Shown here: positions 1-35,247 of the stretch, in pieces
Layout of the letters: every line of letters starts with the position of its first letter
How positions within the stretch are numbered: position 1 is the stretch's first letter
IMG/VR virus record: IMGVR_UViG_3300042934_000658
Direction: 5' to 3' (one strand)
DNA: 35,247 nt
Source: a virus
Notes under the pieces: generated by a model
Seen by the model: only the letters and a program-made list of their open reading frames with translations
What the model was told of the DNA's origin: nothing
Databases searched by the model: none
Position numbers and translations under genes: made by a program

Positions 1-127
1 TCTTGCATCCGCGACAGGTAAAACCGTTCGATAAATTCCAGAGGGTCTAAGCCCTCACTCTGACGTTTGGGTCCGGCTCCGCTCCGGCATCTTCATTCAA
101 TTTCCCGAACACACGCTTCTGAAGTTC
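1..127. repeat. Terminal direct repeat copy 1 (identical to 35121..35247); probable assembler overlap marking circular closure, giving a unique length of 35,120 bp
   Basis: Bases 1-127 (tcttgcatcc...gaagttc) recur exactly at 35121-35247. The repeat cuts through the tail chaperone gene rather than lying at a packaging site. Confidence 0.9.
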
Positions 128-370
128 TGTAAAGGTAGGCAGGATCTCATGAGAGGAAAGCCCTTCATACACATCATCCCGGGTGAATTTACCTTCAAAG
201 ACCTCCGCGATATAATCGGCCACGGAATCAATGGCTTCGACGTCCATATCAACCAAATTCATCGTCTTGTTAATTTCGATGGTCCGGCGCAGCATCCGCG
301 CATTGATGAACTCCACAACAAAGGTTTGTTCTTTCCCATTCTTTCGCAGTATAATTTCCACGGTTATCAT
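47..370 (-). CDS. Tail assembly chaperone, gpG-like (0-frame product)
   Basis: A 107-aa acidic ORF lies between the major tail protein and the tape measure. It contains an in-phase slippery heptamer near its 3' end with an open -1 frame downstream. Confidence 0.75.
   Translation of the reverse strand: MITVEIILRKNGKEQTFVVEFINARMLRRTIEINKTMNLVDMDVEAIDSVADYIAEVFEGKFTRDDVYEGLSSHEILPTFTELQKRVFGKLNEDAGAEPDPNVRVRA
65..71 (-). promoter_or_regulatory. Programmed -1 frameshift slippery heptamer C CCA AAC (plus strand gtttggg)
   Basis: On the minus strand the 0 frame reads GAC CCA AAC, which fits X XXY YYZ in the correct phase. The -1 frame stays open for about 60 more codons to TAG at 35003..35005 across the circular junction. 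Confidence 0.6.
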
Positions 371-392
371 CCTCTCAGGTTATGAAAAACAA

Positions 393-419
393 AAGGAGCA
401 CCCCTATGGAGTGCTCCTT
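393..419 (-). terminator. Intrinsic terminator after the major tail protein gene
   Basis: A 9-bp stem (aaggagcac / gtgctcctt) is followed on the minus strand by TTTTGTTTTT (plus-strand A-run 385..394). Confidence 0.6.
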
Positions 420-435
420 CCCGTACAACTCATTA

Positions 436-451
436 TCCCAAACGATTGGGA
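436..451 (-). repeat. Variant copy of the small hairpin element (tcccaaacgAttggga)
   Basis: It differs at one loop base from tcccaaacgcttggga at 24081..24096. It forms a 6-7 bp stem with a 4-nt loop and lies in the intergenic gap just after the major tail gene stop. Confidence 0.6.
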
Positions 452-463
452 TTATCCATTGAC

Positions 464-1345
464 CTAGGCCGTCGTGAATTTCGTGATGTTCGGCGCGGCC
501 AGCGCATTCCCGGTCTGATCCCGCACGCCCACACCCGCCATGGCCAGATACAGCGTAGCTGCCGTGAGATTCGCAGCAGGGGTGAAAGTGACGATCTTCT
601 TGGTCGCATCCAGAGAGAGCGAACCGGACACCGCACCGCTACCATCCGCCTTCTGCAGAATGAAGTTGGCCGGGATTACAGAGCTTTCCGCAAGCGCCTT
701 GCTGAAGGTCCATTTCATCGGTGCAGTCACAGCAACCGCCGTTGCATTGTTGGCCGGCAACGCGGTCAACGTTGGCGCTGTCGTATCGCCACTTAAGTTC
801 GGAACCTCATCGAACCAGGCATCCGCCAGAGCGAACCCGGCCTGATCATCGTCACCGGTCAATCTCCACTGGCTGTCAAAATCCCGGACAACAAAAGTGC
901 CTGTGATTTCCGGAGTCTGGAACGCCGGTGTATCTCCCTTGGTCTCGTAGGAATCTTCCGGAATGGAGAACTGACCTTTCAGCAGCCACACATACCGATA
1001 GCTACCGTTCGTCTTCACGCTGCGGAAGCCTACGGCCACGTAAGGCGCCGTATCCTCGGAACTGTCGATCAGCACGCCGCTTGAAATTTGTTTACCGAGC
1101 AAGTCGGCCTGTACCGGCAAGCTCAGATTGTCAACGCCGAGCGTGACCTCGATCCCGCCGATGCTGGTTGCTGTTTCTGACGGACCGTCATCGGCATACA
1201 GCGTTTCACTGTTCACCGTTGGTGTAATGGTCGCGGAAATGGCTTTTGCAATGCGGACCGGCGTTTCATACGAAATGGCGTCCCGGCTGTCTTCGATAAT
1301 CTTGGCATAGAACAAATCTCTCAAACCAATTTTTACTCCTGGCAT
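464..1345 (-). CDS. Major tail protein (phi13-like) with a C-terminal Ig-like (SbsA/Big_5-type) domain
   Basis: The N-terminus MPGVKIGLRDLFYAKI...ETPVRIAKAISATITP is typical of siphovirus major tail proteins. The C-terminal ~100 aa (WTFSKAL...VTFTPAANL...VRDQTGNAL) matches the Ig-like pattern. The gene sits upstream of the chaperone and tape measure. Confidence 0.85.
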   Translation of the reverse strand: MPGVKIGLRDLFYAKIIEDSRDAISYETPVRIAKAISATITPTVNSETLYADDGPSETATSIGGIEVTLGVDNLSLPVQADLLGKQISSGVLIDSSEDTAPYVAVGFRSVKTNGSYRYVWLLKGQFSIPEDSYETKGDTPAFQTPEITGTFVVRDFDSQWRLTGDDDQAGFALADAWFDEVPNLSGDTTAPTLTALPANNATAVAVTAPMKWTFSKALAESSVIPANFILQKADGSGAVSGSLSLDATKKIVTFTPAANLTAATLYLAMAGVGVRDQTGNALAAPNITKFTTA

Positions 1346-1347
1346 GG

Positions 1348-1725
1348 TTAATCCTCCTCATATCTGCGGACCGTCCGGTACCGCAGGGCTTTGTGATATA
1401 TTTTTGTATCATCTTCGAACAAATCCGCTCCGGAGTAACGGGCGAAGCCCGCCCCCTTCATCGCAGCATCCACTTCCGTTCCAACTTCCGCCGTCGAAGG
1501 GTCCATGCTCCATATATCCACTTGATAGTGGACCTCGCTGGAGTCGGCAGCATCTTCGGCATAATGATTATCGAAGTTGCTGAGCTCAAAGAATGTCACC
1601 CTTGGGAAGACATTCTCTTTGTCCTTCGGGACCCAGTGACGATAGATATGTTCGCCACCAAGCAGAGAAATCAGCTCAGTGCTCTCGCGTAGCGCTGCGG
1701 CGACTTCAGGAACCAGGTTAATCAT
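1348..1725 (-). CDS. Tail completion / tail terminator-like protein (DUF3168-like)
   Basis: A 125-aa ORF is positioned between the gp10-like gene and the major tail gene and overlaps the upstream gene by 4 nt. Confidence 0.55.
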   Translation of the reverse strand: MINLVPEVAAALRESTELISLLGGEHIYRHWVPKDKENVFPRVTFFELSNFDNHYAEDAADSSEVHYQVDIWSMDPSTAEVGTEVDAAMKGAGFARYSGADLFEDDTKIYHKALRYRTVRRYEED

Positions 1726-2111
1726 CGCAGCTCCCTCCGCACTGCTTCCGCCATGGCTTGCACCATCTGCACCGTGCTTTCCGCTGCAGCCGGACCCATG
1801 AACGGACGCGCAGGCTGTTTCGAAGTTCCAAACTCCAGGAACTTCCCATAAAAGAATTTGTTATTATCGCCGCGCTGCGGTCCAACCAGAATAAACTTCT
1901 GGCCATCCTCTGACCGCACATTGCTGACGATGATGTTATCTGCCAAATGCTCCTTTTGGCTGGCGCTGCGAGGCGCTCGAACGGCGGCAGCTGCCTTTAC
2001 GATCAAAGCCCCCGATCGCAGCGCCTTGTTCTCCGCCTTGGCCTTTTTGTCGGTCAGCCCTTCCAGCATCCGCCGGATCTCGTCCATCCCTTCCAGCTGT
2101 ATACTAGCCAC
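1722..2111 (-). CDS. HK97 gp10-family neck/tail component
   Basis: The N-terminus MASIQLEGMDEIRRMLEGL...KALRSGALIV is typical of the HK97 gp10 family. Overlapping stop/start coupling is present. Confidence 0.7.
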   Translation of the reverse strand: MASIQLEGMDEIRRMLEGLTDKKAKAENKALRSGALIVKAAAAVRAPRSASQKEHLADNIIVSNVRSEDGQKFILVGPQRGDNNKFFYGKFLEFGTSKQPARPFMGPAAAESTVQMVQAMAEAVRRELR

Positions 2112-2412
2112 CAGACCCCACCTCCTTCTGGCAGGTCAGCTCCAGCTCTTCGAAGCTGGTTGCATAGGTCCGAATCACCTTGTACCGGATGCCCTGGAAT
2201 TCAACCACCTGCTGATTGTCATACTCATAAGCATGAATCGTGAAGACCAGCTCCGGGCGCAATTGCAAGGCAGCTGCCGCGTAGAACTCTCCACGCCCCA
2301 CGGAATTCAGACCACATAGGATATCGATCTTCGTAGGAACCAGGATCGGGTCGGCGTTCGCATTCGTGCCGGACGTGAAGGAGACTAACGACAGCTCATG
2401 ATCATAGGTCAT
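2104..2412 (-). CDS. Head closure / head-tail joining protein
   Basis: A 102-aa ORF in the canonical position, with the pattern ...VFTIHAYEY...VEFQGIRYKVIRTY. Confidence 0.65.
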   Translation of the reverse strand: MTYDHELSLVSFTSGTNANADPILVPTKIDILCGLNSVGRGEFYAAAALQLRPELVFTIHAYEYDNQQVVEFQGIRYKVIRTYATSFEELELTCQKEVGSGG

Positions 2413-2687
2413 GTTGGCGGCCTCCCCGCATGCAGAATCATATTGTGGAGCCGGAACTGCAAATGCCGCGGCATCGCCCCGGATTCATCCCGGGACTGAT
2501 AGCGCCACGTTGCATAGTCTGCAAGAAAAAGAAGATGATTGTCGTTGTCGCTTTCCAGCAGCAACCCCTTTTCATCTTCCATTTCGGTAATGACTGATTT
2601 TGCAATGGCCGTCAGGTACGTATCCCGGACGGTGGTTGAGATCCCCAGCCTCGCCTTCACCAAATCGACTACCGCTTGGGCTTCCAT
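2409..2687 (-). CDS. gp6-like head-tail connector protein
   Basis: A 92-aa ORF lies immediately downstream of the capsid gene, with a DLVKARLGIS...DTYLTAI motif. Confidence 0.65.
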   Translation of the reverse strand: MEAQAVVDLVKARLGISTTVRDTYLTAIAKSVITEMEDEKGLLLESDNDNHLLFLADYATWRYQSRDESGAMPRHLQFRLHNMILHAGRPPT

Positions 2688-2688
2688 C

Positions 2689-4374
2689 TTAGGACTTGGT
2701 AACGGCTACGGTATACGTCCGGATGGTTGTGCCGTTGGTGACCTTGAATTCAACGGTATTTGCGCCAGTGGTCCAGGTTGCATTACCGCCGTTGCTCACA
2801 ACCGTTCCGTTCACCTTGATTTCAACCGTAGCATCCTCTTCAACTTCCGTTGCCGACACCGTGTTCGTGGTGTTCGTGGTTGTTGTGGAATACGCCAGCG
2901 TAGCAGGGTTAAATGCCGGAGACAGCGTCAAGCTGCCGATGGAAAGCGCCGACAGGTAGGAATCTTCCGGATTCGCATTGTCCGGCGCAAATGGCACGGA
3001 TGTCGTCGGGTTCGCGTTGTTGATGTTAATAACCACAAAGCCCCGGCCGATGACCGGTTCGCCATCGTAGCGAGCCGTTCCCTTAAACACCGTCTGATCC
3101 TCAATGAAGCGAACATGTTCCGACTGTGCCAGTTGAATACCTGCGCGTTCAGCCAGTAGGTACAGCTCGCCGTATCCTCCAACAATATCACCATCAGGGA
3201 TAAACTCCAGAATGACATGCTCCCCGCCGATAATCGGCATTGTCATGCCCATGGCCGTAGTCAATGCGCCAGCAGCATTCAGGCTGACCAGCTTGGCAAC
3301 CAATTGAGCATGGGTTTGGGTATTCATAGCCCAGAACTTAGATCCGGCTGTCGTATAGTTTGCCTTCGCTGCTGCTGCAGCCAGCACAAGCGAAGCGAAA
3401 AATTCCGCGGCTGTGCCGGATGCCTGGTTGAGCTTGAGCAAGTTTGAGGTATGCAGGTCTGTCCATGCCTGACGCTTGTCGGACCAGTCGGACGGTTTAA
3501 CCGTCTGAGCCAGGCGCGGCACAATACCCAGCGGCATCTTATTCCCGGTACCGTAGATGATCGCCTTATCTACCGCAAGACCGATAGATTGCGAAATGGC
3601 ATCTAAGATCAGGCCGATCAGATTTTCGTCGCTGTCCTCCAGGTTTGCATTGCAAATCGGAATGAACCCCCCGACCTTGTAGCCGTCTACTTCGATTTGA
3701 TTGAATACAAGAGCCAGATCGTTCAACCGGGCACAAGCTTCTGTCCAAATGGCTTCAGGAATGGCTCCCATGACGTTCTGCCGGGCCGTGCCCTTGACAG
3801 GCACAAGGTTAACGCGAGTAATCAGCTTACTGTACCGGTGCAGGTTGTCCCGAATCATGGAAAGCAGCACCAGTGGAACGGTCAGCTCCGACCCGCTCAC
3901 TGCCCGCTGCTGGGAAACCTTCGCTAGCTCGCGTACTTGCACCATAAATTCTTTGACTTCGTTCCGTTTTGCCAATGCCTCCCGCTGCTCAAACGACATA
4001 TCCTTAAACCGTACATTCATTCTTGCTTCGCCTCCCTGGTATGGTGTTCTGCTTCTTTGGTCCGGATCCCCGGAAGGTGCAGGCGCTGGTGTATTATCCG
4101 GTGCCTTATTGTTTAATTCGGCAAGCTCTGCTTCCAGCGTCGTGATCTCCGCCTGCAGGTCGCCTTTCTTCTTGTCCAGATCTTCCTGTTCGGTTTCGAT
4201 GGCGGTCACTTCTTCTTCTACCGCCGCGATTTCCTCGTCCGTCTTCGCTTCTTCCAGTGCCTTCTCTGCATCCGCGCTGCGTTTCTGCAGCGCCGTATCC
4301 TGCTCCAACAGTGGAGTAAGTAATGCCTTGCGCTGCTCGATCTTTTTGCCAAGCATGAGTTGTTTAAGAGCCAT
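2689..4374 (-). CDS. HK97-fold major capsid protein with an N-terminal coiled-coil delta region and a C-terminal cadherin-like beta-sandwich domain
   Basis: The 561-aa product has an N-terminal E/K/L-rich coiled coil. Its central region is typical of HK97 capsids (WTEACARL...GGFIPI...). The last ~90 aa (YLSALSIGSLTLSPAFNPATLAY...TYTVAVTKS) match the cadherin-like beta-sandwich pattern. Confidence 0.9.
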   Translation of the reverse strand: MALKQLMLGKKIEQRKALLTPLLEQDTALQKRSADAEKALEEAKTDEEIAAVEEEVTAIETEQEDLDKKKGDLQAEITTLEAELAELNNKAPDNTPAPAPSGDPDQRSRTPYQGGEARMNVRFKDMSFEQREALAKRNEVKEFMVQVRELAKVSQQRAVSGSELTVPLVLLSMIRDNLHRYSKLITRVNLVPVKGTARQNVMGAIPEAIWTEACARLNDLALVFNQIEVDGYKVGGFIPICNANLEDSDENLIGLILDAISQSIGLAVDKAIIYGTGNKMPLGIVPRLAQTVKPSDWSDKRQAWTDLHTSNLLKLNQASGTAAEFFASLVLAAAAAKANYTTAGSKFWAMNTQTHAQLVAKLVSLNAAGALTTAMGMTMPIIGGEHVILEFIPDGDIVGGYGELYLLAERAGIQLAQSEHVRFIEDQTVFKGTARYDGEPVIGRGFVVININNANPTTSVPFAPDNANPEDSYLSALSIGSLTLSPAFNPATLAYSTTTTNTTNTVSATEVEEDATVEIKVNGTVVSNGGNATWTTGANTVEFKVTNGTTIRTYTVAVTKS

Positions 4375-4957
4375 TCTTCTTCAACCTCGCTTTCAATTCG
4401 TTTTTTCTATGCTGCAGCTGCCGCGCTCGGTGCTGCGCGACTTCCGCCTGCCTTGCTTGGACACCCGTTGCTTCATATGCCGGGAAGGTAACAACGGAAA
4501 CCTCATGCAGATCAATTTCTTTGATGATCCATTTCACGGTTCCGTCATCTCGCCAGTCTGTTTCCTCGCGGATCACATTGAATCCAAACGAGCATTGATC
4601 CACATCCCCGCGCTTTACGCGCTGATACAGGTTGACTGCATCGCCATCGTCCGGGTTCACCCGGATACTTCCCCAAAGCCCGCGGGCGTCTGCTTTGAGA
4701 TCCAAGGTGCCCGACTTGTTTCGAGCCAGCACAAGCCGGCTTTCGTGGTTGATCAATGCCCGGATATCATTGCCTAAGGTGCCATCGAACGCGCCGGGTG
4801 AAATTTCTTCAAACGCGCCTGGCCATAGCTCGGTTTGCTGACTGCATACGGCGAAATAACCTTCAATCACCATATCCTCGCTGCCCGGATCTGCCCGGGT
4901 TTCCAACTTGCTCATAATGCCCCGGGTCATCCGCTGGTTTCTATCCATCCCCATCAC
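4364..4957 (-). CDS. HK97-family prohead serine protease (the true start may be an internal Met)
   Basis: The motif IEGYFAV...PGAFDGTL...RALINHE lies between the portal and capsid genes. Confidence 0.85.
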
Positions 4958-6143
4958 CTCCCTCCTGGTTCAGCTTTTTCTGATCTCCGATCATGCCGGC
5001 CGGAATGTAGTTCTCCAGAATGATCCGCTCATCCAGCCCCGCGAGAGGCGACAGGCCAATCCAATCCCGCACCTCGTTGCCGAGCATAAGGCTGCGGACA
5101 AACAAATTACTTCCAACGTCGGCCAGCTCCTTCAGGTCATAGGAGTACAGGCTGCGAGGATTAAACTTCAAATAATAATCTGGACTGATTAGCAGCTTCC
5201 GGGTCATTTCCTGTACAATCCCTGTAGCAAACGGTAGGATCTTCGTGTTGATGAAGGCATTGAACTCATCCTTCTTGAAGTCGCCGACGCCAACAAAAAA
5301 AGCCGGCACTCCGACGAGGCCCGCTACCGTCCGTTTATCCAGTTGTACTGCATCATTGATGGCCAGGTCATTCAGAGATAGTGGCTTGATCTGCTCCACC
5401 TTGATGAATTCTGCCGGAACGATCCAAGGCTTGCCGCCGCCCGTCTCCGAAATATACTTATTGAGTATTTCATCGCGGCCTTCCTTGCTGGATAGTTCTT
5501 CCGTCATGGCATCCACAGACACAATAACCGACGGTTTCCACTTATCCGACATGAATCCTTTTTTCGTGGCCGTCGCTTGCTTCAGATTATCTATGATGTC
5601 TTTCAGAACTACCCGGTACCCGGTTCCAATCCAAGGACGTTCCGGATCCGGATTGATCGTGAAATGCAAAACCTCATCATGATCATATGAATTTCCCTTG
5701 TACATCACCTGATACGCATCTGGCGTATCCATGAAGCTCACCCCGGACGGTTTCAGAGGAATCAGCTCATCGATAAGCCCATTCGACATCTTTGGGTACA
5801 CCACGCTGTTCCCGTCCCCTGGAAGCAGCAGCGTATAGACGATGTTATACATCCATGCTTTACGGGTCATGAGGCTATACGGGCTGATGTCCAGCTTGCG
5901 TGATAACTCATTCTTCACACGCACATCGCCTGCATCCGTGTTCTGCATCAAGTGGATGGTCATGGAGGAGATCAGGTCTGCGATTTTATCAACGGCCATT
6001 CTAACTTCCGGATTATCGGACAGCCGTGTATACCCCTTAACACAAAGCGTGCTGTGAGCATCGTCCGACAACAGCCATCCAATTGAATTCTGCGGTGCAG
6101 CGCGGCTTTTTGTCGCTGCAGCTGATTTCCGCTTCTTACTCAA
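4941..6143 (-). CDS. Portal protein (HK97 family)
   Basis: A 400-aa ORF directly downstream of terL with typical portal sequence character. Confidence 0.9.
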
Positions 6144-6148
6144 TCACT

Positions 6149-7870
6149 TCACCCTCCTTTCAGCCAGTTGTTTGCCGTATTGGATTTCTCAATGTCTTCA
6201 AGTTTCCGGACACATGCGAAAACAGAAGCATCGAAAATATCAATCCGCTGCTCCGGCATAATCTTCTCATATTGAATCATGTCATCCGTCTTCTCGATGG
6301 CCCCCACGTTCTGCAGACAATATTCGTAGGCGCTGGAATGCAGGTAATAGAACTTACCTTCCTTTGCCTTGGCCTCGATCCGCCGGAAGCCCTGCGATTT
6401 CCTCCAGAAATATTGAGGCTCATCGATCATACTGAATCCTGCCGTCTTCATTCCGACAAAGAATTCCCGGGAGAACTTACGGTCGAATCCGACCTGCTTG
6501 ATCTTGAACCCCATGGACTTCATCTTCTTGAACCAGTTCACGATATCGGCATAATTGACCACCGGGCTATTGCATAAATCTAACAATCCATCGTCCCGCC
6601 AACCAAACAACGGAATATTATCCTCATCCGCTTTCCTTGCAGCTGCCGTGATCGGGAACCAGGCGTGCGTAATGGTGATATCTACGCCCTCATACTCCCC
6701 GTATAACGCTCCGGCCGTAAGGTCATGCAGCTTGGATAAATCCGCCCCGCCATACCAAACGATGGGCAGCTTCGCCAGTTGCTCCATTGTCCAAGTGAAT
6801 TTTTTATCACTCGCCTTGAATTCATCAATATTGAAATAGGCCCGAACGGCTGCCGTGTACACATTCAGAGATTTAGCGAAGAAATCCTTTCGCTGCTGCG
6901 GATCGTTCTGAGCATCGTAGGCATCGTTTAAAATATCTTCCGGCCGAATGGTCACGCCGTAATTCGGATTGGCCTTCTCATGCTGCACGGGATCCGTATA
7001 ATCCACTTCGCCCGTTTCAGGATGTTCATCCGCTTTGGCAATGAATACAAAATAGGTTTCAGCCGTTACTGACTTATCCAGGATCTTCTTGCAGTACTGA
7101 AGCCGCTGGTAACAAAACGAAGTCATGTTATCGCCGGCTGTCGTGATGCCGATCATCAGCTTATTGGAATAAGCCTTCATCGCTTCCTTGATGATGTTGT
7201 ACTGCTTCGGCTTGCGGTAGGCGTGAAGCTCATCGGCAATCGCAATATTGCAGTTCAGGGAATCCTGATTGTCCGGATTCGCTGCCAGCGCCTTGATGTA
7301 CAGCGAACCATCGCCGAGATCCCCGCTGATGCTATGCTCCTGGTTGTTGTCCAGTACACGGAAGTTCTCTTTCTCCCCCATGTGGTCCAGGTTAAAGTTG
7401 ATGAAGTTGAAGCTCTGCAGCGATTGTTCCAGCGCAGCTCCAACAATATAGATCTTGGAACCGGATTTCCGGTTGAGCAGCGCCAGCGCCCACGATATCG
7501 CAGCGACAAAGCGAGTCTTCCCGTTCTTCCGAGGGATGAAGATGAACGCCTCTTTGTACCGCCTTAAGATGGTCCCTGTATGGAACCATCCGAGCAAGTT
7601 ATAGATGATGAACTTCTGCCACGGCTCCAATAAAAAAGGCTCCCCGCGTAACGGAGTGCCGTCTAATCGTTCGCCCTGATCATGAACAAACGTCCTTTCG
7701 ATGATGTTGATCACAAACTCGGCATCCTTGGACTTGAATTCGTATTTCGGATTCTCGAAATCATCCATGAATCGCTGACAGGCTTGAATCATTTCCTTGC
7801 CGGCTACTTTATCGCCGCTCAAAATACTCTTGGCATACTCCAGTACTACTTTGGAATTATCCGGAATCAC
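6149..7870 (-). CDS. terL: Terminase large subunit
   Basis: The 573-aa product has a Walker A-like FIPRKNGKT, a DELH Walker B-like motif and a C-terminal nuclease region. Confidence 0.95.
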
Positions 7871-8217
7871 TTAAGACCCTTCAAAGCTTCAGCCAGAGAA
7901 GACTTCTTCTCTTTTTCAATGGTGACACTCTCAATGGACTTCGGATTGAGACACAAACGATCGGAGTATGCCAGTATATCCTTTCGCAGCGTCTCCAGAG
8001 TTGCAACAATCGGGCTTTTTTTTGCACCTCCTTGATCCGTGCTGACCTCATATTTAAAACCGCTCTCTTCAAATTCCTCCGTCAACGTGTTGTACTGAAA
8101 CACGAGTTCGGAATAGATCTCAATCAGGCGATTATACTGGGGTTTATGCACTTTCAGGGATTTCATATCCGCAATCGTTGCCCGCTTAATCGTCTCCTTC
8201 GTCGGCGACCTCGCCAT
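7867..8217 (-). CDS. terS: Terminase small subunit (P27-like)
   Basis: The ORF overlaps the terL start by 4 nt. I chose the ATG at 8217 because it follows GGGAGGTGA, rather than the longer track ORF that starts at 8277. Confidence 0.7.
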
Positions 8218-8328
8218 GCTCTCACCTCCCATATTTTGTAATTTATACGTCCAAAAAAGTTTTTCGGGGAAACGCACTATTGGAAAAGGCTGCCCCCTCC
8301 GGTCCCCGTTTTTCTGAAAAAAATATTT

Positions 8329-8649
8329 TTAAGGTGGGGGGGTCTGAACTTTTTTGAAAAATATTTCAAAATCTTTTAAAACTTTTTCCTGCCAGGCCAA
8401 ACCCAAAGCAGTCAGCTCATGAGTGATCCGGTCATGCATCGCGTTGTGCTGTTTATCCGACAGTGAGATCAGGTTCCAGCTCTCCAGCGCCAACTGTGGG
8501 TAATACTCCAGCGGATAGATATGATGTACCGTTGTAGCCGGTTCGGTCTTACCGTACCTTTTGCTTTGCTGACACAAGTATTCATCCCTCCGGAGAACCG
8601 CTTCCCGCTTCCGTTTCCACCTCTTTGACTTGTAAAAAGCCTGCGCCAT
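8329..8649 (-). CDS. HNH endonuclease (packaging-associated)
   Basis: The product contains ...LRRDEYLCQ...VHHIYPL...NLISLSDKQHNAMH. The ATG at 8649 is preceded by GGAGGTGAAGGG, whereas the longer track ORF would begin at a TTG inside the repeated 17-mer. Confidence 0.85.
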   Translation of the reverse strand: MAQAFYKSKRWKRKREAVLRRDEYLCQQSKRYGKTEPATTVHHIYPLEYYPQLALESWNLISLSDKQHNAMHDRITHELTALGLAWQEKVLKDFEIFFKKVQTPPP

Positions 8650-8670
8650 CCCTTCACCTCCATTCCCGAT

Positions 8671-8700
8671 AAAATAAAAAGAGCCGCTTCTCAGCGACCC
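8671..8700 (-). terminator. Terminator-like hairpin plus U-tract in the leader of the late operon
   Basis: The minus strand reads GGGTCGC-TGAGAA-GCGGCTC (7 bp with two G-U pairs) followed by TTTTTATTTTAT. It lies between the putative late promoter and the HNH start codon. Confidence 0.45.
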
Positions 8701-8712
8701 TTCCGATATCCC

Positions 8713-8729
8713 CAAACGCTTGGGAATTT
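8713..8729. repeat. 17-mer caaacgcttgggaattt, copy 1 of 3 perfect copies
   Basis: The same string occurs at 12828..12844 and 24084..24100, with near-copies at 436..451 and 13451..13469. It contains a cccaa/ttggg hairpin. Confidence 0.85.
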
Positions 8730-8757
8730 GTTTCTATATACCTTTGACAACAATACC

Positions 8758-8766
8758 ATTTTAGCA
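8758..8766 (-). promoter_or_regulatory. Putative late promoter extended -10 (TGcTAAAAT) without a recognisable -35
   Basis: The minus strand reads ccgTGcTAAAATgg. The proximal 16-bp direct repeat occupies the -35 region. Confidence 0.4.
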
Positions 8767-8786
8767 CGGCAATATACCCCTTGTTG

Positions 8787-8824
8787 CGCCAACTTTCCGC
8801 CAAAACACCGCCAACTTTCCGCCA
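8787..8824 (-). repeat. Two perfect 16-bp direct repeats (minus strand TGGCGGAAAGTTGGCG) with a 22-bp period; candidate activator site of the late promoter
   Basis: cgccaactttccgcca occurs at 8787..8802 and 8809..8824, directly between the sigma-like regulator gene and the HNH/terminase block. Confidence 0.75.
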
Positions 8825-9439
8825 CTACTTAATGAGCGTGCAATATTCCTGCAACGCTAACGGGCGGCGACGTTCGAAAGACCTCCGTGAGATCTGCATT
8901 TCGTCGGCTACAGCGGAGATATCCAGGTTGTCCACGTACCTTAACCGCAGCAGCTTGGCATAGTCCGGCTTATAGGATTCGAGTACGACGAACACCTCAT
9001 CGATCCGCTTGATCTCTGCCCGGAGATCCTGGAGCTCACTCAGCCGTTCCAGTACATCATCAAGGTCGTACTTGCTTCCTGTTCTAGCATCAATGACTTT
9101 GGCAATCTTGGCTCTCAGTTCCTGCAGCGGTTTATCATCCTCCGGATATGCACCGATATCAGGAATGGCTTCACGTTGCGCCTTCACTCCAGATGGATAG
9201 AACTTCATGTATGCGTGAGCTGTAGACTCCAGCTCCTGCTCCCGCTTCGTGAGATACATATAGCTGGGCAACCCGCGAAGCCGGCGATGCAGCTGCTGCA
9301 GTTGGTCTTCTTCTGATAGCCGGCTAATAGCTATACCGCTTCCCACCTTATAATTGCCCAGTGCCTGGATGCGCGCCTGCTTCTGCCGGTAGCTTGATAG
9401 TTGTTCAATGGCCTGCTGCTCTCTCTGGTTGTCGGTCAT
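8825..9439 (-). CDS. Putative late-gene transcriptional activator with a sigma-70 region-4-like C-terminal HTH (ArpU/RinA-like role)
   Basis: The C-terminus LLRLRYVDNLDISAVADEMQISRRSFERRR resembles region 4. The gene sits immediately upstream of the packaging genes. Confidence 0.55.
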   Translation of the reverse strand: MTDNQREQQAIEQLSSYRQKQARIQALGNYKVGSGIAISRLSEEDQLQQLHRRLRGLPSYMYLTKREQELESTAHAYMKFYPSGVKAQREAIPDIGAYPEDDKPLQELRAKIAKVIDARTGSKYDLDDVLERLSELQDLRAEIKRIDEVFVVLESYKPDYAKLLRLRYVDNLDISAVADEMQISRRSFERRRPLALQEYCTLIK

Positions 9440-9443
9440 TCGC

Positions 9444-10061
9444 TCACCCCTCAGTCCCTTCTATCAGCTGGTCAGCAATGAAGAAGTTCCCCCAGCCGTC
9501 CCGCTCCCCTTTAGGCGCTGCAGGTCGTATGTTGTGCGAGGCTCCGCAGGTCTTGCATTTGAATTCCAATTTGTCGGGCAGGATGTACTCCGTACCTTTA
9601 TCCCGGCAGGCTACATTCTTGCACCAGTAACGCAGCCGATAGTGTGGAACACCATCCTTATACATAATGCCAGTCTTGTACCACTCCGGTTTTTCAGGGA
9701 GCGCTGGGACTGCTACCGCCTCTTTTGGGAGCTCGGCTATCAGCTCTCTGATTTCTGTATGCATGGTCCGCTCCGAGCCAAGGAGCGGCAGCTGCTTCGG
9801 TCTCCCTGGTTGCTGGTCCTTCTTGGCTGTTGGAACATACATTATCGGGGCGGCCGATGTCTGCGTACCATAGATAGAATACTCTTCACTGAGATGATTC
9901 GGTGTAATCACTCCTTCCTTCAATGCATCTACTGGATCTTTGACACCGAAGAAGCGGAGGAGTCCGCGAAGCAGAGTCCCTCTCTCTTCACCAACCGAGT
10001 TTTCAATCTCCAGCTCCGCGTTCTTATTGCCCTGGCTCATAATCAATTTAAGATAGCTCAT
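9444..10061 (-). CDS. Hypothetical protein with a C-terminal Cys4 zinc-ribbon-like motif
   Basis: A 205-aa ORF with CKNVAC...CKTC. Confidence 0.6.
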   Translation of the reverse strand: MSYLKLIMSQGNKNAELEIENSVGEERGTLLRGLLRFFGVKDPVDALKEGVITPNHLSEEYSIYGTQTSAAPIMYVPTAKKDQQPGRPKQLPLLGSERTMHTEIRELIAELPKEAVAVPALPEKPEWYKTGIMYKDGVPHYRLRYWCKNVACRDKGTEYILPDKLEFKCKTCGASHNIRPAAPKGERDGWGNFFIADQLIEGTEG

Positions 10062-10258
10062 TTATGATCATCCTTCCGATTTTTGATATATCCATCAATG
10101 GGAATTGGCTTCTTCGCATCTGCACCGGTTGGAGCGGGATACTTCCGGCGGATCTCATCCAACTCTTCCGGGGTCAGCTGGGAGACCTTGATCTTGCCCT
10201 GCCCACCAGCTGCCAGCTCTACTGCCTTATCCTTATTGGAGAAATGCCACTCATTCAT
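10058..10258 (-). CDS. Hypothetical small protein
   Basis: The internal ATG at 10258 (MNEWHFS...) overlaps the upstream stop by 8 nt. The longer track ORF would overlap the upstream gene extensively. Confidence 0.45.
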   Translation of the reverse strand: MNEWHFSNKDKAVELAAGGQGKIKVSQLTPEELDEIRRKYPAPTGADAKKPIPIDGYIKNRKDDHK

Positions 10259-10646
10259 GATGTGCCTGCCCTTTATCAATAGGTTTGAAGTCTCCGATAT
10301 CCTCACCCACAGAACCCTTATAGACCTCCCGGTCATGATCCCAGCAGTTACGGCACATACGCTTACCAAAGGCCATATCAAGCATATGTGGATGGCTCAA
10401 CTCCTGCTCTCCGAACACCTCGTTATCGCACCAATCGCATTTCGCAAACTCAGGGAGGATCGACAGCCAAAGTGTGATATCCATAGCCAGTTGCTGGTTA
10501 TCAGTTGCTTCTGCATATGCCATCAGTGCCGCCCGTGCTGCCGGGTCCTTGGCTGGACGAAGAATGAAGCAGTTGCCATCGACCTTATCTCCGTTTTTCT
10601 TGAAGACCAGGTACTTCTCATACAATCCTTTGTCTTGATCGCTCAC
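10251..10646 (-). CDS. Hypothetical Cys-rich protein
   Basis: A 131-aa ORF with CDWC...CRNC motifs. Confidence 0.6.
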   Translation of the reverse strand: MSDQDKGLYEKYLVFKKNGDKVDGNCFILRPAKDPAARAALMAYAEATDNQQLAMDITLWLSILPEFAKCDWCDNEVFGEQELSHPHMLDMAFGKRMCRNCWDHDREVYKGSVGEDIGDFKPIDKGQAHHE

Positions 10647-10693
10647 TGGTCATACCTCCTTGGGGCTACTGCCAATAATCTTCGTAATGCGCA

Positions 10694-11464
10694 TTAACTG
10701 ATTTCTATACCGACATGCTTCTCTAGAGAGATCGGTGTCTTCCCCTTCATGAACATCGTGTGGCCTATTTTCTGTTCCAGCTCGACATACTGCTGATATA
10801 ATTCCGGGTTCCGTTCTGCCCCATGCCGTAAATCGTTGACACTTCCCATGATGCAGAACACACACGATAGGCGCTCATTCCGTTCATAGGTCCAGAAGGG
10901 CTTCTGTCCAGCTGCTTCAATCTCCTGGAATACTTCTTCGGTCGATAGGTCGAAGATCGGCATCCAATCCCATACATCCCGCACATTGCAGCTTTCCGAT
11001 ACATTGAAACGGATCGGCTGTTTCTTCGCGCGGGCTGCTGATTCTTCTGCGCGGATGCCCATGCAGTTGATTGCTAACTTCTGCGGGTTGGTCTGGCGGC
11101 TCCGAACATCGTGTCGAATGAATTTCATGATTGGGCTGCGCTTCAGGTCGCTGGTACACTGGCGGCAAGAGGACGACGGCCACATACCGCGTTCCTCAAC
11201 CATGCCGAGGAGTGTTTTCTCGTTGCCGTCCTTTTTGACTGCGTGGACGACATTTACGTAATGGTCAACATTCAGCCGAATATGCTCAATTACTCCGGGC
11301 CACTCAACGCCTTTGAGGTGCGCGTGTATAACAACAATCTGGTTGTAAGGGATGTGTTTACGGAGTAGAGCGTACATTGCTTGGCTGTCCTTGCCACCGG
11401 AGTGCGACACATAAAATGTTGCGCCGGCCTCGATAAATTCTTTTATCTGTGTAGGAATTTGCAA
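10694..11464 (-). CDS. PAPS reductase / PP-loop ATP pyrophosphatase family protein (DndC-like fold)
   Basis: The product has an N-terminal PP-loop YVSHSGGKDS and a C-terminal CVFC motif. Confidence 0.8.
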   Translation of the reverse strand: MQIPTQIKEFIEAGATFYVSHSGGKDSQAMYALLRKHIPYNQIVVIHAHLKGVEWPGVIEHIRLNVDHYVNVVHAVKKDGNEKTLLGMVEERGMWPSSSCRQCTSDLKRSPIMKFIRHDVRSRQTNPQKLAINCMGIRAEESAARAKKQPIRFNVSESCNVRDVWDWMPIFDLSTEEVFQEIEAAGQKPFWTYERNERLSCVFCIMGSVNDLRHGAERNPELYQQYVELEQKIGHTMFMKGKTPISLEKHVGIEIS

Positions 11465-11490
11465 TGATATCCCTCCTTCGCTATATGCGT

Positions 11491-11805
11491 CTATTGTTCC
11501 ATGATCTCGGAAGCACTTAGTCGGTCTTTAATCAAGTGGTATGCATCTGTCCGATCATACAGCGGGACAAACCGATAACGGTCATCTTCCTTGGAAGCGG
11601 ATAAGGCTTTATACAGTAGGGCAGAAGGTTTTTCAGTATCAACACTCATAGCCGGCACACCGAGTTTCTGGCAGCGGGTCCGCGTAAGAAGCACGGCAAA
11701 CGGATACGGCCTGGCTGTCCAGCGGCCTTTTCCTGTAGGGTAGTAGATGGGAAGACTGCTTTCTAAGGCCTCTTCCTTCATCATCCAGCCTCTTTTATCT
11801 GGCAT
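11491..11805 (-). CDS. Hypothetical protein
   Basis: A 104-aa ORF in the early operon; the start is uncertain. Confidence 0.5.
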   Translation of the reverse strand: MPDKRGWMMKEEALESSLPIYYPTGKGRWTARPYPFAVLLTRTRCQKLGVPAMSVDTEKPSALLYKALSASKEDDRYRFVPLYDRTDAYHLIKDRLSASEIMEQ

Positions 11806-12103
11806 GGCTTATATCTCCTTTCCCGAATATGCGATTCAGGAGCGGCTCTGCTCCCGGGAAGTAATCTCCCCGCTCCAAGATGGAACGATCATACCGGGCG
11901 AATACCCGGCTGTACTGGATGTCCTCGGCAATACACAGGTCAACCAAGTGTGCAGCTGTCAGGGCATAGTAATGGGCAATCTGCCCGGTATGGGTCTGGT
12001 AGCAGTGATACTGCCGCTGCAGCAGTACCACCTCGCCTACCAGCTCCTCGATGGCCATAACCTCCGGATCCTCGTTAATGTCGAAGAAAAAGAAGAAGAA
12101 CAT
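11795..12103 (-). CDS. Hypothetical protein (start uncertain; a TAATG overlap start would give MFFFFFFD...)
   Basis: The ATG at 12103 shares one base with the TAA stop of the upstream gene. An alternative start is MAIEEL. Confidence 0.45.
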   Translation of the reverse strand: MFFFFFFDINEDPEVMAIEELVGEVVLLQRQYHCYQTHTGQIAHYYALTAAHLVDLCIAEDIQYSRVFARYDRSILERGDYFPGAEPLLNRIFGKGDISHAR

Positions 12104-13104
12104 TAGTCGGTATCTGGCCGTGTAACGGCGGTAAGCATTTTTTTCATCCGCTCCATGGTCTCGATGAGTATATTCCCGCACTTTTCTGCAATCGCAGCAT
12201 CTTTACCTTTCACCGATGTAATAACTCCGAGAGCTGCGTTAAAACTATCTCCAAAGCTTTTAGTGTGAGCTTTAAACATTGCCGTATCTTCACCAGTAGT
12301 AGCCGCGGCCTTCTTGCGGAGCGTTTCCAGCTCCTGAAGGACTTCTGGAGGCGTCTCGTATACCGTTTGGGTTGCGGTGGTCACTTCTACCGGTTGCACC
12401 TTCATCTGTTCCTCCAGCTCGCGGATCCTTGCTTGAGAATCAATAAGCTGTTGTTCGGAGGTGGAGAGGGCTCCCCGCAGGCTATTTGCCTCTTCCTGCA
12501 ATTCGGCAGCTTTATCTTCATCACCGGAATCAGAAGCAGCTTGTGCCGCTTCGAGCTGTGCCTGCAGGCGCTGGACAATGATGGCATGGTCCTTCTGTTG
12601 TGTCTCCAGCTTCTCCCGGACTTTCCGTTCCTTCTCAGCCTTCTTTTCCGCCTCTTCCTTGGCCTTCTCCGCTGCCTCCCGCTCCCTCTCAGCTTGCTGC
12701 TTCTCCTTAATCGCTGCCTGAAGCTCCCGGGTCGTCATTTCGGATACGTTGTTTTCAACGACAAATGATTCCCGCTCCTCATCCGGAACACCCAGCAAGG
12801 CAACTGCCTGCGTATACGTCAAATTTGCAAACGCTTGGGAATTTGTGTTATCTCCGAAGAGACTGAGCTGATCGGAACCGTATTTTTCAAAGATGTTCAT
12901 CAGGTTGTTGGCCGTGCTTTGCTTATAATCAACCGAATCAGCAAGCCAGTTTCCCCACTCGCCATGCGGGAGCATAGCTTTTGCCTCTGTAAGCCGTCTG
13001 CCGATCTCCACGCTGGCGGAAAGCAGAATCCGCTGTGCCTGGTCCCGAATACTGTTAATCTCAATGGCAATGACTTCCGGTGTTCTCATACTTACTTGGC
13101 TCAT
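12103..13104 (-). CDS. DUF3102-family protein with a long coiled coil
   Basis: The N-terminus ...IEIGRRLTEAKAMLPHGEWGNWL...YKQSTANNLMNIF is the DUF3102 signature as I recall it. Confidence 0.7.
   Translation of the reverse strand: MSQVSMRTPEVIAIEINSIRDQAQRILLSASVEIGRRLTEAKAMLPHGEWGNWLADSVDYKQSTANNLMNIFEKYGSDQLSLFGDNTNSQAFANLTYTQAVALLGVPDEERESFVVENNVSEMTTRELQAAIKEKQQAEREREAAEKAKEEAEKKAEKERKVREKLETQQKDHAIIVQRLQAQLEAAQAASDSGDEDKAAELQEEANSLRGALSTSEQQLIDSQARIRELEEQMKVQPVEVTTATQTVYETPPEVLQELETLRKKAAATTGEDTAMFKAHTKSFGDSFNAALGVITSVKGKDAAIAEKCGNILIETMERMKKMLTAVTRPDTD
12828..12844. repeat. 17-mer caaacgcttgggaattt, copy 2 (inside the DUF3102 coding sequence)
   Basis: A perfect match to 8713..8729; the identity extends to 19 nt (to 12846 / 8731). 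Confidence 0.85.
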
Positions 13105-14669
13105 ACTGCTACCCCCTGGACTTTTTTAGATTTTGATTTGGTAGATAGTTTATCAAGACGTTCCCGCTTGAATGAATCCACAAATTCACTCACATCATCC
13201 GTCATGGAACAATTGCGTAGGCCGCGGCACTGCCTTACCTCATTACCTTTGACTTCCATCGTAAAGAATGGAGCATCTGGTTCTTCGGTCTGCCGGATAA
13301 GGAAAATAGTCGTTTCTCCGCTGGCATGCCGATCAGCATAAGTGCCGACACAGTGCTTCAGGATCTTCCCTTCTGCTATCAGCTCGTCACTACTTGCAGC
13401 AGGACGAAGAAGGAGATTTTCATCCGCAAAGCAGAATTTATTCAAAACTTCCAACCGCTTGGTAATTTGACGATTCAGAAGCTCGTCCGACTGGAGCTTT
13501 ACCTGTTTAGAAGTGTTCTCATGCGCTCTACGAAGGTTGGACGGGAATAACGTGTCCTCCTGCGTTAAGTCCATCTGAAGCTTTTTACAGTCTGAAAGAT
13601 AATCCCACCAATCGGTGATTACATCCCTGCCGTATTTAAAAATGTGGTTGTTAAGCTGCTTTCTGATGTATGATAATGCCTTTTGCACATTTACATACCG
13701 GAGCACGAGAGAAAATGAATGATAATCTCGGATATATTCTGCCAGTTCGAGAACATCGCGAACGGAAACTTTGGAACCGTCTTTTGCCGCTGTCTGCATG
13801 ATCTTTAATTCCTTCGGATCAACGGACCAGGCTCCGTCCAGAACTTCCTTGATTTGATGTTTGGTCAATCCAAGCACCTTCTGTATGCTTTTGGCACGCC
13901 ACTGAATGGCCCCGTAGGTCCTTCTCCCCTCAAGTTTGGCGACCACAAGTTCTCCCAAACCAAGCTTAGTAAGGTATTCAATGCAAGGATACTTAGCGTA
14001 GAAATCGAAGAATTTGACCATGTCTCCATCTTTATATCTATCCCACGTGGAATATTGAAATGGCGTCCCGGCTATCGATTGCTTGATACTCTCCATTGAA
14101 ACGAAACATTCTTTATGCGCCATCGCGCTGCCCGCCTGGCTAAACACTCCGCTCCTCCGGTTCCAATCATAGTCAAGTCCCTTGATTCCGTTATCACTAT
14201 CCCAATACCACAGGCCGCAACTATACATAATCCCGCCAGCTCCCGGTTCAAAGAGGTAGGCTGTGTGCAGCGCCATGACCGTTTCAACATTCGTGTAATC
14301 ACCAGTGTAATTCCGTACTGCAAGAAATCCACGAGCTATGATTGCGTTAGGATTTATTACCGATTTTTCGTAATAAACAAAGTAGGCTTCATCAACTAGC
14401 CGTATTCTGCTTATGCCACTTGCTTTTACCGTGCATTCAGAGCTGCAGTGTGGGCAGGTGCTCCGCTTGTTATGCTTTAACCCCACTGTTTCAAACTCTT
14501 GCTTACAATGAGTGCAGAAACCAAACTGCTTTTTACCGCGACGTTTCGTAAAAATGTACCGGCTATGGCGGAATACTGTATCAATAGCGAAGTCATGAAT
14601 TTTCTGGCTTTCCTCTGTGGGGAAGTGCGCAAAGAACTTCTGTTCAGCAGATACATCAGTCTTTTTCAT
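13101..14669 (-). CDS. PcfJ-like protein with an N-terminal zinc finger
   Basis: The C-terminus EGKILKHCVGTYADRHASGETTIFLIRQ...FFTMEV...VRQCRGLRN matches the PcfJ signature. The N-terminus has CTHC...CPHC. Confidence 0.7.
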   Translation of the reverse strand: MKKTDVSAEQKFFAHFPTEESQKIHDFAIDTVFRHSRYIFTKRRGKKQFGFCTHCKQEFETVGLKHNKRSTCPHCSSECTVKASGISRIRLVDEAYFVYYEKSVINPNAIIARGFLAVRNYTGDYTNVETVMALHTAYLFEPGAGGIMYSCGLWYWDSDNGIKGLDYDWNRRSGVFSQAGSAMAHKECFVSMESIKQSIAGTPFQYSTWDRYKDGDMVKFFDFYAKYPCIEYLTKLGLGELVVAKLEGRRTYGAIQWRAKSIQKVLGLTKHQIKEVLDGAWSVDPKELKIMQTAAKDGSKVSVRDVLELAEYIRDYHSFSLVLRYVNVQKALSYIRKQLNNHIFKYGRDVITDWWDYLSDCKKLQMDLTQEDTLFPSNLRRAHENTSKQVKLQSDELLNRQITKRLEVLNKFCFADENLLLRPAASSDELIAEGKILKHCVGTYADRHASGETTIFLIRQTEEPDAPFFTMEVKGNEVRQCRGLRNCSMTDDVSEFVDSFKRERLDKLSTKSKSKKVQGVAV

Positions 14670-14684
14670 AGTCCCTCTCCCCCT

Positions 14685-15353
14685 TTACAAATCGCCGAAC
14701 AGGTCGTCAAGTTCAAGGCTGAGCGCTGGCGGCTGAATCGCCGGAGTGGGCGGCAATGCAACTTCCGGAACAGGTACAACCGCCGCAGGAGCGGGAACAG
14801 CACCAGCTTTGATGCCGAAATAATTAAGGATAACTGTACGCCCTTCATCTGGAGTGAACATCGCTTTCCGGTTGACCGCCTTCTTTTGCGCTAAGGCTTC
14901 CATTGCTTCATAGCTGCCCTTGATGGTCTTATCCGGAGTCATGATTTTCTCGGCAGCTCCAGGATTCACAGCAATAATCTGCAGCAGCTCCCCACCAACC
15001 TGTTGAATGTATGCATCACCAGCTGCTGCAGCCATTTCTGCCTGCAGTTTGTTAATCGCATCTTGCATATCTAATACCTCCCATATCCACGGCTCTACCG
15101 TGTGTAAATTTAGTCTGGCACCGCACTGGCTGCACTCGCGAATCATCGTATGATCAATAATGAGCAGCTTACCGCTGGCCGAAGCGCAGCAAAAGCAGTA
15201 CCCGGGGATCTCCCGTAATGGTATGAGTGCTGTAACCTCTGAACACAGTGGGCATTTATCAACTAGCTTCTTGGCCTTCTTATCACGCTGCGGCTTGCCT
15301 TCCCAGCCACATGAGCAACGGTGCATTCCTGGCGATCTCAGAAGGTAGCTCAT
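14685..15353 (-). CDS. Zinc-ribbon protein with a possible PcfK-like (AcrIIA9-family-like) C-terminal region
   Basis: The ORF itself is solid at 222 aa and is coupled to the replication gene. The family call rests only on the pattern DKTIKGSYEAMEALAQKK...VILNYFGI and on adjacency to the PcfJ-like gene. Confidence 0.4.
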   Translation of the reverse strand: MSYLLRSPGMHRCSCGWEGKPQRDKKAKKLVDKCPLCSEVTALIPLREIPGYCFCCASASGKLLIIDHTMIRECSQCGARLNLHTVEPWIWEVLDMQDAINKLQAEMAAAAGDAYIQQVGGELLQIIAVNPGAAEKIMTPDKTIKGSYEAMEALAQKKAVNRKAMFTPDEGRTVILNYFGIKAGAVPAPAAVVPVPEVALPPTPAIQPPALSLELDDLFGDL

Positions 15354-16498
15354 CTTCCGGCCGGCCCCTGTTTGTTTGCCTTGATCTCAGCAGCCTTGGC
15401 CATCATTTCAGCAAATTCTTCATCCGATACAGCGCCTGCTTGGCCATCATCCTTGACGATTGGAATTTCCACTTTCCCGGAGTACCCGCTCCGGCTGCCG
15501 GAACCCTTATTCCCCCCGGCTGGCTTCTTCGATTCATTCATAGCAAGAACAAGCTTGGGGTATTGGGCGCGGAACGCTGCTGCACTCAGCACATTTCTGC
15601 GCCAAAACTCATGAGAGGGCAGCCATTCCATCAGGGCCCGGGTCAGCGTACGATCCGTATGCTTGTTTTGCTCCTCCATCAGCCGAATTTCATTCGCCCA
15701 GCTCTGCAGATTGGCTTTCGGGGCCAAATCTACTCCTTGTATAGCCGATAATTCGTCGATTTTAGCTTTCAGATACGTGGCCATCATCAAGAACGGGCTG
15801 TCGGGTTCGTAGAACGGCTTTTTCCGGCTCCCTTTTTCCGGAGGTTTTGGCGGCTTGCCCGGCTCAGAAACTTTTTCGGCGGTCGGCCCTGCATGCGGGT
15901 CTTGTTTTGGATTTTGATCTGCATTTGCCTTTGAATCTGATTTTGGATCTGCATCACCGTATATCTTTGAATCTTTATTTAGATCTAAATCTTTATCTAA
16001 ATCTAAATCTCTATCTATAGAGTGGACTTCTGTTGGAACTCCTTCGGATGTCCCTAGCTTGTCCGGTGGATGTCCGCCGGACTTCCCTTGGACATCCGAA
16101 AGACCTTCCTTCTTGAGTCGTTTCTTTTCCCGAGCTTCTGCCTTGCGTTCAGCGTCCTTTTTCTTGGACTCAATGATCTGTCCGCCAATCTTGAACCAGT
16201 TGGCAATCTCGCGCCCTGACTGGGTTTCAACGACATAACCTGCATCTATCAACGCTCTCATAAGCACCCTGGGTTCACCTTCGAAGTTCACTGCATCAGC
16301 GATATCAATATCATGGTACTTACTGATGTCTCCATCCTGCGCCCAATCCAGCACCCACCACCAGAGCATGTGTAACGTGCCTACTGCAGCGGGGGTGTTT
16401 AAGCCGGTCGAACGGCAAAAACGTCGTGTTATAGGGTCCCGATCTGTCGCTTGATAGCTCTTAATCCATAATCTTGGGGCTTCTGTTGATTCACTCAA
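15350..16498 (-). CDS. Replisome organizer / DnaD-domain replication initiator (TTG start)
   Basis: The N-terminus ...AVGTLHMLWWWVLDWA... is typical of phage replisome organizers, and the C-terminal half is DnaD-like. The central linker is encoded by a repeat-dense, AT-rich tract. Confidence 0.75.
   Translation of the reverse strand: MSESTEAPRLWIKSYQATDRDPITRRFCRSTGLNTPAAVGTLHMLWWWVLDWAQDGDISKYHDIDIADAVNFEGEPRVLMRALIDAGYVVETQSGREIANWFKIGGQIIESKKKDAERKAEAREKKRLKKEGLSDVQGKSGGHPPDKLGTSEGVPTEVHSIDRDLDLDKDLDLNKDSKIYGDADPKSDSKANADQNPKQDPHAGPTAEKVSEPGKPPKPPEKGSRKKPFYEPDSPFLMMATYLKAKIDELSAIQGVDLAPKANLQSWANEIRLMEEQNKHTDRTLTRALMEWLPSHEFWRRNVLSAAAFRAQYPKLVLAMNESKKPAGGNKGSGSRSGYSGKVEIPIVKDDGQAGAVSDEEFAEMMAKAAEIKANKQGPAGR
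15905..16018. repeat. Repeat-dense AT-rich tract inside the initiator gene: two gattttg(g)atctgcat repeats, two ctttgaatct repeats and six tandem ATCTNN hexamers (15983..16018); candidate origin unwinding region
   Basis: The repeats were read directly at 15910..15924 / 15939..15954, 15929..15938 / 15965..15974, and as atctaa atcttt atctaa atctaa atctct atctat. Confidence 0.5.
16046..16097. repeat. Three GGATGTCC/GGACATCC 8-mers spaced exactly 22 bp apart (iteron-like)
   Basis: GGATGTCC occurs at 16046 and 16068, and its reverse complement GGACATCC at 16090. Confidence 0.6.
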
Positions 16499-16541
16499 TT
16501 GTTGTCACCGCCTCCTGCGCGGACAATGCATGGACAGGACA

Positions 16542-16604
16542 CGGACATCCGCGCGCTGTCCGGTTGTTATCCGATGGATGTCCGCTGGACGTCCGCCGGA
16601 CATG
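16542..16604. repeat. Second cluster of GGAYRTCC-like motifs with 33/11/11-bp phasing in the gap upstream of the initiator gene
   Basis: GGACATCC at 16542, GGATGTCC at 16575, GGACGTCC at 16586 and GGACATGC at 16597. Confidence 0.55.
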
Positions 16605-16614
16605 CTGCATGCCC

Positions 16615-16998
16615 CTATTTCCAATATTGCCGACCGTCTCCGGCCGTGTAGTAAAGGTAAAGCTCTGCTTGCTTCCGGGCCTTCCAGTCACGGCCTTCTG
16701 TTGTCTCGTCTGCCCAATGATGGCAGCTGCCGTTATCATTACGGGGACCGCACAGGATAACCACGTTCCAGGGAGCTCTGCCTGTCCCATACTGCGATGC
16801 ATTGAGCATGTGGCAGCGCTCAAAACGAAATTTAGGAACACTGCAGCCGCAGTGCTCACAGACCGTGTATCCAGCCTCTCCGGACCGTCTGTAGATCTCT
16901 TTATCCACCTTGGCTGTGATGGCTGTCTCCTGGCTCTGCTTGCGCTTACCGCGCTTGTGCTCCGGCTTGGGTACCGGGCGAAAGTCAAAGCTACCCAT
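16615..16998 (-). CDS. Zinc-binding HNH/NinG-like protein
   Basis: The ATG at 16998 follows AGGAGG. The product has a basic N-terminus (KPEHKRGKRK) and then CEHCG...H...N..ILC...CHHW. Confidence 0.5.
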   Translation of the reverse strand: MGSFDFRPVPKPEHKRGKRKQSQETAITAKVDKEIYRRSGEAGYTVCEHCGCSVPKFRFERCHMLNASQYGTGRAPWNVVILCGPRNDNGSCHHWADETTEGRDWKARKQAELYLYYTAGDGRQYWK

Positions 16999-17395
16999 GG
17001 GCAATGCCTCCTGTTTGCATGTCGATCCGGACACGCATTCTAAGTTCGTAAATCTTCTCCTTGACCGAGTCCCGCTCATTCCGCCACAACATCTTCTGTT
17101 CATACGCTTCTGCCTCGAGCTTTCGCAGCTCCATTACAGCAAGTTCGGCCGTCAGTATCTTGTCGCCCTTCTTGGCCGTTGATTTGGCCAGTGTGAAGGT
17201 ATTCTGCCGCAGCGTATAGAGTTTCTCGTAATCTCCATCCATTTGCGCGGAGATCCGGCCCATCAGATCATAGGCAGCTGTGAGCAGACGGACGATCTCA
17301 ACCATAGCTCCGGGAGCGTCCTCGTCATATGCCTTTGCCTGGGCACGCAGCTTATCACACTGCTCAATATGCCAATCCAGTTCCGCGTCCTTCAT
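16991..17395 (-). CDS. Hypothetical coiled-coil protein
   Basis: A 134-aa ORF with coupled overlaps at both ends. Confidence 0.6.
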   Translation of the reverse strand: MKDAELDWHIEQCDKLRAQAKAYDEDAPGAMVEIVRLLTAAYDLMGRISAQMDGDYEKLYTLRQNTFTLAKSTAKKGDKILTAELAVMELRKLEAEAYEQKMLWRNERDSVKEKIYELRMRVRIDMQTGGIAHG

Positions 17396-17586
17396 AGGCG
17401 CTGCACCGAAGCAGAATCCACCAGATATAGCGCATCCTGTACACGTTTAATTTCATCAGCGATATCTTCGCTTGCCTTACGGTGTAATTTGACGTAATCC
17501 GCCTGTTTGGCGTAAAGCACATTGAGTTGCTTCCGCAGGCTGGTGCGTTGGACCGCTTGTGCCGGCAGCAATTTCGCTTTTTTCAT
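17392..17586 (-). CDS. Hypothetical small basic protein
   Basis: The ATG at 17586 is preceded by GGGGG with 8-nt spacing. Confidence 0.5.
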   Translation of the reverse strand: MKKAKLLPAQAVQRTSLRKQLNVLYAKQADYVKLHRKASEDIADEIKRVQDALYLVDSASVQRL

Positions 17587-17827
17587 TGCCACAACCCCCA
17601 GTCAGTGGTAATCTGGACTTAATTGTAAATTTGAATGTTAGTGACGGCTTTCCGGCTCCTACCCCGGAAGGCCGTTTTTCGTCTGCCTGATAAAGTAACC
17701 ATTGATAATTGCGGTATGCCTTGTCTGCATTAGCAGCTGCTTGGGTCAATCCTTCAGCTTCTGCCTGGTCACGCAAGGTAAGGAACAGAACACATACATT
17801 CCGGATCATGTTTGTTGTCAGCTTCAA
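17477..17827 (-). CDS. Hypothetical protein; the 3' part is doubtful
   Basis: The TTG start at 17827 has a strong GAGGAGG RBS. However, the frame runs through a 12-bp hairpin and overlaps the next gene by about 110 nt. Confidence 0.35.
   Translation of the reverse strand: MKLTTNMIRNVCVLFLTLRDQAEAEGLTQAAANADKAYRNYQWLLYQADEKRPSGVGAGKPSLTFKFTIKSRLPLTGGCGNEKSEIAAGTSGPTHQPAEATQCALRQTGGLRQITP
17644..17679 (+). terminator. Plus-strand intrinsic-terminator-like hairpin with no obvious plus-strand gene upstream
   Basis: The sequence acggctttccgg-ctcctacc-ccggaaggccgt forms a 12-bp stem and is followed by tttt. Confidence 0.45.
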
Positions 17828-17883
17828 TGTTTTTCCTCCTCATAGGTTTTTGGTCCTTGATGTCGAATATTGATAGTGGCCTC

Positions 17884-17910
17884 GTCGTATCAAGGCAGAA
17901 CCCTCCGGGC
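17884..17910. repeat. Left arm of a perfect 27-bp inverted repeat
   Basis: gtcgtatcaaggcagaaccctccgggc is the exact reverse complement of 18161..18187. Confidence 0.9.
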
Positions 17911-17965
17911 GAAAGGAGCGTGATGCGCCTTCTTTTGGTTTTTTTATTTCCCATCTGATTTTTCC

Positions 17966-18151
17966 ATGCGCCTACAATCCGCAATGGAAGATCGAGCTTT
18001 AGACCATGTCACCCTGGCTATGATCGCCAACGTTACCCCTTCCACAGTGAAACGTTGGCTTGACGGAAAGTTTGAACCTCGACACAAGAACCTACGGCGG
18101 CTTGCCGATGCTCTTGATGTGTCCGGGGATTACCTCTTAGGTAGAGCCTAA
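17966..18151 (+). CDS. XRE-family HTH protein (61 aa), oriented opposite to the surrounding early genes
   Basis: The product reads ...VTLAMIANVTPSTVKRWLDGKFEPRHKNLRRLADALDVSGDYLLG, a classic HTH_3 pattern. No convincing RBS is visible. Confidence 0.7.
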   Translation: MRLQSAMEDRALDHVTLAMIANVTPSTVKRWLDGKFEPRHKNLRRLADALDVSGDYLLGRA

Positions 18152-18160
18152 GTTAATACG

Positions 18161-18187
18161 GCCCGGAGGGTTCTGCCTTGATACGAC
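18161..18187. repeat. Right arm of the perfect 27-bp inverted repeat
   Basis: gcccggagggttctgccttgatacgac pairs with the left arm, and the two arms are separated by 250 nt. Confidence 0.9.
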
Positions 18188-18250
18188 TTCAGTTTTTCTC
18201 ACCTCCTGCGAATAGATTGTATTTATGTGGTTATGATTGCTTGTAGAGGG

Positions 18251-18556
18251 CTACACCGATGAACTGCAACTTGCCCTCTCTCGTTCAATAATCCATTCAT
18301 CAAGAACGGATTGGCGGAACCGATAATCCGTCCCGATCTTATAAAACCTGATTTCCCCCCGCTTACACATCTGTTGTAACGTACGCTCGCTACAGCCAAT
18401 GTAAAGAGCTGCTTCTGGCGTACTAAATGCATTATGCTTTAATTTTTGCTGGATTAATGGTTCCAACTTCTGCAGTAATCTACCAAAGACATCTTCAGAA
18501 ACCTCAGTTTTCAATGCCTCAATAAAATCCAAAGTAGACAAAATATCCACCTCCAT
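18251..18556 (-). CDS. Excisionase-family (MerR-like HTH_17) DNA-binding protein
   Basis: The product contains AALYIGCSERTLQQMCKRGEIRFYKIGTDYRFRQSVLDEWI. Confidence 0.65.
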   Translation of the reverse strand: MEVDILSTLDFIEALKTEVSEDVFGRLLQKLEPLIQQKLKHNAFSTPEAALYIGCSERTLQQMCKRGEIRFYKIGTDYRFRQSVLDEWIIERERASCSSSV

Positions 18557-18575
18557 TCTACTTCTCCATTCATAA

Positions 18576-18592
18576 ATCTACTTAAAGTAGAC
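18576..18592. promoter_or_regulatory. Distal operator-like palindrome ATCTAC-TTAAA-GTAGAc
   Basis: It has the same half-sites and the same 5-bp spacer length as the operator inside the early promoter. It lies between the cro-like and xis-like genes. Confidence 0.55.
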
Positions 18593-18798
18593 TATACGAT
18601 AAACGAAATGTTATCCACCTCTATCTTGACCAAAGATGCAAATTCATGCGCTTTTTTCAATGGCATATCACTTGCATCCTTCTCCCACTTCCCAACGGTT
18701 TGCCTATGAACACCAAGAGTATTAGCAACATCTTGCTGAGATAACTCGCTGAGCGCCCTTGCCTGTCTCATCGTTATTTTCTTTGTCTTATCCTGCAT
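18592..18798 (-). CDS. Cro-like XRE HTH protein (first early gene)
   Basis: The ATG at 18798 follows AAAGGAGGT. The product contains ...LSELSQQDVANTLGVHRQTVGKWEKD. Confidence 0.75.
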   Translation of the reverse strand: MQDKTKKITMRQARALSELSQQDVANTLGVHRQTVGKWEKDASDMPLKKAHEFASLVKIEVDNISFIV

Positions 18799-18828
18799 CA
18801 GGTTACCTCCTTTCATGATTGCAACCCC

Positions 18829-18857
18829 ATATTAATCTACCAAAAGTAGATTGTCAA
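18829..18857 (-). promoter_or_regulatory. Early lytic promoter TTGACA-17-TAATAT whose spacer is the 17-bp palindromic operator ATCTACTTTTGGTAGAT
   Basis: The -35 is at 18852..18857, the -10 at 18829..18834, and the palindrome at 18835..18851. Confidence 0.65.
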
Positions 18858-18888
18858 CACCAAAACGGTATTTTTATCTACCAAAAGG

Positions 18889-18917
18889 TTGATTTATATC
18901 TACATGTCGTTTATAAT
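18889..18917 (+). promoter_or_regulatory. Repressor/lysogeny promoter TTGATT-17-TATAAT with ATCTAC half-sites in and upstream of it
   Basis: The -35 is at 18889..18894 and the -10 at 18912..18917. atctac occurs at 18898..18903 and atctaccaaaag at 18876..18887. Confidence 0.55.
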
Positions 18918-18958
18918 CGACACAAGAACAAAAAAAGATTGCGAGGTAAGTATAAGAG

Positions 18959-19297
18959 ATGATGGATAACGAATTTGGTATCTCTGATAATTTGAAGATT
19001 TTAAGAAAACGCTATGGCCTAACACAACAGGAACTGGCTGAAATTGCTGGAGTTACTAATAAAGCGGTATCCGCTTGGGAAAGAGGACAAAAAGAGCCTC
19101 GTATGGGTGCGATTGAGCGTATTTCAAAGCACTTCAATATCAAAAAGAGTAATTTAATTGAACATGGCGGAATGGATATTTTGGGTCCGGACCTTAGTAA
19201 TGCAATTGCTCTCAGCTTTGGCAGTGAGGTTTTTTCAGAAAAAGAAATCGAAGACATCGTAAATTACATCAACTACGTGAAGGCTAAGCGTAATTAA
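18959..19297 (+). CDS. CI-like XRE-family repressor without a recognisable S24 peptidase domain
   Basis: The N-terminal HTH is LRKRYGLTQQELAEIAGVTNKAVSAWERGQKEP. The protein is 112 aa, co-oriented with int and divergent from the cro-like gene. Confidence 0.7.
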   Translation: MMDNEFGISDNLKILRKRYGLTQQELAEIAGVTNKAVSAWERGQKEPRMGAIERISKHFNIKKSNLIEHGGMDILGPDLSNAIALSFGSEVFSEKEIEDIVNYINYVKAKRN

Positions 19298-19383
19298 TAT
19301 ATTTTCTTAAAAATCAGCGATAACCAAATTCTGTTTGTATACATATAAAATAGAACATACATTCGTGGAAGGGGGTGATTACG

Positions 19384-19614
19384 ATGAGAAACTGGGAAAA
19401 GATCGACGATAGTATCTATTGGTTCACTTTTGATTTTTTGAGACAGCCGGACAGACGGCGCATTCGGCAAAGGATGCGAGTGACGTTTGATAGCCCGCCT
19501 ACACCGAGTGAGATAAAAACCAAATATCTGCAGCTTGAGAAGACAGCAAGAGTACAGCAATTGCGTAAGGGGTTGAAAACCGATGCCAAACTGGACGAAA
19601 CGGGGGGAGAATAA
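19384..19614 (+). CDS. Free-standing paralog of the integrase N-terminal arm-type DNA-binding domain
   Basis: The ATG at 19384 follows GGAAGGGGG. MRNWEK...Y...RRIRQ...VTFD aligns without gaps to the Int N-terminus MPNWTK...Y...KRIRQ...ITLD. Confidence 0.5.
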   Translation: MRNWEKIDDSIYWFTFDFLRQPDRRRIRQRMRVTFDSPPTPSEIKTKYLQLEKTARVQQLRKGLKTDAKLDETGGE

Positions 19615-20812
19615 GTACCGGCTTATTGCTGAGCTTGGGTATGACGCCAAAGGCAAGCGTATCCGCCAGACTACAACAATCACACTTGATCATAAACCTA
19701 AAAAGGGAGAACTGGATTTAGCTGCAGCCAGGTTTGAAGAGAGTGTCATTAATGGGGAATGGAAAAAGCGCGGTATTGTCGGATTTGAAGCATTTGTACT
19801 GGGCGACTGGAAGAAGAATTATGCTGAGATTGAAATGGGGGAATACACCTGCTTCAATACTATGAGAATAATTGAAGGCCGACTGATTCCCGAGTTTGGT
19901 CGCTTTCAGCTTGATCAAATAAGTACAATTCACTTGGTTCGGTACTTCACGTCCTTGCGAGCTCCTGACGCCCGTAAGGACAAACGCAAAGGACCTTTGG
20001 CTACAAATACCTTACTTAACATTTACAAAGCTTTAAAATCAATATTTGACGCCGCTCATGAGTGGCAGATAATAACCAAAAATCCGATGGATGGAGTAAA
20101 AAGACCTACTGCTGATAAAATTGAGAAGCGCGCCCTAAAGAAACGCAAACGCTCATACTCTCCAAAAGAGGTGGAACGATTAATTACAGCCCTTTATAAG
20201 GAGCCGGAAAACTGGAAGCTGTACTTTATCGGTGTGTTGGTGGGTGGATATCGTCGAGGCGAATATTTAGCCGTGGAATGGCCAGCTGCGGATTTCCAAA
20301 TGTCTAGAATTTATGTAGAAAGGCAGATCACCTTTGACAGTGATGGGCAAGCCACTGAAGGAGAATTAAAAACACTTGAGTCCGAGGGTTTTGTGCCGAT
20401 GCCTCGCTGGTACATGACTGAGTTGAACGCATTTAGGATGAAAGAAATTAGAGCAAGGTTACGAATGGCACCGAATGACTGGAAAGGAGGCGACAGACAT
20501 TTTATATTTCACTCCGGCCATGGCGAACCTTACTATCCAAACACTCCATCAGCAACATGGAGAAAATTCCTGGATAAGTGCGGGCTTCCAAGAGTGCGCT
20601 TGCACGATCTGCGACACACAACGGCAATGTTGCTGCGTGAGTACGGCGCAGACGTCAGAGCAATTCAAAGTCAGCTACGACATTCGAAATTGGCAACTAC
20701 CACAGACACCTATATGGAACGGGATAATACGTTTATTCCCGAAGGTGACAACTTACTGGAAGTTTTGGACCCAAATCGAATTGATGGACACCAAATGGAC
20801 ACCACAAGTTAA
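19583..20812 (+). CDS. int: Tyrosine integrase
   Basis: The 409-aa product has an arm-binding N-terminus, a core-binding domain and a catalytic region with ...RLHDLRHT... and a C-terminal Y in ATTTDTYMER. Confidence 0.95.
   Translation: MPNWTKRGENKYRLIAELGYDAKGKRIRQTTTITLDHKPKKGELDLAAARFEESVINGEWKKRGIVGFEAFVLGDWKKNYAEIEMGEYTCFNTMRIIEGRLIPEFGRFQLDQISTIHLVRYFTSLRAPDARKDKRKGPLATNTLLNIYKALKSIFDAAHEWQIITKNPMDGVKRPTADKIEKRALKKRKRSYSPKEVERLITALYKEPENWKLYFIGVLVGGYRRGEYLAVEWPAADFQMSRIYVERQITFDSDGQATEGELKTLESEGFVPMPRWYMTELNAFRMKEIRARLRMAPNDWKGGDRHFIFHSGHGEPYYPNTPSATWRKFLDKCGLPRVRLHDLRHTTAMLLREYGADVRAIQSQLRHSKLATTTDTYMERDNTFIPEGDNLLEVLDPNRIDGHQMDTTS
20786..20804 (+). repeat. Pair of GGACACCA motifs 11 bp apart (candidate arm-type sites, P arm)
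   Basis: atGGACACCAaatGGACACCAc lies within the 3' end of int. Confidence 0.5.
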
Positions 20813-20849
20813 ATGTAGTCTGTCCATGTCGAATAATTGGCAAACAAAA

Positions 20850-20870
20850 AACCCTTGTAGGGCAAGGGTT
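20850..20870 (-). terminator. Intrinsic terminator just 3' of the tRNA-derived core (minus strand)
   Basis: The sequence aacccttg-taggg-caagggtt is followed on the minus strand by TTTTTGTTTG. Confidence 0.6.
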
Positions 20871-20887
20871 ACGAGACAAAATTAGTA

Positions 20888-20935
20888 TGGAGCGGGTGAT
20901 GGGAATCGAACCCACGCTATCAGCTTGGAAGGCTG
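20888..20935 (-). other. attP core: the 3' 48 nt of a tRNA-Gly(UCC)-like gene (anticodon stem to CCA end), not a complete tRNA
   Basis: The minus strand reads CAGCC-TTCCAAG-CTGATAGC-GTGGG-TTCGATT-CCCAT-CACCCGC-T-CCA. No matching 5' acceptor strand or D-arm lies upstream. Confidence 0.8.
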
Positions 20936-21049
20936 TTCCTAGGGTATGAACCAGATGGAATAAGCCGCATAATATTAGGTTTTCAGCGAGTCCGCGAGAG
21001 GAATGTTTCGCGGATTCGCGCATATGAACGCATATGGATGATTACGACC

Positions 21050-21068
21050 GGACACCAATCGGACACCA
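21050..21068 (+). repeat. Pair of GGACACCA motifs 11 bp apart (candidate arm-type sites, P' arm)
   Basis: The sequence is cGGACACCAatcGGACACCAgg. It has the same orientation and period as the pair at 20786..20804. Confidence 0.5.
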
Positions 21069-21085
21069 GGCCCGCCATGCTAATT

Positions 21086-21355
21086 CTAATTAAAATCGAT
21101 GCCATCTATGTCTTTCCCCAAAGCCAAAGATATACGTTTCGCAAGGTGTGGAGAAATAACTGATGGTCTCTTTTCAATTTTCATTAACCTTTCTTCGGAT
21201 ATTTCTAGCGCAGCAGCCAACTGTTGTGTTGAAATCCCCGCCTTCTCCCTCGCTACAGTAATTGTAGGTATATTACTGATTTCATCACCCAAAACACATA
21301 CTCCCCTTCTATATACTAAAAATAAGAACTTATGTTCCCAATTATAATCGGTCAA
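21086..21355 (-). CDS. XRE-family HTH protein (start uncertain, possibly an internal TTG)
   Basis: The product contains ...TVAREKAGISTQQLAAALEISEERLMKIEKR.... Confidence 0.6.
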   Translation of the reverse strand: MTDYNWEHKFLFLVYRRGVCVLGDEISNIPTITVAREKAGISTQQLAAALEISEERLMKIEKRPSVISPHLAKRISLALGKDIDGIDFN

Positions 21356-21430
21356 TTCCCTTTAAATCAATGTCTATGGTATAATTCGGACGTATCTATT
21401 CACCCTTTCTCAAATTAATAGGAGGGAACA

Positions 21431-21661
21431 ATGAGACTCCGTCAAGGGAGCTGCCTGCTGCCAGATATTCGGAAGTCTCGGGGAAAGACACAAGAGCAGG
21501 TTTGCACTGCTCTTAAGAATGAGTTAGGGGTGGAAATGTCCCCTTCCTACTTCTCCAGGATCGAGAAAGGCATTGCACCTCTGACTCTGCTACAAGCCAG
21601 AGCAATATGCATTGTACTGGCTTGTACCGAGCAACAACTTTATCACTATACGCAAGACTAG
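21431..21661 (+). CDS. XRE-family HTH protein, divergent from 21086..21355
   Basis: The RBS is TAGGAGGGAAC. The product contains ...SRGKTQEQVCTALKNELGVEMSPSYFSRIEKG.... An upstream extended -10 TGgTATAAT is present. Confidence 0.7.
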   Translation: MRLRQGSCLLPDIRKSRGKTQEQVCTALKNELGVEMSPSYFSRIEKGIAPLTLLQARAICIVLACTEQQLYHYTQD

Positions 21662-21888
21662 GCAGCAGGCTGGAGCATTTATTGCTCCCCCGTGACACAA
21701 AAATGAACTAAGCACGAAATAAAACTTTAAGTCAATACTTTTTCATCGGTTGAATACATTTCTAATTAAACCCCTTTTAAGATAAAATGTATAGTTGAAC
21801 TCGGATTCTAAAATAGGCTTTTCGACACCATAATTCGACAAACAAGTTATCGTTTTTATGGTATATTGTTTAATTAGCAAATAAAAAA

Positions 21889-21910
21889 AGCCACCTATAA
21901 GCCGGAGGCT
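21889..21910. terminator. Bidirectional terminator at the end of the agr-like operon
   Basis: The hairpin agccacc-tataagcc-ggaggct is flanked by an A7 run and a T7 run. Confidence 0.6.
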
Positions 21911-21920
21911 TTTTTTATTA

Positions 21921-22283
21921 TTAAGCATATACAATTGTGTGCGATGCTTTTCTTTTAATTTCTTTTATTCGATCTTCGGCCAATGGACAGTATTTTCCTC
22001 TTCTTTCGGCTGAAAAATAAGCCCGGCAAAAAAACTTGTCCACCAACTGAATTGCATCTACATTAATAACCCCGATCCTATCAGCACGAGCGAAATTGTA
22101 TCCATTAAGCTTAAACAGGTCCAACCAGTAAACCAATGTTCCTACCGTATAATAGGTGTTTAATTCAGTATGCACAATAATTCTTTTTTCAGAGCGAAGA
22201 TATTCAATAAATAAAATTTGATTTATAAGAACAGAGAATAATCCGCTGCCGTCGACTTCTTTTGTCACTGATATTGAGTGCAT
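21921..22283 (-). CDS. LytTR-domain DNA-binding protein lacking a receiver domain
   Basis: The 120-aa product contains ...ILFIEYLRSEKRIIVHT...FARADRIGVINVDAI.... The ATG at 22283 is preceded by GGAGG. Confidence 0.75.
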   Translation of the reverse strand: MHSISVTKEVDGSGLFSVLINQILFIEYLRSEKRIIVHTELNTYYTVGTLVYWLDLFKLNGYNFARADRIGVINVDAIQLVDKFFCRAYFSAERRGKYCPLAEDRIKEIKRKASHTIVYA

Positions 22284-22294
22284 ATAAACCTCCA

Positions 22295-22414
22295 CTACAG
22301 CAATTCTTCTGGAACTTCCCCTTCGTACACATACAGTAAGCTCGCTGTACTAAGCGATCCTACAGCAACAACTGACAATAATGTTGCGAGTAAAGATAGA
22401 GCGCGACGTTTCAT
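22295..22414 (-). CDS. agrD: AgrD-like autoinducing-peptide precursor (39 aa, no cysteine)
   Basis: This ORF is not in the supplied track. Its product is MKRRALSLLATLLSVVAVGSLSTASLLYVYEGEVPEELL. The RBS is GGGAGGTGA, the start lies 3 nt after the agrB stop, and the tail is an acidic EVPEEL like the AgrD EVPKEL. Confidence 0.65.
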   Translation of the reverse strand: MKRRALSLLATLLSVVAVGSLSTASLLYVYEGEVPEELL

Positions 22415-22417
22415 TCT

Positions 22418-22939
22418 TCATTTCACCTCCCTCCATGTAATTAAAGTAAGACCTTGCACCAAAAAGCACAGAGTAAGTGTTGTTGATTGGAAGAAAAAAC
22501 TGCTGGATACAATTAATACAGAAAGAATTTTTAAACCAGGATAGTATCGTCTCGGTATTCGATTTTGCTGTCTAATTCTAGAAGGCGCATATACTATGTA
22601 AAGGATGATGCTAACTACATTGAGTATCTGAATATATTGCAATTCCAGGTGTATCAGAGAAAGTATTGTGAATGTAGTTGTTGTAGCTAAAACACACTTC
22701 ATTCCCGACTTCAGATGAATACCTCCAGAAATTTGTCTTATAGAAGCAAAGACAATCAGTAGAATAATCACTTCCTTTGTCCGGCTGGTTACGAATGATA
22801 CAAGTAATGTTCCAATAATAATGAAAGCCGTATTAAGCATAATGGCGAGTGAATATTTCAGGACAGCTACCGAAGCTTTATGATCGGGAATATTTCGTTT
22901 TATCCCTTCTGCCATTTTTAATGCTAGTGTTTCAATCAT
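22418..22939 (-). CDS. agrB: AgrB-family membrane cysteine endopeptidase
   Basis: The product contains RQISGGIHLKSGMKC, with His and Cys 7 residues apart as in S. aureus AgrB H77/C84. It also has a VYAP motif and multiple TM helices. The ATG at 22939 follows GGGAGAGGGAAG. Confidence 0.85.
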   Translation of the reverse strand: MIETLALKMAEGIKRNIPDHKASVAVLKYSLAIMLNTAFIIIGTLLVSFVTSRTKEVIILLIVFASIRQISGGIHLKSGMKCVLATTTTFTILSLIHLELQYIQILNVVSIILYIVYAPSRIRQQNRIPRRYYPGLKILSVLIVSSSFFFQSTTLTLCFLVQGLTLITWREVK

Positions 22940-23561
22940 CTTCCCTCTCCCTTTTAAAAGAGTAGTACAAGAAAAACATAGAAAGCAGGAAGAAAACAAG
23001 AATATTCATGTAAATTTCTTTGTAGTACAGCAAAACAGATATGCCTAACAAAAAACCAATAATAGTTATTGTAAGCGCTATATCCTCAAACTTAAATCGT
23101 AATTTCTCAAATTCAAAATTAAACCCTTTGCCCATGTGGTAAAGGAAATAGGCTCCGACTATAAGAACAATAGCGCTGATTACCTGCAGCAAATATCCAT
23201 TTACGATACTATTATCTATTGCGCTTATTGATCCAAAAAACAATAACACAATGCAAGTCTGCGTCACAGCAAAAATCACATACCCGGCGATCGTTGCAAG
23301 TAAAGAAAATATCAATGGAAGTTTTACCACAACTGTAAAGAAGATTGTAAATAACATGATACTGATTACCGGCGCAACATTTGCCATAGATAAATCATTT
23401 CTCAGAAGATAACTTTGGAGGTTCATTAGAAGGATGAAAAAAAGCACTTGCCATGCGTACCAACTCCACTTAAACCTAAACAAGCACATTATTAAAAAGT
23501 ACATAGAGAACGCTTCAATAGTTGAAAAAAACATAAAACCTACGGGCTCCCACGACAACAT
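22932..23561 (-). CDS. Polytopic membrane protein (6-8 TM), resembling an AgrC sensor module without a kinase domain or an HdrM/BrsM-type LytTR inhibitor
   Basis: The 209-aa product is almost entirely hydrophobic helices and ends ...FKREREDD right after the last TM. An ATGATTGA overlap couples it to agrB. Confidence 0.65.
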   Translation of the reverse strand: MLSWEPVGFMFFSTIEAFSMYFLIMCLFRFKWSWYAWQVLFFILLMNLQSYLLRNDLSMANVAPVISIMLFTIFFTVVVKLPLIFSLLATIAGYVIFAVTQTCIVLLFFGSISAIDNSIVNGYLLQVISAIVLIVGAYFLYHMGKGFNFEFEKLRFKFEDIALTITIIGFLLGISVLLYYKEIYMNILVFFLLSMFFLYYSFKREREDD

Positions 23562-23670
23562 GCAACACCACCTGACATAATTTTCATTTGACGCAATCAT
23601 TATACCGCCAAAAACCTAAAACCGTATATCAGAATGTGCGACTTTTGCATACTTGAATATTCATGACATA

Positions 23671-23699
23671 AATATATACTCGTACAAGTATATTGTCAA
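23671..23699 (-). promoter_or_regulatory. Promoter of the agr-like operon: TTGACA-17-TATATT
   Basis: The -35 is at 23694..23699 and the -10 at 23671..23676. The 17-nt spacer is one of the two palindromic operators. Confidence 0.55.
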
Positions 23700-23726
23700 T
23701 AAATATTTAATACTTGTACGAGTATA
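23675..23726. promoter_or_regulatory. Two copies of an 18-bp near-palindrome TATACT-N6-AGTATA, which together form a perfect 17-bp inverted repeat
   Basis: tatactcgtacaagtat (23675..23691) is the exact reverse complement of atacttgtacgagtata (23710..23726). One copy lies in each of the two divergent promoters. Confidence 0.8.
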
Positions 23727-23742
23727 ACAATTTCTATATAAT
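23714..23742 (+). promoter_or_regulatory. Promoter of the RHH gene: TTGTAC-17-TATAAT
   Basis: The -35 at 23714..23719 lies inside the right operator, and the -10 is at 23737..23742. Confidence 0.5.
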
Positions 23743-23753
23743 TACAGCAAAGG

Positions 23754-23975
23754 ATGGTGAGCATATTGGAGGAATCTAAAAGAAGCCCAGCATCACGGGC
23801 AAAGATGAAATACAACGCCAAAAACTATGAACGAATCCCCTTAGATGTCAAAATAGGCACCAAAGCAATCTATAAGGCTGCAGCTGCGGCAGAGAATCTA
23901 AGTCTAAATGCTTTTATCCAGAAGGCCATAGAAGAAAAAATGGATCGAAAATCAAAGGAAACCCCGCCAGCATAA
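23754..23975 (+). CDS. Ribbon-helix-helix (CopG/Arc/HicB-C-like) DNA-binding protein
   Basis: The product contains ...IPLDVKIGTKAIYKAAAAAENLSLNAFIQKAIEEKM. The start codon is uncertain. Confidence 0.55.
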   Translation: MVSILEESKRSPASRAKMKYNAKNYERIPLDVKIGTKAIYKAAAAAENLSLNAFIQKAIEEKMDRKSKETPPA

Positions 23976-23992
23976 TCGTTGACGGGGTTTCC
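23957..23992. terminator. Bidirectional terminator between the RHH gene and the end of the late/lysis operon
   Basis: The stem ggaaaccccg ... cggggtttcc is 10 bp, with extra inner pairs and T-rich flanks on both strands. Confidence 0.7.
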
Positions 23993-24083
23993 TTTACATG
24001 ATTTCTTGGATATCACCTGAAACTCCTAATAATGTGTCGTCCAGTAGTCTGTGTTGCCTGAATTGATTTGTAACCCATACTCC

Positions 24084-24100
24084 CAAACGCTTGGGAATTT
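24084..24100. repeat. 17-mer caaacgcttgggaattt, copy 3 (abuts the endolysin stop codon)
   Basis: A perfect match to 8713..8729. Here the hairpin is tcccaa-acgc-ttggga (24081..24096). Confidence 0.85.
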
Positions 24101-24731
24101 ACTTTTTTGCAACGACAAACGTCAACCATGCAAGCTCGGATGTTGTCAGTGTCCTTTTGTCGATCTTATCCAGCCAGGATGTGTCACTGATCGTCTTAGC
24201 GTCCAGGAGCGCCTTAACTCCTGCGCGGAGTGTTGTCCATTGATAGTTTGACAGTTCCAATTCTTCGTCCTCCTTGATGGCCTCAACGGCCTTATTATAT
24301 AGCTCCAACTCCGCCATGCGGCGGCGGACCAGCCCGGGCAACACATTGCCGCCGCCCTTGTTGTACTTGGTGATGTTATCGGCAATCTGCGCAATTGTGC
24401 GGCCCTTACAAAGCTGCTGCAGACTACCATTGCCGCAGTTATAGGTAAAGCTTACAAGAGCATCAAACTGGTTTTGATTGAGTTGCGCTGTCACCGGTAC
24501 ATAAGACGGGCTGTTAACGTATCCCTCATACTTGGCGAGATCCGTCACCAGCATGCTATCAGCCTGGGCCTGTGAGATAGTCATGCCCTCGTTAACATTA
24601 GGGCCATAGTGGCCCCAGCCAATTGTCCAATATTGCTCTGTCGGCACTGGCTTGTATGCCTTGAGGCGGCATCCTTCATAATTTTTAATCAGCTTGATGC
24701 CCGTTCCTGATATTTTACGACTCATTTCCAT
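24099..24731 (-). CDS. Endolysin: GH24 lysozyme domain plus a C-terminal putative wall-binding region
   Basis: The product contains ...IKNYEGCRLKAYKPVPTEQYWTIGWGHYG...FDALVSFTYNCG.... Confidence 0.9.
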   Translation of the reverse strand: MEMSRKISGTGIKLIKNYEGCRLKAYKPVPTEQYWTIGWGHYGPNVNEGMTISQAQADSMLVTDLAKYEGYVNSPSYVPVTAQLNQNQFDALVSFTYNCGNGSLQQLCKGRTIAQIADNITKYNKGGGNVLPGLVRRRMAELELYNKAVEAIKEDEELELSNYQWTTLRAGVKALLDAKTISDTSWLDKIDKRTLTTSELAWLTFVVAKK

Positions 24732-24736
24732 TCCCC

Positions 24737-25246
24737 CTATGCAGATTGGTCATTGTCTGGATGCTCCGGCTTAGCTGGATTGTTCTTGCTCTTGTCCTCG
24801 CTCAGCTGTAGTAAATAATCCTTGAGCTTGTCCGGAAGAGGTACGCCGATAACTCCGAAATTTTCCACAACTGAAAGCGCCTCGCGGCCAGCATAAAATA
24901 GTATGGCAGCCATCCGAAATATTGGAGCACCTGGCTGAACCCATTCATCTACCAAGGCCGCTAGTCCGACTACAAAGAGCACGGTCACTTTGCGAATCCC
25001 GCCCCAGAACATAATGTCACTACTGACTGTCTTGGTCTTAAACGCTCCTGCTACACCGCTGGCATAGTCAGCCAGCATGAGAACTATGAGAAGTTCAAGT
25101 GGTTTGTCATATCCACCCAACCAACCTGCAGCCATAGCAAGCAATCCAGTAATTGAGGCTACGCCTCCTACTGCTATTTCTCGACTTCCAGATCCGATAG
25201 CTGCCGTGAATACCGTTGTTACAATATGTCTGATTTGATTAATCAT
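24737..25246 (-). CDS. Holin (phage_holin_4-like, multi-TM)
   Basis: The ATG at 25246 follows AAGGAGG. Several TM helices are present, and the gene lies immediately upstream of the endolysin. Confidence 0.7.
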   Translation of the reverse strand: MINQIRHIVTTVFTAAIGSGSREIAVGGVASITGLLAMAAGWLGGYDKPLELLIVLMLADYASGVAGAFKTKTVSSDIMFWGGIRKVTVLFVVGLAALVDEWVQPGAPIFRMAAILFYAGREALSVVENFGVIGVPLPDKLKDYLLQLSEDKSKNNPAKPEHPDNDQSA

Positions 25247-25442
25247 GTTGTTCCTCCTTATTTCTGTCTTCATCACTTTGTTCTGGCATAAGAATATTCA
25301 GCCGTTCATCCAGTGCAGCGCGGATTCCCTCAAGGAACTTTACTTCTTGACCAGGGAAGAATGTGCCGACAGCCGATATTACCGCGCATACCTCACTTAC
25401 AGTAGGCTCGATTTCAATTACCAGTTTGTTTTGTACTCTCAT
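25239..25442 (-). CDS. Hypothetical small protein
   Basis: The ATG at 25442 follows GAAAGGA, and the ORF overlaps the holin start by 8 nt. Confidence 0.45.
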   Translation of the reverse strand: MRVQNKLVIEIEPTVSEVCAVISAVGTFFPGQEVKFLEGIRAALDERLNILMPEQSDEDRNKEEQHD

Positions 25443-25469
25443 GTGATCATTCCTTTCGACAATAAAAAA

Positions 25470-25492
25470 GAGCCCTGCCAATGGCAGAACCC
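25470..25492 (-). terminator. Intrinsic terminator upstream of the lysis cassette
   Basis: The minus strand GGGTTCTGCC-ATT-GGCAGGGCTC (10 bp including G-U pairs) is followed by TTTTTTATT. Confidence 0.65.
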
Positions 25493-25508
25493 TTTAATGT
25501 CGTATATT

Positions 25509-26033
25509 TTATTTTTGAAGCTCAGCTAACTTTGCTTCAGTTTGAGTAAGAAGATTATTTAGTATTTCTAATTTACTTTCAAGCATCTGAATGCCGAAAG
25601 ATATGCTTTCTTTTCTACCGTCAGTCTGAGCGACCTCCAGTTTTTCTTTCTCAATTGTCAAATCAGACTGAACTTTAGTAATATCATTTTTTGTCCTCTC
25701 GATACTATTTGTTAAATCCGAGATTCGAGTATCTTTTGTTTGATCAGATACACTTGTATTATCCACAACAGCCTGCGCCTCCTTGTCCTGAATAATGATT
25801 CGCTTCCCCTCAACCGTAAGCCCAGCGCCTGTTGCATCAGAAATAGCCCTTACTGGTGCATAGGCCGTGCCGTTGATCACCACTGCATCAGCTACCTTCG
25901 TTCCTGCCTTCTCCACACTGAATAGCCCCTGAACCTTCTGCCCGATTAGGCTTGAGCTATCCGCAAATGCAGAAGCCCCCGCAAATAAAAAACCACCGAC
26001 AATAACGCCTGCTACGAACTTTTTCAAAGTCAC
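25509..26033 (-). CDS. Secreted/anchored protein with a copper-amine-oxidase-N-terminal-like stalk domain and a coiled coil
   Basis: The signal-like N-terminus is MTLKKFVAGVIVGGFLFAGASAFA. It is followed by INGTAYAPVRAISDATGAGLTVEGKRIII. Confidence 0.6.
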   Translation of the reverse strand: MTLKKFVAGVIVGGFLFAGASAFADSSSLIGQKVQGLFSVEKAGTKVADAVVINGTAYAPVRAISDATGAGLTVEGKRIIIQDKEAQAVVDNTSVSDQTKDTRISDLTNSIERTKNDITKVQSDLTIEKEKLEVAQTDGRKESISFGIQMLESKLEILNNLLTQTEAKLAELQK

Positions 26034-26089
26034 CGCTCCCTTAGAAGAATGTTACTTCTATTATCGGCGAAAGATGGTATATTTTTCAA

Positions 26090-27748
26090 TCAGGAAACGA
26101 TAAATGTTCCTCCACCTGAATTTGCATTGTCAGGGTTTCCGTGATTATGATTTGGTATGGTCACACTATGGGTGTGGAAGATATCTGCTTTAGAATCAAG
26201 TAGAGTGTAGATACGATCTAGTTCCTCACTCAATGTTATAGCATCTGCCGCACTGTATAAGTTACCCCAACCATTCAATTGAACTTTTGGGGAAGTTAAA
26301 GATAAGATTGTTGCTGCCCACATATCAAGATGCCCTAAATATGATGTGATTGCGCCTAAGTTTAAACCATTTGCAATAAATCTCACACCTGGAGCCCCCG
26401 ATAAATCCGCTTCGATTTTAACGTAATTGTTAACATCCCGATAGGCTGCAAACATGTGATCCGAAGAACTCATCTCAGCACGCGGATAAACTCCGAATAT
26501 TCCTGTCCGGATCAATGCACCGGTAATTACCCCACCGTCAATGTCCGAAGCAGTTATCTTTCCCTGGAACTCACCATCCACTGCCTTCATCTTTCCGGCA
26601 ACGTTAACGCTAAAAGGAGCATCTGCAAAGGATTCATCGCCTAACCAAATGCCCCAGTCGCTGGCGCGGAACGCATTGTCTCCACTGCCTATCATGATCG
26701 TGCCGCCTTCAAAGGATGAAGCAATGACCCGTCCAGAGAAGATGCCGTTCCCTTCGTTGTCCAGGTAAATGACATCCGTCCAGCTGGAGCCGCTGCCGTT
26801 GCCCTTCTGCAGCTTAATCCCTTCCGTGGCATTCATGACCGCTCGGGCCAAGTTGTCGCTGCGGACAGCCTCAAATCCCACTTCCGGCCCGATCCGGGTA
26901 CCGTTGTATACCTTGTCCTTCACAACCGTGGTCTTCCGCAGGCTCACGACGGCATCCGTGATCCCCGGTATCTTCTTGGATATGGTCACTTTGCTGTTTA
27001 TCCGGCGACGCGGGCTGTATGCATAACTGATAATCCGCTGCTGCTCATCAATCCCAAGCTCCGCATCATCGATGCCTACGGTATCGCCCAACTCGAAGTA
27101 TTCCAGCCCTTGAAATTCCGGCAGGCTGTTCAGCTCCAGGACATCAATCTCATACCCTACCACCCGCTCCCCTGACCGTATATCTACGTCCTTGATAAGC
27201 CCCCGTAGGTTTTTACCCAGCGAGAACCGAACGCCCCTCGGCTGCCCACGACGCACCAGCAGGGATATCGTATATCGGTCAAAGAGGAGTTCTCCTCCGG
27301 ACTGTGCGGCGATCTCCATCAGGATCGACCGGACACTGATATTTTCTTCCGCGAGATCCACAGAGATATACTCCGCAAGCTCCACGGTGCCGATCGTAAA
27401 CCAGGTACCTGCCAGCGCCATTTCGAGCAGCTGCGCTGGGGTACCGGCATGAACAAATCCATCCGCCCATTCCGTCAGGAGCAGATCATAACTTACCTGC
27501 TCACAATCGACGGAAACCAGTGTTGCACCGGTATTTGAACGGGTCCTGCGGTGATGGGCAATGTTGAACAGTTGATCCTCGACTTCGATAAGATTCCCGT
27601 CAACCAGGTATTCACTCTTCCCGTCCTCATCGATGTAGGTAGTGAAAGAGAATTTATATTCCCCGTTGATCTGCTCCTGTATAGAATCGTTGTCGTATTT
27701 TTCAATGATGGCCAGAGGCTGGAAAGATGGATTGCGTATGGTTATCAA
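26090..27748 (-). CDS. Tail-associated (Tal / prophage tail endopeptidase-family) minor structural protein, TTG start
   Basis: The N-terminus ...FQPLAIIEKYDNDSIQEQINGEYKFSFT... is typical of the family. The RBS is AAGGAGGTG. Confidence 0.75.
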   Translation of the reverse strand: MITIRNPSFQPLAIIEKYDNDSIQEQINGEYKFSFTTYIDEDGKSEYLVDGNLIEVEDQLFNIAHHRRTRSNTGATLVSVDCEQVSYDLLLTEWADGFVHAGTPAQLLEMALAGTWFTIGTVELAEYISVDLAEENISVRSILMEIAAQSGGELLFDRYTISLLVRRGQPRGVRFSLGKNLRGLIKDVDIRSGERVVGYEIDVLELNSLPEFQGLEYFELGDTVGIDDAELGIDEQQRIISYAYSPRRRINSKVTISKKIPGITDAVVSLRKTTVVKDKVYNGTRIGPEVGFEAVRSDNLARAVMNATEGIKLQKGNGSGSSWTDVIYLDNEGNGIFSGRVIASSFEGGTIMIGSGDNAFRASDWGIWLGDESFADAPFSVNVAGKMKAVDGEFQGKITASDIDGGVITGALIRTGIFGVYPRAEMSSSDHMFAAYRDVNNYVKIEADLSGAPGVRFIANGLNLGAITSYLGHLDMWAATILSLTSPKVQLNGWGNLYSAADAITLSEELDRIYTLLDSKADIFHTHSVTIPNHNHGNPDNANSGGGTFIVS

Positions 27749-27774
27749 AGCAGCACCTCCTTAGAAATGAAAAA

Positions 27775-27800
27775 GAGCCGCAGGAGGTATCCGGCAGCTC
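27775..27800 (-). terminator. Terminator-like hairpin between the tailspike and Tal genes
   Basis: The minus strand GAGCTGC-(11 nt)-GCGGCTC is followed by TTTTT. Confidence 0.45.
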
Positions 27801-27862
27801 GCTTAGAATTATTCGGTTGTTGCACAGTATCGTCCATATGTTCAGCATTTTTAATCTCCCAT

Positions 27863-29614
27863 TTACCAGTTCCACATATTAGGTTTAATTGTGACCAGTA
27901 CTCTGGCATCCGTCAAAGCATCTGCCGCGTTTCGATCGCGAACATAAACTGTTAGACGGGTGAAGGAATTGTACGTGTTGAAGTTGTCCGGGTCTACAGT
28001 GTTTGTGGCTTCTAGGTGATGCCATAACTGCTGAGTCATATTAAACGTGTTGGCATTGAGTACGCCAACATTCACAATCGCTTGCGGAATTTGTTTAGAC
28101 CCAAACGAGATTTGATATGTTCCGGCTGCGGTTCGCGTGACCGTTATGGTTACATCACTTGCAAAGTCGTGTGTCGTTGTTCCGTCTGCTTTAATGTATA
28201 GGTGATATTCTCCGTTAAAGAGTGCGCTTGTTTGCGTGTCATTGACCACAATCGGAGTTACATTGGCGGTCGGACTGACAATATCTATAATGCGTTTTCC
28301 GTTTTTATCGGTCTCTCGTAATTTGAGGCTTCCGTTGTCCTGTACATGATCGTTGTTATAAAACTGAAACGCCACTTCTTTCAAAGACACTAAACCACTA
28401 ATAATATCAACTGACCCACCAGTTCCATAGGCATACGCCCCACTAGCAATGGAAGGGTATGAAAAGTTTTGATCTGGACTGTTGAATTTGTTATTATTCG
28501 TGAACAATCCGCTTTTTTGAATACTTGAGCTGCTTGCATTTCCTTCAAACCAGGAATCTGTTATGGATACGTATTGGTGGTTTCGTAGGTCCAATGGTTT
28601 ACCGCCCAATTCAAATCCGCAATCTTGAATACATAAGGAGATGACTGTGTAGTATGTCGATCCGTTTTTATTCGTAATTGCTGTACCAGTATTTTGTATG
28701 AATCTATTACTCTTAAAGCGGATCATCGTGGATATATTATCTGCCCCTGGTGACGTGTTTGGTCCCAAAATAAAACCGTTGTTATTGTTACGGAAATAAC
28801 AGTTTGAGATGTCTACGTAAACCCCGGCAGTTACGCCGATCTGATTAAATCCTGAGATCATTAGCTTATCGATGGTTGTCATGTATCCAACAATATTAAA
28901 GGCGGTTTGAAGACTAGCAGTTCCCAATCCTTCAATTGCCATATTTCGAATGGTTCCGTAGTTAGGGGAGTAAGTTACGCCTCCTACCGGAGTAGGTGAA
29001 ACACCATACAAAAATTCTTTATTGACGCCAGTAAACTTGATTTTAGTGTCTAGCCAGAATTCACCTTCCCAATTAAAGCTATTTAATTTGGGGTATAACG
29101 TATCATCAATTAAATACTCTACCGAAGGTGTAGGCCAGTATAATTTCCTTCCTGTATCCATCATTGATTGGATGATTGATGTATCTGGGTTTGTTCCGTT
29201 GCCATGAGCAGCGTTAAATGGTGGTGGAGGGTAAAGAACGTTTATCCACTGGCTGTTTAAGTGAGACGCACCTTCCGCCAACTGTTCATCAGTCTTGTCC
29301 AGACGATCCGACAAGATTGCTTCGCCTCCACGGGCATCAATCAGCTCTGTGTCCTTCGTCCCATCCCCGTTATGAGCGATAATGTTCGATATGCGGTTGT
29401 CCTGAGTGATTAACTCCGCTTCCGCCTCGGAGATCCGGCTTCCGTGATTACTAACTGCCGCTTCCGCCGAACCCAGCCGCCCCTCGTGGTTGACCACCTG
29501 ATTATTGATATTTTCTGTATTCTTGTTTACTTTGTCGTACATGGTCGGCAGCGAATCCGATGGGTTTCCGTTCTTCGCCCCTTTGATCAGCTGAATGTCA
29601 GCCATCCCAATCAC
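27863..29614 (-). CDS. Tail fibre/tailspike with a predicted right-handed beta-helix (pectate-lyase-like) domain
   Basis: A coiled N-terminus is followed by ...NMAIEGLG...ISGFNQIGVTAGVYVDISNCYFRNNNNGFILG.... The body of the gene is more AT-rich than its neighbours. Confidence 0.65.
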   Translation of the reverse strand: MIGMADIQLIKGAKNGNPSDSLPTMYDKVNKNTENINNQVVNHEGRLGSAEAAVSNHGSRISEAEAELITQDNRISNIIAHNGDGTKDTELIDARGGEAILSDRLDKTDEQLAEGASHLNSQWINVLYPPPPFNAAHGNGTNPDTSIIQSMMDTGRKLYWPTPSVEYLIDDTLYPKLNSFNWEGEFWLDTKIKFTGVNKEFLYGVSPTPVGGVTYSPNYGTIRNMAIEGLGTASLQTAFNIVGYMTTIDKLMISGFNQIGVTAGVYVDISNCYFRNNNNGFILGPNTSPGADNISTMIRFKSNRFIQNTGTAITNKNGSTYYTVISLCIQDCGFELGGKPLDLRNHQYVSITDSWFEGNASSSSIQKSGLFTNNNKFNSPDQNFSYPSIASGAYAYGTGGSVDIISGLVSLKEVAFQFYNNDHVQDNGSLKLRETDKNGKRIIDIVSPTANVTPIVVNDTQTSALFNGEYHLYIKADGTTTHDFASDVTITVTRTAAGTYQISFGSKQIPQAIVNVGVLNANTFNMTQQLWHHLEATNTVDPDNFNTYNSFTRLTVYVRDRNAADALTDARVLVTIKPNMWNW

Positions 29615-30417
29615 CCCGCATATTTTGCTTTGAATTTTATTGCCATACTGAAGTTCAAGCCGGTACCGCCAACGGTCACCGTCGATACGCCCCGGGGCAG
29701 CACGCCGAACCGGGCATTGGTATGAAGCAGCACGTTTGTTGAGCCAATACGCGCCGTCCGTCGCTGGAAGTCAAGAACCAGTGTTCCAGACATGGGAACA
29801 TTGTAGGTAGTAACCACACCGCCCACAGTCAGCGAAAGCGTGCTGAAGCTTCCGGAAATCTCAATGACCGGCTTAACGTTTAGCGATCCATAATTTTCAA
29901 TGGATAGCGCAATCGGCCCATTGACCGCAAAATTATAAGCAGCGTCCAGAGATATTGCCGTGTCAACCAGAATCGGAGTATCCACGTTAATATCGTCAGA
30001 GTCAAATATACTGTAGGCATAAGGATCAAAGGCGGTGAACGGTAAGGAAAATTTGCCTAATCCGGCTGACCGGTTTATGGGCAACTGTCCGGAGTAACGA
30101 ACCATGTAATGCCGGTCCGGCAGCAGCTCAAAGATCAGAGGAATGGTTCTCGGTCTGCCGTCGCCGTCCAGCAAGAACTCTGCCAAGGCCGAAATACGCC
30201 GCTGCAGCTGATAGGGGTTGCGCTCATTAAAAGCACAATCCAGTATCAACGGCAACGGAGCCAGATCCGCCCCGAAGTCATACGCACCGTGCATGAAGGG
30301 AACGGTGTATGAACGGTCAACCGTAGGGGGCAGGATAGGGCGCTGCGACTCCCTCAGTGTCTTCAAGCCCATGTCCTGCGGACTCATGCCATCCAATAAT
30401 GCAACTACGCCTCTCAT
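29611..30417 (-). CDS. Distal tail protein (Dit, siphovirus tail component)
   Basis: A 268-aa ORF directly after the tape measure, overlapping it by 4 nt. Confidence 0.8.
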   Translation of the reverse strand: MRGVVALLDGMSPQDMGLKTLRESQRPILPPTVDRSYTVPFMHGAYDFGADLAPLPLILDCAFNERNPYQLQRRISALAEFLLDGDGRPRTIPLIFELLPDRHYMVRYSGQLPINRSAGLGKFSLPFTAFDPYAYSIFDSDDINVDTPILVDTAISLDAAYNFAVNGPIALSIENYGSLNVKPVIEISGSFSTLSLTVGGVVTTYNVPMSGTLVLDFQRRTARIGSTNVLLHTNARFGVLPRGVSTVTVGGTGLNFSMAIKFKAKYAG

Positions 30418-33400
30418 GTCACCACCCCCGCCCCCCGTAATGCATCTGCAAATTGGCCGCCCAGTACCTGACCCAATCGTCTCGCCTCGTCTTCGTCTTT
30501 CATGATGAAATTCGCACCTGCAAACAGACCTTGCATTACCACTTGAATAACCCCTGTTGGCGCCGCTGCGGCAGCAGACGCTTCCGTGGAGGCAGAACCA
30601 CTACCACTACTTACAGAGGACGACTGAAGACTCGGCATCGCCGCTGCTGCCATGGCTTGCGCCTGCCGCTCAATGCTGGCCATTGTACCCGCCAACCCCT
30701 CGACCAGTCCGGAACCGGCCATTTCACCGATCCAGGCCAGCTCCCGCGACGGCGAATGAATGTCCAGTGCCTTCTGCATGGTTTTGGTGACTGAATTGGC
30801 GATTTCCTTCGCTTTGGCGGATACCGCTCCTTGCATGCTGGTCATACCGTCAATGAGCCCCTGCATGGCCTGCTTGCCAATGGTCGGCAGATCCGCCTTC
30901 ATGGCATTGAATTCCTTATTGGCGCTACCGCGTATGGCCTTGACCTTGGTTTCAAAGTCACCCCGCAGCTTATCCAGCTCTGCGACGGCTTCCGTATGCA
31001 GCAGTGCAATTTGAGTATTTGTATCCTGGCGCAGCCCGGACAGTTCGATAACAGCCGCCGTACGCGCCTCGGAAGACTTCGTTTTCCAGAGCGTTGTATA
31101 CTCGGCAAGCTCCGTGTCGGTCAGCGTATTGAGTGCGGCCAGCTCCGGCGCAGCCTGTGGCCCCATCTCCCGCAGTTGCTGAAGCAATCCCTGGTCAATG
31201 CCCCGGGCAGACAGCAGTTGCAGGTTGGTCGCCCATTTATCCAGGTATTCGACCTGTCCACGTAGATTGTCCAGCAGATCCTTCCCGCTGGTCTCTGAAG
31301 CGATCGTCACCTGATCGAACAGCCCGGCGAAATCATTGATAGACTTAGCCCGCTGCTCTACCGCCGCCGCGTACTCATCGTTCAGGCGTTTTTCCTCTGC
31401 GGCGACGTTCGCATTGATCTCCTTAGTTTTGGCCAAAAACTCCTCGCTGGCTGCGGTCAGCTGATTATAGATTTCCAGCCGGACCTTTCCGGCAGCTTCG
31501 TCCGCCGCCTTCCGCTCGTCCGTGCCTTCCTTGTAACGGGCCTGCACCCGTTCCCAGGCAGCCAGTTCCTCTGTAAGAGAAAGCTGATTCGCCGCTGCCG
31601 ACTTCTCAATCCATTCCTTAGAAGCCTCATAGCTGGCTTTGTCCATCTCCTGCTTCACCCGGTAGACTTCCTTATCCGCCGCGATCCGCTGCACGCTGCC
31701 CGCCTTATACTTCGCCTGCACCTGCTGCCATAGCACCAGCTCCTGGTTAAGCGAAAGTTTTCCGGTAGAGGCCCGGTTTTCAATGAATGCCTTGGACGCG
31801 TCAAACGCCTCTTTCGCCGCCTTGATTTGATCCGCAGCAGCCGTCTTATTCATTTTGCTGATTTCTTCGGTGACTTTCCGGTGCTGGTCTGCGGTCTTCG
31901 CGTATTGCTTGTTGACCGCCTGAAGCGCTGTAATGTACTGAGACGCATCCAATTGTCCGATCTTGTACTTATGCTGCGCTTTGGTGAAGGCCTCCTGGAA
32001 AGCGGTGTTGGTCTTCTGAGCCGTCTTCTTGGCCGCTGCCTCCGCTTCCTTGCTCCCGCTTTCAATACCGACAGCCAAACCCTGAGCAACGTAATACCCG
32101 TATTCCGTGGTCAGCTTGGAAGGCGAGTGAATGCCGAAGAAATTCCGGATGCTCTCTCCGACCTTAGACGCTACATTTTTAGCGGATTCCTCCAGCTCGG
32201 CGGCCTTGCTCGTGATTCCGACCTTCAGACCTTCCATGATGTTCGCGCCGATGTCCTTCAGGTTAATATTTTTAAACCAATCCATCAGTTCGTTCCACTC
32301 AGCCATGACGTCGTCTTTAATCTTTCCGGCTATCTCTTTAATCTTGGTCCAAATAGCGTCCCATATTTTGGCGGCCTCTGCCTTGAATTCATTCCACAGC
32401 TTGGCTGAATCCTGCTTGAATATCGCCCACTTGGACAGGATTTCACCTGTTTCCCAGTCCACTTGATTGACATGCTCTCCAGCCTGCTTCTTCGCCACCT
32501 CAATGACGTTCTCATACATGGAGTTGGCTTCAGACAGCGTCTTGTCATGCTGGCGCTTCGCTTCCGCGATCAGCTTGTCGGCCTGTTCGGCGGAAATGGT
32601 TCCGGCTTCGTCCCGCTGCTGGATAATCGTCTTGATAACCTCGTTGTACTGCTCATCCGCAGCTGCAATGGATTCATCCCGCTGCTTGACGGTGTTCTGT
32701 ACAACCTCCGCTGCCTGCCGGGCTGTCAGATCATTGGCGTTCTGACGCATTCGCTCCAGGATCGCCTTCTGCTCCAGCTCATTCTTGGACATATGCTGAA
32801 TGCCGGTATCCACCATTTGCTGCTGCAGGCGGTTGATCTCTGCCCGCTCCGCATCGGTGATTCCCCGCTTCTCGGATCGGGCCGTCTCCAGGATGGCCGC
32901 AATCTTCCGCTGCCCTTCCTGGATATAGGCTTGCTGAGCCGCCTGGTTCTGCTCCATCCGCTCCAGTGCTGCAACTTCTTCAGCTCCGGTCAGCGCCGAA
33001 GAATTCACGAAGAACTCCGTCATCGTCTGCAACTGCGCCGCATGATCTTCCTTCATGGCGGCGGTCACCTGCTCGCCCATTTGCGAAAAGGTTTCGACAA
33101 TGTCCGCCGCTGTCCTGCCCGTGATTTGCTGCCCGAACCAATGCAATTGATCCAATGCCACCGTTGCTTTGTCATTCAGGTCCATGAATCCGCCGACCGC
33201 CTTCTGCGTGGAGGCAGAAACTTCGGAACCGAACCGCTGGATGGTTGGAATAGAGTCCTGGCTGAAATGTTTATACAGCGCAATCCCTGCCACTGTCAGC
33301 CCCGCTATGGCGGCGACAGTAATTCCTATTGGCCCCGTTGCCACGGCCAGCAGAGCCGCTCCCAGCCCTCCAGCACCGCCCACGGCTACACTGATTGCGC

Positions 33401-34991
33401 CGACGGCGGATACAACCGAGCCGACGGCGTTGACTACGGCTCCAAGTCCGATCAGGACCGGGCCTGCCGCTGCTGCAATTGCACCGAAGGTGATCACCGC
33501 CTTGATGCCGGCCGGCGACATATTCGCTAAGAAGTCTGTGACCTTCTGAACCTGCACCGATATCTTCGGCAGTGCATCTTCCGCGATCTTCACCAGCTCC
33601 TGACCAAGAGGCAGGAGGGAGGTCTGTGCTTCGCGGACCAGGGATGTCCAGCGCGATCCTAAGTTATCAGACAGGGCATCTCCCGCACTGTTCGCCGCTC
33701 CCTCGAAGTCTCCCAGGTCCGTGTTCGCCGTAGCGAAGAAGTCACGGAACGAGGGTCCCAAATCTTCCAGTGGAGATCCCATCAAGGCCAGAGCGACTTG
33801 TGATTGCTTCGCAGGATCCTTGATGGCAGCAATAGACGAAACCACGGCCATAAAGGCACGCTGAGTGGATTCCCCGCCAGCTGCAACATCCTTCTCAATC
33901 TTCTCAAAATCCAGGTTCATTGCCTTCAGCGCATCGCGCGAACTGGCACTGCCATCCCCAACACGCAAGAACGACTCTTTCGCCGCGTCCCCGATTTTAT
34001 CCAGGTTGAAAGCGCCCTTCTCTGCCCCTGAAATCAGTATCGCGGTAAATTCATCGGCACTGTATCCCAGACCCTTGAACTGCGGCGCATATTCGCGCAA
34101 GGTGTCAAGCAGCTCATCACTGAAGTTCCCCCCGCGCTGGAAGCCGACCGTAATCAGATCCATCGCTTCATCGGCATCAATTCCAAACTGCTTCATCAGC
34201 ACGCGGGCAGTCCGGGTGGTCTCGTTGACCTCAGCATCGAAGGCATCCCGGAGAATCAGCGCCTTGGTTGTGATGTCGTTCAGTTCAGAACCGTTGAGCT
34301 CCTGAATATTCTGTTTGGTCGTGATCAGTGCGCCGTTAACATCCTCCAGGTTCTCGCCCCAGTTGTTCGCCCATATCTCCTTGGAACCGGCAGCCATCTT
34401 ATCCGCCTGGGTTTCGGTCACACCCAGAGCAGCCTGGATTTTGTCGGAGGCCGATTCCACATCGATCGCCGCTTTACCTGCCGCAAGACCGATGCCAATG
34501 ATCGGAGCCGTGAGGCCGACCGTAAGGCCTTTGCCCACGCCCTGCATCTTATCCCCGACGCCTTTGATCTTCTCGCCGACTTCCTGCAGCGCCCGGCCGT
34601 TGACCTTCCACTTATTTGTCTGGTCCTCAATCTGGTCATTGGTGGACTCTAAGTCCGTCCGCATCCGGCCCAGTGCGGCCCGGGCATTGTTCAGTTGGAT
34701 CTGCAGCCGCTGGGTTGCCGCGGCATCTTCGCCGTTGGCCGCCGCTGACTGCGCATGAGCCTGGGTCAGCGCATCGATGCGCTGCTCCTGGATTCTGATC
34801 TGGTCCGCCAGGGATGAGGATCTGAGGCGCAGTTGCTCGGTGGAATCCCCCAGCCCGCCGGCTTCTGCCGATGCTGCGCGTAGCGCACTTTGCGCCAGCT
34901 GCATTTGCCGGTTTAAATTCTGCATCCCCGCTTTAAACGTGGTATCCTCCATCCCAATCCGGACGACTAAATCCCCTACATTCTCGGCCAC
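30414..34991 (-). CDS. Tape measure protein (1525 aa, GTG start)
   Basis: The call rests on size, long coiled coils, a central hydrophobic Gly/Ala-rich TM block and its position after the G/GT chaperone. Confidence 0.95.
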   Translation of the reverse strand: MAENVGDLVVRIGMEDTTFKAGMQNLNRQMQLAQSALRAASAEAGGLGDSTEQLRLRSSSLADQIRIQEQRIDALTQAHAQSAAANGEDAAATQRLQIQLNNARAALGRMRTDLESTNDQIEDQTNKWKVNGRALQEVGEKIKGVGDKMQGVGKGLTVGLTAPIIGIGLAAGKAAIDVESASDKIQAALGVTETQADKMAAGSKEIWANNWGENLEDVNGALITTKQNIQELNGSELNDITTKALILRDAFDAEVNETTRTARVLMKQFGIDADEAMDLITVGFQRGGNFSDELLDTLREYAPQFKGLGYSADEFTAILISGAEKGAFNLDKIGDAAKESFLRVGDGSASSRDALKAMNLDFEKIEKDVAAGGESTQRAFMAVVSSIAAIKDPAKQSQVALALMGSPLEDLGPSFRDFFATANTDLGDFEGAANSAGDALSDNLGSRWTSLVREAQTSLLPLGQELVKIAEDALPKISVQVQKVTDFLANMSPAGIKAVITFGAIAAAAGPVLIGLGAVVNAVGSVVSAVGAISVAVGGAGGLGAALLAVATGPIGITVAAIAGLTVAGIALYKHFSQDSIPTIQRFGSEVSASTQKAVGGFMDLNDKATVALDQLHWFGQQITGRTAADIVETFSQMGEQVTAAMKEDHAAQLQTMTEFFVNSSALTGAEEVAALERMEQNQAAQQAYIQEGQRKIAAILETARSEKRGITDAERAEINRLQQQMVDTGIQHMSKNELEQKAILERMRQNANDLTARQAAEVVQNTVKQRDESIAAADEQYNEVIKTIIQQRDEAGTISAEQADKLIAEAKRQHDKTLSEANSMYENVIEVAKKQAGEHVNQVDWETGEILSKWAIFKQDSAKLWNEFKAEAAKIWDAIWTKIKEIAGKIKDDVMAEWNELMDWFKNINLKDIGANIMEGLKVGITSKAAELEESAKNVASKVGESIRNFFGIHSPSKLTTEYGYYVAQGLAVGIESGSKEAEAAAKKTAQKTNTAFQEAFTKAQHKYKIGQLDASQYITALQAVNKQYAKTADQHRKVTEEISKMNKTAAADQIKAAKEAFDASKAFIENRASTGKLSLNQELVLWQQVQAKYKAGSVQRIAADKEVYRVKQEMDKASYEASKEWIEKSAAANQLSLTEELAAWERVQARYKEGTDERKAADEAAGKVRLEIYNQLTAASEEFLAKTKEINANVAAEEKRLNDEYAAAVEQRAKSINDFAGLFDQVTIASETSGKDLLDNLRGQVEYLDKWATNLQLLSARGIDQGLLQQLREMGPQAAPELAALNTLTDTELAEYTTLWKTKSSEARTAAVIELSGLRQDTNTQIALLHTEAVAELDKLRGDFETKVKAIRGSANKEFNAMKADLPTIGKQAMQGLIDGMTSMQGAVSAKAKEIANSVTKTMQKALDIHSPSRELAWIGEMAGSGLVEGLAGTMASIERQAQAMAAAAMPSLQSSSVSSGSGSASTEASAAAAAPTGVIQVVMQGLFAGANFIMKDEDEARRLGQVLGGQFADALRGAGVVT

Positions 34992-35002
34992 TCCCTCACC
35001 CC

Positions 35003-35191
35003 CTATAAGACTTGATCAATGTATCCTGTCGGCACATGTGCAGATGAACTGATCCGGCGCTTCATGAGCCGGAAATAGAGTCCGATGTCCATCTCATCAA
35101 TTTGGCTGAGCGTCATGCCTTCTTGCATCCGCGACAGGTAAAACCGTTCGATAAATTCCAGAGGGTCTAAGCCCTCACTCTGACGTTTGGG
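35003..35191 (-). CDS. -1 frame extension (gpT-like part) of the tail assembly chaperone GT fusion
   Basis: My translation from the slippery site reads KRQSEGLDPLEFIERFYLSRMQEGMTLSQIDEMDIGLYFRLMKRRISSSAHVPTGYIDQVL, then TAG at 35003..35005. That stop lies 11 nt before the tape measure start. Confidence 0.6.
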   Translation of the reverse strand, partial: PKRQSEGLDPLEFIERFYLSRMQEGMTLSQIDEMDIGLYFRLMKRRISSSAHVPTGYIDQVL

Positions 35192-35247
35192 TCCGGCTCC
35201 GCTCCGGCATCTTCATTCAATTTCCCGAACACACGCTTCTGAAGTTC
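35121..35247. repeat. Terminal direct repeat copy 2 (identical to 1..127)
   Basis: See copy 1. Confidence 0.9.

Follow-up and report, generated by a model that had tools for sequence, protein, structure and literature searches.

Agr signalling is the textbook example of a peptide that is read by a two-component phosphorelay. Some temperate phages have a peptide system of their own: in the arbitrium system (AimR-AimP-AimX) of SPbeta-like phages, the signal is a linear imported hexapeptide and the receptor is a cytoplasmic TPR protein. Agr genes are also found in a phage of Clostridioides difficile, phiCDHM1, where they are arranged in the order AgrC-AgrB-AgrD, with an 8-nt overlap between AgrC and AgrB, in a slot that follows the endolysin gene and precedes the integrase gene.

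LytTR regulators can also be controlled by membrane proteins. In the HdrRM and BrsRM systems of Streptococcus mutans, the regulator gene is upstream of the gene for its inhibitor, which belongs to membrane families such as DUF2154, and the promoters contain 9-bp direct repeats with 12-bp spacing (PMC6193735). Such systems are marked by a pair of repeats of roughly 9 bp, set 11-13 bp apart directly before the -35 element of the operon, through which they are positively autoregulated. The signals for these systems are not known, and the only signalling mode that has been described for such pairs is that the membrane protein keeps the regulator inactive (PMC6193735). Here we describe a phage-borne cassette that combines AgrB and AgrD with a membrane protein of seven transmembrane helices (7-TM) and a LytTR-only protein.

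An agr-type cassette between the lysis genes and attP

The window, by which we mean the whole 35,247-nt stretch of DNA that was analyzed (IMG/VR record IMGVR_UViG_3300042934_000658), holds the complete 35.1-kb genome of a temperate Paenibacillus siphophage. Four closely spaced genes on the minus strand, spanning 21921-23561, encode the 7-TM protein, AgrB, AgrD, and the LytTR protein (Table 1). The agrB and 7-TM genes overlap by 8 nt (ATGATTGA), agrB and agrD are separated by 3 nt, and agrD and the LytTR gene are separated by 11 nt, which include GGAGG. The cassette is an AT-rich island (35.9% GC versus 50.4% in the remaining genome), and it lies between the lysis genes and attP, about 0.85 kb from the latter. 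With its own promoter and terminator, this slot, and its deviant composition, it has the features of a phage moron.

An earlier, sequence-only reading of this DNA had described a four-gene operon with this overlap and these gaps, running from a TTGACA-17-TATATT promoter to a bidirectional terminator and forming an AT-rich island in the moron slot between the lysis cassette and attP. All of the ORFs and spacings are there, as are the promoter and the terminator, so this structural reading of the locus as a phage-borne agr-type operon is confirmed. The CI-like repressor was said to lack an autocleavage domain, and we did find HTH domains only, with no Peptidase_S24.

Table 1. Features of the cassette and of the surrounding part of the phage genome
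Feature	Position	Strand	Remarks
CI-like repressor gene	18959-19297		112 aa
attP region	20786-21068	.	tRNA/tmRNA-like 3' fragment (~20885-20950) between two pairs of GGACACCA arm-type repeats
Mobile module shared with another phage	21418-23588	-	5' UTR, four cassette genes, terminator, HTH76 gene
XRE-type HTH gene	21431-21661	+	76 aa; HTH_31/HTH_3 match; convergent to cassette
Bidirectional intrinsic terminator	21880-21919	.	16-nt arms, A-run and T-run on flanks; closes operon
LytTR-only gene	21921-22283	-	120 aa; DNA-binding, candidate output regulator
agrD	22295-22414	-	39 aa; autoinducing-peptide precursor; TIGR04223
agrB	22418-22939	-	173 aa; AgrD-processing membrane peptidase, His/Cys dyad; PF04647
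7-TM protein gene	22932-23561	-	209 aa; candidate AIP receptor and LytTR partner; unannotated family
Promoter P2, cassette-native	23599-23628	-	TATACG-N18-TATAAT; then conserved short 5' UTR and RBS AGGTGGTG (23562-23598)
Promoter P1, phage-specific, upstream	23671-23699	-	TTGACA-17-TATATT; 11/12 positions match, best site in region
Inverted repeat	23675-23726	.	perfect 17-bp arms TATACTCGTACAAGTAT / ATACTTGTACGAGTATA, 18-nt spacer; spans P1
RHH/HicB-like gene	23754-23975	+	73 aa; divergent; weak HicB match, E = 0.0055
Convergent terminator	23954-23995		separates cassette from lysis operon
Lysis genes	24099-25276		

The arm-type repeat GGACACCA has four copies in the whole genome, and all of them are at attP (20786, 20797, 21050, and 21061). 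The fragment between them matches the 3' end of tmRNA in Rfam. We found no full tRNA, and apart from the tmRNA fragment, Rfam gave only terminator-like matches below threshold. As to the neighboring genes, the 76-aa XRE-type HTH gene accompanies the cassette in its closest relatives (L004/L005, L055-L058, L019, and L051), and the RHH/HicB-like gene is peculiar to this phage.

AgrB, AgrD, and a predicted lactone peptide

The putative AgrB matches PF04647 with 74.7 bits (cut-off 23). It contains the motifs from which the sequence-only reading had named it, RQISGGIH-LKSGMK-C (RQISGGIHLKSGMKC, in which His and Cys are 7 residues apart) as well as VYAP, and the His and Cys are conserved among the cassette homologs. 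AgrD matches TIGR04223 with 36.2 bits (cut-off 19), and the LytTR protein matches PF04397 with 31.3 bits (cut-off 22.6). By these matches, the three proteins can be identified as AgrB, AgrD, and a LytTR protein. The Pfam families that had been expected for AgrB and LytTR were thus recovered. The one expected for AgrD (PF05931) was not, nor does AgrD match any other Pfam family; TIGR04223 is what identifies it.

The predicted ring of the AgrD peptide is S-L-L-Y-V (a Ser lactone), and it is followed by YEGEVPEELL. We set the register of the ring by aligning about 35 AgrDs of the family: the Ser aligns with the Cys of L040 and is five residues before the cleavage site. Position -1, just before the ring Ser, is a conserved small residue, usually Ala. 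The peptides of phages Davies and Harrison and of L019 lack both Ser and Cys where the ring would close, which means that family members differ in their chemistry. We saw the ring SLLYV only in the window's clade (the window, L005, L057, and L058). Of these four, the window and L005 are clearly carried by phages; the other two, L057 and L058, are short contigs whose upstream genes are DUF7667-like.

A LytTR-only protein without a kinase or receiver

The match to PF04397 fills residues 15-112 of the 120 amino acids of the LytTR protein, and what remains is too short to hold a receiver domain. When we searched the PDB with a profile of the cassette LytTR proteins, the best match was the LytTR domain of AgrA (E = 0.0024). 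(A structural model of the LytTR protein, from a 4-sequence alignment, had a pLDDT of 45 and was not used.)

We compared 29 phage ORFs to Pfam and found no HisKA, HATPase, or receiver domains; there was also no TPR or AimR-like protein among the scanned ORFs. The 29 ORFs include every ORF of at least 200 amino acids on the coding strand and several shorter ones. The absence of a kinase, for which the sequence-only reading had proposed a check of all six frames, therefore stands for HisKA and HATPase in these 29 ORFs. Nor did we find a kinase or receiver domain beside those cassettes whose neighbors have Pfam annotations.

A family of 7-TM proteins at the position of agrC

The 7-TM gene is where agrC is in agrCBD operons. 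Its start, the ATG at 23561, is backed by homologs, by the ribosome binding site AGGTGGTG, and by independent gene calls. The ORF is open up to 23600, and we rejected the upstream ATG there as the start, because the resulting extension (NENYVRRCC) is the translated conserved 5' UTR and ribosome binding site. The AlphaFold 2 (AF2) model of the protein has 7 transmembrane helices (pLDDT 83.8). Given the sequence and the AF2 helices, 10 Lys or Arg residues are inside and 2 are outside, which fits an N-out/C-in topology.

The family comprises at least 481 clusters at 50% identity (E ≤ 1e-3) from across Paenibacillus, Brevibacillus, and Priestia. All of the 150 clusters that were listed are stand-alone proteins of 75-242 amino acids (mostly ~205-240), and none is of kinase length. 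No member that we looked up has a functional name. The protein has no match in Pfam, NCBIfam, or the sequences in PDB, and a profile search of the PDB sequences was also empty. We scanned 42 diverse members against Pfam and NCBIfam (E ≤ 10): no family was matched by more than two members, and neither DUF2154 nor any other Pfam family was consistently matched. Foldseek with the model gave nothing usable (the best E values were 3.3 in PDB and 3.5 in BFVD), and no AgrC transmembrane structure in PDB was matched. The 7-TM profile showed no detectable similarity to the AgrC sensor of phiCDHM1 and C. difficile, which represents one narrow clade of AgrC (hhalign probability 0.2%; also hmmsearch). Because NCBIfam and Pfam models do not cover the transmembrane domain of the AgrC that we tested, the negative results with these libraries are uninformative about descent from AgrC. 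It is the gene context that leads us to propose that the 7-TM protein is a receptor.

Alternatively, the 7-TM protein might have an accessory role in the production or export of the peptide or in tolerance to it, for example as a leader protease or exporter akin to MroQ, which assists agr in S. aureus. The LytTR protein would then be constitutive or governed by the host, via host factors or the host's AgrC/AgrA. Maturation of the AIP does require a second cleavage, which AgrB does not perform; the 8-nt overlap implies tight translational coupling to agrB, as would suit a biosynthetic partner; and no homology backs the receptor role. However, the invariant residues of the family (F9, F12, S13, E16, R29, R54, G93, F97, Y123, Q126, G144, and G146) do not include a His, no CAAX, rhomboid, or S2P-type motif is apparent among them, and there is no match to a protease in Pfam. 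Also, when the alignment is mapped onto the AF2 model, a strongly conserved segment is a cytoplasmic loop, and phiCDHM1 has the sensor AgrC at the same position of the operon. The loss of AgrB from some loci, discussed below, is a further argument against an accessory.

Distribution of the cassette

The same gene order is found in the chromosomes of 31 species of Paenibacillus and in metagenomic relatives. It is also found in the cultured phages Davies/Abouo and Harrison/Paisley, where it had gone unrecognized until now: the published annotations call the LytTR gene a "peptidase" and the gene for the peptide a "hypothetical protein." (The hosts of the cultured carrier phages include the honey-bee pathogen P. 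larvae and B. laterosporus.) The order 7-TM, AgrB, AgrD, LytTR is kept while the identity of the 7-TM proteins falls from 93% to about 23%, and in most copies, the reading frames overlap or nearly abut.

The window and the L004/L005 phages are unrelated except for one 88-nt match and the mobile module listed in Table 1, which is 82% identical to L005 over 2,176 nt (blastn; 23588-21418). The cassette is a conserved mobile module of the chromosomes of Paenibacillus and other Bacillales, rather than something special to this phage. Phages have captured it repeatedly: at least five lineages of temperate phages carry it (the window, L004/L005, L010/L047, Davies/Abouo, and Harrison/Paisley), and in these it lies in or next to the lysogeny or integration region or at the end of the prophage. 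Among ten matches in IMG/VR, we counted as phage only those with clear phage neighbors; we rejected the idea that all ten are true phages, as only some have such neighbors. Most copies of the cassette are outside of recognizable prophages. Against 50,697 phage records, blastn with the cassette found no match; tblastn against phage records found no match for the 7-TM protein and recovered the cultured phages with AgrB. Overall, the kinase-less layout is widespread in bacilli and is present in several published phages. We did not find a published description of it as one unit.

Of the 31 Paenibacillus loci, one per species, 19 have the 7-TM gene, a full-length AgrB, and LytTR. In another 10, AgrB is deleted or truncated and there are remnants of AgrD, yet the 7-TM and LytTR genes are still adjacent and intact. 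This is the pattern that would be expected of a receptor-effector pair, and not of an accessory for signal synthesis, so we consider the accessory role described above to be unlikely. (The loci without AgrB could instead be in decay and not encode working orphan receptors.) In one lineage, L016/L017, AgrD is followed by a gene whose product joins a LytTR-like domain to GGDEF-EAL, which implies that the cassette keeps its LytTR-like module even as its output differs.

The pairing of 7-TM and LytTR without AgrB could also mean that they form a LytTR regulatory system for some other signal, such as envelope stress, and that AgrBD works independently and is read by a host AgrC. LytTR regulatory systems do not necessarily respond to peptides (PMC6193735), and there are canonical agr loci in Paenibacillus that could read such peptides (PMC12180512). 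But agrBD lies between the two genes over a very wide range of divergence, which is hard to explain without functional coupling, and within the phage clade, the peptide ring is highly conserved, as is the 7-TM protein. We therefore give little credence to a separate signal.

A similar question is whether the cassette does anything for the phage. The foreign, AT-rich composition and the truncation of AgrB in some genomes might indicate an inert hitch-hiker, left over from a host agr locus and in decay. However, all four ORFs are intact; the catalytic His and Cys, the ribosome binding sites, and the promoter are conserved; and near-identical copies of the cassette are found in further samples. 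Between the two phage copies (the window and L005), dN/dS is 0.039 for the 7-TM protein, which is the most constrained, 0.116 for AgrB, and 0.153 for LytTR (0.04-0.15 overall, at dS of 0.5-1.0), and the peptide ring is identical. This shows purifying selection on the cassette genes in the phage copies, and it makes an inert remnant highly improbable.

Promoters and candidate regulatory sites

The cassette has two promoters of different origin. The sequence and geometry of P2 (TATACG-N18-TATAAT) are kept upstream of many copies, both chromosomal and phage. P1 is not present in the related cassettes, whose homology to the window begins at 23588. The 17-bp inverted repeat around P1, beside the divergent RHH-like gene, is probably an operator, and the RHH/HicB-like protein is a possible candidate for the repressor that acts there. 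The half-site of the repeat has no other copy in the window. P1 lies upstream of P2 and within a palindromic operator, terminators flank the module, and attP is close by; together, these features suggest expression of the module from the prophage.

In the regions upstream of about 40 cassettes, we found no consistent pair of LytTR-type direct repeats (9-12-9); what these regions share is a TATAC(G)-N18-19-TATAAT core that is preceded by an AT-rich block. The block GTAGTAAATAAGTAGTATAC, which is conserved upstream of relatives, is missing from the window, even if 3 mismatches are allowed. As we found no convincing 9-12-9 repeats upstream of the promoter, we treat autoregulation as a hypothesis.

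Proposed mechanism and potential roles in the phage

The explanation that we favor, and that we think has a somewhat better than even chance of being correct, is that AgrB and AgrD make a Ser-lactone pentapeptide with the ring SLLYV, and that the 7-TM protein senses it and controls LytTR by direct contact, without phosphotransfer. AgrB would cut the C-terminal tail of AgrD and cyclize the peptide via the conserved Ser into a five-residue lactone. The leader would be removed by signal peptidase, as is suggested by the conserved small residue at -1. The 7-TM protein would be the receptor for the secreted peptide, and it would hold or release the LytTR protein at the membrane, probably via the conserved cytoplasmic loop GxGFxF-EKLRFK-ED, in the manner of HdrRM and BrsRM. 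With no kinase module in the 7-TM protein and no receiver in the LytTR protein, the signal should pass by direct protein contact. Once freed, the LytTR regulator would act on P2 and on further targets in the host or the phage. In sum, we infer that the 7-TM protein binds the peptide and controls LytTR, that the module may regulate itself, and that it may benefit the phage.

What that benefit might be is a separate issue. The sequence-only reading had suggested, by analogy to arbitrium, that the peptide could inform the decision between lysis and lysogeny. In this scenario, which is compatible with the mechanism that we favor, the module would be the phage's own channel: the SLLYV peptide would be secreted by lysogens or infected cells and LytTR would feed into that decision or into induction. 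The ring was seen only in the window's clade, the CI-like repressor has no self-cleavage domain, and the small XRE regulator moves together with the module. Also, the phage copies show strong purifying selection on all four genes, and the five or more lineages of carriers keep the cassette near their lysogeny or integration regions or at the prophage end. On the other hand, most copies are in chromosomes without recognizable phage genes, and the cassette has a promoter and terminators of its own, which insulate it. P2 has a single match in the whole window, so no regulatory promoter of the phage contains this element, and we found no LytTR-type repeats at the CI or Cro regions. We conclude that the arbitrium-like idea has no direct support. 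Given the repeated capture of the module next to phage integration modules, a role for the cassette in the lysis-lysogeny decision is possible, but we are doubtful that it is a dedicated phage channel.

A broader idea, which we consider improbable, is that the 7-TM protein is the founding member of a widespread family of phosphorylation-free AIP receptors, which gate LytTR regulators as well as LytTR-GGDEF-EAL proteins. Temperate phages that infect Paenibacillus and Brevibacillus would then have acquired peptide variants private to them (here the ring SLLYV), with which to count their own lysogens and to tune induction or lysogenization. If this were so, then the cassette would provide the first defined ligand for LytTR regulatory systems.

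More generally, the cassette provides a genetic link between a defined AgrB/AgrD peptide and a pair, consisting of a membrane protein and a LytTR-only protein, that has no kinase or receiver domain. With just four small genes and a synthetic pentapeptide, direct, phosphorylation-independent peptide sensing can therefore be put to the test. Several temperate phages, cultured ones among them, have the cassette near the integrase or at the prophage end and next to attP. They are a ready experimental system in which to ask if there is agr-type communication between lysogens or rewiring of the host. Our results also correct the annotations of published phage genomes.

Comparison with known systems

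Like agrBDCA of S. aureus, the cassette has an AgrB with a His/Cys peptidase dyad, an AgrD with the acidic C-terminal tail E-x-P-x-E-L, a five-residue ring closed at Ser or Cys, and a LytTR output. Unlike that system, it has neither an AgrC-type (HPK10) histidine kinase nor an AgrA-type protein that joins a receiver to LytTR; the 209-aa 7-TM protein and the 120-aa LytTR-only protein are present instead. The gene order is sensor-B-D-regulator instead of B-D-C-A, and the ring residue is Ser (lactone) in nearly all members instead of Cys.

The cassette resembles phiCDHM1 (PMC3901668) in having a membrane gene first, an 8-nt overlap with agrB, then agrD, and a post-endolysin slot. It differs in that the sensor of phiCDHM1 is a full kinase of 453 amino acids and that phage has no regulator, whereas the cassette lacks the kinase and has the LytTR-only gene. 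The sequence-only reading had held that both the composition and the order differ from phiCDHM1. The first part stands, given the missing kinase and the added LytTR-only gene; the second does not, as the 7-TM gene is at the position of agrC.

As in HdrRM and BrsRM (PMC6193735), a receiver-less LytTR protein is co-transcribed with a polytopic membrane protein and there is no phosphorelay. In contrast to those systems, the membrane gene is first, agrBD is in between, the membrane family is unannotated, and no clear repeats were found.

The cassette shares with arbitrium a secreted peptide and a receptor or regulator encoded by a temperate phage of Bacillales. But the cassette's peptide is cyclic and of the AgrD type, its putative sensor is in the membrane instead of being a cytoplasmic TPR protein (AimR) for a linear imported peptide, and its link to the lysis-lysogeny switch is hypothetical.

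Finally, a parallel for the pairing itself is the chromosomal locus L021 from C. difficile, for which we found no published description. There, a kinase-less homolog of the phiCDHM1 AgrC sensor (219 amino acids), which is 51-57% identical to the transmembrane domain of a real AgrC, is directly followed by a LytTR-only gene (113 amino acids). Unlike the cassette, this pair has no agrBD next to it, and its membrane protein has no detectable sequence similarity to the 7-TM family of Paenibacillus; the pair may be what is left of an agr locus. The sensor-like protein is of the same size, is limited to the transmembrane domain, and precedes a LytTR-only gene, and the pair is an independent precedent for combining a kinase-less sensor with a LytTR-only regulator.

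A complete temperate phage genome with an agr-type cassette

The four minus-strand genes of the cassette lie exactly as the sequence-only reading described (see the table). The matches of AgrB and the LytTR protein to their Pfam models are above the curated cut-offs, and the His/Cys dyad (RQISGGIHLKSGMKC) and VYAP motif that had been claimed for AgrB are both present. The assignment of AgrD was missed by Pfam, but the protein is recognized by NCBIfam's AgrD model (cut-off 19 bits). The ORF of the membrane protein is open as far as 23600. Because the stretch beyond ATG 23561 is a conserved 5' UTR with a ribosome-binding site (AGGTGGTG), that ATG is taken as the true start.

The first 127 bases of the window are identical to its last 127 (35121-35247). 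Given this exact terminal direct repeat, the window represents an entire phage genome (~35.1 kb), either circularly permuted or with direct terminal repeats. Pfam matches include virion proteins (capsid, portal, TerL, tape-measure, Dit, and tail proteins) along with holin, lysozyme, tyrosine integrase, and a CI-like HTH repressor of 112 aa. Among the early genes are those for a 204-aa ECF-sigma-like protein, a protein with a PAPS-reductase domain, and DUF3102 and PcfJ-like proteins. (The PcfJ domain is typical of conjugative plasmids.)

The cassette had been described as an AT-rich island beside attP, and both parts of this description hold. Its GC content is 35.9%, versus 50.4% for the remaining genome, and the GC content of the cassette is below that of its flanks in 14/14 contexts compared. 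The attP region contains the partial 3' end of a tRNA- or tmRNA-like sequence, at ~20885-20950; a complete tRNA was not called. This fragment lies between two pairs of GGACACCA repeats set 11 bp apart, and the four copies in the attP region are the only ones in the genome. We are nearly certain that the cassette is a genuine, intact agr-type module for peptide signaling on a temperate phage.

Locations of the cassette and of related features
Feature	Location	Strand	Evidence or remark
209-aa polytopic membrane protein gene (7-TM)	22932-23561	-	ORF
agrB	22418-22939	-	PF04647, 74.7 bits; overlaps membrane gene in ATGATTGA
agrD (39-aa peptide)	22295-22414	-	TIGR04223, 36.2 bits; 3-nt gap after agrB
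LytTR gene (120 aa)	21921-22283	-	PF04397, 31.3 bits; 11-nt gap with GGAGG after agrD
attP region	~20786-21068		tRNA/tmRNA-like 3' fragment and flanking repeats
HTH gene	21086-21355
Bidirectional terminator	21880-21919
Conserved cassette promoter	23599-23628
TTGACA-17-TATATT promoter	23699-23671
17-bp inverted repeat	23675-23691 / 23710-23726
73-aa RHH/HicB-like gene	23754-23975
Terminator between cassette and lysis operon	23954-23995
Early-region genes	8825-9439, 10694-11464, 12103-14669
Davies cassette, gp44-gp48	L053:2104-4519
Harrison cassette, gp38-gp41	L054:2840-4504
AgrD-position peptides without Ser/Cys at ring position	L053:4025-4144, L054:4013-4141, L019:1287-1409
GGDEF-EAL fusion loci	L016:5001-8279, L017:1820-5098		JGI metagenomes
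Second LytTR-only paralogues	L013:12335-12757, L057:2679-3092, L058:2840-3217		125-140 aa
TM-only/LytTR-only pair	L021:4001-5295		C. difficile GCA_016053945.1

No kinase or receiver domain in the scanned ORFs

The sequence-only reading implied that the operon has no kinase. The membrane protein has no match in Pfam or NCBIfam, and the LytTR domain fills the 120-aa protein, which leaves no room for a receiver domain. Using Pfam, we found no HisKA, HATPase_c, or Response_reg domains in the coding-strand ORFs of at least 200 amino acids or in several smaller ones. The absence holds for these coding-strand ORFs.

The cassette is a conserved mobile module

The gene order of the cassette is also found in Paenibacillus chromosomes, in other phage contigs, and in cultured phages. 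Homologs of the membrane protein are ~208 aa and, if named at all, are "hypothetical"; the named ones are nearly all from Paenibacillus. Chromosomal copies in Paenibacillus lie amid ordinary metabolic genes, and there AgrB, a 44-aa ORF, and a LytTR protein come after the 7-TM gene. When 1.84 billion representative proteins were searched by profile, 481 clusters of the 7-TM family were found at E ≤ 1e-3, whose named members are from Paenibacillus, Brevibacillus laterosporus, and Priestia megaterium. Among the 150 matches listed, lengths ranged from 75 to 242 aa (mostly ~205-240 aa) and none was kinase-length. The gene order is kept even in distant members with ~23% identity (L015 and L019).

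A different 40-kb phage contig (L004/L005), with another lysis cassette and another integrase, carries all four genes at the equivalent position. The DNA that it has in common with the window is limited to 23588-21418, at 82% nucleotide identity, plus a single match of 88 nt. The common block consists of the 5' UTR, all four cassette genes, their terminator, and a 76-aa XRE gene in convergent orientation.

Cultured phages already carry the cassette, unrecognized. AgrB has tblastn matches in Brevibacillus phages Davies and Abouo and in P. larvae phages Harrison and Paisley; for Davies and Harrison only, we also looked at how the region is annotated. The family profiles matched the 7-TM protein (E = 1e-40 in Davies, which has two tandem paralogues, and 5e-37 in Harrison), AgrB (2e-40 and 5e-37), and the LytTR protein (3e-4 and 7e-7). 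The annotations of these two phages are misleading: the LytTR-like gene is a "peptidase" and the peptide gene is a "hypothetical protein." In the genome papers, "AgrB family protein" appears in tables only, without discussion.

The copies that clearly sit in phages are those of the window, L004/L005, L010/L047 (with tail, amidase, or lysozyme genes upstream), and the four cultured phages. We did not count the other IMG/VR matches as phages, as their neighbors are ambiguous or belong to other mobile elements (such as a serine recombinase or a TrwB-like protein). The cassette is a conserved mobile module that is widespread in Bacillales and has been repeatedly mobilized by temperate phages.

Beyond the cassette, three loci encode a second LytTR-only paralogue. 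In L057 and L058, it is found on the far side of the small convergent XRE gene; in L013, it follows the first LytTR gene at a distance of ~0.55 kb. An HTH gene holds this position in the window.

The membrane protein is a candidate receptor

The confident AlphaFold2 model of the membrane protein (pLDDT 83.8) has seven TM helices. The K/R counts, with 10 inside and 2 outside, support an N-out/C-in topology. Among the conserved residues are some at the outer ends of TM1 (F9, F12, S13, and E16) and TM5 (Y123 and Q126) and in a cytoplasmic loop (G144-x-G-F...EKLRFK-ED). Neither fold nor sequence matched anything in PDB or BFVD, and no curated family consistently matched 42 members of the 7-TM family. 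No homology was detected between the family and the AgrC sensor of phiCDHM1 and C. difficile, either by hhalign (probability 0.2%) or by hmmsearch; this result covers one narrow clade of AgrC, whose TM domain has no model in the curated libraries.

Three pieces of context point to a putative role as a receptor. In the C. difficile phage phiCDHM1, AgrC is encoded first and overlaps AgrB by 8 nt, with AgrD last; here, the 7-TM gene takes the sensor's place. Also, among 31 species-level Paenibacillus loci, 19 have the 7-TM gene, a full-length AgrB, and LytTR, and two lack LytTR. In the other ten, AgrB is absent (L029 and L035-L039) or truncated (L023, L027, L032, and L046), while the 7-TM and LytTR genes are intact neighbors, separated by a gap that is either short or of AgrD size. 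Some of these ten loci retain an AgrD-like ORF or remnant. These loci look like signal-negative "listener" variants. The main alternative is that the 7-TM protein is a factor for maturation or export of the peptide. The AgrB-less loci speak against this, since adjacent 7-TM and LytTR genes without AgrB would be expected of a receptor-effector pair (an "orphan" listener) and not of a biosynthetic helper.

In a distant form of the cassette, from two metagenomic loci (L016 and L017), AgrD is followed by a gene for a 606-aa protein that joins an N-terminal LytTR-like domain to GGDEF and EAL domains, which suggests that peptide sensing is coupled to c-di-GMP turnover. Because the LytTR-like domain is constant while the output changes to GGDEF-EAL, this also suggests that the LytTR-like module docks with the membrane protein. 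In LytTR regulatory systems, a membrane partner controls the regulator without phosphotransfer (PMC6193735). By analogy, we lean slightly towards a receptor mechanism in which the 7-TM protein would sense the peptide and, through direct contact and with no phosphotransfer, control the LytTR effector.

The AgrD peptides

About 35 AgrD proteins of the family fall into a single alignment register: a small residue (Ala in most cases), S-x-x-[YFL]-[VI], five residues, and P-[EK]-[ED]-L. One AgrD has Cys instead of Ser (NCFLFW), which fixes the ring residue at the Ser position. The window's peptide is predicted to form a Ser-lactone ring, S-L-L-Y-V. As in agr specificity groups, the ring sequence varies between species (SVLYV, SVLFI, SPVYV, SFVYI, and others). 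In this sample, SLLYV was found only in the window's clade: the window and L005, which are clearly phage-borne, and L057 and L058, which are short contigs with DUF7667-like upstream genes. The AgrD-position peptides from Davies, Harrison, and L019 end in K-V-[FS]-[LVI]-G-x-x-x-x-P-[KQ]-E-L and lack both Ser and Cys at the position that the rest of the family uses for the ring.

Two promoters and a probable phage-specific operator

Many copies of the cassette share one promoter geometry, TATAC(G)-N18-19-TATAAT, with a short conserved UTR after it. The window has a single such site. We compared 23562-23628 of the window with the corresponding region of L001, L005, L009, L013, L025-L030, L045, and L048. 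Although the proteins of these cassettes share just 33-60% identity, the nucleotide sequence of the promoter and 5' UTR (TATACG-N18-TATAAT ... GAAAATTATGTCAGGCGGTG) is conserved. Its conservation exceeds that of the coding sequence, which suggests that a regulatory site lies within the UTR or close to it. We found no convincing LytTR-type direct repeats at the cassette promoters, so it is by analogy that we infer autoregulation.

The promoter and bidirectional terminator that had been proposed as the cassette's boundaries were both recovered: TTGACA-17-TATATT is the best sigma-70-like site in the region. This consensus promoter is an extra element of the window, within a perfect 17-bp inverted repeat whose half-site has no other copy in the genome. 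Overlapping, divergent promoter-like sites are found at the repeat, between the cassette and the divergent 73-aa RHH/HicB-like gene. The repeat is probably an operator that is specific to this phage, and the cassette is probably under a phage-specific repressor.

Does the cassette serve the lysis-lysogeny decision?

For two phage-borne copies, dN/dS was 0.039 for the 7-TM protein, 0.116 for AgrB, 0.092 for AgrD, and 0.153 for LytTR (dS 0.5-1.0). Near-identical copies of the window's cassette are present in other samples. The cassette could serve the phage's lysis-lysogeny or induction decision: it has been captured repeatedly near the integrase or attP, the SLLYV variant was seen only in the window's clade, and the CI protein lacks a cleavage domain. 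But the cassette is mostly chromosomal, shares no promoter elements, and is transcriptionally insulated (a terminator separates it from the lysis operon), and we consider this role unlikely.

Comparison with known systems

Phage-borne agr genes were already known (phiCDHM1; PMC3901668, PMC11945551), as were LytTR regulatory systems. In an incomplete full-text library, we found no papers that link LytTR regulatory systems with AgrB or describe a kinase-less agr cassette. The combination of a complete agr signal-synthesis pair with a membrane protein that lacks a kinase and a LytTR effector that lacks a receiver domain appears to be undescribed.

A C. difficile locus (L021) encodes a 219-aa TM-only protein with 51% identity to the TM sensor of phiCDHM1's AgrC. 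It lacks a kinase, is followed by a 113-aa LytTR-only gene, and belongs to a cluster of 751 member sequences. We found no description of this pair, which could be a kinase-less derivative of AgrC and AgrA or a conserved agr remnant. Its pairing of a TM-only protein with a LytTR-only gene is an independent precedent for the membrane/LytTR pair of the cassette.

Follow-up and report, generated by a model that had tools for sequence, protein, structure and literature searches.

A phage-borne, cysteine-free AgrD-family propeptide with a predicted serine-lactone ring in a four-gene cassette without a histidine kinase

The window (the whole stretch of DNA that was analyzed, 35,247 nucleotides of IMG/VR record IMGVR_UViG_3300042934_000658) is a 35-kb temperate phage with PHROGs matches to large terminase, portal, major head protein, holin, endolysin, and integrase. 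The integrase is of the tyrosine type, and XRE-type regulators are also encoded, as is a 1525-aa ORF that we take to be the tape-measure protein, with its size as the sole basis. On the minus strand, between the endolysin gene (24099..24731) and the integrase gene (19583..20812) and outside the core modules, lies a tightly packed operon of four genes, in the order 7-helix membrane protein, AgrB, AgrD, and a receiver-less LytTR regulator. The interval between the lysis genes and the integrase is the usual location of accessory genes, and the cassette has the position of a moron. DNA similarity searches with the cassette and with 25 kb of the window as queries found no relative among 50,697 GenBank phage records; the sole match was a 58-nt attP-like stretch. 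The phage appears to be Paenibacillus-type, the closest cellular relatives of the cassette genes being found in Paenibacillus. The features of the cassette are given below in the order in which they occur along the minus strand; Pro-10 denotes the position ten residues before the tail proline of the AgrD peptide.

23671..23725, minus strand: second, consensus-like promoter, TTGACA-17-TATATT (promoter scan)
23599..23628, minus strand: candidate operon promoter with a weak -35 (TATACG), an 18-nt spacer, and a -10 TATAAT (conserved upstream alignment; presumed function)
22932..23561, minus strand: gene for a 209-aa protein with seven predicted membrane helices (AlphaFold2 model); its stop overlaps the agrB start by 8 nt
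22418..22939, minus strand: agrB, encoding a 173-aa membrane endopeptidase/cyclase homologue (Pfam PF04647)
22424..22430, minus strand: Shine-Dalgarno sequence GGAGGTG, 9 nt 5' of the agrD ATG and within the 3' end of agrB (sequence)
22295..22414, minus strand: agrD, ATG start, 39-aa propeptide MKRRALSLLATLLSVVAVGSLSTASLLYVYEGEVPEELL, and TAG stop (ORF list, TIGR04223, synonymous-dominated divergence)
22342..22340, minus strand: codon of Ser25, the predicted lactone nucleophile (Pro-10 column)
22328..22342, minus strand: codons of the predicted ring S25-L-L-Y-V29 (Pro-10 column and hydrophobic core of the homologues)
22298..22327, minus strand: codons of the tail YEGEVPEELL, with P35 invariant, E37 near-invariant, and L38 invariant (64 peptides, TIGR04223 coverage)
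21921..22283, minus strand: gene for a 120-aa protein with a LytTR DNA-binding domain and no receiver domain (Pfam PF04397)
21899..21911, no strand assigned: terminator-like GC hairpin with flanking A and T runs, just 3' of the LytTR gene (terminator scan and sequence)

The 39-codon ORF is a real, selected gene of the AgrD family and not a chance ORF, as is evident from a profile HMM match, its adjacency to agrB with a Shine-Dalgarno sequence, its predominantly synonymous divergence, and its recurrence at other loci. The translation of the minus strand reported in the initial annotation (39 aa, no cysteine) agrees exactly with the ORF list. The NCBIfam profile TIGR04223 (“AgrD family cyclic lactone autoinducer peptide”) matches residues 5-39 with 36.2 bits (E = 4.7e-9), against a curated cut-off of 19 bits; the 39-aa peptide itself has no Pfam match. 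Together with the position beside AgrB, this profile match bears out the proposal that the ORF encodes an AgrD-like propeptide. The agrD ATG is 3 nt past the TGA stop of agrB, an adjacency that is repeated in about 75 loci, and both the Shine-Dalgarno sequence and the agrB-agrD layout recur in nearly all homologous loci; this small gene was encountered after AgrB in about 70 further loci. When the window ORF was compared with its counterparts in four related contigs (protein identity 69-92%), the pairwise differences at codon positions 1/2/3 among the five were 106/33/185; across codons 23-39, which encode the core and tail, they were 30/0/71, with 74 synonymous versus 12 non-synonymous codon differences. 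The earlier description of the gene as unannotated is correct for the supplied ORF track, from which agrD is absent because 39 aa is below its 60-aa cut-off, but not for the JGI data, in which an identical 39-aa protein is already named ‘cyclic lactone autoinducer peptide’. A protein search with the peptide (extended by the in-frame upstream Arg codon) returned only an identical protein and one relative at 87%.

The AgrB encoded immediately upstream matches PF04647 with E = 7.7e-21 (74.7 bits, cut-off 23). Two of its residues, H75 and C82, are seven residues apart in the motif RQxSGGxHLKSGxxC and are invariant in 10 homologues; we equate them, presumptively, with the catalytic H77 and C84 of Staphylococcus aureus AgrB. 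There was no usable PDB sequence match for the protein. A Ser-substituted AgrD is not processed by S. aureus AgrB (PMC10482373), so that formation of a lactone would require an adapted AgrB; such an adaptation is not readable from the sequence.

Peptides related to the phage AgrD were gathered via the neighboring AgrB and 7-helix proteins, by taking the small ORF 3' of agrB and aligning on the invariant proline of the tail. This yielded 66 distinct agrB-linked peptides from Paenibacillaceae genomes, prophages, and metagenomes. The residue at Pro-10 is serine in 64 of the 66 and cysteine in the other two (62 and two, respectively, among 64 peptides, with two more, both serine, scored by eye); alanine, glycine, and threonine do not occur at this position in any of the 66. 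The cysteine-type members come from Cohnella sp. REN36 (…TMACLWYFNQPEVPEELL) and Cohnella laeviribosi (…STACLWYFHQPKVPQELL), and have a register identical to that of the serine peptides. These two Cohnella loci are L024 and L030 in our collection. The four residues that follow Pro-10 are hydrophobic, with an aromatic residue (Y, F, or W) at Pro-7 in every case and I or V at Pro-6 in 59 of 64 peptides. The tail of the clade begins with His, Tyr, or Asn and continues as Q/E-P/G-E-T/V-P-E-E-L-L-K, and the residues V-S-T-A are strongly conserved directly before Ser25. TIGR04223 is matched individually by 39 of 45 representative peptides of the clade (E ≤ 0.01).

In the window AgrD, Ser25 and P35 are spaced by 10 residues. 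We take the spacing of Cys28 and Pro38 in S. aureus AgrD-I to be 10 residues as well, with AgrB cutting five residues past the cysteine; given this equality, division into a ring SLLYV and a tail YEGEVPEELL follows the canonical register. The SLLYV register put forward in the initial annotation is upheld, with Ser25 exactly 10 residues before the tail proline and with serine (64) or cysteine (2) in the same column throughout the 66 peptides. The column accepts only side chains that are able to form an ester or a thioester, which supports Ser25 as the ring-forming nucleophile of a predicted five-residue SLLYV lactone. A serine lactone and a linear product had both been allowed for; judged by the same column, the lactone would be clearly favored. 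Computed [M+H]+ values for the cyclic forms are 576.3392 (SLLYV), 647.3763 (ASLLYV), 748.4240 (TASLLYV), and 835.4560 (STASLLYV); the linear counterparts are 18.011 heavier, at 594.35 for SLLYV and 665.39, 766.43, and 853.47 with the N-terminal extensions.

Maturation of the propeptide is envisaged by analogy with the agr systems of S. aureus and Staphylococcus intermedius. The basic, hydrophobic N-terminal leader would place the propeptide in the membrane, and AgrB would cut after Val29, removing YEGEVPEELL and forming an acyl-enzyme. The hydroxyl of Ser25 would then resolve the acyl-enzyme to give the five-residue SLLYV lactone. A second protease would remove the leader, leaving zero to a few exocyclic residues; the conserved V-S-T-A before Ser25 may mark the site of this cut. 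If no exocyclic residue were left, an O-to-N acyl shift could give a head-to-tail cyclic pentapeptide.

It is unlikely that AgrB serves only as an endopeptidase or exporter, that the signal is linear, and that Ser25 is kept for receptor recognition or for leader cleavage. A constraint on recognition or on residue size should admit Ala, Gly, and Thr at Pro-10, and the restriction to Ser and Cys would be hard to explain in this way. In ring length, and in register as counted from the tail proline, the peptide equals proven lactone and thiolactone autoinducing peptides (AIPs), and the His/Cys pair of AgrB is invariant, both of which speak against a linear signal. Positions -13 and -11 (mostly S/T and A) resemble the -3/-1 pattern of signal peptidase, which would suit a linear product, but the proline at -11 in five of the peptides is a poor fit to a cut by signal peptidase I at this point. 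A linear signal would also accord with the lack of cysteine in the peptide, and it draws support from the phage proteins Davies gp47 and Harrison gp40 (see below), which have no nucleophile at Pro-10 yet retain a P-K-E-L tail and an AgrB partner. It follows from these two proteins, with neither Cys nor Ser at Pro-10, that the AgrB-linked peptides of the wider group need not all be cyclized.

A different fate for the lactone, that it is short-lived and tail-less and undergoes an O-to-N acyl shift, so that the mature signal would be homodetic cyclo(SLLYV), we regard as quite improbable. Tail-less clostridial AIPs do rearrange to lactams by an S-to-N shift, and the fate of a tail-less serine lactone is left unresolved in the same study (PMC8251862). 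The conserved V-S-T-A could mark a leader cut immediately before Ser25, as this product would need. An acyl shift proceeds more slowly from an ester (O-to-N) than from a thioester (S-to-N), and the serine-type AIP of S. intermedius keeps an exocyclic tail and stays a lactone; both points count against cyclo(SLLYV). The alternative raised in the initial annotation, that the 39-aa ORF is silent or that an overlapping 23-aa frame (MKNETSRS...) is the real product, has nothing in its favor beyond an alternative ATG at 22421 and is highly improbable, given that this ATG is merely 2 nt from the Shine-Dalgarno sequence, that the start codon is lost in loci L005 and L006 and the length of the frame altered in L001 and L004, and that the agrD frame has both the synonymous-dominated divergence over codons 23-39 and the curated HMM match. 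Alternative overlapping reading frames were rejected on the grounds of Shine-Dalgarno spacing, lost starts, and variable length.

The first gene of the operon encodes a 209-aa protein for which the AlphaFold2 model has seven long helices (pLDDT 81.5, pTM 0.78). It matches phrog_15604 (‘membrane protein’, E = 6.8e-7), has no Pfam or NCBIfam match, and contains no kinase domain. In an exhaustive HMMER search of 1.8 billion representatives, its family comprised 469 clusters (50% identity, E ≤ 0.001); kinase-fused relatives were looked for, and the best 150 of the 469 hits are all ≤ 236 aa. According to local HMMs, the 7-helix gene is directly 5' of agrB in nearly all of about 75 loci. The protein is AgrC-like in size (about 205 aa for the sensor module), helix count (seven), and gene position. 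AgrC sensor domains are very divergent; hhalign gave probabilities of 0.2% and 0.6% for the 7-helix protein against the AgrC sensor of phage phiCDHM1, the one AgrC sequence compared. Comparison with the PDB gave no sequence-profile match, and the best Foldseek hit of the AlphaFold2 model had E = 4. Homology, as far as these sequence and fold comparisons reveal it, does not support a receptor role for the 7-helix protein, which could instead be a leader peptidase, an exporter, or an immunity protein. A role as a CPBP/MroQ-type metalloprotease is unlikely because the 7-helix family has no invariant histidine. From the positive-inside rule applied to the modeled helices, we infer an N-out, C-in topology, according to which the most conserved segment of the family (G144, G146, F147, L154, R155, and E159) would be a cytoplasmic loop; residues 144-157 of this loop read GKGFxFxFEKLRFK.

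The last gene of the operon encodes a 120-aa protein that matches PF04397 with 31.3 bits (cut-off 22.6). The LytTR match spans residues 15-112 and leaves no room for a receiver domain. In 74 loci the sequence extends far enough past agrB, and in 64 of these a LytTR-only ORF of 112-141 aa is present ≤ 400 nt downstream of it. A search of PDB sequences found no usable match for the window protein. The candidate operon promoter with its weak -35 is conserved in an alignment of the upstream regions of the window and of loci L001, L004, L012, L013, and L016. The second promoter is specific to this phage, being absent from L001 and L004. A 16-bp near-palindrome is present twice, at 23676..23691 and 23710..23725, flanking and overlapping this promoter; a search with the near-palindrome pattern gave four matches versus 0.08 expected. 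Inspection by eye of the six aligned upstream regions found no convincing LytTR-type direct repeats (9-bp, with a 12-bp spacer) upstream of the operon.

According to Pfam, the four-gene operon encodes no histidine kinase and no receiver domain, and so lacks the AgrC and AgrA of a canonical agrBDCA locus; a host-encoded kinase may be located elsewhere. Neither the absence of AgrC and AgrA nor the presence of the 7-helix and LytTR-only proteins was part of the initial annotation. Close relatives of AgrB, AgrD, and the membrane protein are found on metagenomic and IMG/VR contigs with the gene order unchanged, and the named cellular relatives are all Paenibacillaceae. The window AgrB is 49% identical to that of Paenibacillus anaericanus, which is located in an ICE-like region with FtsK/SpoIIIE and relaxase-type genes, and 40% identical to that of Paenibacillus sp. 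R14, where the neighboring genes are ordinary chromosomal ones. A pattern scan with one genome per species identified 37 genome loci in Paenibacillus, Cohnella, Thermobacillus, and unclassified Bacillota, and a scan of IMG/VR with the membrane-protein alignment identified 29 viral or prophage loci. Pfam searches of 54 large ORFs located ≤ 4 kb from the 37 genome loci gave 78 families, the 25 commonest of which include no kinase; a receiver domain is present in only two of the 54 ORFs. In full-text literature searches, no paper emerged that deals with the kinase-less cassette or with the serine-type Paenibacillaceae clade.

We consider it likely that the window carries a functional agrD in a four-gene phage operon, the product of which would be matured to a Ser25 lactone by analogy with known systems; sensing by the membrane protein is more weakly indicated. 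For this sensing half, the 7-helix protein might read the peptide signal with no kinase or receiver present, and might directly control the receiver-less LytTR regulator in the manner of the membrane inhibitors of LytTR regulatory systems; the LytTR protein might then activate the weak -35 operon promoter and other targets. Sensing is the weakest part of this explanation: the production half of an agr system is present, and the AgrC/AgrA phosphorelay is absent.

Serine-lactone AIPs are rare, and cyclization through serine has been reported for H. thermocellum (PMC8251862). The serine-lactone AIP of S. intermedius is presented as experimentally established in an account that cites Ji et al. 2005 (PMC10482373). 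The window AgrD resembles the AgrD of S. intermedius and S. pseudintermedius, as described there, in having a serine in place of the ring cysteine, a five-residue ring, and an acidic tail with a conserved proline. By the same description, the S. intermedius system is chromosomal, includes the AgrC kinase and AgrA, and has a proven lactone, whereas the window system is phage-borne and has no kinase or receiver, and its product is predicted. Another serine-linked lactone autoinducer made by an AgrB-type enzyme is the FsrD/GBAP of Enterococcus faecalis, produced by FsrB. GBAP has a nine-residue ring and is detected by the FsrC kinase; the coding sequence of its propeptide overlaps fsrB or is fused to it. 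The window AgrD and FsrD/GBAP are both serine-type with an AgrB-type enzyme, but the predicted ring has five versus nine residues and there is no kinase in the window cassette.

Among phages, agr genes were described for the Clostridioides difficile phage phiCDHM1 by Hargreaves et al. 2014 (PMC3901668). The annotated AgrD of this phage, MKFFGGVAIAIAFISANTTSVWYINQPKMPKSLKKKL, contains no cysteine and has a serine at Pro-10 (…TTSVWYINQPKMPKSL), so that the best-known phage agr system is also serine-type; the words “serine” and “cysteine” are absent from the main text of the paper (PMC3901668). With SVWYI|NQPKMP as ring and tail, the phiCDHM1 peptide closely resembles members of the Paenibacillus clade such as that at locus L013 (SVLYI|NQPEVP). 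The phiCDHM1 AgrD, which is linked to a canonical AgrC kinase, constitutes an independent control for serine at Pro-10. The window and phiCDHM1 are alike in being temperate phages with the cassette right after the endolysin, in the gene order sensor or membrane protein, AgrB, AgrD, and in the 8-nt overlap with agrB. They differ in that the phiCDHM1 cassette has no regulator gene and its AgrC, of 453 aa, carries a histidine kinase annotation, whereas the window encodes a 209-aa kinase-less membrane protein and a LytTR-only regulator.

The Brevibacillus phages Davies, Emery, and Abouo have been described as encoding AgrB, a putative AgrD, and membrane proteins without an ATPase domain (PMC3901668). 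In Davies (gp45-48) and in the Paenibacillus larvae phage Harrison (gp38-41) the four-gene order is as in the window, and the cassette likewise adjoins the integrase. The cassettes of Davies, Abouo, and Harrison share with that of the window phrog_15604 (membrane), phrog_10353 (AgrB), and phrog_15081 (LytTR-like); the annotation of their LytTR-like gene as a ‘peptidase’ is probably erroneous. Unlike the window, these three cassettes have peptides without Ser or Cys at Pro-10, and their AgrB proteins share only 29-35% identity with that of the window.

Within the genus of the closest cellular relatives of the cassette, Paenibacillus polymyxa produces Pp-AIP1/2, with the core ICFGLF, a cysteine-based thiolactone, and the classic AgrC/AgrA scheme (PMC12180512). 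This is the one characterized Paenibacillus AIP. It shares the five-residue ring (PMC12180512) with the window peptide, but is cysteine-type, whereas the window peptide belongs to a separate, serine-type clade.

For the combination of a receiver-less LytTR regulator and a co-operonic membrane protein, the only described systems of which we know are the LytTR regulatory systems of Streptococcus mutans. In HdrRM and BrsRM of this species, a receiver-less LytTR regulator is held inactive by a co-operonic membrane protein and the system is autoregulatory; such systems are characterized by paired direct repeats about 10 bp upstream of the -35 and by positive autoregulation (PMC6193735). The window operon likewise combines a soluble receiver-less LytTR regulator with a polytopic membrane protein. 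HdrRM and BrsRM differ from it in having the regulator gene first and no peptide-maturation genes, the order in the window being membrane protein, AgrB, AgrD, regulator.

None of the following is new in itself: the peptide family, signals of the serine-lactone type, and the carriage of agr genes by phages. What is added here is the family-wide Ser/Cys evidence, the recognition of the phiCDHM1 AgrD as serine-type, and a widespread, mobile, kinase-free four-gene module. The Paenibacillaceae clade enlarges the small set of serine-type AgrD propeptides, and the kinase- and receiver-free module recurs with its gene order conserved across dozens of genomes of Paenibacillus, Cohnella, and Thermobacillus, as well as in prophages and an ICE-like region. 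The kinase-less sensing arm is the more interesting part, rather than the peptide itself. Tentatively, and with some doubt, we envisage a kinase-free agr-type circuit on the temperate phages and mobile elements of Paenibacillaceae, in which an AgrB-made serine lactone or rearranged cyclic pentapeptide would be sensed by the 7-helix protein, and the LytTR regulator would be sequestered or released without a phosphorelay, allowing lysogens to be counted and host or phage gene expression to be controlled. Such a circuit, if true, would be a hybrid of agr signal production and the transduction of LytTR regulatory systems. If the 7-helix protein is the receptor, a cyclic-peptide signal would be transduced without phosphorylation, and the module would provide temperate phages of soil- and plant-associated Firmicutes with a portable communication device, conceptually like arbitrium.

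The annotated AgrD of Clostridioides difficile phage phiCDHM1 (L048, 26176-26289), the classic phage bearing agr genes, is without cysteine and carries a serine at the ring position (…TTSVWYINQPKMPKSL); it is closely similar to the Ser-type peptides of the Paenibacillaceae clade. The words "serine" and "cysteine" are both absent from the main text of the original phiCDHM1 paper (PMC3901668). Two isolated phages, Brevibacillus phage Davies and Paenibacillus phage Harrison, possess the same four-gene cassette as the window, with the following regions of note:

L046 3025-3519, Davies (small peptide gp47)
L047 3013-3504, Harrison (small peptide gp40)

Both peptides retain the P-K-E-L tail; however, unlike the window peptide, neither has Cys or Ser at Pro-10 (the residue 10 before the invariant tail proline), and they may therefore yield linear products. 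The gene 3' of the peptide in Davies and Harrison is annotated as a "peptidase" (phrog_15081), a label that is probably wrong, because the LytTR protein of the window matches phrog_15081. Davies also encodes two paralogous 7-helix proteins (gp44 and gp45).

For the 7-helix membrane protein of the window, the first ATG (23600) of the 222-aa ORF falls within the predicted -10 box. The start used by gene calls and by homologues is instead the ATG at 23561 (MLSWEP..., 209 aa), which is served by a GGTGGTG ribosome-binding site. Further upstream lie the following features:

23676-23691 and 23710-23725, 16-bp near-palindrome ATACTYGTACRAGTAT, two copies
within 23671-23725, near-consensus promoter TTGACA-17-TATATT, directed into the agr-like operon
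23754-23975, + strand, divergent gene of 73 aa, sole match phrog_13890 (unknown function)

The promoter is flanked and overlapped by both copies of ATACTYGTACRAGTAT, and the pattern search returned four matches against 0.08 expected. This element is absent from the related loci L001 and L004, and looks like an additional promoter under repressor control that is particular to the window phage.

Two small HTH genes of the XRE type lie just downstream of the cassette (21086-21661):

21431-21661, + strand, XRE-type HTH gene, convergent with the agr-like operon
21086-21355, - strand, XRE-type HTH gene

Similar HTH genes occupy the equivalent place in five relatives (L001, L002, L003, L004, and L007), and the pair may be part of the agr-like module or of phage lysogeny control. 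Immediately downstream of the integrase gene, a 58-nt stretch (20878-20935) matches records of Staphylococcus phages and human faecal phages at 91-94% identity, and positions 20899-20916 (- strand) weakly match the tmRNA 3' end (Rfam RF00023, 12.4 bits, E = 0.039); ARAGORN found no complete tRNA or tmRNA. The stretch may be the attP core, in which case the phage would integrate into the host ssrA gene.

Certain relatives, including L001 and L021, contain additional copies of cassette parts. In L001 (2840-3217), the convergent HTH gene is followed by another LytTR-only gene. In L021 (6065-7020), about 2 kb downstream of the first cassette, there is another 7-helix gene and, after it, a fragment of AgrB. 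In Paenibacillus anaericanus (L007, 1630-4896), the cassette adjoins FtsK/SpoIIIE, Replic_Relax, and ParM-like (ALP_N) genes, which suggests that, besides phages, an integrative conjugative or plasmid-like element also carries the cassette.

Follow-up and report, generated by a model that had tools for sequence, protein, structure and literature searches.

A temperate phage of Paenibacillus has a conserved cassette of four genes for peptide signalling, in which the agr-type genes agrB and agrD lie between the gene of a multi-helix membrane protein (the TM protein) and that of a LytTR-only DNA-binding protein. The cassette is 1.6 kb long and lies in the window, the whole stretch of 35,247 nucleotides that we analysed, as an operon of same-strand genes that overlap or lie close together, with a single terminator downstream of the LytTR gene. 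All the elements described in the original prediction were present where it had placed them. The features of the operon are as follows:

23561..21921, minus strand: operon, in the order TM gene, agrB, agrD, LytTR gene
22932..23561, minus strand: TM protein gene, 209 amino acids, seven helices, inside an open reading frame at 22932..23600
22418..22939, minus strand: agrB, 173-amino-acid AgrD-processing membrane peptidase (PF04647, E 1e-20)
22295..22414, minus strand: agrD, 39-amino-acid autoinducing-peptide precursor (TIGR04223, E 5e-9)
21921..22283, minus strand: LytTR gene, 120-amino-acid LytTR-only DNA-binding protein (PF04397)
21880..21919, strand not assigned: terminator, a GC-rich hairpin between A and T runs (inverted repeat I2 and terminator scan)

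From its sequence, the hairpin at 21880..21919 is a bidirectional intrinsic terminator that would end the operon. The window had been proposed to encode no histidine kinase, and this was borne out when six-frame stretches of at least 40 amino acids from the whole window were searched with phmmer and hmmsearch, using as queries AgrC, kinases of the HisKA_3 and His_kinase types, and two response regulators. No kinase or receiver domain was found, the single weak match being to a protein that Pfam assigns to DUF3102. As the cassette has neither a DHp/ATPase kinase core nor a receiver domain, phosphotransfer within it is impossible. Over the cassette region, Rfam returned no RNA family except a weak tmRNA fragment, and PADLOC did not place the cassette in any defence system.

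We tentatively read the locus as a self-contained, kinase-less, agr-type cassette whose peptide would be sensed by the TM protein, which would in turn hold or release the LytTR protein; we put this somewhat short of an even chance. AgrB would turn AgrD into a secreted cyclic lactone peptide, which would be bound by the seven-helix protein on its outer face. Binding would alter the grip of the cytoplasmic loop and tail of the TM protein on the LytTR protein, which would be sequestered and then released in the manner of the LytTR regulatory systems (LRS) of streptococci. The free LytTR protein would then act at promoters, which in most members include the TATACG-type promoter of the cassette itself; the result would be autoinduction with no phosphotransfer. 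The TM protein is accordingly named here only as a candidate peptide sensor and anti-regulator. The cassette would work like an LRS joined to an AgrBD factory while belonging to neither family, and for this we infer both a contact between the TM and LytTR proteins and a dependence on the peptide.

AgrB, AgrD and the predicted peptide

AgrB scored 74 bits against PF04647 (cut-off 23) and AgrD 36 bits against TIGR04223 (cut-off 19), and by these profile matches both are bona fide members of their families. AgrB has a His and a Cys seven residues apart (GGIHLKSGMKC), which we take to be the spacing of the catalytic His/Cys pair of S. aureus AgrB as well. Between its amphipathic leader and its acidic xxP-E-E-L tail, AgrD has a 5-residue ring region; it reads MKRRALSLLATLLSVVAVGSLSTASLLYV up to the cleavage site and YEGEVPEELL after it, the site being presumably the one in register with that of S. 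aureus AgrD. Among 66 AgrD sequences, the Ser at ring position 1 and the tail xP-E-E-L-L were invariant and no Cys was present. The product is predicted to be the 5-residue lactone ring S-L-L-Y-V, and any exocyclic tail would derive from the preceding ...GSLSTA. In this respect the cassette differs from agr, where the ring nucleophile is usually Cys and the ring a thiolactone, and a Ser lactone ring is also found in the S. intermedius peptide and in Enterococcus GBAP.

A new membrane-protein family and its LytTR-only partner

The first gene had been described as encoding only transmembrane helices, 209 amino acids ending in FKREREDD, with no DHp or ATPase domain, and this description was correct. 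Its start at 23561 (MLSWEP...) is backed by an AGGTGG ribosome-binding site and agrees with the N-termini of 40 homologues. AlphaFold2, run on the family alignment, gave seven helices (pLDDT 75, pTM 0.70), and K+R counts per loop gave a clean N-out/C-in topology, with 7 residues between the last helix and the C-terminus. Across the family, conserved polar residues are grouped at the outer ends of TM1, 2, 4 and 5, and the cytoplasmic side has a highly conserved basic loop, GxGFxF[DE]x[EK]LRFK[FW]E, together with a conserved C-tail. Cytoplasmic loop 5 of the window's protein covers residues 143-160 (GKGFNFEFEKLRFKFED).

Neither Pfam nor NCBIfam matched the TM protein at E<=1, and the same was true of Pfam for 10 distant relatives. 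A sequence profile search of the PDB gave no match, PADLOC gave none at E<=0.01, and Foldseek of the model (pLDDT 75) against the PDB and BFVD returned nothing below E=2. An exhaustive profile search defined a family of 474 clusters at 50% identity. The lengths were uniform, the best 150 of the 474 being proteins of ~200-250 amino acids or fragments, and none of these 150 was a kinase-fused relative. Judged by sequence, the TM protein founds a new, unannotated family.

The last gene had been said to encode a LytTR domain with no receiver. In agreement with this, PF04397 was the only Pfam match of the 120-amino-acid protein (E 3e-7, residues 15-112), which leaves no room for a receiver; 33 of 34 members of its family matched PF04397 alone, and Response_reg matched none of the 34. 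The pair is free of phosphorelay domains across the family and not only in the phage, and this is the conserved native state of the whole family rather than the result of truncation. Truncated AgrC/AgrA pseudogenes were considered as an explanation and ruled out by the uniform lengths, by the lack of long relatives among the best 150 of the 474 matches, and by dN/dS values of 0.04-0.15.

With agr proper (AgrBDCA), the cassette shares the AgrB peptidase (PF04647), the AgrD precursor (TIGR04223) and an output regulator whose LytTR fold is nearest to that of AgrA, the LytTR domain of AgrA (3BS1, E 2e-5) being the nearest solved structure. It differs in lacking the AgrC kinase core (HPK10, HATPase_c_5) and the AgrA receiver, and in its order, TM-B-D-LytTR against B-D-C-A. 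The likeness to the AgrC sensor module, which is about 200 amino acids long, is one of form only: a ~200-amino-acid polytopic module of 6-7 TM helices, N-out and with a cytoplasmic C-terminus. The comparison with AgrC sensor modules suggested by the original prediction did not reveal a relationship. The family alignment was compared with an alignment of 10 sensor domains, all staphylococcal, and hhalign gave a probability of 0.2%; the NCBIfam AgrC model did not match the TM protein either, and homology to these sensors was not detectable. As for the S. aureus AgrC query, its score against that model was 639 bits and its identity to database protein P0224 was 100%.

Distribution on chromosomes and in phages

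The order TM-AgrB-AgrD-LytTR recurs in most of ~90 independently fetched loci, in a sample that was anchored on the TM protein, and this recurrence makes the arrangement more than chance. Of 50 genome loci and 31 IMG/VR loci, most had the cassette, and roughly 60 TM-LytTR pairs are co-encoded. The TM gene stands directly upstream of agrB in chromosomes of Paenibacillus, Cohnella and Thermobacillus, the same linkage was seen in ~30 IMG/VR prophages, and of three remote members of the TM family two are linked to agrB. Chromosomal sites outside phages, for example between comM-like and marR/sucCD/dprA/topA genes, have no adjacent kinase, so that the cassette looks self-contained. It is native to Paenibacillaceae chromosomes, and their temperate phages repeatedly carry it, beside the integrase/att end. 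In eleven loci, from the P. polymyxa and P. lautus groups, TM-AgrB-AgrD is retained and no LytTR gene lies beside it.

Among isolated phages, Harrison, Paisley, Davies and Abouo have the cassette. Isolated phages were reached only with AgrB as the query; when GenBank phages were searched at the DNA level and by tblastn, neither the operon nor the TM protein nor the LytTR protein had a match. Harrison and Paisley infect P. larvae, a pathogen of honeybees, and the host of Davies and Abouo is B. laterosporus.

These data bear on an alternative raised by the original prediction, that the phage proteins plug into the host AgrC/AgrA. The TM protein would then be a peptide sink or AgrC decoy, and the LytTR protein a dominant-negative factor or a competitor at AgrA sites. 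Paenibacillus does have canonical agr systems with Cys-containing peptides (PMC12180512), AgrA is the nearest solved relative of the LytTR protein, and use of a host regulator has been proposed for phage phiCDHM1 (PMC3901668). However, the identical kinase-less cassette is chromosomal, is conserved across genera and has no kinase beside it; moreover, no homology to AgrC sensors was found, and the cassette encodes its own distinct Ser-type peptide and has its own conserved promoter element. We therefore regard such parasitism of the host system as very unlikely.

Purifying selection with and without agrB and LytTR

All four cassette genes are under purifying selection in phage copies. Comparison of the window with the related cassette of phage contig L056 gave dN/dS values of 0.04 for the TM protein, 0.12 for AgrB and 0.15 for LytTR, which indicates that the phage copies are functional. 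In the case of loci that have lost agrB, two comparisons were made. Between L017 and L022, which share an old agrB deletion, dN/dS was 0.08 for TM and 0.10 for LytTR at a dS of ~1.2, and between the agrB-less lineages L019 and L020 it was 0.14 for TM and 0.04 for LytTR. That both genes were kept under purifying selection after the loss of agrB argues for a sensing pair, and fits the earlier proposal that the TM and LytTR proteins act together as sensor and regulator.

The selection of TM-LytTR pairs without agrB fits equally well, though, a reading in which the two proteins are an LRS-type pair for a signal other than the AgrD peptide, such as membrane or metabolic stress. In this reading agrBD would be cargo in the autoregulated operon of the pair, and a different receptor, of the host or of nearby cells, would read the peptide. 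Consistent with it, no clear pattern of co-variation was seen between outer loop 4 of the TM protein and the peptide ring. Measured against AgrB, the TM protein shows no hypervariability, in contrast to the AgrC sensors of the staphylococcal specificity groups, and this counts against our preferred reading. In addition, the known LRS signals are not peptides from the same operon, BrsRM being tied to purine metabolism (PMC6193735), and phiCDHM1 is a precedent for incomplete agr sets in phages (PMC3901668). On the other hand, the TM gene is linked to agrB nearly everywhere (81 AgrB matches across the 87 TM loci scanned) and its stop overlaps the agrB start in the window (ATGA), and a 36-kb phage would be holding a signal factory without a reader of its own. 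LytTR-less loci, which keep TM together with AgrBD, are also hard to explain if LytTR is the sole partner of the TM protein. We consider a non-AgrD signal fairly unlikely.

In those LytTR-less loci the TM gene is still under purifying selection (dN/dS 0.06-0.09), so the TM protein has no strict need for a LytTR encoded in cis. This observation, together with the translational coupling of TM to agrB through overlaps of 4-8 nt across loci, would also suit a TM protein that is an accessory of peptide production, as a second processing step, an exporter or a self-immunity factor, with LytTR controlled otherwise or constitutive. MroQ or SpsB has an analogous role in S. aureus. A second membrane protease is needed there for maturation of the autoinducing peptide (PMC9388083). 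Several features of the TM protein do not favour this accessory role, and we judge it unlikely. The TM gene remains under strong purifying selection in lineages with an ancient loss of agrB; no family of peptidases or transporters, PF02517 included, matched at E<=1; and the most conserved segment of the family is the cytoplasmic basic loop and not a catalytic-looking site. The CPBP/MroQ motifs are EExxxR, FxxxH and HxxxN/D, and these cannot be present in the TM family because it has no invariant, or even near-invariant, His.

Promoters and flanking regulators

Two promoters and two flanking regulatory genes were examined in the surroundings of the operon:

23599..23631, minus strand: core of the conserved cassette promoter, TATACG 23628..23623, 18-nt spacer, TATAAT 23604..23599
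23671..23699, minus strand: distal promoter, strong, sigma-70-type, TTGACA-17-TATATT
23675..23726, strand not assigned: inverted repeat I1, perfect, 17 nt, TATACTCGTACAAGTAT / ATACTTGTACGAGTATA, arms 18 nt apart
23754..23975, plus strand: divergent RHH gene, 73 amino acids, weak ribbon-helix-helix / HicB-like matches (Pfam, NCBIfam)
21431..21661, plus strand: XRE-type HTH gene, 76 amino acids, Pfam HTH_31 / HTH_3, convergent to the LytTR gene

The core of the cassette promoter is followed by a conserved 5' UTR, AATGAAAATTATGTCAGGTGGTG. The presence of TATACG at the place of the -35 hexamer suggests an activator-dependent promoter, and in our sample this promoter type was confined to LytTR-bearing loci (23 of 23 distinct upstream regions); in the LytTR-less loci of the P. 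polymyxa group the promoter is a normal one, TTGAAA-17-TATATT. In 23 LytTR-bearing loci the -35 position is overlapped by a conserved element, GTAAATAAGTAGTATACG, which the L056 and L001 versions of the promoter have in full. By eye, its region contains only short repeats with an 11-12-bp period that overlap the -35; the window is without the distal half of the element, and the upstream half of the family promoter element (GTAAATAAGTAG) is absent from it. Classic LytTR direct repeats (9 bp, 12-bp spacer) upstream of the -35 were not evident in the conserved upstream regions. As for LytTR target sites elsewhere in the phage (AAGTAGTATACG, TGATATACGG), matches were at chance level only and lay inside coding regions.

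The distal promoter had been singled out by the original prediction, and at 11 of 12 consensus positions it is the best match in the region. The related cassette of L056 does not have it, and by sequence comparison it is phage-specific and outside the conserved cassette. The inverted repeat overlaps it and is likely an operator common to this promoter and the divergent RHH gene, whose product may regulate the distal promoter by binding this operator. In L028 and L062, too, a homologue of the RHH gene is found upstream of the cassette. On the other side, the XRE gene is convergent to the cassette in 33 loci, as a recurrent fifth gene of the phage-borne form, and it lies within the only block of nucleotide homology between the window and L056 (21418..23588, 82% identity). 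Codons 2-9 of the XRE gene contain a palindrome.

The missing upstream promoter half, taken with a separate strong promoter and its palindromic operator, suggests that autoinduction may be rewired in this phage. The phage-specific promoter and operator and the convergent XRE regulator also indicate that the output is probably tied to prophage or lysogen behaviour, although this link is speculative. A further step would be that temperate phages infecting Paenibacillus and Brevibacillus captured a phosphorylation-independent branch of agr, along with the XRE gene beside the integrase, and use it to gauge how dense lysogens or kin phages are and so to steer lysogeny, induction or superinfection; we hold this to be doubtful.

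Relation to known regulatory systems

The original prediction likened the pair to HdrRM and BrsRM, and the likeness stands for function and context only. As set out by Zou et al. (2018, PMC6193735), LRS are widespread but almost uncharacterised, and they offer a precedent for a membrane protein that inhibits a receiver-less LytTR regulator; inactivation of the membrane protein leads to positive feedback of the regulator. The cassette likewise has a receiver-less LytTR regulator co-transcribed with a polytopic membrane protein, and the two-gene pair persists in some lineages. Positive autoregulation is suggested, as in LRS, by an operon promoter with no good -35 and with a conserved element upstream.

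The resemblance does not extend to family membership or gene order. HdrM carries DUF2154 according to PMC6193735, whereas the TM protein has no Pfam match at E<=1, which places it outside the S. mutans LRS membrane families as these are set apart by Pfam families. The TM gene comes first, with agrBD between it and the LytTR gene, while operons of the S. mutans type are regulator-first; a membrane protein in first place is described only for Bacteroides 'LRS-like' operons (PMC6193735). In LRS the operon promoter has two 9-bp direct repeats, 11-13 bp apart, which lie ~10 bp upstream of its -35 (PMC6193735), and it is this 9-N12-9 arrangement that was not evident here.

Among phages, phiCDHM1 carries agrB, agrD and agrC, and agr cassettes have been noted in Davies, Emery and Abouo (Hargreaves et al, 2014, PMC3901668). 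Like the phage studied here, phiCDHM1 is temperate and has its agr peptide-synthesis genes as a low-GC accessory module near the lysogeny region; it differs in having a real kinase (AgrC) but lacking a regulator, the reverse of the cassette. Hargreaves et al (2014, PMC3901668) mentioned kinase-less membrane proteins in passing, and we found these to be of the same family as the TM protein of the window. Their LytTR-only partner was not recognised in that work, nor were chromosomal conservation and selection reported. Beyond this remark, no paper in the literature searched described an agr cassette with a TM-only and a LytTR-only protein, nor the LytTR partner or how the cassette is conserved.

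The arbitrium system (AimR/AimP/AimX) is similar in that a temperate phage has its own secreted peptide and a dedicated non-kinase receptor or regulator near the lysogeny module. There is no homology between the two, and the arbitrium peptide is linear, imported and bound by a cytoplasmic TPR receptor, whereas the peptide of the cassette is predicted to be cyclic and would be sensed at the membrane. If the density-sensing reading were true, the cassette would be an agr-type counterpart of arbitrium, and it may mark phage communication outside the SPbeta/arbitrium and Vibrio paradigms.

To our knowledge, Gram-positive bacteria have two ways of sensing signalling peptides, membrane kinases (agr, com, blp) and, after import, cytoplasmic RRNPP receptors. 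If our preferred reading of a peptide-sensing TM protein is true, a membrane receptor that controls LytTR without phosphotransfer would be a third wiring of peptide quorum sensing. We also know of no described LRS that, like this cassette, has a candidate ligand factory in its own operon, and the cassette could give the first natural ligand for a system of the LRS type. It is tractable, being small, self-contained and present in cultured Paenibacillus species and in isolated phages. Finally, an unannotated membrane-protein family of several hundred clusters could now be named, and the labels of LytTR-only proteins in isolated phages can be corrected; these proteins are at present annotated as 'hypothetical' or 'dipeptidyl aminopeptidase'.

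A minus-strand operon in a low-GC island

The genome is that of a temperate siphovirus-type phage, with terminase, portal, major head protein, tape measure, tail proteins, endolysin, replication initiator and integrase recognised by PHROGs, and a holin and a Cro-like/CI-like pair (18592..19297, adjoining the integrase) by Pfam. Between the lysis genes and the integrase lies a low-GC island (GC 0.36 vs 0.50) that carries the four-gene cassette.

Features of the island and its borders
19583..20812, integrase
21880..21919, strong bidirectional terminator, 3' of the LytTR gene
22283..21921, minus strand, LytTR-only gene (120 aa), last in the operon; PF04397, E 3e-7
22414..22295, minus strand, agrD (39 aa), third; TIGR04223, E 5e-9
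22939..22418, minus strand, agrB, second; PF04647, E 1e-20
23561..22932, minus strand, gene of the 209-aa membrane (TM) protein, first; its stop overlaps the agrB start (ATGA)
24099..25276, minus strand, lysis genes

The GC content of the cassette was below that of its flanks in 10 out of 10 contexts (the window and loci L001, L005, L033, L039, L056, L087, L089, L090 and L091), with a gap of just 1-2 points in L039 and L090 and of 4-15 points in the other eight, among them cassettes in hosts whose flanks have 62-67% GC. Because the gap is present in all ten, low GC seems to be intrinsic to the module rather than merely a sign of recent transfer. Just downstream of the integrase gene, 20899..20916 (minus strand) gave a weak Rfam match (E 0.04, 12 bits, far under gathering) to the terminal 18 nt at the tmRNA 3' end, and ARAGORN found no tRNA or tmRNA gene across the window. 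This stretch is a possible attP core, in which case the phage would integrate into ssrA. The weak match suggests an attP between the integrase and the cassette region; integrase and cassette would then sit at opposite ends of the prophage.

A membrane protein and a LytTR protein without phosphorelay domains

The original prediction of a TM-only protein paired with a LytTR-only protein, both devoid of phosphorelay domains, was borne out in full by Pfam/NCBIfam and six-frame searches. It had also stated that no histidine kinase is recognisable in any ORF of the window; in agreement, six-frame searches covering three histidine kinase classes and two response regulators detected neither kinase nor receiver, their single weak match being a DUF3102 protein. 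The proposed TM start at 23561 is likewise supported, because the homologues all begin with MSWEP.

The TM protein had no match in Pfam or NCBIfam at E<=1, in PADLOC at E<=0.01 or in the PDB sequence set, and Foldseek found no structural relatives in PDB or BFVD. AlphaFold2, run on a 41-sequence alignment, gave seven helices (pLDDT 75, pTM 0.70). Among 63 family members, K+R counts were 2.1 in loop 1, 1.0 in loop 3, 4.7 in loop 5 and 3.0 in the C-tail, against 0-0.2 for the N-terminus and for each of loops 2, 4 and 6; given this concentration, the predicted topology is N-out/C-in. Conserved polar residues (E16, N47, Q49, S50, R54, E56, Q101, Q126) lie at the outer ends of TM1, 2, 4 and 5, while conservation peaks in cytoplasmic loop 5 (G146, F147, K157, E159; motif GxGFxF[DE]x[EK]LRFK[FW]E) and the C-tail YY..KE. 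Such conservation on both membrane faces would fit a transmembrane transducer.

Aligned profile to profile with the sensor domains of ten staphylococcal AgrC proteins, a check of the kind proposed with the original prediction, the TM family showed no relation (hhalign probability 0.2%). A CPBP/MroQ protein, transporter or peptidase was discarded for want of any such family match, and the TM family has no invariant His. As for a known membrane protein of the LytTR regulatory systems (LRS; HdrRM, BrsRM), no Pfam family matched at E<=1, which would cover DUF2154 of HdrM.

The cassette is conserved beyond phages

A word-indexed search with the TM protein gave 61 relatives of 183-218 aa, in Paenibacillus only. 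An exhaustive profile search covering 1.84 billion representatives extended the family to 474 clusters at E<=1e-3 (244 at E<=1e-10) from Paenibacillus, Cohnella, Thermobacillus and one Neobacillus, annotated as hypothetical throughout; the best 150 of the 474 were 200-250 aa or shorter fragments, none being kinase-sized. An HMM scan of 87 loci found 81 AgrB hits beside the TM gene and a short LytTR protein in 68 loci. The TM-AgrB-AgrD-LytTR order (LytTR of 122-139 aa) recurs at plainly non-phage chromosomal sites, for example between a comM-like gene on one side and marR, sucCD, dprA and topA on the other, as well as in Thermobacillus and Cohnella and in two of three remote TM family members. 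These comparisons argue that the cassette is a conserved unit and not a phage truncation.

All but one of 34 representative cassette regulators matched PF04397 alone, and the closest solved relative of the LytTR-only regulators is the AgrA DNA-binding domain (3BS1, E 2e-5), a kinship that would suit phage proteins plugging into the host AgrCA system; set beside a complete cassette kept together at phage and chromosomal sites alike, this alternative appears very improbable. The family alignment contains one invariant Cys, Cys99 in the window protein, which pairs with the Cys of the AgrA C-terminal ...EHCYAS in the PDB alignment. We take the latter to be Cys228, part of the redox-sensitive disulfide of AgrA, and a redox input through Cys99 is possible. 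In the Cohnella nanjingensis cassette (L089, regulator at 6304..7026), two LytTR domains are fused in tandem into a 240-aa regulator without receiver domain, which fits the action of LytTR dimers on repeated sites; at the same locus, a small HTH_17/Cox-like gene overlaps the TM gene start. In some other loci, the LytTR-only gene is followed within a few hundred bases by another short paralogue of the same kind (L025 7953..8327, L038 8224..8640, L063 11333..11797).

Gene losses point to the TM protein as the hub

Loci L017 and L022 share a deletion of agrB and most of agrD, with just ~20 nt remaining at the agrD 3' end. Their divergence from that point on amounts to a dS of ~1.2, with dN/dS of 0.08 for TM and 0.10 for LytTR; L019 and L020, also without agrB, gave 0.14 and 0.04. 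This constraint after agrB loss argues that TM and LytTR share a function independent of cis-encoded peptide synthesis. That the pair senses another cue, agrBD being merely cargo, is a reading we regard as unlikely. All genes of the phage-borne copies are under purifying selection: between the window and L056 (a phage contig with a related cassette), dN/dS was 0.04 for TM, 0.12 for AgrB and 0.15 for LytTR.

Conversely, eleven loci (P. polymyxa and P. lautus groups) keep TM-AgrB-AgrD without LytTR, and here too TM is constrained (dN/dS 0.06-0.09). They are a caveat against a strict TM-LytTR model, and it is with them, and with the TM constraint at loci lacking agrB, that a role of the TM protein in peptide production has to be weighed, a role we find decidedly improbable. 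Several species with LytTR-less loci also hold a complete prophage-type cassette elsewhere (e.g., L033 and L049 in one genome). TM is constrained both without agrB and without LytTR, which makes it the system's constant hub.

An AgrBD peptide factory linked to an LRS-like pair of membrane protein and LytTR regulator describes the cassette best. By its sequences it would resemble agr and LRS in working and belong to neither: it lacks the AgrC and AgrA domains that define agr (AgrBDCA), and its TM protein matches no Pfam family of LRS membrane proteins. The leading mechanism, held tentatively and at a little less than an even chance, is that the 7-TM protein would sense the lactone peptide and gate LytTR through direct contact.

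A predicted lactone peptide and a shared promoter

All 66 AgrD homologues fit the consensus ...[TPVA]-A-S-x-x-[FYW]-[IV] followed by [YNH]-x-x-[ED]-x-P-[EK]-E-L-L. AgrB cleavage was placed four residues before V/T-P by register with S. aureus AgrD. On this analogy, the predicted ring has five residues starting at the invariant Ser (S-L-L-Y-V in the window), and since Cys is absent a lactone is the expected product. In P. polymyxa, the canonical AIP (ICFGLF) contains Cys and comes from a separate locus (PMC12180512).

A promoter, GTAAATAAGTAG-TATACG-N18-TATAAT with a conserved 5' UTR and no recognisable -35, is common to 23 distinct LytTR-bearing loci; LytTR-less P. polymyxa-group loci have an ordinary TTGAAA-17-TATATT promoter instead. 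This would fit LytTR activating its own operon, by analogy with the LytTR-dependent autoactivation of LRS (PMC6193735). Classic 9-N12-9 repeats, however, were not evident at LytTR-bearing cassette promoters. The proposed likeness to HdrRM/BrsRM held for the type of pair, but not for the membrane-protein family.

Features upstream of the window cassette
23631..23599, minus strand, conserved promoter core TATACG-N18-TATAAT; distal half of the element missing
23699..23671, minus strand, near-consensus promoter ~70 bp upstream of the core, embedded in an inverted repeat
23675..23726, perfect 17-nt inverted repeat overlapping the near-consensus promoter, shared with the divergent gene
23754..23975, plus strand, divergent 73-aa gene with weak RHH/HicB-like matches only

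Given the truncated element and the upstream palindromic promoter, expression in the window may be under phage control and not purely autoinduced. The 73-aa gene and adjoining intergenic DNA, to about the proximal repeat arm, have a homologous counterpart (68%) in the L028/L062 prophage, 1.2 kb upstream of its cassette; that prophage also has the window's holin in common.

Phage-borne cassettes carry a fifth gene

The cassette was found on 31 IMG/VR contigs, mostly near the contig end and near lysis genes or integrase. The sole nucleotide homology between the window and L056 is a block at 21418..23588 (82% identity) comprising the cassette and a convergent XRE-type HTH gene; the module therefore moves among otherwise unrelated phages. 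Searches of GenBank phages by tblastn with the TM or LytTR protein gave no relatives, and an AgrB search reached four phage isolates, two of Brevibacillus laterosporus (Davies and Abouo) and two of P. larvae (Harrison and Paisley). In these phages, agrB is preceded by a TM-family gene (HMM E 1e-15 to 1e-17; two tandem paralogues in Davies, gp44 and gp45, L090 2104..3508), and the gene after the small peptide encodes a LytTR-only protein of ~120 aa. Harrison gp41 (L091 4148..4504; 29 bits, Pfam) is annotated 'dipeptidyl aminopeptidase/acylaminoacyl-peptidase', and Davies gp48 is a weaker match (17 bits, hhalign 54%). The small peptides of Harrison and Davies, KVSIGNPVAPKELRK and KVFLGSQPLPKELKR, keep the P-K-E-L tail and differ in the ring region. 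Hargreaves et al. (2014, PMC3901668), who noted agr cassettes in phages Davies, Emery and Abouo, touched briefly on the membrane proteins without kinase. Our literature search found no paper recognising the LytTR partner or the chromosomal TM family. Cultured hosts and phages exist for the cassette.

An XRE-type gene of 70-90 aa lies immediately 3' of, and convergent to, the LytTR gene in 33 loci, essentially all phage-borne cassettes, and at none of the plainly chromosomal ones. As it also falls inside the window/L056 homology block, the phage cassette is a five-gene module.

HTH genes of the window
18592..18816, minus strand, and 18959..19297, plus strand, divergent pair adjacent to the integrase; looks like the main CI/Cro switch
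21086..21355, minus strand, 89-aa HTH protein, divergent from the XRE gene across a 75-bp spacer, next to the cassette; weak matches to PADLOC HTH models (HTH_VI, capH)
21431..21661, plus strand, XRE gene (76 aa); counterpart in L056 at 11898..12128, minus strand, and 31 further loci

An inverted repeat is kept at the 5' coding end of the XRE gene (codons 2-9, window ~21434..21458; columns 31-53 of the homologue alignment), with the sequence GGCACTC-N9-GAGTGCC in one clade, while a different clade has ATCTCCCGTGGGAGAT. The repeat was missed by RNAalifold and its covariation is modest; 81% of cells are paired vs 35-59% in slid controls, with some compensatory changes (Leu CTT with Lys AAG, CTC with Glu GAG, TTC with GAA). 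It may act as an operator or, in the mRNA, as a hairpin.
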